This document shows positions 1-40,000 of a stretch of DNA of 40,000 nt, piece by piece. Position 1 is the first letter of the stretch, and each line of letters starts with the position of its first letter. The position numbers were made by a program, and so were the translations under genes. The DNA is from Megasphaera hexanoica. Lineage in GTDB: Bacteria; Bacillota; Negativicutes; Veillonellales; Megasphaeraceae. The stretch spans positions 1,057,941 to 1,097,940 of the forward strand of contig NZ_CP171361.1 in the NCBI RefSeq assembly GCF_043520715.1, written 5' to 3'. The notes beneath the pieces are model-generated. The model made no database searches and was not told the DNA's origin. It worked only from the letters and a program-made list of their open reading frames with translations.

Positions 1-11911: not shown

Positions 11912-12386
11912 CCGTTTCTGATGCAACGGAAATTAACGTTTGTTTGATGATGTCAATAGAAAGCTTTCCAACTTTTTCAAGAATTTTCTTGATTTTGACA
12001 ATAGCTACAGTTGAGCTAGGAGATTCATATAAGATCTTATCGATGTTTTTGTTAAAGAAATCAATATCTGATATGGATAAGTTTGACATTTGAATTAATT
12101 CTTTAGCAGCTGAAAGCGCCGAATTTGTCCAAGGGAAAGGATGACCACATTTAATACAATAGGCGGGCGGCTGAGTTAGTCGCAAAGGAACACGTAAAGA
12201 AAATATATCATCACCGTCGGCTAAATCGTAATCGCCACGAATAGACGCATGACAACTGGGACATTCGGTTATCGTAGGAGCACCACAGATATGACAATAC
12301 GTTTCCCTACGTTCGGGGTTATGTTCTATGTTGCCCGTTGTAATATGACCATTCATACAAATTTCAGCAGTATAAAACGTTGGCAT
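11889..12386 (-). CDS. DUF2321-like zinc-ribbon protein (moron on the minus strand)
   Basis: AAGGAGGTG RBS. The N-terminal pattern (C.NGH......E.......C..CGA.TI..CP.C...IRG...........P.YC..CG.P.PW) matches my recollection of the DUF2321 family. Confidence 0.65.
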   Translation of the reverse strand: MPTFYTAEICMNGHITTGNIEHNPERRETYCHICGAPTITECPSCHASIRGDYDLADGDDIFSLRVPLRLTQPPAYCIKCGHPFPWTNSALSAAKELIQMSNLSISDIDFFNKNIDKILYESPSSTVAIVKIKKILEKVGKLSIDIIKQTLISVASETAKRILWP

Positions 12387-12458
12387 AACATCACCTCCTT
12401 TCGAGATTCATTATATCACGAGAGGAGAAAAGAATTATAAGCAGTAGGAGGAAGAAAC

Positions 12459-12671
12459 ATGGAAAATCCATGGAAAGTGGGATGGAGCGTGGACACGATT
12501 TATTGGTGGGGGTGTAAAAAAAATTACGGGGTATACCGCTTAATTAATCCTGACGAACCGGATCATGTCGGGAACCGGGTAGTGTGGGGCGGATTTGAAA
12601 CAGAAGAGGAAGCTCAAGTGCTAGCAGATGAACTGAATAATGCGGAAAAAGGTGATGATCATGTTAGATGA
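12459..12671 (+). CDS. Hypothetical small protein, MENPW family copy 2
   Basis: TAGGAGGAAG RBS. Paralog of 10294-10488. Confidence 0.65.
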   Translation: MENPWKVGWSVDTIYWWGCKKNYGVYRLINPDEPDHVGNRVVWGGFETEEEAQVLADELNNAEKGDDHVR

Positions 12672-12789
12672 TTTTTACATGGATATCTTGGAATTTTATC
12701 AAAACCCGGAAAACGTCAAAGCATTGGAAGCGTACCGGAAGGGTAGGGAAGTAGAGAAGAAGGGAGAGAAGACGAAAGCCAATGAATAA
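12661..12789 (+). CDS. Possible 42-aa protein
   Basis: The ATG at 12661 overlaps the end of the upstream gene. Part of a chain of three short translationally coupled ORFs. Not in the track (<60 aa). Confidence 0.3.
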   Translation: MLDDFYMDILEFYQNPENVKALEAYRKGREVEKKGEKTKANE

Positions 12790-12892
12790 GAAAGAAAAAG
12801 CCTTTTTGGAAAATAACCTGTATACAGACGCATTGAGATGTCTACGTACAGATGCGGCATTGAAAAATGATAAGAGCAAAAAAGCCGTATAA
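12782..12892 (+). CDS. Possible 36-aa protein
   Basis: The ATG at 12782 overlaps the upstream stop (ATGAATAA). Same coding strand as its neighbours. Confidence 0.3.
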   Translation: MNKKEKAFLENNLYTDALRCLRTDAALKNDKSKKAV

Positions 12893-13011
12893 TGGCCAAT
12901 GCTGCCAAAGTTGCTCTTGCAGAAGCGGAATATATTGGCAAGTATTTTAGGCTAGATGTTGAAGGTATCAAGGCAAGAGCTAAAGAAACGTTTGAATTGC
13001 AGAAAGGGTAA
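12892..13011 (+). CDS. Possible 39-aa protein
   Basis: TAATG stop-start overlap at 12890-12894. It ends 3 nt before the next gene. Confidence 0.3.
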   Translation: MANAAKVALAEAEYIGKYFRLDVEGIKARAKETFELQKG

Positions 13012-13014
13012 ATC

Positions 13015-13368
13015 ATGAAAACACTGAAAATATATGATCAGAAATTACATGACCATCATCCAACTGCGCTGATGCCGGCGAAAAAAGCAAAAGCGGTCCG
13101 ACTGGGGATAACCATTTTGCTGGCATTTGGCATTGGAGTTTATGCCGGAACTGGGATAGGGAACGGCGGGGGACAGGTGGCAACAGTGGCCGCCGATGAT
13201 GCGGATGTTCACATTGTCGCCGACGGCGAAACATTATGGGATATTGCCCGTGGTATTGCAGATGTCCGCGGGCAGGATATTAGGGAAACTATTTACGAGC
13301 TCCAAATCAATAATGATATTGGAGACAATGACAATCTGCAACCAGGGCAAAGAATCATCATCCGGTGA
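13015..13368 (+). CDS. Membrane-anchored LysM-domain protein
   Basis: N-terminal TM segment (ITILLAFGIGVYAGTGIG). The C-terminal part has the LysM pattern (HIVADGETLWDIA......LQPGQRIII). Confidence 0.7.
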   Translation: MKTLKIYDQKLHDHHPTALMPAKKAKAVRLGITILLAFGIGVYAGTGIGNGGGQVATVAADDADVHIVADGETLWDIARGIADVRGQDIRETIYELQINNDIGDNDNLQPGQRIIIR

Positions 13369-13380
13369 GGAGAGAGCGCT

Positions 13381-13617
13381 ATGAAGAAAATCAGTAAAGA
13401 CGCATTGAAACGCATGCTCATGCAACTCGTTGGCTGGCATATGTTGCCAGGCGGAGTTGATAATATGCTGGTTGATACGGTATATAAGCAGGTGACAAGC
13501 GGCACATGGGGTAATGGAAATCCAAAGAGGATTTTCAAAGCCGACGGATACTATTGTGTTCAGTACCAGAATGGGATGTGGTGGCACTATGATTTGATTA
13601 ACAAGTTATGGTTTTAA
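13381..13617 (+). CDS. Hypothetical protein
   Basis: GGTGAGGAGAG RBS. ORF of 78 aa on the operon strand. Confidence 0.55.
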   Translation: MKKISKDALKRMLMQLVGWHMLPGGVDNMLVDTVYKQVTSGTWGNGNPKRIFKADGYYCVQYQNGMWWHYDLINKLWF

Positions 13618-13632
13618 TGGGAGCGTGAATCG

Positions 13633-13800
13633 ATGAAGAATTGGTATAAACCGGGGCCGGTCCGGGTATCTCACATAGAGCCGGACCCGCGTCCCCAAAA
13701 GCCGAAACGAGACTGGAAGACAGATAGCGATGTTATGGATTACCAGGCGAAAAACATAGAAAAAGTTAGGAAGCGTCTGGAACGCACCAAGAGAAAATGA
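13633..13800 (+). CDS. Possible 55-aa basic protein
   Basis: The ATG at 13633 follows GGGAGCGTG. Its stop overlaps the next start (ATGA at 13797-13800). Confidence 0.4.
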   Translation: MKNWYKPGPVRVSHIEPDPRPQKPKRDWKTDSDVMDYQAKNIEKVRKRLERTKRK

Positions 13801-13994
13801 AACGCTGCTATTACTGTCGCAAGAAATTGACCGGGCGGATACATTACGTTGTTACTCCGTCCGGGAACTTGGCCCCTGTCTGTGCTGATGACCGGGAATG
13901 TAAGCCGCGTGGCATATCGTGCCATGGCGACAGGCCAAAATGCAAACATCAGCCTAAAAACAAGGTACTCCATAAAAATAAAAGGAGGGATTGA
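13797..13994 (+). CDS. Hypothetical Cys-containing small protein
   Basis: Translationally coupled to the upstream ORF. Contains CYYC...C....C. Confidence 0.5.
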   Translation: MKRCYYCRKKLTGRIHYVVTPSGNLAPVCADDRECKPRGISCHGDRPKCKHQPKNKVLHKNKRRD

Positions 13995-13996
13995 AA

Positions 13997-14167
13997 ATGG
14001 TAAATGAAATGGAAAAAGAAAAGAGCATCTCCGATTGCAATCAGACTTTGATAGCAGAAATTGTAGAGCTTGAAGAAGATGCCCGTTATACGAAAACCGG
14101 GGTTTTAATTAGCATCGCAGTTGTTTTAATTTTGCTAGCTATTGCAGAGATTATTTCAAGTATTTAG
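13997..14167 (+). CDS. Possible 56-aa protein with a C-terminal TM helix
   Basis: AAAGGAGGGA RBS 6 nt before the ATG at 13997. Hydrophobic tail VLISIAVVLILLAIAEII. Confidence 0.45.
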   Translation: MVNEMEKEKSISDCNQTLIAEIVELEEDARYTKTGVLISIAVVLILLAIAEIISSI

Positions 14168-14190
14168 ATGCGGGAAGAAAGGGAAAAGAT

Positions 14191-14373
14191 ATGAAGAAAA
14201 GTCAACCTATATACGGGAGATATGATGGATCACAAAAGAAAATCATCATATTAAATGAACATGAATTAATCAGGGATGCAACTCGAGATCTTTTCAAAAA
14301 GCGTACAGGGCGGAATAACAGCAGGGGGCTGGCCGCGTTAAAGGCGATGATTGTAAGGAGGCACCATAAATGA
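14191..14373 (+). CDS. Hypothetical protein
   Basis: Purine-rich RBS. Its stop overlaps the next start (ATGA). Confidence 0.5.
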   Translation: MKKSQPIYGRYDGSQKKIIILNEHELIRDATRDLFKKRTGRNNSRGLAALKAMIVRRHHK

Positions 14374-14666
14374 AATATATTGTAAAACTATTTATCGTGA
14401 TTATGGCAGCTTATTTTGCTGTCGTTGTAATAGGCGGGTCATTTGTTGGAACGATTACGAAGCACTTCGGCGGCAATATGACAATCGAACTGGAAGCCGG
14501 CCAAAAATTAGAGCCATACACGGTACAGTGGGAGCCGGGCAGCGGAAATATTTGGTATTTAACGGAACCAATGGAAGAAGGATATCAGCCTAAAAAATAT
14601 GAATTTAAGGAAAAATCAAACTTAGGCGCCATGGAAGGTAAGATTACATTTATTGAAACGAGATGA
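14370..14666 (+). CDS. Hypothetical protein with an N-terminal TM or signal anchor
   Basis: N-terminus LFIVIMAAYFAVVVIGG. Translationally coupled on both sides. Confidence 0.55.
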   Translation: MKYIVKLFIVIMAAYFAVVVIGGSFVGTITKHFGGNMTIELEAGQKLEPYTVQWEPGSGNIWYLTEPMEEGYQPKKYEFKEKSNLGAMEGKITFIETR

Positions 14667-17182
14667 AAAAAATGGATGCAGAATATAGAAAATTTCTAGA
14701 ATCTAAAGTTGTCCAGGCACCGAAATCGGGATTTACCATCTCAAGCGCGGAAATCAACCCCGCGCTAAAACCCCACCAGCGGGACGCGGTACAATGGGCC
14801 GTAGCCGGTGGCCGGCGGGCCCTTTTCGAAGCCTTCGGACTGGGCAAGTCGGTACAGCAGCTGGAATGGTGCCGGATTATTACAGAGTACATCAAAAAGC
14901 CGGCGCTTATCATTTGCCCTTTGGGGGTTAAACAGGAATTTTCCCATGATGCGGTACACCTGCTGCATATGGATGCGCCAACCTATGTACGGGATATGGA
15001 TGAAATACGTAGTTGTCAGAAGCATATTATGATTACGAACTATGAGAGAGTGCGGGATGGAAATATAGATCCAACGTACTTTAGCGCTGTCAGCCTCGAT
15101 GAAGCCAGCGTATTACGGAGCTACGGCTCCAAGACATATCAGACGTTTTTAAATAAATTCCAGGGCGTGAAATATAAATTAGTGGCTACGGCAACGCCTT
15201 CACCAAACCGGTACAAAGAATTGATTCATTACGCCGGCTTCCTCGAAATCATGGACACGGCGCAAGCGCTGACACGGTTTTTCCAGCGCGACAGCACGAA
15301 GGCCAACAATCTTACGTTATATCCTCACAAAGAAAAAGAATTTTGGTTGTGGCTATCCACCTGGGCCCTGTTTTTGCAGAAGCCTTCCGATTTGGGATAT
15401 AGCGATGAGGGGTATGATTTGCCACCATTAGATGTACGGTATCACATGCTTGAAGCCTCAAATGTCACGATGACGTATGAAAAAGACGGCCAGGGCAAGA
15501 TGATTCCTGATTTTGCCGTTGGATTATCACAAGCAGCCAGGGTTAAGCGGGAAAGTATCGATATCCGGGTAGCCAAAGCGAAAGAGATTATTGATGAGAG
15601 TCCAGGTGATCATTTTATTATTTGGCATGATTTGGAATCGGAGCGGCATGCAATAAAAAAGACAATCCCAGAGTGCCGGGAAATTTTCGGTTCGCAAGAC
15701 CTGGATAAACGGGAAAAAAACACCATTGATTTTAGTGAAGGCAGATACCGGATTTTGGCAACGAAAAAGGAATTATCCGGAAGCGGCTGTAATTTCCAAA
15801 GGCATTGTCATCGTGAAATATTTTTAGGTATTGATTATGAATTCAATGATTTTATACAGGCCATACACCGTTGCTATCGTTTTTTGCAAGATAAGCCGGT
15901 TGTCATAGACATTATCTATATGGAGCAAGAGCAGGAAATACTCAAGGTCCTAAAGGAAAAATGGCAGCAGTACGACAAACTGACAGAGAACATGGAAAAG
16001 ATCATTAAGCAGTACGGATTGGCGCAAACGGATGCGGTACAGGAGATGAAAAGAAGCATTGGAGTACGACGGATTGAAGTAAAAGGGAAGAACTACCGGG
16101 CCATACATAATGATTGTATTGAAGAACTAGCCACCATGCCGGATAACAGCGTAGATGAAATCATCACATCTATTCCGTTCGGCAATCATTATGAATATTG
16201 CGAATGTTACAACGACCTGGGACATAACGAAAACACGGAACGGTTCTTTAAGCAGATGGATTTCATGACGCCAAATCTTTTGCGGGTGTTGAAGCCGGGG
16301 CGCGTATTCTGCTGCCATGTCAAAGACCGTATATTGTTCGGAAATACGACAGGGACGGGCATGCCCACTGTTGAACCATTTCACGCGTTGACCATCCTGC
16401 ACTATATGAAACATGGTTTCCAGTTTTTCGGAATGATTACCGTAGTTACTGACGTAGTACGGGAAAACAATCAAACATATAGGTTAGGCTGGACGGAAAA
16501 CAGCAAAGATGGCACGAAGATGGGAGTCGGCTGTGAAGAATATGTCTTGCTATTCCGGAAGCTTCCGACAGATACGTCAAATGCATATGCCGATGTACCT
16601 GTAAAAAAAGACAAAAAGGATTACACCCGTGGGCAATGGCAGATAGACGCACACGGATACTGGCGAAGCAGCGGGAACCGGCTTATCTCGAAAGATGAGC
16701 TGGAAGCGATTCCGGTAAAGAATTTGCAGAAAGTGTACAGGCAATTCAGCCGTAGCCATATATACAACTATGAAGAACATGTAAAGTTGGCAAACGAATT
16801 GGATAAGGACGGCAAATTGCCAGCCTCATTTATGGTGGTAGCCCCTGGGAGCTGGAATGAGAGCGTGTGGGATGATATTAACCGTATGAGAACATTGAAC
16901 ACGCAGCAGCGATTAAAAAGAAAGCAGATGCATCTTTGCCCGTTGCAGCTTGATATTGTGGAACGGCTTGTTGATCGCTACAGCAACCCCGGTGAAATTG
17001 TTTTAGATCCGTTTGGAGGATTGATGACGGTCCCTCTAGTAGCCTTAAAAAAAGACCGGAAAGGGATAGGAATAGAATTAAATCCAGACTATTTTCGGGA
17101 TGGACTGGGCTATTTAAAAACAGAAGAGGCAAAGAAGAATGAACCGACATTATTTGATTTTTTAGGTGTAGAGGAGGAGTAA
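14663..17182 (+). CDS. SNF2/DEAD-like helicase domain fused to a beta-class amino (N6-A/N4-C) DNA methyltransferase
   Basis: Helicase motifs: I FGLGKSVQ, II LDEASVLRS, III ATATPSPN, VI QAIHRCYR. Methyltransferase motif IV-like (TSIPFG) precedes motif I (LDPFGGLMTVP), which is the beta-class order. 839 aa. Confidence 0.75.
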   Translation: MKKMDAEYRKFLESKVVQAPKSGFTISSAEINPALKPHQRDAVQWAVAGGRRALFEAFGLGKSVQQLEWCRIITEYIKKPALIICPLGVKQEFSHDAVHLLHMDAPTYVRDMDEIRSCQKHIMITNYERVRDGNIDPTYFSAVSLDEASVLRSYGSKTYQTFLNKFQGVKYKLVATATPSPNRYKELIHYAGFLEIMDTAQALTRFFQRDSTKANNLTLYPHKEKEFWLWLSTWALFLQKPSDLGYSDEGYDLPPLDVRYHMLEASNVTMTYEKDGQGKMIPDFAVGLSQAARVKRESIDIRVAKAKEIIDESPGDHFIIWHDLESERHAIKKTIPECREIFGSQDLDKREKNTIDFSEGRYRILATKKELSGSGCNFQRHCHREIFLGIDYEFNDFIQAIHRCYRFLQDKPVVIDIIYMEQEQEILKVLKEKWQQYDKLTENMEKIIKQYGLAQTDAVQEMKRSIGVRRIEVKGKNYRAIHNDCIEELATMPDNSVDEIITSIPFGNHYEYCECYNDLGHNENTERFFKQMDFMTPNLLRVLKPGRVFCCHVKDRILFGNTTGTGMPTVEPFHALTILHYMKHGFQFFGMITVVTDVVRENNQTYRLGWTENSKDGTKMGVGCEEYVLLFRKLPTDTSNAYADVPVKKDKKDYTRGQWQIDAHGYWRSSGNRLISKDELEAIPVKNLQKVYRQFSRSHIYNYEEHVKLANELDKDGKLPASFMVVAPGSWNESVWDDINRMRTLNTQQRLKRKQMHLCPLQLDIVERLVDRYSNPGEIVLDPFGGLMTVPLVALKKDRKGIGIELNPDYFRDGLGYLKTEEAKKNEPTLFDFLGVEEE

Positions 17183-17186
17183 AACC

Positions 17187-17420
17187 ATGAAATTATTTCA
17201 CAGGATTTTTGGAAAGCAAGAAAGTTTGAAAGCGTGCCCATTTTGTGGAAGCAAGGTAGAAGCCGTGAAAGGGAAAGGAGCATTGCCTATTGTTGCTATT
17301 CGTTGTTTAAATGACAAATGCGGCGCGGATATTATGTTTAACAAATGTGAAACGGATTTAGATGGAGCTATTGAACGTTTTAATCAGCGAACCGTTGAAG
17401 TCATAGAACCGCAAAAATGA
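17187..17420 (+). CDS. Lar-family restriction-alleviation-like zinc protein (copy 1)
   Basis: CPFCGS...C...KCG...AIERFNQR matches the Lar_restr_allev pattern (CPFCG...C..C...A...WN.R). Confidence 0.6.
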   Translation: MKLFHRIFGKQESLKACPFCGSKVEAVKGKGALPIVAIRCLNDKCGADIMFNKCETDLDGAIERFNQRTVEVIEPQK

Positions 17421-17821
17421 AAACGATGAAATGCCCGCTTTGCGGGAAAAACGCGAACAGCTTTGTATATTGTCATAAAGAAAAACAAAGTATTTGTTGG
17501 AATCATTGCAAAGATTGCCAGTATTTTATTTCTATTGATTATTCTTGCAGTTACAAACTATCACTGGTTCAAAAAAAGCTCATTGAACTGCAAGACAGAA
17601 GGAGAAAAGCTAACAAAGAACGCCAGGTCAATGAGTATGCGGTAAACGAACATAAAGCGGTCATGATGCGGCGTGATGCGATTCCTAAAGAAGTAGAACA
17701 TACATCATCGCACTATGATGCGGCAGGAGTTTTAAAAGCAAAAAAAGCGAAAAAGAAGAAAAAAGTACAAATGGCTGCTCAACAAGTGGCGACAACAGTA
17801 GAAGAAGTATCGTTGTTCTAA
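17417..17821 (+). CDS. Cys-rich (zinc-finger-like) protein with a Lys-rich tail
   Basis: CPLCG...C....C..HC..C at the N-terminus and KAKKAKKKKK near the C-terminus. ATGA coupling to the upstream gene. Confidence 0.55.
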   Translation: MKTMKCPLCGKNANSFVYCHKEKQSICWNHCKDCQYFISIDYSCSYKLSLVQKKLIELQDRRRKANKERQVNEYAVNEHKAVMMRRDAIPKEVEHTSSHYDAAGVLKAKKAKKKKKVQMAAQQVATTVEEVSLF

Positions 17822-17828
17822 GAATAAT

Positions 17829-17885
17829 TCCTTATATACATATGTAATGCTATTTTGGATTTACCATTGCATATGCATATAAGGA
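17829..17885. repeat. Large imperfect inverted repeat (16-nt arms TCCTTATATACATATG / CATATGCATATAAGGA, 25-nt loop) in the intergenic region upstream of the Rep-like gene; candidate origin or nick-site hairpin
   Basis: 15 of 16 arm positions are complementary. AT-rich. It lies in a 166-bp non-coding gap, the largest inside the early operon. Confidence 0.45.
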
Positions 17886-17987
17886 TTATCTCTATTTTTT
17901 TATACCGTCTTTGACGGGTTTGCGGGCTTGTAATGGGTTTTATCTTTTCAACCATAGAGAATAATATCCAAATAAGAGGGTGACATC

Positions 17988-18869
17988 ATGATACCGAAGT
18001 CTTTTATCAGAGAGAAAAAAATATATTGTGGAAGTTTTCTTGAAGTGGAGATATACCGGGTATACGATGTCACGAAAAAAGGACGAAAAGAGAAGAAACA
18101 AAAATCATCCTTGAAGATGATCCAGGCAAATGAAAAGAACGCTAAAAAGAAATTGAGAAGAAAAATAGCAGCCAACTTTGATAGGGGGGATTATGTGGTA
18201 CATCTGACATATGCCCCGGAGTTTTTGCCAGACAGTCCGGAAGAGGCTGAGAAGATTTTAACGAACTATATCCGACGGATAAACAACAGGCGCAAAAAAG
18301 AGGGCTTGCCTAAAATGAAGTACATCGCTGTCACGGAATGGAAAGAAAAAGATGGCGGGAAAATATATAGGCTGCATCATCATGTCATCATGGACGGGGC
18401 ACTTTGCCGAGATACCATAGAAGAATTATGGACGGCACCCAGAAGAAAAGGGGAAAAGGTACGTCCGTCGCTGGGATATGTGAATGTGAACAGATTACAG
18501 CCTTCAGAAACAGGATTCACCGACCTGGCGAATTATCTCACCAAAGGCATACCGAATAAAAGACGTTGGCGGGCATCGCAAGGACTAAAGGAACCGGTTG
18601 TTAAAAAATCGGATTATCGTTGGTCCGGGAAAAAACTAAATCAAATGGCGGCCTTAGTTGACGTTCATACCGAGTGGGAAAAACTATATCCGGAATATTG
18701 GTACAGCAAGGCTACAACAAAACTCGATGAAATGCGAGGGTGGATGATTAGTATTGTCATGAGAAAAAAGGAGAGCGATGTAAGAAATGCTAAAAATCGT
18801 CATACCGGGGACATTGCCCGGATTGAACGAATATGTTCGGGCAAATCGTGCAAACGCACGAAAAGGTAG
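17988..18869 (+). CDS. HUH-superfamily rolling-circle Rep-like protein
   Basis: Three motifs in canonical order and spacing: I YVVHLTY (aa 69-75), II RLHHHVIM (aa 128-135, HUH), III LANYLTK (aa 180-186, catalytic Tyr then Lys). AGAGGGTGA RBS. Confidence 0.5.
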   Translation: MIPKSFIREKKIYCGSFLEVEIYRVYDVTKKGRKEKKQKSSLKMIQANEKNAKKKLRRKIAANFDRGDYVVHLTYAPEFLPDSPEEAEKILTNYIRRINNRRKKEGLPKMKYIAVTEWKEKDGGKIYRLHHHVIMDGALCRDTIEELWTAPRRKGEKVRPSLGYVNVNRLQPSETGFTDLANYLTKGIPNKRRWRASQGLKEPVVKKSDYRWSGKKLNQMAALVDVHTEWEKLYPEYWYSKATTKLDEMRGWMISIVMRKKESDVRNAKNRHTGDIARIERICSGKSCKRTKR

Positions 18870-19164
18870 CAGAATGAGCCGTGACGCACATATGCTATGT
18901 AAACTGGGCATGATTAAAGTGAGAGACTGTCGTATTGACAAAGTAAAAATTGTGTTTAGGTGGATTGAGCCGAACCGCCGCCGTGACAAAGACAATATAT
19001 CATTTGCCAAAAAATTTATTTTAGATAGTTTGCAGGAAGTGGGCATTATTAAGAATGATGGGTGGGATGAAATTATCAGCTTCCGGGATGAGTTTTATCT
19101 AGATCGGAAGAATCCAAGAGTAGAAGTATATATTTTTGCACCCGACGAGAAAGAGATGGTGTAA
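18787..19164 (+). CDS. rusA: RusA-family Holliday junction resolvase
   Basis: Pattern PGLNEY......R...........RRDKDNISFAKKFILDSLQEVGIIKNDGW (D.DN..K...D.L...G...D signature). The 5' end overlaps the upstream ORF by 83 nt. Confidence 0.7.
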   Translation: MLKIVIPGTLPGLNEYVRANRANARKGSRMSRDAHMLCKLGMIKVRDCRIDKVKIVFRWIEPNRRRDKDNISFAKKFILDSLQEVGIIKNDGWDEIISFRDEFYLDRKNPRVEVYIFAPDEKEMV

Positions 19165-19350
19165 ATGACAGAATCGAGAAGTAAGGTCTTGAAACGTTGC
19201 CCTTTTTGTGGTACGCGCAAGCCTGTCATGCTGTGGAGCGGCGGAAGCCAGGTATATTACGTCTTCTGTACTAATTGCCGGGCCAAAGGCGGGTGGAGCA
19301 AGTCACGGGAAGAAGCGGCCGAATTATGGAACGCGAGAGTTTGGAAATAG
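19165..19350 (+). CDS. Lar-family restriction alleviation protein (copy 2)
   Basis: RCPFCG.....YYVFCTNCRAKGG..KSREEAAELWNAR is a close match to the Lar family pattern. Confidence 0.75.
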   Translation: MTESRSKVLKRCPFCGTRKPVMLWSGGSQVYYVFCTNCRAKGGWSKSREEAAELWNARVWK

Positions 19351-19364
19351 GAAGAAGGTAGACT

Positions 19365-20132
19365 ATGAAGGTAAGTACAGCCATGATAGATAAAGCAATT
19401 CGCGACCGATACCAGGAACCTAATTGGTTGTTAGGGTTTGAAGTTGGGAACAGTACCGGCGCTGAGTTAAAGCGGCATGCGGATGCTGTTGCAATTAATC
19501 AGTATCCGTCACGGTCGTTTGAAACGATTGGCATGGAAGTAAAAATCAGCAAAGGAGATTTACGGCGCGAACTGGAAGATGCGGACAAGTGCGATGAATT
19601 GTATAAGTACGTAAATGAGTGGTATTTAGTTGTCCCGAAAGGATTAACGGACGGGGAACTAATACCGCCTAATTGGGGCATCATGGAATATCATGAGAAG
19701 TCGGGACGCCTGCGCATAAAACAACCGGCGAAATGGCATGATGCGGTTGTGGATAAGGGATTCATGATAGCGTTTGTACGCGGACTGGGAAGATCCGATG
19801 ATTACACGAAACAGCAAGCCTATAGGGAAGCCTACAATACAGTAAGATTTCAAGAAGAGCAAGCACAAAAAGAACTAGCGGCATTGCGAACGTCACTAGA
19901 AAAAATACGTAAGGCCACAGGAATAGATTTGGTTGAATGGAATGCAGATAGGTATATCAAAATCATTCAAGTTGCAACAAATATTTCAGATCAGTTGAAG
20001 CTAGGGTCTGCATCCCGTCTAAATTTGCAGACTCAGATAGAAGCGAGTATCGAATTAATGACAGACGCAGCCCAAAAGATAGAAAGCGCCTATAAAGGAA
20101 TTTTGCCATTGCTAGGGGGTGAAAAAGGATAG
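19365..20132 (+). CDS. PD-(D/E)XK nuclease-like (MmcB-like) protein with a C-terminal coiled coil
   Basis: HADAVAIN...ETIGMEVKISKGDL fits a D...E.K nuclease core. The assignment is tentative. Confidence 0.4.
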   Translation: MKVSTAMIDKAIRDRYQEPNWLLGFEVGNSTGAELKRHADAVAINQYPSRSFETIGMEVKISKGDLRRELEDADKCDELYKYVNEWYLVVPKGLTDGELIPPNWGIMEYHEKSGRLRIKQPAKWHDAVVDKGFMIAFVRGLGRSDDYTKQQAYREAYNTVRFQEEQAQKELAALRTSLEKIRKATGIDLVEWNADRYIKIIQVATNISDQLKLGSASRLNLQTQIEASIELMTDAAQKIESAYKGILPLLGGEKG

Positions 20133-20184
20133 ATGCAGACCGCCGCCATGATGCGGACAAGTAAGCTATACAGGAGGTAGGAAC

Positions 20185-20637
20185 ATGACAGCTGATGAGT
20201 ATTTAGGCCAGTACCGGCTGATTGAAGCCGAAATAAAACAGCGTGAAAAGTTAATTAATAGAATGAGGAGAGAAATATTTAGCGGCCCGACTGATAATGT
20301 TACAGCTAACATCGATGGCGCTATCAGAGGGGGCAATAGCAATTACTGGGACGCCCGTAGTTTGGAGCAGTACAAGGATGAATTAGGCAAACAGGAGGAA
20401 AAAGTAAAGGCGTATCGTAAATTTCAGATGGATGTCATCAAACAGATAGATTCCATGGAAAGCAGGATAGACAGAGTTATATTGTACAGCAAGTACATAG
20501 ATGGTCTGACCTGGGAAGAAGTAGCAAAAGAAACGGGGTATAGCTTCGGCTATGCCCGCGGATATCTAAAAAGCGTGGCCCTTAATCATTTTTTTATTAA
20601 ATATAATAAGCAATTCTACAAAATAAATAGCAAATAG
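20185..20637 (+). CDS. Sigma-70 region-4-like late-gene regulator (DUF1492-like)
   Basis: N-terminus MTADEYLGQYRLIEAEIKQ... and C-terminal HTH (ILYSKYIDGLTWEEVAKETGYSFGYARGYLKSVALNHF). It is the last gene before the packaging module. Confidence 0.6.
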   Translation: MTADEYLGQYRLIEAEIKQREKLINRMRREIFSGPTDNVTANIDGAIRGGNSNYWDARSLEQYKDELGKQEEKVKAYRKFQMDVIKQIDSMESRIDRVILYSKYIDGLTWEEVAKETGYSFGYARGYLKSVALNHFFIKYNKQFYKINSK

Positions 20638-20701
20638 AATAAACTCAGTACAAAATAATACATAGAGTCGTGGTATACTATATAGTAAAGAAGTGTGAAT
20701 A

Positions 20702-20734
20702 AGGGCGCATCGAATAGGTGACGCCCTGTTTTTA
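20702..20734 (+). terminator. Terminator-like hairpin (AGGGCG-loop-CGCCCT + GTTTTTA) between the early and late regions
   Basis: A GC stem plus T-run 65 nt after the regulator gene. It is preceded by an extended -10-like TGGTATACT at 20671-20679. Confidence 0.45.
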
Positions 20735-20818
20735 TGTCAAAAATTGAACAGGGGGTAGGGGTATAGGCAAAGGGGACCGCTTCCCCGGAAGCCTAAACCA
20801 GTTAAGGGCGGTGAAATC

Positions 20819-21235
20819 ATGTTGACAAGAATATGCAGCATATGTGGGCAGATACATCCACAAGGACAGCCTTGCCCGCAGGCTTCCAAGCGGCACAAAG
20901 AATATGATACCGAACATAGAAACAAGGGGGCGGCCCGGATCTACCACGGGACGACATGGCGCAGGCTGAGACGTATCATCATGGCCATGGCGAATGGGTT
21001 GGATGAGTACGAACTATATGCTAATAATCACATTGTTAAAGCAGATACTGTACATCATATAGAACCGCTGGAAGATGAGCCAGGCAAAGCCTATGACATT
21101 ACCAATTTGATAGCTGTAAGCAGAAAGACACACGCTAAGATACATGAAGCGTACAACCGCTCAGAGGCTGATAGTAGCGCGATTAAAAATATGTTGAAGC
21201 GGATTGCCGGGCAGCACACCGGTGGGGGTGTTTGA
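20819..21235 (+). CDS. HNH endonuclease (packaging-associated)
   Basis: The HNH core (VHHIEPL....N.....H..IH) follows N-terminal Cys pairs. It lies directly upstream of the terminase genes, as in cos-type HK97-like phages. Confidence 0.8.
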   Translation: MLTRICSICGQIHPQGQPCPQASKRHKEYDTEHRNKGAARIYHGTTWRRLRRIIMAMANGLDEYELYANNHIVKADTVHHIEPLEDEPGKAYDITNLIAVSRKTHAKIHEAYNRSEADSSAIKNMLKRIAGQHTGGGV

Positions 21236-21312
21236 AAAAGTTTTTATTACTCCTCAGGTCCCCGCGCGTCCTATCATCTTTCGCAAAAAATCCCCGATGG
21301 AGGTGATCAGAG

Positions 21313-21780
21313 ATGGCAACGCCACGAAAAAGACTGTCCATGTGTACGAAACACATGACGAAAAAAGAGAAAATCGATAAGCAGCAGGCGGAAAAACGGC
21401 TGAAAGTGGCACGGGACCAGTTGAAGCCACCTGATTTTTTGCCGGATATCGCCAAAGAAGAATTTTGCCGGGTGGCCAGGGAAGCGGCCGGGGCAGATTT
21501 TTTGGATAACCTCGATTTATCAATTTTAGCTATTTATGCTGACAACTGGGCTAAATATATCCGGGCATCTGAAGCCATTCAGCGGGAAGGATTAACCTAC
21601 GAAACAGCCAAAGGAAATATTTTCCCGTCTCCATACGTCAATATTGCCGACAAAGCCGCTGCAATGATTATGCGGTGCAGCAGTAAGCTGGGACTGGCTA
21701 CGACGGACCGATTGAAATTAATCATTCCGGAAAAAGAGGAAAAGCCAGCCAACAAATTTATCAAGCTGCTTGACGCGTAA
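21313..21780 (+). CDS. terS: Terminase small subunit, P27 family
   Basis: ...LSILAIYADNWAKYIRASEAIQREGLTYE...PYVNIADKAAAMIMRCSSKLGLATTDRLKL is typical of the P27 family. GGAGGTG RBS. Confidence 0.85.
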   Translation: MATPRKRLSMCTKHMTKKEKIDKQQAEKRLKVARDQLKPPDFLPDIAKEEFCRVAREAAGADFLDNLDLSILAIYADNWAKYIRASEAIQREGLTYETAKGNIFPSPYVNIADKAAAMIMRCSSKLGLATTDRLKLIIPEKEEKPANKFIKLLDA

Positions 21781-21782
21781 GC

Positions 21783-23528
21783 ATGAAAGACCATACGACC
21801 GAATACGCGCGGCTGGTATTGAGTGGTAAACGGCTGGCTGGCCGGACAGAAAAGCTGGCGTGCAAGCGTCATATTGACGATATGCACCGGAAAGGGTTCC
21901 CGTATATTTTCGACGTCAAAGAAGCCGAAAAGCATATCAAAATAGCGAATACGCTAACCATCGGCGAAGGGACTGAAAAACGGCCGCTTGTTACAAGAGG
22001 TTTTCAAAACTTCATTATCGGATCTATCTTTGGCTGGCGTAAAAAACGAAGTAAAGAGCGGCGATATCGTGAAGCCTACGTACAAATGGGGCGGCAAAAT
22101 GGCAAATCTTTCATAGCCGGGGAGCTCTGCAACGACTTTGCCACGTTTTCCGGGTATCATAACGGCAATGTGTTCTGTACGGCTACAAAAATGGACCAGG
22201 CTAAAATCGTGTGGAAAGAGGTAAAGAAATTTATCTATTCCGACAATGATTTGAAGCAGCTGTATAAGGTCAAGGACTATGTGTCAAGCATCCTCTCCCT
22301 GGTAACGGGGAATGAAATAAAGGCGATTGGCCGTGACACAACTTCCGCCGACGGCTTCCGGTCCATCCTTGCGGTTATCGATGAATATCATGCACATGCG
22401 TCCGATCAGATGTATAAACTCATGCTGGATGGTCAAATCAAAGTAGACTCAGCTCTCACCATCGCCATAACGACGGCAGGATTTAACTTGAATGGCCCTT
22501 GTTATCAGCAATACCAATTTTGTAAGAAGGTGCTGGAAGGCGTCATCAAGAAAGAAACCCTGTTTATTTATATCGCTGAAATGGATGAAGACGATGATAT
22601 ATGGCAGCCTAAGAATTGGGCTAAGGCCAATCCGCTGATACTGTGGCAGGATGACACGACGCTGGACAAATCAATGATGGCCAGGATGGCCGAAAAAGCC
22701 ATTGACGCCAAAGAAAAAGGCGGCGCTGACCTGGTGAACTTTCAGACGAAATCGCTCAATACATGGGTAACGTATACCGGCGGCTCATTGATTGACCTTA
22801 AAGCCTGGAAGATGTGTGAAAGTGATTTGACGATAGCCGATATGGCCGGTCATGACTGCTATTTAGGCATCGACTTATCAAGCGGCGGCGACTTAACATC
22901 TATTGCGCTGCTGTTTGCAATCCCAGACGATAACGTTTACATATGGAGCAAGTCATATATGCCGGAGTTACGTCTGGCAGAACATCAAAAAACAGATGAA
23001 GCACCTTATGGAGAATGGGCAAAGCATGGATTGATTACGCTGACATCGGGAATGTACGGTATCAAAACGGACTATAAAGCAATCATTGCGGACCTGAAGC
23101 AGCTCATAGATGATTATCATCTGAATATCGTCGGTTGTGGCTATGATGCGCACAATGCGAGTGCCTTTTTAGGCGATTTAGAGGATGTACTGAACTGTGA
23201 TTTGACAGAAGTCAAGCAGTCGGCGCGGTCATTGAACGATACAACGAAAGACTTCCAGTTATCCGTAGAAGCCAGGCAGGTACGCTATGACAAACACAAT
23301 GATTTGCTTACATGGAGCGTCGTCAATGCCATTATTTCCGCCCCGAATTCATTCGGGGAAATCAAAGTCGATAAAATGACACAGACCGAACGGATTGACC
23401 CCATCGACGCTATCATTGATGCATGGAAAATATGGTTCCTGCTGAAAGACGACAATAAAGGTGATGGAGAAGCGGCCCTGGACATGTGGCTGGGCATAAC
23501 CGACAAGAAAGAAGGTGAGAACGCGTGA
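21783..23528 (+). CDS. terL: Terminase large subunit
   Basis: 581 aa. ATPase motifs (QMGRQNGKS Walker A-like, AVIDEYH Walker B). Position and size are typical. Confidence 0.9.
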   Translation: MKDHTTEYARLVLSGKRLAGRTEKLACKRHIDDMHRKGFPYIFDVKEAEKHIKIANTLTIGEGTEKRPLVTRGFQNFIIGSIFGWRKKRSKERRYREAYVQMGRQNGKSFIAGELCNDFATFSGYHNGNVFCTATKMDQAKIVWKEVKKFIYSDNDLKQLYKVKDYVSSILSLVTGNEIKAIGRDTTSADGFRSILAVIDEYHAHASDQMYKLMLDGQIKVDSALTIAITTAGFNLNGPCYQQYQFCKKVLEGVIKKETLFIYIAEMDEDDDIWQPKNWAKANPLILWQDDTTLDKSMMARMAEKAIDAKEKGGADLVNFQTKSLNTWVTYTGGSLIDLKAWKMCESDLTIADMAGHDCYLGIDLSSGGDLTSIALLFAIPDDNVYIWSKSYMPELRLAEHQKTDEAPYGEWAKHGLITLTSGMYGIKTDYKAIIADLKQLIDDYHLNIVGCGYDAHNASAFLGDLEDVLNCDLTEVKQSARSLNDTTKDFQLSVEARQVRYDKHNDLLTWSVVNAIISAPNSFGEIKVDKMTQTERIDPIDAIIDAWKIWFLLKDDNKGDGEAALDMWLGITDKKEGENA

Positions 23529-24760
23529 AGTTATTAGACAAAATCAAGAAAAAGATCAGAAACAGCTCTGATAGTGCCGATGTCATCAGCTTATCGACTA
23601 TCAACGAGCTGTTTTTTAATAACCAGGCGAACACTGGCGGGCCGGATATAAGCGAAATCACCTATTTTACATGTCTGAAAACGCTGGCTGAAAGCATCGG
23701 GAAAATGCCTTTATATCTCATGGACGAGAATAAAAACAGGATTATGGACCATGATGTTATGCAGCTGTTCAATGTGCAGCCCAATCAGTACATGACGCCG
23801 ATACAGTTTTTCACGTATTTGGAATATTGCCGCAACCATTATGGCAATGCATACGCCTACATTGCTATGAACGGCGGTAAATTCATTGGTATCTATCCCC
23901 TGGACCCGCGGCGTATTGAAATATGGGTAAACAACACCGAAGAATTTACCAGGCGATCGTTTTATTACCGCTATATGGATGAACGCAACGGCAACAGCTA
24001 TTGGTTTTTGCCGGATGAAATCATCCATGTAAAGAGCTGGATAACCGGCGATAGTGGATTAAGCGGCAAAAGCGTCAGGGAGATACTGGCAACGAATATG
24101 GCGGGCAGTAAGGCCAGCCAGAAGTTTTTAAATGACTTGTATCAAAAAGGATTAACGGCCAATGCGGTCGTGAAATACGTAGGGGACTTGAGTAAAGAAA
24201 AGCAAAGCCTGTTACTATCACGAATTGAAGAACAAGCCAGGGAAAACGGCCGGCGGATTATTACGCTGCCGATTGGGTTTGACATTCAAACGTTAGATCT
24301 GAAACTGACAGACAGCCAATTCTACGAATTGAAGAAGTACAATGCCCTGCAGATCGCCGCAGCCTTCGGGATAAAGCCGAACAATCTGAATGATTACAGT
24401 AAATCCAGCTATGCCAACAGCAGCGCGCAAAACCTCAGCTTTTATGTTGATACGCTGCTATACAATATCACGCTGTATGAGCAGGAATTAAACCGGAAAC
24501 TGCTGACGCGGAAAGAACAGAAAAGCGGGCTAGAGTTTAAATTTAACGTCAAAGTGATTTTGAGAGGTGATCCTACACAGCAAGCCGACGTCTTGCAAAA
24601 ACTCGTTAGCACGTCCATCTATTCGCCGAACGATGCGCGCCGGCAATTAGATATTCCGCCGACAAAAGGCGGCGATGTCCATATCGTCAACGGCTCATAT
24701 GTAGCGCTACAAGATATTGGCATCGCCTATAGAGGAAATAAAGGAGGTGAAAATAGTTGA
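23525..24760 (+). CDS. Portal protein, HK97 family
   Basis: 411 aa, GTG start after GAAGGTGAG. Follows terL and precedes the protease, with a family-typical sequence (...QIAAAFGI.P..L). Confidence 0.85.
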   Translation: MKLLDKIKKKIRNSSDSADVISLSTINELFFNNQANTGGPDISEITYFTCLKTLAESIGKMPLYLMDENKNRIMDHDVMQLFNVQPNQYMTPIQFFTYLEYCRNHYGNAYAYIAMNGGKFIGIYPLDPRRIEIWVNNTEEFTRRSFYYRYMDERNGNSYWFLPDEIIHVKSWITGDSGLSGKSVREILATNMAGSKASQKFLNDLYQKGLTANAVVKYVGDLSKEKQSLLLSRIEEQARENGRRIITLPIGFDIQTLDLKLTDSQFYELKKYNALQIAAAFGIKPNNLNDYSKSSYANSSAQNLSFYVDTLLYNITLYEQELNRKLLTRKEQKSGLEFKFNVKVILRGDPTQQADVLQKLVSTSIYSPNDARRQLDIPPTKGGDVHIVNGSYVALQDIGIAYRGNKGGENS

Positions 24761-25506
24761 TTAGAGTAGAAAACAGCGCCGATAAAGCGGAAATTTATAT
24801 TTCCGGGGATATCATCGACGATGACGAAGGCGCCATTATGGCATGGTGGGACGAGGGAGACGCCTATCAATGGCCGTCAGATATCAAAAAGCAGCTTGAC
24901 GAGGTAAAAGGCAAGGATTTGACCATATACATCAATTCAAGTGGCGGCAGCGTACCAGCGGGCGTAGCCATTGCCAATATGATCAAACGCCATGATGGCC
25001 ATACCACGGCGGTAGTTGATGGATGGTGTTGTTCGATTGCGACACAGATATTTTTCGCCGCCGATGATAGACAAATCCCTAAAAATGCCTACCTTATGAT
25101 TCATAAGCCGGCAACAGGTATTGTAGGTAACGCCGATGACCTGGAAAAAGCCATTACCTTTTTGAATACTATCCAAGAGGGCATGGAAACAGTTTATAAC
25201 GACGCTGCGAATGATGACGTAACGCCGGAAACGATTCATGACATGGTAAATGATGAAACATGGCTGACGGGAGAACAGGCAAAACAGTATTTCAATGTTA
25301 CCGTATTGGATAGCACACAGACGGTCGCAAAAGCGGGGAAATCGGAAAACATGAAGAATATCCCTGATGCAATCATAGCCGCCTGGAAAAAGCAGAACGC
25401 CGCTGATGATGCGGAGCAGAAAGCAAAACGACAGAGATTGCAAAAGGATTTGAACAATAAAATCACGATTGCGGTCGCAAAAGCGAAAGGAGTTTTAGCA
25501 GAATGA
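24757..25506 (+). CDS. ClpP-like (S14) prohead maturation protease
   Basis: INSSGGSV.AG.AI...I........VDG...S.A..IF.A.D.R......LMIHKP. TTG start after AAAGGAGGTG. Confidence 0.85.
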   Translation: MIRVENSADKAEIYISGDIIDDDEGAIMAWWDEGDAYQWPSDIKKQLDEVKGKDLTIYINSSGGSVPAGVAIANMIKRHDGHTTAVVDGWCCSIATQIFFAADDRQIPKNAYLMIHKPATGIVGNADDLEKAITFLNTIQEGMETVYNDAANDDVTPETIHDMVNDETWLTGEQAKQYFNVTVLDSTQTVAKAGKSENMKNIPDAIIAAWKKQNAADDAEQKAKRQRLQKDLNNKITIAVAKAKGVLAE

Positions 25507-26630
25507 AAAAGAGCGAAGAATTAAGACGAACGATTAATGACCTCAAGACCGAAGTAGAAAATTTGCAGGCAGCAGAACAGTATGACGATGCTGCAGCTAA
25601 AGCCAAAGAATTGGAAGAAGCAATTAACCAGTACAATGCGGCGAAAGCAATTGAAAAAGTCCAGGGATTGGACGTGACAAACAATCCACTGGAACCGGAA
25701 AACAAGAACACGGCTGTAACCGCAAATTTGAAGAACCGGATTTTTAACAAGCTCGTGTTAGGGCGTCCGCTGACGGAAGAAGAAACCGCAGCATATAACA
25801 CCGCGGGTACGCCGGGACTTGTAGAAGCATCTCCGGAAAAAGGCGGTTACGTAGTGCCGGAAGAACAGATGAACACAGTATATGAATACCGCCGCCAGAT
25901 GGTATCGTTGAAACCATACTGCAATATTACCCCTGTCACGTCTTTAAGCGGGAGAATGCCGGCCATGGGTACTGAAACAGGCGTATTGACGGAGTTTGAC
26001 GAATTGAACGAAATCAAGCAGTCTGATTTTGACTTTGAACAGAAAACATATAATGTCAAAACTTATGGTGATATTATCCCGGTTTCTAATCAGCTTTTGG
26101 CCGACAATGACGTAAATATCATGTCGATTATTGGCCGTCGCTTCACGCGTAAAGCGGTAAACACGGAAAATGCAAGCATTTTGAGCCTGCTGAAAGCATT
26201 GTCTGCTACGACAATCACCGACTATAAGGGCATTGTGAAAGCCATCTTTAAGACCCTTGACCCGACGATTGGCTTGAGTGCTAAAATCTTTACCAATCAG
26301 ACGGGGATTGACTATCTGGCAGAATTAGATGACGCACAAAAAAGACCGCTGCTGACGCCGGATTTAGCTAATCCGCAGCAGTTACTTTTGCGCGGGCATC
26401 AGATTGTATCTTTGCCGGACAGCCTGCTTACAGTAGAGGGGCAAATCCCGTTTTTTGTTGGCAGCATGAGCGATGCAGTCGCTTTTTACGACCGAAAAGG
26501 CGTAGAAGTAGCCGTATCGACAGAAGCCGGGTTTACGCGCTATGTTACCTATATCCGGGCAATCGAACGGTACGATGTAAAGATGCTGGATAAAGACGCG
26601 GTTGTATTGTTGCAGATTGCCAATGCGTAG
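25503..26630 (+). CDS. Major capsid protein, HK97 family
   Basis: 375 aa. An N-terminal coiled-coil delta-like region is followed by the HK97-fold region. Located after the protease. Confidence 0.85.
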   Translation: MKKSEELRRTINDLKTEVENLQAAEQYDDAAAKAKELEEAINQYNAAKAIEKVQGLDVTNNPLEPENKNTAVTANLKNRIFNKLVLGRPLTEEETAAYNTAGTPGLVEASPEKGGYVVPEEQMNTVYEYRRQMVSLKPYCNITPVTSLSGRMPAMGTETGVLTEFDELNEIKQSDFDFEQKTYNVKTYGDIIPVSNQLLADNDVNIMSIIGRRFTRKAVNTENASILSLLKALSATTITDYKGIVKAIFKTLDPTIGLSAKIFTNQTGIDYLAELDDAQKRPLLTPDLANPQQLLLRGHQIVSLPDSLLTVEGQIPFFVGSMSDAVAFYDRKGVEVAVSTEAGFTRYVTYIRAIERYDVKMLDKDAVVLLQIANA

Positions 26631-26639
26631 GTGGTTTGA

Positions 26640-26915
26640 ATGACAATCGACGATATCAAGACATATCTCAGAGTTGATCATGATGACGACGACAATTTAA
26701 TCAATCAGCTTGAAAAAACGGCAGATGCGTATTTAGCGTCTGCCGTTACTGATTATAGCAGCCATTACGAAAACGATGAGAATTTCAAAGCGTCGGCGGA
26801 TATGGCAAAACTGGCAATCATTGCCGAGCTCTACGAAAATCGCAATGAAGCCAAACAGGACGACTATAGCTTTACAATCCGCAGCATGATTACACAACTG
26901 CAATACTGGGAGTGA
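26640..26915 (+). CDS. Head-tail connector (gp6-like, Phage_connect_1)
   Basis: MTIDDIKTYLRVDHDDDD.LI..L...A..YL is the family-typical N-terminus. Confidence 0.75.
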   Translation: MTIDDIKTYLRVDHDDDDNLINQLEKTADAYLASAVTDYSSHYENDENFKASADMAKLAIIAELYENRNEAKQDDYSFTIRSMITQLQYWE

Positions 26916-26919
26916 TACC

Positions 26920-27276
26920 ATGCAGAAAATAGGTACGCTTGATAAGCGGGTGCATCTGCTGGGCTATAAAGATGTAAAGAACGACAACGGCTTTTATGAG
27001 CAGCAGTTTGTAGATCTGGTAGGACATCCGGTATATGCCAGAATCGAGCCGGCACGGGGCAAGTCTTTCTATGAGCAGTATGAAGCCAATAAAGACGCTT
27101 CGACATATATGCTGAAAATAACCATCCGGTATCGCAAGGGCATAGATGAAAATACGGTCGTTCAGTATGGCGATAACCTGTATAACGTCATAACCGCCAT
27201 TGACCCATATATGCGGCATGAAAAGTTGGAACTCATGGTAAATCAAAGGAAACGAGGTGCGGATGATGACGATTGA
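26920..27276 (+). CDS. Head closure / head-tail joining protein
   Basis: Size, synteny and family-like pattern (...IRYR.GI.....V.Y.....Y.I..). Confidence 0.7.
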   Translation: MQKIGTLDKRVHLLGYKDVKNDNGFYEQQFVDLVGHPVYARIEPARGKSFYEQYEANKDASTYMLKITIRYRKGIDENTVVQYGDNLYNVITAIDPYMRHEKLELMVNQRKRGADDDD

Positions 27277-27661
27277 TGAGTTTATTAATCGGATAGACGT
27301 AGCTAATGAGAGGTTCCCTTATGAATGTGAAGAAGCTCTGGAAAAAGCCACTAAGACCATGCAAAAAGAACTGAAAAACGCAACACCGGATAGTGGCAAA
27401 GAGCATAAGCATAAATTAAATAAAAGCTGGAAACATGACATGGAGGGCCATTCTGGCGATACATTTAAGGGCGTGATTTGGAATACGGCGCCACATTATC
27501 ATTTGGTAGAGCGCGGGCACGCGAAAGTAGCACCCAGCGGGCGCGTTTTTGGGCATCAGCCTGGCACACATTTTAAAGATAAGACTGTCGCCGCAAAGAA
27601 ACCGGACATAGTGCAAAAAATGCACACTGATTTATATGAGAAGTTGAGTGATAAGTTTTGA
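27263..27661 (+). CDS. HK97 gp10-family head-tail protein
   Basis: ...APHYHLVERGH... motif. ACGAGGTG RBS before the ATG at 27263. Confidence 0.7.
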   Translation: MMTIDEFINRIDVANERFPYECEEALEKATKTMQKELKNATPDSGKEHKHKLNKSWKHDMEGHSGDTFKGVIWNTAPHYHLVERGHAKVAPSGRVFGHQPGTHFKDKTVAAKKPDIVQKMHTDLYEKLSDKF

Positions 27662-28122
27662 GCCAGATAATTACACGTACGGATATTGTGAAAAGCACCA
27701 AGGATTTGTTGGAAAAAACATTCCCGGGGTGCTTTTTTTATGCCGATGAAGTAAAGGAAAATTTTAAAAAGCCATGCTTTTTTATCGGGATCATCTCAAC
27801 AAGCCGGCCACAAACAAAAGAATTTACGGAAAAAGAAGTGACTATCTACGTCACATATTATCCAAAGGACAGCAACCGGAAACAAAGCCATTACATGGAC
27901 GTCTTCGAAAAGATCTTTACCGCTGTAGGGCGGGGAATACATGTAAATGACAGGTTTTTGCATGTGGATGCGGTCAGCGATGACACGGCAGGAGAGGACA
28001 ACGATATTTTACGGGTCAGTATCAATATTACGTATCTGGAAGCTATCGACCGTAGCAGCGAAGAAACTACAACCGATACGCTGGATGAAGTCGCAATGGA
28101 AACGAAAATTAAAGAATTATAG
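27658..28122 (+). CDS. Tail completion/terminator-position protein (hypothetical)
   Basis: The call rests on synteny between the gp10-like gene and the sheath gene. TTG start overlaps the upstream stop. Confidence 0.5.
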   Translation: MSQIITRTDIVKSTKDLLEKTFPGCFFYADEVKENFKKPCFFIGIISTSRPQTKEFTEKEVTIYVTYYPKDSNRKQSHYMDVFEKIFTAVGRGIHVNDRFLHVDAVSDDTAGEDNDILRVSINITYLEAIDRSSEETTTDTLDEVAMETKIKEL

Positions 28123-28143
28123 CTATAAAGGAGCGTGGATACT

Positions 28144-29298
28144 ATGCCAAAACTGGGCATGCCTAATGTAGATATTGCATTCAGAGAAAAAGGCATTGAA
28201 GCAGTGGAACGGAGCCAACATGGCATTGAAATGCTGCTGCTGGAAGAAGATTCTTCGACGATTGAAACGTTACTGAAAGACCACACAGAAGGGACGGAAA
28301 CCGTAGCCGCCCTTAAAAACCCGTTCACCTTATATACGATTGACGGCATTCCATCATCGTTGAGTGATGAAAATAAAGACTATATTACCAAGTCTTTTAT
28401 TGGCTATCAGAAATCCCCGCGGCGGGTAAAAGTATATTTAATGGCCAAATCGGAAAGCACGGAAGCCGACAAATTCACAGCCTCGCTGAAAGCCATTGCC
28501 AATGAAAATTGGGATTACCTGGCAATCCCGACAATCGCAGAAGCACAAAAAGAAACCGTCGGCACCTGGATAAAGAACCAGCGTGACAACATGAAAAATA
28601 GAATTAAAGTCGTGTTGCCGGCATATAAAGGCGATAATGAAGGGATTATCAACTTCACCAATACCTTTATTACAACGAGCACCAAAAAGTATACCGGCGC
28701 AGAATATACGCCGCGTATTGCCGGTCTGATTTGTGGTACGCCGATGACCATTTCAGCGACATACGCGCCGCTGAGTGAAGTCGTTGATTGTGATCAGTAC
28801 GACCCGGACGAACGCGATGAAAAAGTAAATAACGGTGAATTTTTCGTATGGTATGACAAAGAAAAATTCAAAATGAGCCGTGCTATGAATAGTCTTGTGA
28901 CGACTGGGCAGGACAAACTGGAAGCATACCAGACAATCAAGACCGTGGACGTAATGGATATGATGTATGTGGATATCCGGAAAACGGCGGAAGATAGCTA
29001 TATCGGCAAGTATACGAACGACTATGATAACAAATGTCTGCTGATGTCGGCAATCAAAGGGTATTTTCTGGAACTGGAAAAAGGCCGACTGCTGCAAAAA
29101 GGGAAGAGCACGATTGATTTAGACGTTGACGCTATCAAGAATTGGCGTATTTCCAACGGGAAAAACACGGAAGAAGAATTAGCTGATATGTCGGATCAGG
29201 AAATCAAAGAGCTTGATACGAAAAAGAAAGTATTCCTTAAAGCAAGCGTTGTTATTCTTGATGCAATGGAAGATATCAGCCTTGATGTTGATATTTAG
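28144..29298 (+). CDS. Tail sheath protein (XkdK-like)
   Basis: About 384 aa immediately upstream of the XkdM-like tube gene. AAAGGAG RBS 10 nt before the ATG at 28144. Confidence 0.75.
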   Translation: MPKLGMPNVDIAFREKGIEAVERSQHGIEMLLLEEDSSTIETLLKDHTEGTETVAALKNPFTLYTIDGIPSSLSDENKDYITKSFIGYQKSPRRVKVYLMAKSESTEADKFTASLKAIANENWDYLAIPTIAEAQKETVGTWIKNQRDNMKNRIKVVLPAYKGDNEGIINFTNTFITTSTKKYTGAEYTPRIAGLICGTPMTISATYAPLSEVVDCDQYDPDERDEKVNNGEFFVWYDKEKFKMSRAMNSLVTTGQDKLEAYQTIKTVDVMDMMYVDIRKTAEDSYIGKYTNDYDNKCLLMSAIKGYFLELEKGRLLQKGKSTIDLDVDAIKNWRISNGKNTEEELADMSDQEIKELDTKKKVFLKASVVILDAMEDISLDVDI

Positions 29299-29309
29299 GA
29301 GGTGATACC

Positions 29310-29744
29310 ATGGATGAATTTAATGCGCAGCAAGTTATGAGCGGGACCGAAGGCGAAGTCTGGATTGACGGTAAAAAAATAGCTGAAGTCACTGCTTTTA
29401 AAGCGGAAATAAAATTAATCAAAGAAGAAGTTAACCAGGTCAAAAAGCGGTTCAAGCAGTACAAGACAACCGGGGCAGAAGGCTCTGGCAATGTCAAAAT
29501 GAACCATGTCAGCTCGTTTTTTATTAACAAGATGGGTGATAATATCAAAAACGGGCACCAGACAGTTTGCACTATCGTAGCTAAACTGGATGATCCGGAC
29601 GCTATCGGCTCCGAACGTGTCGTTATCCGGGATGCAACATTTGATAAATTAACCCTAATGGACTGGGAAGCGAAGAAGCTGACCACCGATGATTATGATT
29701 TTACGTTTACTGATTTTGACGTCATTGATACGGCAAACGATTAG
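29310..29744 (+). CDS. Tail tube protein (XkdM-like)
   Basis: ...SGTEGEVWIDGKKIAEVTAFKAEIKLIKEEVN......TGAEGSG.VKMNHV.S resembles the XkdM family. AGGAGGTG RBS. Confidence 0.8.
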   Translation: MDEFNAQQVMSGTEGEVWIDGKKIAEVTAFKAEIKLIKEEVNQVKKRFKQYKTTGAEGSGNVKMNHVSSFFINKMGDNIKNGHQTVCTIVAKLDDPDAIGSERVVIRDATFDKLTLMDWEAKKLTTDDYDFTFTDFDVIDTAND

Positions 29745-29754
29745 GAGGTAGCAC

Positions 29755-30168
29755 ATGAATTTAGTAGATGCGCTTTTAGCCGCTGATGCGGATAAGATTA
29801 CAGCAAAACAAACGGAAGATTATGAAGTAAAACGGCTCTCTAAGTTGTTAGGGGTGCCGTTTATTTTACACTTGCAGGAAATCAAGTTCCGCCGGATTAA
29901 AGAGCTGCAGGACATGGCGACAAAACGGAAAAAGGGCCGTGCCCCGGAAGTGGACTACATGGAATTGGCCGTAAGCTGTTTGGCCGAAGGGATTACGAAT
30001 GAAGAATTTAATGATCCCCGCGTTTTGAAGCGGTTTAATGCGACGACCAAAGAAGATTTGTTTACTAAGATTTTAACAAGCGGTGAAATTACCAAGATTT
30101 CCGAGAAAATCGGGGATTTGTCCGGCATGGATAAAAGCGAAGATGATTTTGAAGAAGTAAAAAACTAA
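29755..30168 (+). CDS. Tail assembly chaperone (XkdN-like), short form
   Basis: Located between the tube and tape measure genes. AGGAGGT RBS. It ends at a slippery heptamer. Confidence 0.75.
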   Translation: MNLVDALLAADADKITAKQTEDYEVKRLSKLLGVPFILHLQEIKFRRIKELQDMATKRKKGRAPEVDYMELAVSCLAEGITNEEFNDPRVLKRFNATTKEDLFTKILTSGEITKISEKIGDLSGMDKSEDDFEEVKN

Positions 30169-30344
30169 TCAAATCCGATGGTAGCGTCAAGCTCATGTAT
30201 GAACTGTGGGTATCACATGGGCTACGGCCATCGGAATATTATAACGCCGGGTACGGCGAAAAGATCATTTTAGCCGCTTTTATGGAAACAGAACTAGAAG
30301 AACGGGAAAAGGAAATCAAACAGATTAGAAGTTTAGGGAAGTGA
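29755..30344 (+). CDS. Tail assembly chaperone, long form made by a -1 programmed frameshift at A_AAA_AAC (30159-30165)
   Basis: The -1 frame is open from 30153 to the TGA at 30342-30344. It encodes LIKSDGSVKLMYELWVSHGLRPSEYYNAGYGEKIILAAFMETELEEREKEIKQIRSLGK and ends 4 nt before the tape measure ATG. Confidence 0.7.
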
Positions 30345-30348
30345 GAAG

Positions 30349-32883
30349 ATGGCTAGCATTATTGACGTTGTTATGCAATTAACGGACCGAGTCAGTGAGC
30401 CGTTACGTCGGATACGTAGCAACATGGAAGAAAATTCACGTCTTAATCGACAATTAGGTAGAGATGTGCGAAATGTAGGGCGAGGATTTGGCAGCATAGC
30501 TTCGACAATGATGCCAGCCGCTACTGCTGTATCTGCTTTTGGCGCCCTGGGCACTAAAACCTTCATGGATTTTGAAGATACCATAACCGGAGCCGGGGTA
30601 AAAGCCGGGGCAACGGGAGAACAATTAGAACGGATGAAAGAAACGGCCCTGAAATTAGGGCACGACTTCCCGATTACCGCCAGCGAAGCGGCCGAGGCTA
30701 TGGACCGATTAGCAGCCGGCGGGTTTGATGCGGAGCAGACGATGGCAGCTATGCCAGGCATTATTGAAGCGTCTGTAGCATCCGGGGAAGATATGGCCAC
30801 AACGTCCGATGTCATCACAAGTGCATTGAACATATGGAATTTAAAAACCGGCGATGTAGCAGAAAACACACAGCATGTCGCTGATGTCGTACAGATGGCC
30901 GCTAATGTATCTAAATTAGGTATGGCTGACTTTGGGCTGGCTATGCAGTATGCCGGGGCACCAGCTGCGGCACTAGGCGTAAACATCGAAGAATTATCAA
31001 CAGCCATGGCCATTATGAGTAACAATGGGATTGAAGCCTCTACAATTGGGACAAGCCTTAGATCTACAATGTCACGGCTGGCATCGCCACCAAAAGAAGC
31101 GGCAGCAGCTATAGACCAATTAGGGCTACACCTGCAAAATGCCGATGGTTCCTTTGTGGGGATTACAGAAGCAATCAGCCAGATGCGAGAAGCGATGGAT
31201 GGCATGACAGATACTCAGCAAGTCGGGATAGCGAAAGCAATAGCCGGGGAAGATGCATTTAGCGGATTATTAGCATTGATTAAGACAAGCCCAGAAGCAT
31301 ACAAAGAAGTAGAAGATTCCATAAAGAACTCTACAGGATCATCGCACGAGGCGTATGTAAAAATGCAGAATACGCTAAAAGGTTCTATAAATGCGATGAA
31401 GAGCGCCGTAGAATCACTAGCCATATCATTTGGTTCCACATTGGCACCGAGTGTGAAAACAGCAGCCGATGCAATTAAAAGCATTGCGGATTTTTTAGGC
31501 GGGTTAAGCCCGGCGGCTCGTAGCGTCGTTGCGAATATAGCGTTGTCGGTTGTTGGATTTACGGCATTTAGCTTTGTCATGAGCAAGGTATTAAAAGCCG
31601 GCGGCTCTATGATTATGATGTATTCACGCATTGGCAATGTACTAAAAGGCGGCCGTGAAACAAACCTGTTATTACGCTATAGCGTATTAGGTGTACGCAG
31701 CGCTTTTATACAGTTGAGCGGAACGGCTTCCAAAGTGATGGGCGTTTTACGGAATGGCATGAATATCGGGAGCTGGCGAAGTGCATTAACGTTTTTAGGA
31801 ACGACGGGAGCTTCCGGATTAAGCAAGATTGGGAGTGCAGCAGCACAAGCCGGGACTAGAGTCATGACGATGATTAGATCCTTTAGCATGGCGGCTATGC
31901 TGAATGGGGCAAGGAATGCCGTATTAGGATTTGGCCGGGCACTGTTAACGATTGGCCGAGTTGGTTTGAGTGCTATGTTTTCACCTTTAGGGATTGCGAT
32001 TATGGCCATTGCCGGCGCCGCGTATATACTTTATAACCACTGGGACAAGGTAGCACCGTTCTTTACAAGCATGTGGAATGAGATTCAAAACGCCTTTTCC
32101 GTAGCCTGGCAGGCTATCAGCCCGGCACTGGAAGGCGTGGAAAACGCATGGAACCGGTTAGTTAATGCGTTCAATTCTCAGGGCACAACCCTTAACGGGT
32201 TGGCTCATATCATTGAATTTCTGGCAAGCGTTTTAGGCGGCGTATTAATCGCCGGTATCATTGCCGCGGCTGATATATTCACAGGCGTATTTGTAAGTGC
32301 CATTGAAATTGTTTCCAGTATCGTCAGCGCAGCTATTGGCGTATTCGGCGGCCTAATTGATTTTATTACCGGGGTGTTTACTGGCGATTGGAGCCTGGCA
32401 TGGCAAGGCGTTGTGGAAATCTTCAGCAGCATTTTCGGCGGTATCAAAGGGATATGCTCCGGGGTATTAGACGGGATTAGAGCAGCTATCAACGCTGTCA
32501 TTAATGGAATAAATTCTATTAGCGTAGATATCCCGGATTGGGTACCGGGTGTAGGCGGCCAGCATTTTGGCGTGAATATTCCGACATTGTATACGGGGAC
32601 AAGCAATTTCAGCGGTGGCCCGGCGGTAATAAATGACAGATTCGGCGGCGAAATTGTTGATTTACCATCTGGAACCCGGATTATACCACATGATCAGTCT
32701 GTACAGCAGGCGTATAAAATGGGCAGCATGAGTGGCGGATTTGGTGGTGATATCAATATCAATATCAGCAATGCAAACTTTGCGAATACTGGCGATGAAA
32801 AGCGGGAAATCAAACGGATTGCATCAGAAATATTCTTTGAATTGGAAACACGAGCCGTTAATCTTAACACGGGGGCGATATAA
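30349..32883 (+). CDS. Tail tape measure protein
   Basis: 844 aa, Ala/Gly-rich helical protein with hydrophobic segments. Canonical position after the chaperone genes. Confidence 0.9.
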   Translation: MASIIDVVMQLTDRVSEPLRRIRSNMEENSRLNRQLGRDVRNVGRGFGSIASTMMPAATAVSAFGALGTKTFMDFEDTITGAGVKAGATGEQLERMKETALKLGHDFPITASEAAEAMDRLAAGGFDAEQTMAAMPGIIEASVASGEDMATTSDVITSALNIWNLKTGDVAENTQHVADVVQMAANVSKLGMADFGLAMQYAGAPAAALGVNIEELSTAMAIMSNNGIEASTIGTSLRSTMSRLASPPKEAAAAIDQLGLHLQNADGSFVGITEAISQMREAMDGMTDTQQVGIAKAIAGEDAFSGLLALIKTSPEAYKEVEDSIKNSTGSSHEAYVKMQNTLKGSINAMKSAVESLAISFGSTLAPSVKTAADAIKSIADFLGGLSPAARSVVANIALSVVGFTAFSFVMSKVLKAGGSMIMMYSRIGNVLKGGRETNLLLRYSVLGVRSAFIQLSGTASKVMGVLRNGMNIGSWRSALTFLGTTGASGLSKIGSAAAQAGTRVMTMIRSFSMAAMLNGARNAVLGFGRALLTIGRVGLSAMFSPLGIAIMAIAGAAYILYNHWDKVAPFFTSMWNEIQNAFSVAWQAISPALEGVENAWNRLVNAFNSQGTTLNGLAHIIEFLASVLGGVLIAGIIAAADIFTGVFVSAIEIVSSIVSAAIGVFGGLIDFITGVFTGDWSLAWQGVVEIFSSIFGGIKGICSGVLDGIRAAINAVINGINSISVDIPDWVPGVGGQHFGVNIPTLYTGTSNFSGGPAVINDRFGGEIVDLPSGTRIIPHDQSVQQAYKMGSMSGGFGGDININISNANFANTGDEKREIKRIASEIFFELETRAVNLNTGAI

Positions 32884-33621
32884 ATGGCCAGCTTCTTGAG
32901 TTTTCTTAGTGAAGTTGTCGGTGCATTTTTAGGCACCGATGGCGAGACTGGGGCGACATTAGTACTAAGTGGCAATAGCAGCAGCGTAACATTTCCCGTA
33001 GCCCCTCCCAGTTTTGATGTAGAGAACAGCTATAATAACAATGTCGTCAATGTCAATTCACTGGGAGATATCAATATGATTGGAAAACGGGGACTGAAGA
33101 CGCTGACGTTCTCATCTTTTTTTCCGGCCCAGTATTATGGATGGGAAACTAATTATCCAAGTGATGATCCGTATACAGCTTGTCAGAAGATTGATGATAT
33201 GGCACAGTCGGGGCAGGCGTGTACGATATCGATATCAGGAACGTCAGTCAATATGTCATGTACAATTGATAATTTTAAATATGGCGAGCACGATAGCACA
33301 GGCGATGTTTATTTTTCAATATCCCTGAAAGAATATAGATATATCATGCCGGCAACGGACACAATCAATGATGTCACTGGGCTGAAATCCAGAGTATCCG
33401 AAGCCGTGCAAGAAAGCTCCTTTGTTGCTGTAGCTGGAAACGATACAATGGATAACGCAGCTAAAGCAATACAACGAAACATGAGCATTGCCAAACAAGC
33501 AACTAACCGTATTAACCTGTACAGAGCCATGGTAAAAAGCGGTGGGATTGATGTTGGGACAGTCATACGGACTGTTAAAGAGGGAGTAAAAATAAATGAT
33601 AAGGATTTGATTTTGTGGTGA
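32884..33621 (+). CDS. Tail/baseplate protein (XkdP position)
   Basis: The call rests on synteny; TAAATG coupling to the tape measure gene. Confidence 0.55.
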   Translation: MASFLSFLSEVVGAFLGTDGETGATLVLSGNSSSVTFPVAPPSFDVENSYNNNVVNVNSLGDINMIGKRGLKTLTFSSFFPAQYYGWETNYPSDDPYTACQKIDDMAQSGQACTISISGTSVNMSCTIDNFKYGEHDSTGDVYFSISLKEYRYIMPATDTINDVTGLKSRVSEAVQESSFVAVAGNDTMDNAAKAIQRNMSIAKQATNRINLYRAMVKSGGIDVGTVIRTVKEGVKINDKDLILW

Positions 33622-33627
33622 TGAGCT

Positions 33628-35190
33628 ATGATTTTAACAATGTATTATTCAGATCCTCCCATGACAGAGAAAGAAAAACAGGCACTGGAAGAAAAAAAGA
33701 AAAATGGCGAAAGCTATACAGAACCGGCAACGATGAAAGATATCACGCCATATGTGATTGATGTAGAGTGGAACGGCGATATTGACCAGGCGGCTCGAAA
33801 GCTGTCGTTTAAGCTTGCCTATAATACGGCGGTAAAAGATGTTAATTTCCCGGCCTTAATATTGAAGATGGGAGGCTTTATTTATGCCTATTATGAAGAT
33901 GATACACAACCCAAAGTCATGTTTTTTAGCGGCCGTATATTTTTTGAAAAACGAAATACGTCTGGATTTACATTTGAGTATGTAGCATATGATGACTTAA
34001 TTTACTTGGCAAAGTCAAAAATACAGCTTAATTTCCAGAACGTAACGATTACCGACGCAATAAAAACTATTTGCAGCGAAATAGGTATCGAAGTATCTGA
34101 GAGCATCCCGAGCCTGCCTACGGTGATTAACTATCTGGCAGATGGGAAAAGTTGTACAGAGATGTTTAAGATCTTTAATGAAAAGTCGAAAGCGGACACC
34201 ACGAATGGCAGCATTGAGTTTACTGTGCTATGCATTGAAGATAAAATAACTGCTGTGAAAAAAGGTGAGCTGATTGCTGATTACACGGCAACAGATGGGG
34301 TGAATATCGAACATACGGAACACAGTCAGTCTATTGAAGATATGGTGAACCGGATTAAAGCGGTCGATGACGTCGGCAATATATGCCAGGTATTTACCAT
34401 CAATGATGACGTAACGCATTATGGAATGATACAAGATATTTATAAGATGCAACCGGCCAAACAAGGAGAAAGCGTAGATAATGTCAAAGCAGCCAAAGCG
34501 ATGCTGAAACGGCTAAAAGAAGATAGCAGCCTTGAAGGCATTGGGAATATCCAATGTATCACCGGCTATGGGATAACCATTCAGGAAGAACAGTTAAAAG
34601 GCAATTTCTTTATTAAATCAGATGATCATAAATTTCAGAATAATGTACATACGATGTCACTGACACTGGAATATATGCCGGAAACAAAAGAAGAGCCGGA
34701 AATAGAACAGCAGGATCTTGCAGCGCCGGTATTCAAATCAGCATCACAGGGCCGGAAAAAGACGTACAATACAGCAACTGGGGGTGGCGATTTGAATATT
34801 TCCGCAGGTATGCAGGCCGGATGGAATGCATGGGGCTATCAGACTATGGATAATGGGACAGAAGGATGTTGTGAAGCGGCAACGAAAGTTGGGAGCTACT
34901 ACAGTCCGTTCCTTGCTGATGAATGTAATAATGGAGTTGTCAGTGTGCCGACATTGGTAGGCGATGCAAATGCCGCGGGCGTACCAGTTATAGATTTTGA
35001 TGCAAGCCAGTTGGAAGAAGGGGACTGCATTGTATATTACACCAGCGAAGGAGCTGATGGCCATGTCACGATTTACGATGGTAATGGCGGATATATTGGA
35101 AATAGCAGCAGTCAGAATATGGTAGTACACAGCGGCGATTATAGTGATTGTGGTACACCGATGCGAATTATTAAGACCTCACATTATTAA
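33628..35190 (+). CDS. Baseplate hub-position protein (XkdQ/gpD-like) with a C-terminal Cys-His papain-like (NlpC/P60- or CHAP-like) domain
   Basis: 520 aa. The last ~130 aa contain NGTEGCCEAATKV (candidate nucleophile Cys) and GDCIVYY..EGADGHVTIYDGNGGYIGNSS (candidate His), the usual layout of cell-wall cysteine peptidases. Confidence 0.6.
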   Translation: MILTMYYSDPPMTEKEKQALEEKKKNGESYTEPATMKDITPYVIDVEWNGDIDQAARKLSFKLAYNTAVKDVNFPALILKMGGFIYAYYEDDTQPKVMFFSGRIFFEKRNTSGFTFEYVAYDDLIYLAKSKIQLNFQNVTITDAIKTICSEIGIEVSESIPSLPTVINYLADGKSCTEMFKIFNEKSKADTTNGSIEFTVLCIEDKITAVKKGELIADYTATDGVNIEHTEHSQSIEDMVNRIKAVDDVGNICQVFTINDDVTHYGMIQDIYKMQPAKQGESVDNVKAAKAMLKRLKEDSSLEGIGNIQCITGYGITIQEEQLKGNFFIKSDDHKFQNNVHTMSLTLEYMPETKEEPEIEQQDLAAPVFKSASQGRKKTYNTATGGGDLNISAGMQAGWNAWGYQTMDNGTEGCCEAATKVGSYYSPFLADECNNGVVSVPTLVGDANAAGVPVIDFDASQLEEGDCIVYYTSEGADGHVTIYDGNGGYIGNSSSQNMVVHSGDYSDCGTPMRIIKTSHY

Positions 35191-35202
35191 GAGGGTGAAC
35201 AG

Positions 35203-35613
35203 ATGAAGAAAAATGAAGATCCATATAAGGGACTGTTGAATTTATTCCGAAAATTGACACAGCAGTCGATACAAAAAGGAACACGTATAGGTACTATCAT
35301 ATCGCCGCCGCCTGAAATAAAAGTACAATGCGACGGGATGATTTTAGATAAAACACGTTTGTACATTGATGAGTATTGGGTTCCGGGACACACCCGCCAT
35401 ATGGTAGGCGAAACTGATTTTAAAGGTGGAGGGTCTGGTGACGCTGCCTATGAGAGTCATAACCATCCCATTAATAATGATGAGTCTTTGACAGACACAT
35501 GGGCACCAGGAGATAAAGTATCCATGGAACCGGTCTATAGTGATGACGATAACATTAGCGGGCAGCAGTTTATAGTACATGCCAAACTACGGAGGTTTGA
35601 TGGGAATGGCTAA
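35203..35613 (+). CDS. Baseplate protein (XkdR-like)
   Basis: Synteny and size (136 aa). AGAGGGTGA RBS. Confidence 0.55.
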   Translation: MKKNEDPYKGLLNLFRKLTQQSIQKGTRIGTIISPPPEIKVQCDGMILDKTRLYIDEYWVPGHTRHMVGETDFKGGGSGDAAYESHNHPINNDESLTDTWAPGDKVSMEPVYSDDDNISGQQFIVHAKLRRFDGNG

Positions 35614-36040
35614 TCCGTTTATGACGGCGGGGACGTCTGCCATTGCAACGAAATCAGCAGCTCTGCCGGAGTTTAAAGAATTTGACTGGGATTTTGATAA
35701 GAATAAATTTTTATATGATGAATATGGGAACCATATCATAAGAACTAAAAACGAGGGTTTAAAGATTTGGATTAAGAAGGCTCTGTTGGTACAAAGATAC
35801 CGCTACAGAGCCTATTTTGATGATTATGGTTGTGAGATTGAAGATAAATTTATTGGCAAAACGCCAAATGATACGTTGTCAAAAAATGAACTATTTACTT
35901 ATATTTCAGAGGCGCTGCTAGTCAATCCATATATTAAGAACGTATATCTTGTCAGTACGGAACAGGAAAAGAAGAAAATTACCCTGGCGATTGACGTAAA
36001 AACAATATACGGAGAAACGACTGTAAAGATTGAGGTGTAA
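35606..36040 (+). CDS. Baseplate wedge protein (XkdS / gp25-W-like position)
   Basis: GGAGG at 35591-35595. Candidate ATG starts at 35600 and 35606; the ORF-track start at 35579 lies upstream of the RBS. Confidence 0.55.
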   Translation: MANPFMTAGTSAIATKSAALPEFKEFDWDFDKNKFLYDEYGNHIIRTKNEGLKIWIKKALLVQRYRYRAYFDDYGCEIEDKFIGKTPNDTLSKNELFTYISEALLVNPYIKNVYLVSTEQEKKKITLAIDVKTIYGETTVKIEV

Positions 36041-36042
36041 AA

Positions 36043-37116
36043 ATGTTTGAAGCAAAAACACAGGAATCTATACAATCAGAATTAAAAACAATCTATGAGA
36101 AAGAATTAAACGGGCAGGTATCAACCATCGAAGGGACATTCATTGGCGATAACTTAGCGGCTAATGCTGTAGAGTTTGAAAAAAGCTATGCTGAAATGTC
36201 ATTGATTGTCGATGCGGCTTTTGCTCAAACCTCATGGGGGCAGTATTTAACAATGAGGGCCGCCGAATTTGGCATTGACCGCAAAGAAGCGGTAAAAGCA
36301 AAAGGGATAGTAACAGTAACCGGGACAGGCGTCGTTAATAGCGGCGCTATTTTTAGTACAGACGGCGGAATACAATTCCAGGCAGTAAATACAACGACTA
36401 TAAATGGCACAGCGGACATCAATGTTGAAGCTGTGGAAGCCGGCGAAAAAGGGAATGTTGCGGCGGGAACTGTCGTGAAAATACCAGTAACTATTACTGG
36501 CATATCATCCGTCACGAATGAAAAAGCTATGAGTGACGGATATGATGCGGAAACGGATGCGTCATTGTTAAGCCGGCTGTTGTTACATGTCCGCAATCCG
36601 ATTACATCTGGAAACGCTAACCACTATAGGGAGTGGACACTATCAGTAGCTGGTGTTGGAAATTGTCAGGTCATCCCGTTATGGAACGGGAATGGAACTG
36701 TCAAAGTATCCATCATAGATGAAAATAAAGACATTGCCAGCACGAATCTGATAAATCAAGTAGCCGCATATTTAGATACAGTTAAGCCGATAGGCGCAAC
36801 TGTAACAGTATCGACGCCAACATATTTAGATGTCACTGTATCAGCCCGGGTTAGAGTAGTTACAGCCTATAAAGACACTTATAAAGAGGTACTAAAAAAG
36901 GCGATTAATGACTATTTGATTGATGAAGGCTTTTCAAGTGATTATATAACAGCGTCTTCGATTATCAGTATTGCTAAAATCGGGCAAATTATGCTGGCAA
37001 CGGGGGTGATATCAGACTATGACGAATTGAAGCTGAACGGAGATATCCAATACATTACTATTGCCGCTGAAAAATTACCACGGCTAAGCACACTGGAGGT
37101 GACAGAACTTGAATAG
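36043..37116 (+). CDS. Baseplate J-like protein (XkdT-like)
   Basis: 357 aa. Typical size and position. GAGGTG RBS. Confidence 0.75.
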   Translation: MFEAKTQESIQSELKTIYEKELNGQVSTIEGTFIGDNLAANAVEFEKSYAEMSLIVDAAFAQTSWGQYLTMRAAEFGIDRKEAVKAKGIVTVTGTGVVNSGAIFSTDGGIQFQAVNTTTINGTADINVEAVEAGEKGNVAAGTVVKIPVTITGISSVTNEKAMSDGYDAETDASLLSRLLLHVRNPITSGNANHYREWTLSVAGVGNCQVIPLWNGNGTVKVSIIDENKDIASTNLINQVAAYLDTVKPIGATVTVSTPTYLDVTVSARVRVVTAYKDTYKEVLKKAINDYLIDEGFSSDYITASSIISIAKIGQIMLATGVISDYDELKLNGDIQYITIAAEKLPRLSTLEVTELE

Positions 37117-37750
37117 CTTTATCCGTAAGGGGAAAGTAGACCTATCAAAATATTTACCGGAATACCTTGTAAAAGATTCCATATTTTCAGCGATGCTAAA
37201 AGCCGAATCCCAGGGGCATGAATTGCAAAGAGCTGATATGGAAAAACTATTGGAGCAATTTTTTGTAGAGACGGCAACGGATGCCCTTGAAAACTGGGAG
37301 ACGTTCCTTGGTATTGATGTCAATAAAAATCTTAGGAATGAAGATAGACGCAATAGAATTTTAGCCAAAATAAAAGGAACGCAGACAGTAACTATTAATT
37401 TTATGACAAGGTTGGTTAACACGTATATAGCCGATGGAAAAGCGGAAGTCGCAGACCTGCCAAAGGATTATGCAATAAAGATTTACTACCATGGTGGACA
37501 AGTTACAGATTATGGCAAACTTCACCATGCAATAAAAACGTATATACCGGCTCATATTGGCTATAAGCTATCAACGATTACCAGGGTAAAGCGACAGCTT
37601 CACTGCAGCGCGAGAATCAGGGAACACAATGTAATAAAAATAAAAACGCGCACAGATGCAAGCACGTCAGTACAGCCAGGTACATTACATGTAAAGATGA
37701 AAATAATTCATTCTTATTCCCAGATAAAAATTAGGGGGGGTATTAACTAA
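37109..37750 (+). CDS. Tail protein XkdU/YmfQ-like (DUF2313-like)
   Basis: YLPEYL......F.A.L.AE..E........LL.Q.F..TA...L..WE..LGI is family-typical. TTG start after GGAGGTG. Confidence 0.7.
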   Translation: MNSFIRKGKVDLSKYLPEYLVKDSIFSAMLKAESQGHELQRADMEKLLEQFFVETATDALENWETFLGIDVNKNLRNEDRRNRILAKIKGTQTVTINFMTRLVNTYIADGKAEVADLPKDYAIKIYYHGGQVTDYGKLHHAIKTYIPAHIGYKLSTITRVKRQLHCSARIREHNVIKIKTRTDASTSVQPGTLHVKMKIIHSYSQIKIRGGIN

Positions 37751-38727
37751 TGGCACAGTTTCCAGATATGACACCGACAACTAACGGCGACAAAATGTTA
37801 ATCCAAGCAGTAAACGGACATAAATTAGTTTTCACCCGCGGCGCATTCGGCAGCGGGTCATTATCTGATAGTGATGATATCAAAACATTTACGGCATTAA
37901 AAAGTGAAAAGATGTCATTGCCAATTGTAGATACCACAGTATCTGATACAGGCGAAAAAATCACATTGACTTTTAATTGCAGCAATAGCAGCCTGGACAC
38001 AGGCTTCATCAACCGCGAAGTAGGCGTATTTGCAAAGCTCGACGATGGTGATGAAGTATTATATAGCTATTCAAATGCTGGGATGGCCTATGACTATATT
38101 CCGTCAAATGAAACGCCGACTAATGAAAACACTTTTGAAATCGAAGTATATATTAGCTCTGAAGCGGAAATCAACGTTACCATTGACGGATCTATCGTAT
38201 ATCTGACAAAAGAACAGGTAGAAGAAAAAATAGATAATCATGACAAAACAACGACGGCCCACGGGCAAGCCTTCGCGGCGCACAATGACGATGAAACCGC
38301 CCATAGCAAACTGTTCGGACTATGCGAAAAAATAGCCGATTTGGGCGATGACATCATAAAAAAACTGGCATTAACAACAACCATTACAGCAATCACCGCG
38401 CTGACAACGGATAGCTGGTTTGGGCAATTACTGAAGCTGGTACTTACAGCATCCGGGGTGAAGTATTTAGCAGCACAAAATGGATATCTCTGCCTAGGGA
38501 GCTTTTTTGGAAATATAATTATACAGTGGGGAGTTTATGGCCGTGCAGATTTGGGAGTAACTTTCCCGCTTGCATTTAACCAATTGTTTGCAGTCGTGCC
38601 TGCCTGGGCTGGAGGCGGTACGGAGCAATCATATGCATGGACAATTGCGAATGAATCATCATCTGGCTTTTCCGTATATCGGCAAGGCGGAAGCATCGGC
38701 GTTTATTACATCGCAATAGGCAAGTAG
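37750..38727 (+). CDS. Tail fibre protein (expressed copy) with a tail-collar-like N-terminus and a C-terminal QWG...YYIAIGK domain
   Basis: N-terminus ...TTNGDKMLIQAVNGHKLVFTRGAFGSG resembles the fibre collar domain. The last 67 aa start at IIQWG (core ACAGTGGGGA at 38523-38532) and resemble gp53-like C-terminal fibre domains. Confidence 0.85.
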   Translation: MAQFPDMTPTTNGDKMLIQAVNGHKLVFTRGAFGSGSLSDSDDIKTFTALKSEKMSLPIVDTTVSDTGEKITLTFNCSNSSLDTGFINREVGVFAKLDDGDEVLYSYSNAGMAYDYIPSNETPTNENTFEIEVYISSEAEINVTIDGSIVYLTKEQVEEKIDNHDKTTTAHGQAFAAHNDDETAHSKLFGLCEKIADLGDDIIKKLALTTTITAITALTTDSWFGQLLKLVLTASGVKYLAAQNGYLCLGSFFGNIIIQWGVYGRADLGVTFPLAFNQLFAVVPAWAGGGTEQSYAWTIANESSSGFSVYRQGGSIGVYYIAIGK

Positions 38728-38728
38728 A

Positions 38729-38950
38729 CAGTGGATAAAAGGACAAGGTATAGAAGTAAAATGCACTTACCCTCTGGCAATGATGCAGTTTTTTACAGCG
38801 ACCGCTGTGCATCTTGACAACTCGCCAGATATTGATCATGACAGGACGACAATGTTTCAGATTCATGCTCCGTCAAATACTTCTTTAACGATTGCATCAC
38901 AAGCAGCATCTGGGGACCCAGAGTTTTTGGTTTTGATAATCGGAAGGTAA
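38729..38950 (+). other. Silent tail-fibre C-terminal cassette 1 (73 aa, QWIKGQGIEVKCTYPLAM...EFLVLIIGR*)
   Basis: Open frame from the core to the TAA, with no ATG or RBS. It has the same QWx...[FY]P[LI]..........I[AI]xG-stop layout as the expressed C-terminus. It is in the +1 frame relative to the fibre gene. Confidence 0.75.
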
Positions 38951-38951
38951 A

Positions 38952-39170
38952 CAGTGGGGAAGATATAGCTTGAGCAATTCCGGTGGCGGATGGGTTACAT
39001 TCCCCATTTCTTTTTATAATACCCAATATGTTATAAATACTACTCATTACAACAGTCTTTCATCAAGAATAGATATATACTTAGAAATATCTTATTTGAA
39101 TACAAGCCAGTGCTACATACGCTCATCGATAGACTCTGCTGAAGTTTACGTAATAGCAATGGGATACTAA
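38952..39170 (+). other. Silent tail-fibre C-terminal cassette 2 (72 aa, QWGRYSLSNSGGGWVTFPISF...VYVIAMGY*)
   Basis: As for cassette 1. It is the closest match to the gp53-like pattern (QWG...VTFPI.F...IAxGY). Confidence 0.8.
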
Positions 39171-39207
39171 ACAGTGGGGAATTAGTGATGTGATAAAACT
39201 TGTAAAG

Positions 39208-39444
39208 CTATTTGACATACCCGAGTACAATCCACTCACAAGGAATATTATCATTGCTACTGTCAGTGTCTAACAAAAAGAATTTACCGTTTTTCTTTAT
39301 GAATCTGACATATATATCGTCGTTTACTTCGCTAGACACTTGACTTAATCCAATTAATACTTTATCCATGACAATTGGGTATTTTATATAATAACTCGCA
39401 TTATTTGTGTCCGGATCTGAATATCCATATCCGTTTCCCCACTG
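39208..39444 (-). other. Silent tail-fibre C-terminal cassette 3, inverted (78 aa, QWGNGYGYSDPDTNNASYYIKYPIVM...EWIVLGYVK*)
   Basis: Read on the minus strand from the inverted core (39436-39445) to the stop at 39208-39210. AT-rich relative to the expressed cassette. Confidence 0.75.
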
Positions 39445-39449
39445 TTCAA

Positions 39450-39650
39450 CAGTGGGTAGTTCTGAGCATGACTAATAGAACAAGCTTCACTATTACAACC
39501 CCAATTGCTTTTAGTAGGTGCTTGGCTGGCGTTGTATCTGATTATGGTGATGCACGGCTTTCATTTGGATTCAACCATGATAAGCTTGTCTGCTATGGTC
39601 CAGGTCTATCCACCCCTACAACTTGCAATATTATCATGATTGGTATTTAG
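39450..39650 (+). other. Silent tail-fibre C-terminal cassette 4 (66 aa, QWVVLSMTNRTSFTITTPIAF...CNIIMIGI*)
   Basis: Open frame from the degenerate core to the TAG. The track ORF 39375-39650 is an artefactual upstream extension of it. Confidence 0.75.
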
Positions 39651-39651
39651 A

Positions 39652-39831
39652 CAGTGGGGATATGGCAACGAGGCTATGCCACTTAACCTGCCTTTATCGG
39701 CAGCGATATTAAGTATTGTCGGGATGCACGAAGGCACCACTAAACAAGTTGTGACTTACTCGGCAAGGCAAAATAAATGGATTGGAGACGACTCGGAATT
39801 AGCCCTACTATACATTGCTCTCTGTAAATAG
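39652..39831 (+). other. Silent tail-fibre C-terminal cassette 5 (59 aa, QWGYGNEAMPLNLPLSA...LALLYIALCK*)
   Basis: Open frame from the core to the TAG; no start codon at the core. Confidence 0.7.
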
Positions 39832-39832
39832 A

Positions 39833-40000
39833 CAGTGGGGAAGTCAGCAGTCTGGCAACAACTGGCAAGTATACTATCCCATGGTTTTCAACAGCGCAGT
39901 ATACGGCGTCTGGATCATTGATTACGCCGCAAAGACTAATAATTTACAGTATGCTGGCGTAGGCGAGTCAGAAAGTGGGCTAAATGGATTTAAGATGTAT
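39833..40000 (+). other. Silent tail-fibre C-terminal cassette 6 (partial, QWGSQQSGNNWQVYYPMVF...), truncated by the window end
   Basis: Open frame from the core at 39832-39841 to the window end. Confidence 0.7.

Follow-up and report, generated by a model that had tools for sequence, protein, structure and literature searches.

Behind the tail-fibre gene of a prophage in Megasphaera hexanoica lies a row of short, promoterless reading frames, and the question is whether, and by what route, they take the place of the C-terminal end that the gene now carries. The window, the whole 40,000-nucleotide stretch of DNA that was analysed, ends within this row. A sequence-only reading of the window had proposed that the frames are silent cassettes for the receptor-binding domain, which recombination at a short core puts in place of the expressed C-terminus, and related sequences bear this out. 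We consider it highly probable that the locus is a multiple-inversion shufflon in which a tyrosine recombinase changes the C-terminal domain of the prophage tail fibre.

The tail-fibre gene and its cassettes

The fibre gene comes after a Baseplate_J gene and a Mu Gp48-like gene. From 38523 to 40000, the window holds the 3' end of the fibre gene, then 6 more promoterless C-terminal cassettes and 1 stub.

37750-38727, + strand: whole tail-fibre gene, 325 aa (open reading frame)
37750-38522, + strand: constant part of the gene, residues 1-258 (open reading frame; Pfam and PHROG matches)
38520-38532, + strand: putative crossover site at the expression site, TATACAGTGGGGA, in frame as Ile-Gln-Trp-Gly
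38523-38727, + strand: cassette C0, currently expressed, 67 codons and stop, reading frame from CAG
38728-38950, + strand: silent cassette C1, core ACAGTGGATA, reading frame of 73 codons and stop
38951-39170, + strand: silent cassette C2, reading frame of 72 codons and stop
39171-39202, + strand: stub of cassette G, a direct core and a 31-nt remnant, 100% identical to L009 11612-11644
39208-39445, - strand: silent inverted cassette H, 78 codons from 39444, stop at 39208-39210, core at 39436-39445
39436-39458, both strands: head-to-head double site TCCCCACTGT-TCA-ACAGTGGGTA, from which H (-) and C4 (+) diverge
39449-39650, + strand: silent cassette C4, core ACAGTGGGTA, reading frame of 66 codons and stop
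39651-39831, + strand: silent cassette C5, reading frame of 59 codons and stop
39832-40000, + strand: silent cassette C6, at least 56 codons, cut at 40000 (72 codons in relatives)

The constant part matches the Pfam Phage_tail_fib N-terminal domain and PHROG tail-fibre families, and is 84-100% identical in nucleotides to its relatives up to the core and no further. The left flank of the expression site, AATTATA-CAGTGG, is identical in relatives of just 63% nucleotide identity and on 3 other fibre backbones. Pfam Gp53-like_C spans residues 256-324, the C0 tip, and tips of this type are 59-90 codons long. Tail-fibre tips decide which bacteria a phage attaches to. The tip is presumably a receptor-binding domain, a reading based on its position and one Pfam family, and switching it would change the host range of the phage. 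With 13 sequences in the alignment, AlphaFold2 gave no usable fibre model (mean pLDDT 36), and a PDB sequence search with the fibre returned chance matches only.

All 7 window cassettes are open frames. The stop codon of each cassette abuts the next core, and every cassette is +1 frame-shifted relative to the previous stop. At least 7 alternative cassettes had been counted from the sequence, each described as a frame of 59-78 codons starting at a core. The lengths stand for C0, C1, C2, C4, C5, and H, and the number comes to 7 with C0 included, plus the stub. The site at 39171, however, does not head a cassette: the frame from it runs 33 codons, of which just 39172-39202 derives from a cassette (G), and the rest is inverted H. 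The window has lost the next 221 nt of G, which is intact in L009 and L037. The stub is the left edge of a segment that holds one cassette and can invert. The head-to-head junction of H and C4 recurs in L009 (11608/11614) and L017 (13143/13149). The difference in base composition between cassettes was also correctly described, GC being 0.49 in C0 versus 0.34 in the segment of stub and H.

Five of the 6 silent cassettes (C1, C2, H, C4, and C6) are the C-termini of full-length fibres elsewhere, at 75-99% identity. C1 is the expressed tip of P0004, P0008, P0016, and P0019, C2 that of P0005 and P0007 (601-aa fibre, 'uncultured Megasphaera sp.'), C4 that of P0006, and C6 that of P0018, while H is 99% identical in amino acids to the tip of P0001. 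C6 is also 89% identical in nucleotides to L017, L022, L034, and L035. For C5 no expressed copy was found, and L013 carries a silent homologue (11500, - strand). An 86% identical copy of C0 occupies a silent position in L015. Gp53-like_C matches were above the Pfam cut-off for C2 and for full-length C6 from relatives and weak for C4, and no Pfam family matched C1 or C5. The silent frames of the relatives are intact. The dN/dS of cassette pairs was mixed (1.5-3.3 for C1 and C2; 0.17-0.44 for C0, C6, and H) and, because substitutions are few, is taken just as no sign of decay.

A short asymmetric site conserved as DNA

With up to 1 mismatch, ACAGTGGGGA occurs 9 times in the window compared to 1.74 expected, a number reached in 0 of 100 shuffles, and 7 of the 9 copies fall within 38523-39841. 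Exact cores start on the + strand at 38523, 38951, 39171, 39651, and 39832, and the single exact copy on the - strand lies at 39436-39445. The recurring cores listed in the sequence-only reading are correctly placed, but two of them are not full copies: the core at 39449 is the variant ACAGTGGGTA, and the site at 38728 is ACAGTGGATA and therefore has just the 7-bp ACAGTGG in common with the other cores. Seven of the window sites are direct and 1 is inverted. The consensus heading each cassette is T-A-N-ACAGTGG-G-G/T-A.

The arrays of 22 loci (21.7 kb) contain 109 copies of ACAGTGG, compared to 2 expected from composition. At least 55 open codons follow 95 of these 109 copies, compared to 6.8% of random positions; counted over the 104 complete sites, such a frame follows 95. 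The core is conserved at the DNA level as well as at the protein level. Of 60 distinct heads, 58 have an A following TGG-NN, irrespective of whether the codon encodes Gly, Val, Ile, or Leu. The CAG and GGA of the core are fixed, despite GGA making up 18% of the Gly codons in phage genes (58/315); CAA makes up 52 of 140 Gln codons in the same genes. The sole in-frame CAATGG inside any cassette encodes an internal Gln-Trp and is not a cassette head. Selection on the core as DNA, suggested earlier from its invariant synonymous positions, agrees with these counts, and no variation of the core at synonymous sites appeared in the related arrays.

The site logo is short and asymmetric, with conservation spanning -3 to +10 around ACAGTGG, or about 13 bp. 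No second binding arm or 12-bp arm beside the core is visible in the logo, nor does it have the form of a 26-bp dyad-symmetric crossover site. We place the crossover in ACAGTGG because the sequences to its left (ata, aga, aaa) and to its right (GGA, GTA, ATA, TTA) occur in varying combinations.

Rearrangement and the recombinase in related prophages

Contigs L006, L007, L008, and L009 are 99.3-100% identical and differ just by inversions ending at cores; these isomers come from different assemblies. For L007 and L008, the constant part is 100% identical and is followed by 475 nt that are 99.8% identical in reverse complement, with break points that overlap cores, and the same holds for L006 and L009. 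L040 and L041 are a further pair of isomers. Across L006 to L009, 4 different cassettes of one common set are expressed, left and right flanks are swapped without loss or gain, and whole blocks are flipped. L016/L020 are 100% identical to window 37750-38529 and then run into the head of C1 (the Sc|C1 junction). Contigs with an identical Baseplate J protein have fibres of 324, 331, and 338 aa. The contigs of L005, L016/L020, L019, L021, L026, and L042 break off 9-29 nt past the constant core, where a branch in the assembly graph is expected. Comparison with related prophages, proposed as a check on the original reading, thus finds a different cassette expressed, a constant core, and varying cassettes.

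Two observations could not have been produced by inversion alone. In L041 (M. elsdenii KK211366.1), the cassette QWGSNRYGW is both expressed and present in a silent inverted position, whereas L040, to which the flanks of L041 are 100% and 99.98% identical, has the silent copy alone. L009 is without cassette D, which is missing exactly between two cores and is present in L008. The L041 duplicate is what non-reciprocal gene conversion would leave, a silent cassette being copied to the expression site with the donor kept, as in pilE/pilS or vlsE. However, it is the one exception in a set of comparisons that otherwise lack the signature of non-reciprocal copying via flanking homology and are instead reciprocal, with blocks that flip orientation and flanks exchanged without loss or gain. 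Moreover, the approximately 13 bp common to cassettes are too short for homologous recombination, and in 3 phage lineages the array comes with a linked site-specific recombinase. L041 itself could be the result of one inversion and one crossover between two isomers at direct cores, or a mis-assembly of a mixed population. Gene conversion is, in our judgement, extremely unlikely.

The loss of cassette D from L009 would also fit a main mode of deletional or intermolecular switching between direct repeats, in which the array is consumed or reshuffled by excision. Consistent with this are the 7 of 8 window sites that are direct, the stubs or fused cassettes at window 39171, in L034, and in L001, and the Sc|C1 junction of L016, which is the product either of a C0 deletion or of two inversions. 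Yet arrays of up to 14 cassettes (the largest, L010) persist, isomers with equal cassette content differ in orientation, and the outermost sites are always mutually inverted, which is the design of an inversion system. We therefore regard deletion as very unlikely to be the main mode. Three mechanisms had been put forward from the sequence: multi-step inversion with an Rci-like recombinase, gene conversion, and deletion. The inverted sites of the relatives, their tyrosine recombinase, and the core-bounded isomers favor the first, and the other two would be side reactions at most.

The recombinase was found beside the arrays of relatives. Directly after the last site, 11 loci in 3 phage lineages (L002, L008, L009, L010, L013, L014, L034, L035, L037, L040, and L041) have an open reading frame of the Phage_integrase family, 341-349 aa long (Pfam E=2e-21). 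It adjoins the array in every relative with enough sequence, except for the degenerate locus L011. The array recombinases are 56-96% identical to each other, and their invariant TGxR, HxxR, GH, and VYTH residues fit a tyrosine-recombinase active site. Against NCBIfam, just generic Xer/integrase models were hit, all far below their cut-offs, and no specific invertase or Rci family matched; in PHROG, the match is to phrog_1 'integrase'. The first ~85 residues, before a SAM-like domain, have no Pfam match, and an arm-type DNA-binding domain considered for this N-terminus was dropped for lack of Pfam support. The best matches in sequenced phages (~32%) were from Butyrivibrio phage Arawn and Fusobacterium phage Funu2; neither is taken as a sign of a shufflon, since both are annotated as ordinary integrases or placed as such within lysogeny modules, and no fibre gene adjoins them.

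The prophage integrase is a separate gene, a large serine recombinase in the window and in L035 and a second tyrosine integrase of 398 aa in L037. The sole Resolvase-domain protein in the window is this large serine recombinase (517 aa, 5589-7142), 31 kb away. No small serine invertase (~190-aa Resolvase domain) was found beside the array, the adjoining gene of the relatives being the tyrosine recombinase. The sequence-only reading had seen no invertase gene in the window and suggested a search past 40000; the relatives have a recombinase gene at the place that would fall beyond the window edge. L017, which has the same Baseplate J as the window, ends in a tail 100% identical to the 158 nt from terminal site to recombinase in L002 and L040. 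The array recombinase of the Megasphaera hexanoica genome thus probably lies after position 40000, and the tyrosine recombinase adjoining the arrays is presumably the catalyst of the inversions.

The array could also be a frozen relic of past shuffling that no longer switches here, for example through loss or breakage of the recombinase. L011 has an array with no recombinase and an IS transposase nearby, the recombinase gene is frameshifted in L003 and L012, whose arrays are identical, the window contains the stub of a deleted cassette (G), and the recombinase region of the source genome lies outside the window. On the other hand, 7 of 7 window cassettes are open, a contig 100% identical over the constant part has a different junction, the core is a break point in several assemblies of the same phage, and L017 runs into recombinase-proximal sequence. 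A relic is highly unlikely on these grounds. The system looks active because of the inversion isomers, the Sc|C1 contig, the silent tips expressed elsewhere, and the assembly breaks at the core.

Under the shufflon model, the crossover site T-A-N-ACAGTGG-G-G/T-A would split the fibre gene into constant residues 1-258 and a 59-90 codon Gp53-like_C tip. Downstream would lie the promoterless spare tips, each starting at a crossover site and ending in a stop codon that abuts the next, followed at the distal end by the gene of a dedicated tyrosine recombinase, which for the window would be beyond 40000. The recombinase would exchange strands within the invariant 7-bp ACAGTGG of oppositely oriented sites and invert the DNA between them, so that inversion between the expression site and any inverted site would fuse a new tip in frame. 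In 12 of 12 loci reaching the far end of the array, the terminal site is - and the expression site +. With the constant-part site fixed in one direction and the recombinase-side terminal site opposite, the outermost sites would always be opposed and the system could therefore never lock. A search over configurations brought any window cassette to the expression site in at most 2 inversions; from the window arrangement, H would be 1 inversion away and all the others 2. More rarely, recombination between direct sites or between molecules may add, delete, or exchange cassettes, also across phages.

An apparently shared cassette pool and known systems

The ATTATA-CAGTGG expression site, a single family of recombinases, and overlapping cassette sets are common to at least 3 Megasphaera prophage lineages, between which no nucleotide similarity was detected beyond the fibre 3' end and the cassettes. 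Two of the lineages, the window type and one related to it, have a Mu Gp48-like baseplate protein, and another is P2-like (GpU, GpW, Tail_P2_I). Four different constant parts were found, among them the 601-aa fibre. The cassette that L037/L038, an unrelated prophage of the P2-like type, expresses matches H at 99.2% nucleotide identity, and the match breaks off at the cores. Phages also have the G/H segment, which runs between two inverted cores, in common as a unit. It is conceivable, though we hold the idea only tentatively, that core and recombinase form a genus-wide platform for cassette exchange, integron-like for receptor-binding domains, rather than a closed switch. The recombinase may swap segments bounded by cores when phages share a host cell as co-residents or by co-infection, which would be a natural form of recombinase-mediated cassette exchange, and unequal intermolecular recombination by it may grow arrays to 14 cassettes (L010) and yield duplications such as that of L041. 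If confirmed, one cassette pool across unrelated phages would be a new route of modular receptor-binding-domain exchange.

Megasphaera is important in the rumen, the gut, and industrial chain elongation, and to our knowledge few of its phages have been studied. A prophage with 8 to 14 reshuffled tips could give a mixed virion population that tracks variation of the host surface or reaches other strains. Such loci break short-read assemblies, and their fibre genes are mis-annotated as many small hypothetical genes; host-range prediction from one assembled fibre would be unreliable. Synthetic shuffling devices could also profit from a compact tyrosine invertase able to work on more than 10 sites of ~13 bp.

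Literature searches turned up no earlier account of a shufflon in Megasphaera phages. In the sequenced-phage collection, the locus had no DNA match and the fibre matched N-terminally only, at <35% identity. Gin (Mu), Cin (P1), Min (p15B), and Pin (e14) likewise select fibre C-terminal parts by inversion at an in-gene site, with several sites used in Min. These are small serine invertases with 26-bp quasi-symmetric sites and a Fis-dependent enhancer, whereas the Megasphaera arrays are linked to a tyrosine recombinase and have a short, asymmetric site. The R64/IncI shufflon (Rci, sfx, pilV) also has a tyrosine recombinase, asymmetric sites, a 7-bp invariant crossover region, multiple inversions that choose an adhesin C-terminus, and some segments bounded by inverted sites that hold two convergent cassettes, comparable to the G/H segment. 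However, its target is the tip of a conjugative pilus (the pilV adhesin) rather than a phage tail fibre, and most Megasphaera cassettes are single tandem units between direct sites. The sfx sites have a conserved 12-bp arm, and the 31-bp sfx (7-bp core plus 12-bp arm) thus differs from the Megasphaera site, which is without one.

Rearrangement has been demonstrated for the tail-fibre shufflon of BV01-like Phocaeicola phages, with all configurations present in reads (PMC13596623, preprint). It resembles the Megasphaera locus in having a recombinase-flanked block that overlaps the distal end of the fibre gene, directional 10-bp motifs, and a tip chosen by inversion. It differs in its 3 cassettes giving 6 variants, its motif TGGGAGAACT, and its Bacteroidota host (PMC13596623), and in that cassette order moves the stop position, whereas discrete, equally sized domains are swapped in Megasphaera.

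The Rin shufflon occurs in Bifidobacterium breve/longum prophages (PMC6109161) and in Eggerthella lenta prophages (PMC8778435), and the Bifidobacterium architecture has been described and shown to rearrange (PMC6109161). The sequence-only reading overstated the contrast between the Megasphaera locus and known systems, as direct cassettes packed head to tail are the Rin layout (PMC6109161) and 7 of 8 direct sites are just one isomer. Common to both are a constant N-terminal fibre or RBP gene, several small, mostly tandem promoterless C-terminal cassettes of low mutual identity, and a short asymmetric repeat before each cassette (11 bp in Rin, ~13 bp in Megasphaera). In both, one repeat copy lies within the gene and another immediately follows its stop codon, the array ends at a tyrosine recombinase gene (in Megasphaera, seen in relatives), and isomers occur between prophage and virion or between genomes. 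The repeats are not identical, TTCCCTAACCC (rix) compared to TANACAGTGGGGA in Megasphaera, and the hosts are Actinobacteria and Negativicutes, respectively. Rin acts on a TP901-1/1358-like RBP, whereas the Megasphaera prophage is contractile-tailed, with Baseplate_J and a Mu Gp48-like protein, and its tip domain is Gp53-like_C. Rin arrays have up to 5 cassettes compared to up to 14, and Rin is said to lack an extra N-terminal domain, compared to the ~85 unmatched residues before the SAM-like domain of the Megasphaera recombinase. Matched on architecture, the Megasphaera locus is a new example of a Rin-type/BV01-like phage shufflon.

Prophage setting and layout of the cassette array

The window carries bacterial chromosome, with an rRNA operon and four tRNAs at 330-5600, followed by a prophage. 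The late genes of the prophage run rightwards in the order sheath, tube, tape measure, Baseplate_J, Mu Gp48-like and tail fibre. The features needed here are as follows.

5589-7142, - strand: large serine recombinase, 517 aa, at the left end of the prophage
36043-37116, rightward: Baseplate_J, late gene
37109-37750, rightward: Mu Gp48-like protein, late gene
37750-38727, rightward: tail-fibre gene, 325 aa, late gene

The serine recombinase gene runs at its 3' end into a tRNA (5526-5599) that directly follows the rRNA operon, which suggests that the prophage integrated at or next to this tRNA. The 517-aa protein had an exact match named Megasphaera hexanoica, and protein look-ups matched Baseplate J and the Gp48-like protein exactly to M. 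hexanoica AXB80872.1 and AXB80871.1, respectively. Prophages nearly identical to this one were present in M. elsdenii and Megasphaera sp., as determined by exact protein look-ups.

The sequence-only reading described a repeated core with open cassettes after the fibre gene, and this was confirmed with minor corrections. Allowing up to 1 mismatch, ACAGTGGGGA occurred 9 times in the window compared to 1.74 expected, and 7 of the 9 were inside 38523-39841; at the variant sites 38728 (…GGATA) and 39449 (…GGGTA), only ACAGTGG was kept. Frames starting at the CAG of the core were open for 67, 73, 72, 66, 59 and at least 56 codons on the + strand and for 78 codons on the - strand from 39444, and the next core abutted the stop codon of every cassette. 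The claim that every interval is a core-headed reading frame held for all intervals except that at 39171. This + site heads only a stub (39172-39202), comprising the first 31 nt of cassette G, which relatives carry intact; the window has lost the following 221 nt of G, and what remains of the interval is an inverted cassette, H. This leaves seven cassettes and one stub in the window, with a double site at 39436-39458 in which two cores stand head to head. The reported differences in base composition were also borne out, with a GC content of 0.49 for the expressed tip (C0) compared to 0.34 for the segment of stub plus H.

Conservation of the core was assessed in the arrays of 22 loci (21.7 kb in total), in which ACAGTGG occurred 109 times (2 expected). 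Excluding sites cut by contig ends, 95 of 104 copies headed frames of at least 55 codons, compared to 6.8% of random positions. The arrays were wholly tiled by core-headed cassettes, and in-frame CAATGG was found within cassettes in a single case, as an internal Gln-Trp. The proposal that the core is conserved as DNA, beyond the protein it encodes, was upheld: the codon after Trp ended in A in 58 of 60 distinct heads, be the residue Gly, Val, Ile or Leu, though GGA makes up just 18% of Gly codons in the phage genes (CAA makes up 37% of Gln codons). T and A were also conserved at site positions -3 and -2, which form the start of the preceding stop codon in silent sites and part of Ile codons in the expression site, the copy inside the fibre gene. 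Flanks outside positions -3 to +10 of the 60 heads carried no information, indicating that the site is short and asymmetric.

A conserved cassette tail, ATTGGnAAnTAGA, was seen at many loci (e.g., L002 11183-11195 and window 39640-39651). In the frame of the next cassette it reads TTG-GGn-AAn-AGA just before Gln-Trp, which leads gene callers to annotate silent cassettes as small stand-alone genes.

Evidence for cassette movement, and the recombinase next to the array in relatives

Scans of viral contigs and metagenomes, together with exact-protein look-ups, gave about 40 related loci. In four of these (L006, L007, L008 and L009), the constant part (the fibre gene up to the core) was 100% identical and the cassettes were shared at 99.3-100% identity, with cassette order and orientation varying and a different cassette fused to the constant part in each. 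A single inversion, with the expression site and an inverted core as its end points, converts L007 into L008, and the alignments change strand exactly at cores. To the left of ACAGTGG the flanks are …ata, …aga or …aaa and to the right GGA, GTA, ATA or TTA; the two sides re-assort, which locates the strand exchange within this 7-bp sequence. In L040 and L041, isolate genomes of M. elsdenii, the surroundings of the array were 100% and 99.98% identical, and the expressed cassette differed.

Cassettes of the window itself were found in expressed positions elsewhere. L016 and L020 are 100% identical to window 37750-38529 and then continue with ATAAAAGGACAAGGTA, the head of silent cassette C1. The fibres encoded by contigs with an identical Baseplate J protein had other tips and lengths of 324, 331 and 338 aa. 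When the silent cassettes were concatenated and used as a protein query, C1, C2, H, C4 and C6 were recovered as C-termini of full-length fibres (75-99% identity), always with the junction (L/I)IIQW. At least 6 independent assemblies ended 9-29 nt past the constant core, as is expected if one unique left flank meets several right flanks within one sample. All 12 loci that reached the far end of the array had a + expression site and a - terminal site, which is an invariant of an inversion system. A search over configurations placed H one inversion, and the other cassettes in the window two inversions, from expression.

In all loci with enough downstream sequence except one, the array was followed by an ORF of 341-349 aa, mostly on the opposite strand, with a Pfam Phage_integrase domain (E=2e-21) and a SAM-like N-terminal domain; a gene of approximately 157 aa, a holin and an amidase lay downstream of it. 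In L002 and L040, for example, the terminal site is inverted, its left flank resembles TTGATATAGTAAA, and a tyrosine recombinase of approximately 349 aa follows on the opposite strand. The array recombinases were 56-96% identical to one another, and their invariant residues at TGxR, HxxR, GH and VYTH fit the active site of a tyrosine recombinase. The array recombinases are distinct from the prophage integrases: in the window and L035 the integrase at the end of the prophage is a large serine recombinase, and L037 has a second tyrosine integrase (398 aa) at the prophage border. In the exception, L011 (11695-14474), the region of the recombinase and holin is gone, and an IS transposase lies close by. 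In L003 and L012 (11499-12507), the recombinase is divergent (40% identical), oppositely oriented and frameshifted, and the two arrays are identical. The arrays of L011, L003 and L012 look frozen.

L017 has a Baseplate J identical to that of the window and an array ending with an inverted site, and the 158 nt past its terminal site are 100% identical to the stretch between terminal site and recombinase gene in L002 and L040. On these grounds, the array of the window most likely continues as in L017. Taken together, the inversion isomers, the C1 junction in L016 and L020 and the adjacent recombinase in relatives support the earlier interpretation of silent tips switched at the core, specifically by multi-step inversion between inverted sites with an Rci-like tyrosine recombinase. 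The tail-fibre tip shufflon of Megasphaera is real, is of the tyrosine-recombinase type and is very probably active.

Tip domains, irregular arrangements and a common cassette pool

The expressed tip, C2 and full-length C6 matched Gp53-like_C above the Pfam threshold, H and C4 matched it weakly, and C1 and C5 had no match to it in the Pfam search. The domain starts three residues ahead of Gln-Trp, which puts the crossover site at the domain boundary. Because the tips lie distally in the fibre and the cassettes diverge extremely from one another, we infer that the tips bind receptors. No solved structure matched the fibre by sequence, and an AlphaFold2 model of the fibre was discarded (pLDDT 36). 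Homologous cassette pairs that were compared had no frameshifts or stops. The dN/dS values, each from few substitutions, were 1.5-3.3 for C1 and C2, whose copies (window 38728-39170 compared to L010, L034 and L039) differed mostly at non-synonymous positions, and 0.17-0.44 for C0, C6 and H. Though the counts are small, this hints that some tips are under diversifying selection.

Inversion alone leaves several arrangements unexplained, the G stub of the window among them. Cassette QWGSNRYGW, silent and inverted in L040 (12481-13321), keeps that position in L041 (12481-13523) and is present there a second time, as an additional 202 bp at the expression site. In L009, one cassette is missing precisely from core to core. 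A cassette in L001 (6087-6566) with TTA for its TAA stop runs in frame into the next, giving a two-domain tip of 159 aa, and in L034 (8634-8667) an 11-codon stub continues in frame into the core that follows. These events are consistent with recombination that now and then joins direct sites or separate molecules. The second copy in L041 either arose by duplication through intermolecular site-specific recombination, its arrangement being equal to one inversion and then a crossover of two isomers, or is an artefact of assembling a mixed population; some of the irregular arrangements could likewise be assembly artefacts of this kind.

The ATTATA-CAGTGG expression site, one recombinase family and overlapping cassette sets occurred with four different constant parts, spread over three prophage lineages of which one is P2-like. 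H (window 39203-39445) was 99.2% identical in nucleotides to the expressed cassette of the P2-like prophage (L037 7786-8028), with the identity ending at the cores; nothing else was alike in a nucleotide comparison of that prophage with window 34000-40000. This match indicates a recent transfer of H between unrelated phages, which evidently pass on cassettes or core-bounded segments. A plausible way for this to happen would be exchange in trans by the recombinase. The core and cassette pool common to unrelated phages is the feature most worth pursuing.

Comparison with known systems

A literature search found no description of such a shufflon in phages of Megasphaera or other Negativicutes. 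The array has the same layout as the Rin shufflon of Bifidobacterium prophages, in which a constant Rc gene is followed by tandem Rv cassettes and a tyrosine invertase at the end, an asymmetric 11-bp rix repeat lies inside and after the gene, and isomers were reported for prophage and virions (PMC6109161). Rin was later reported from Eggerthella prophages (PMC8778435), and BV01-like Phocaeicola phages have a tail-fibre shufflon of three cassettes (PMC13596623). The Megasphaera site is short and asymmetric, as are the 11-bp rix and the 10-bp BV01 motif. The largest array, in L010 (10775-14007; 3.2 kb, recombinase next to it), has 14 cassettes (3 direct and 11 inverted), more than the compared published systems. 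The Megasphaera system works like R64 Rci/sfx; however, no Rci-specific match was found for its recombinase, its site has no 12-bp arm, and its target differs. With the serine invertases Gin, Cin, Min and Pin it has only its purpose in common. The Megasphaera shufflon is a further example of a kind already known, and not a new kind.
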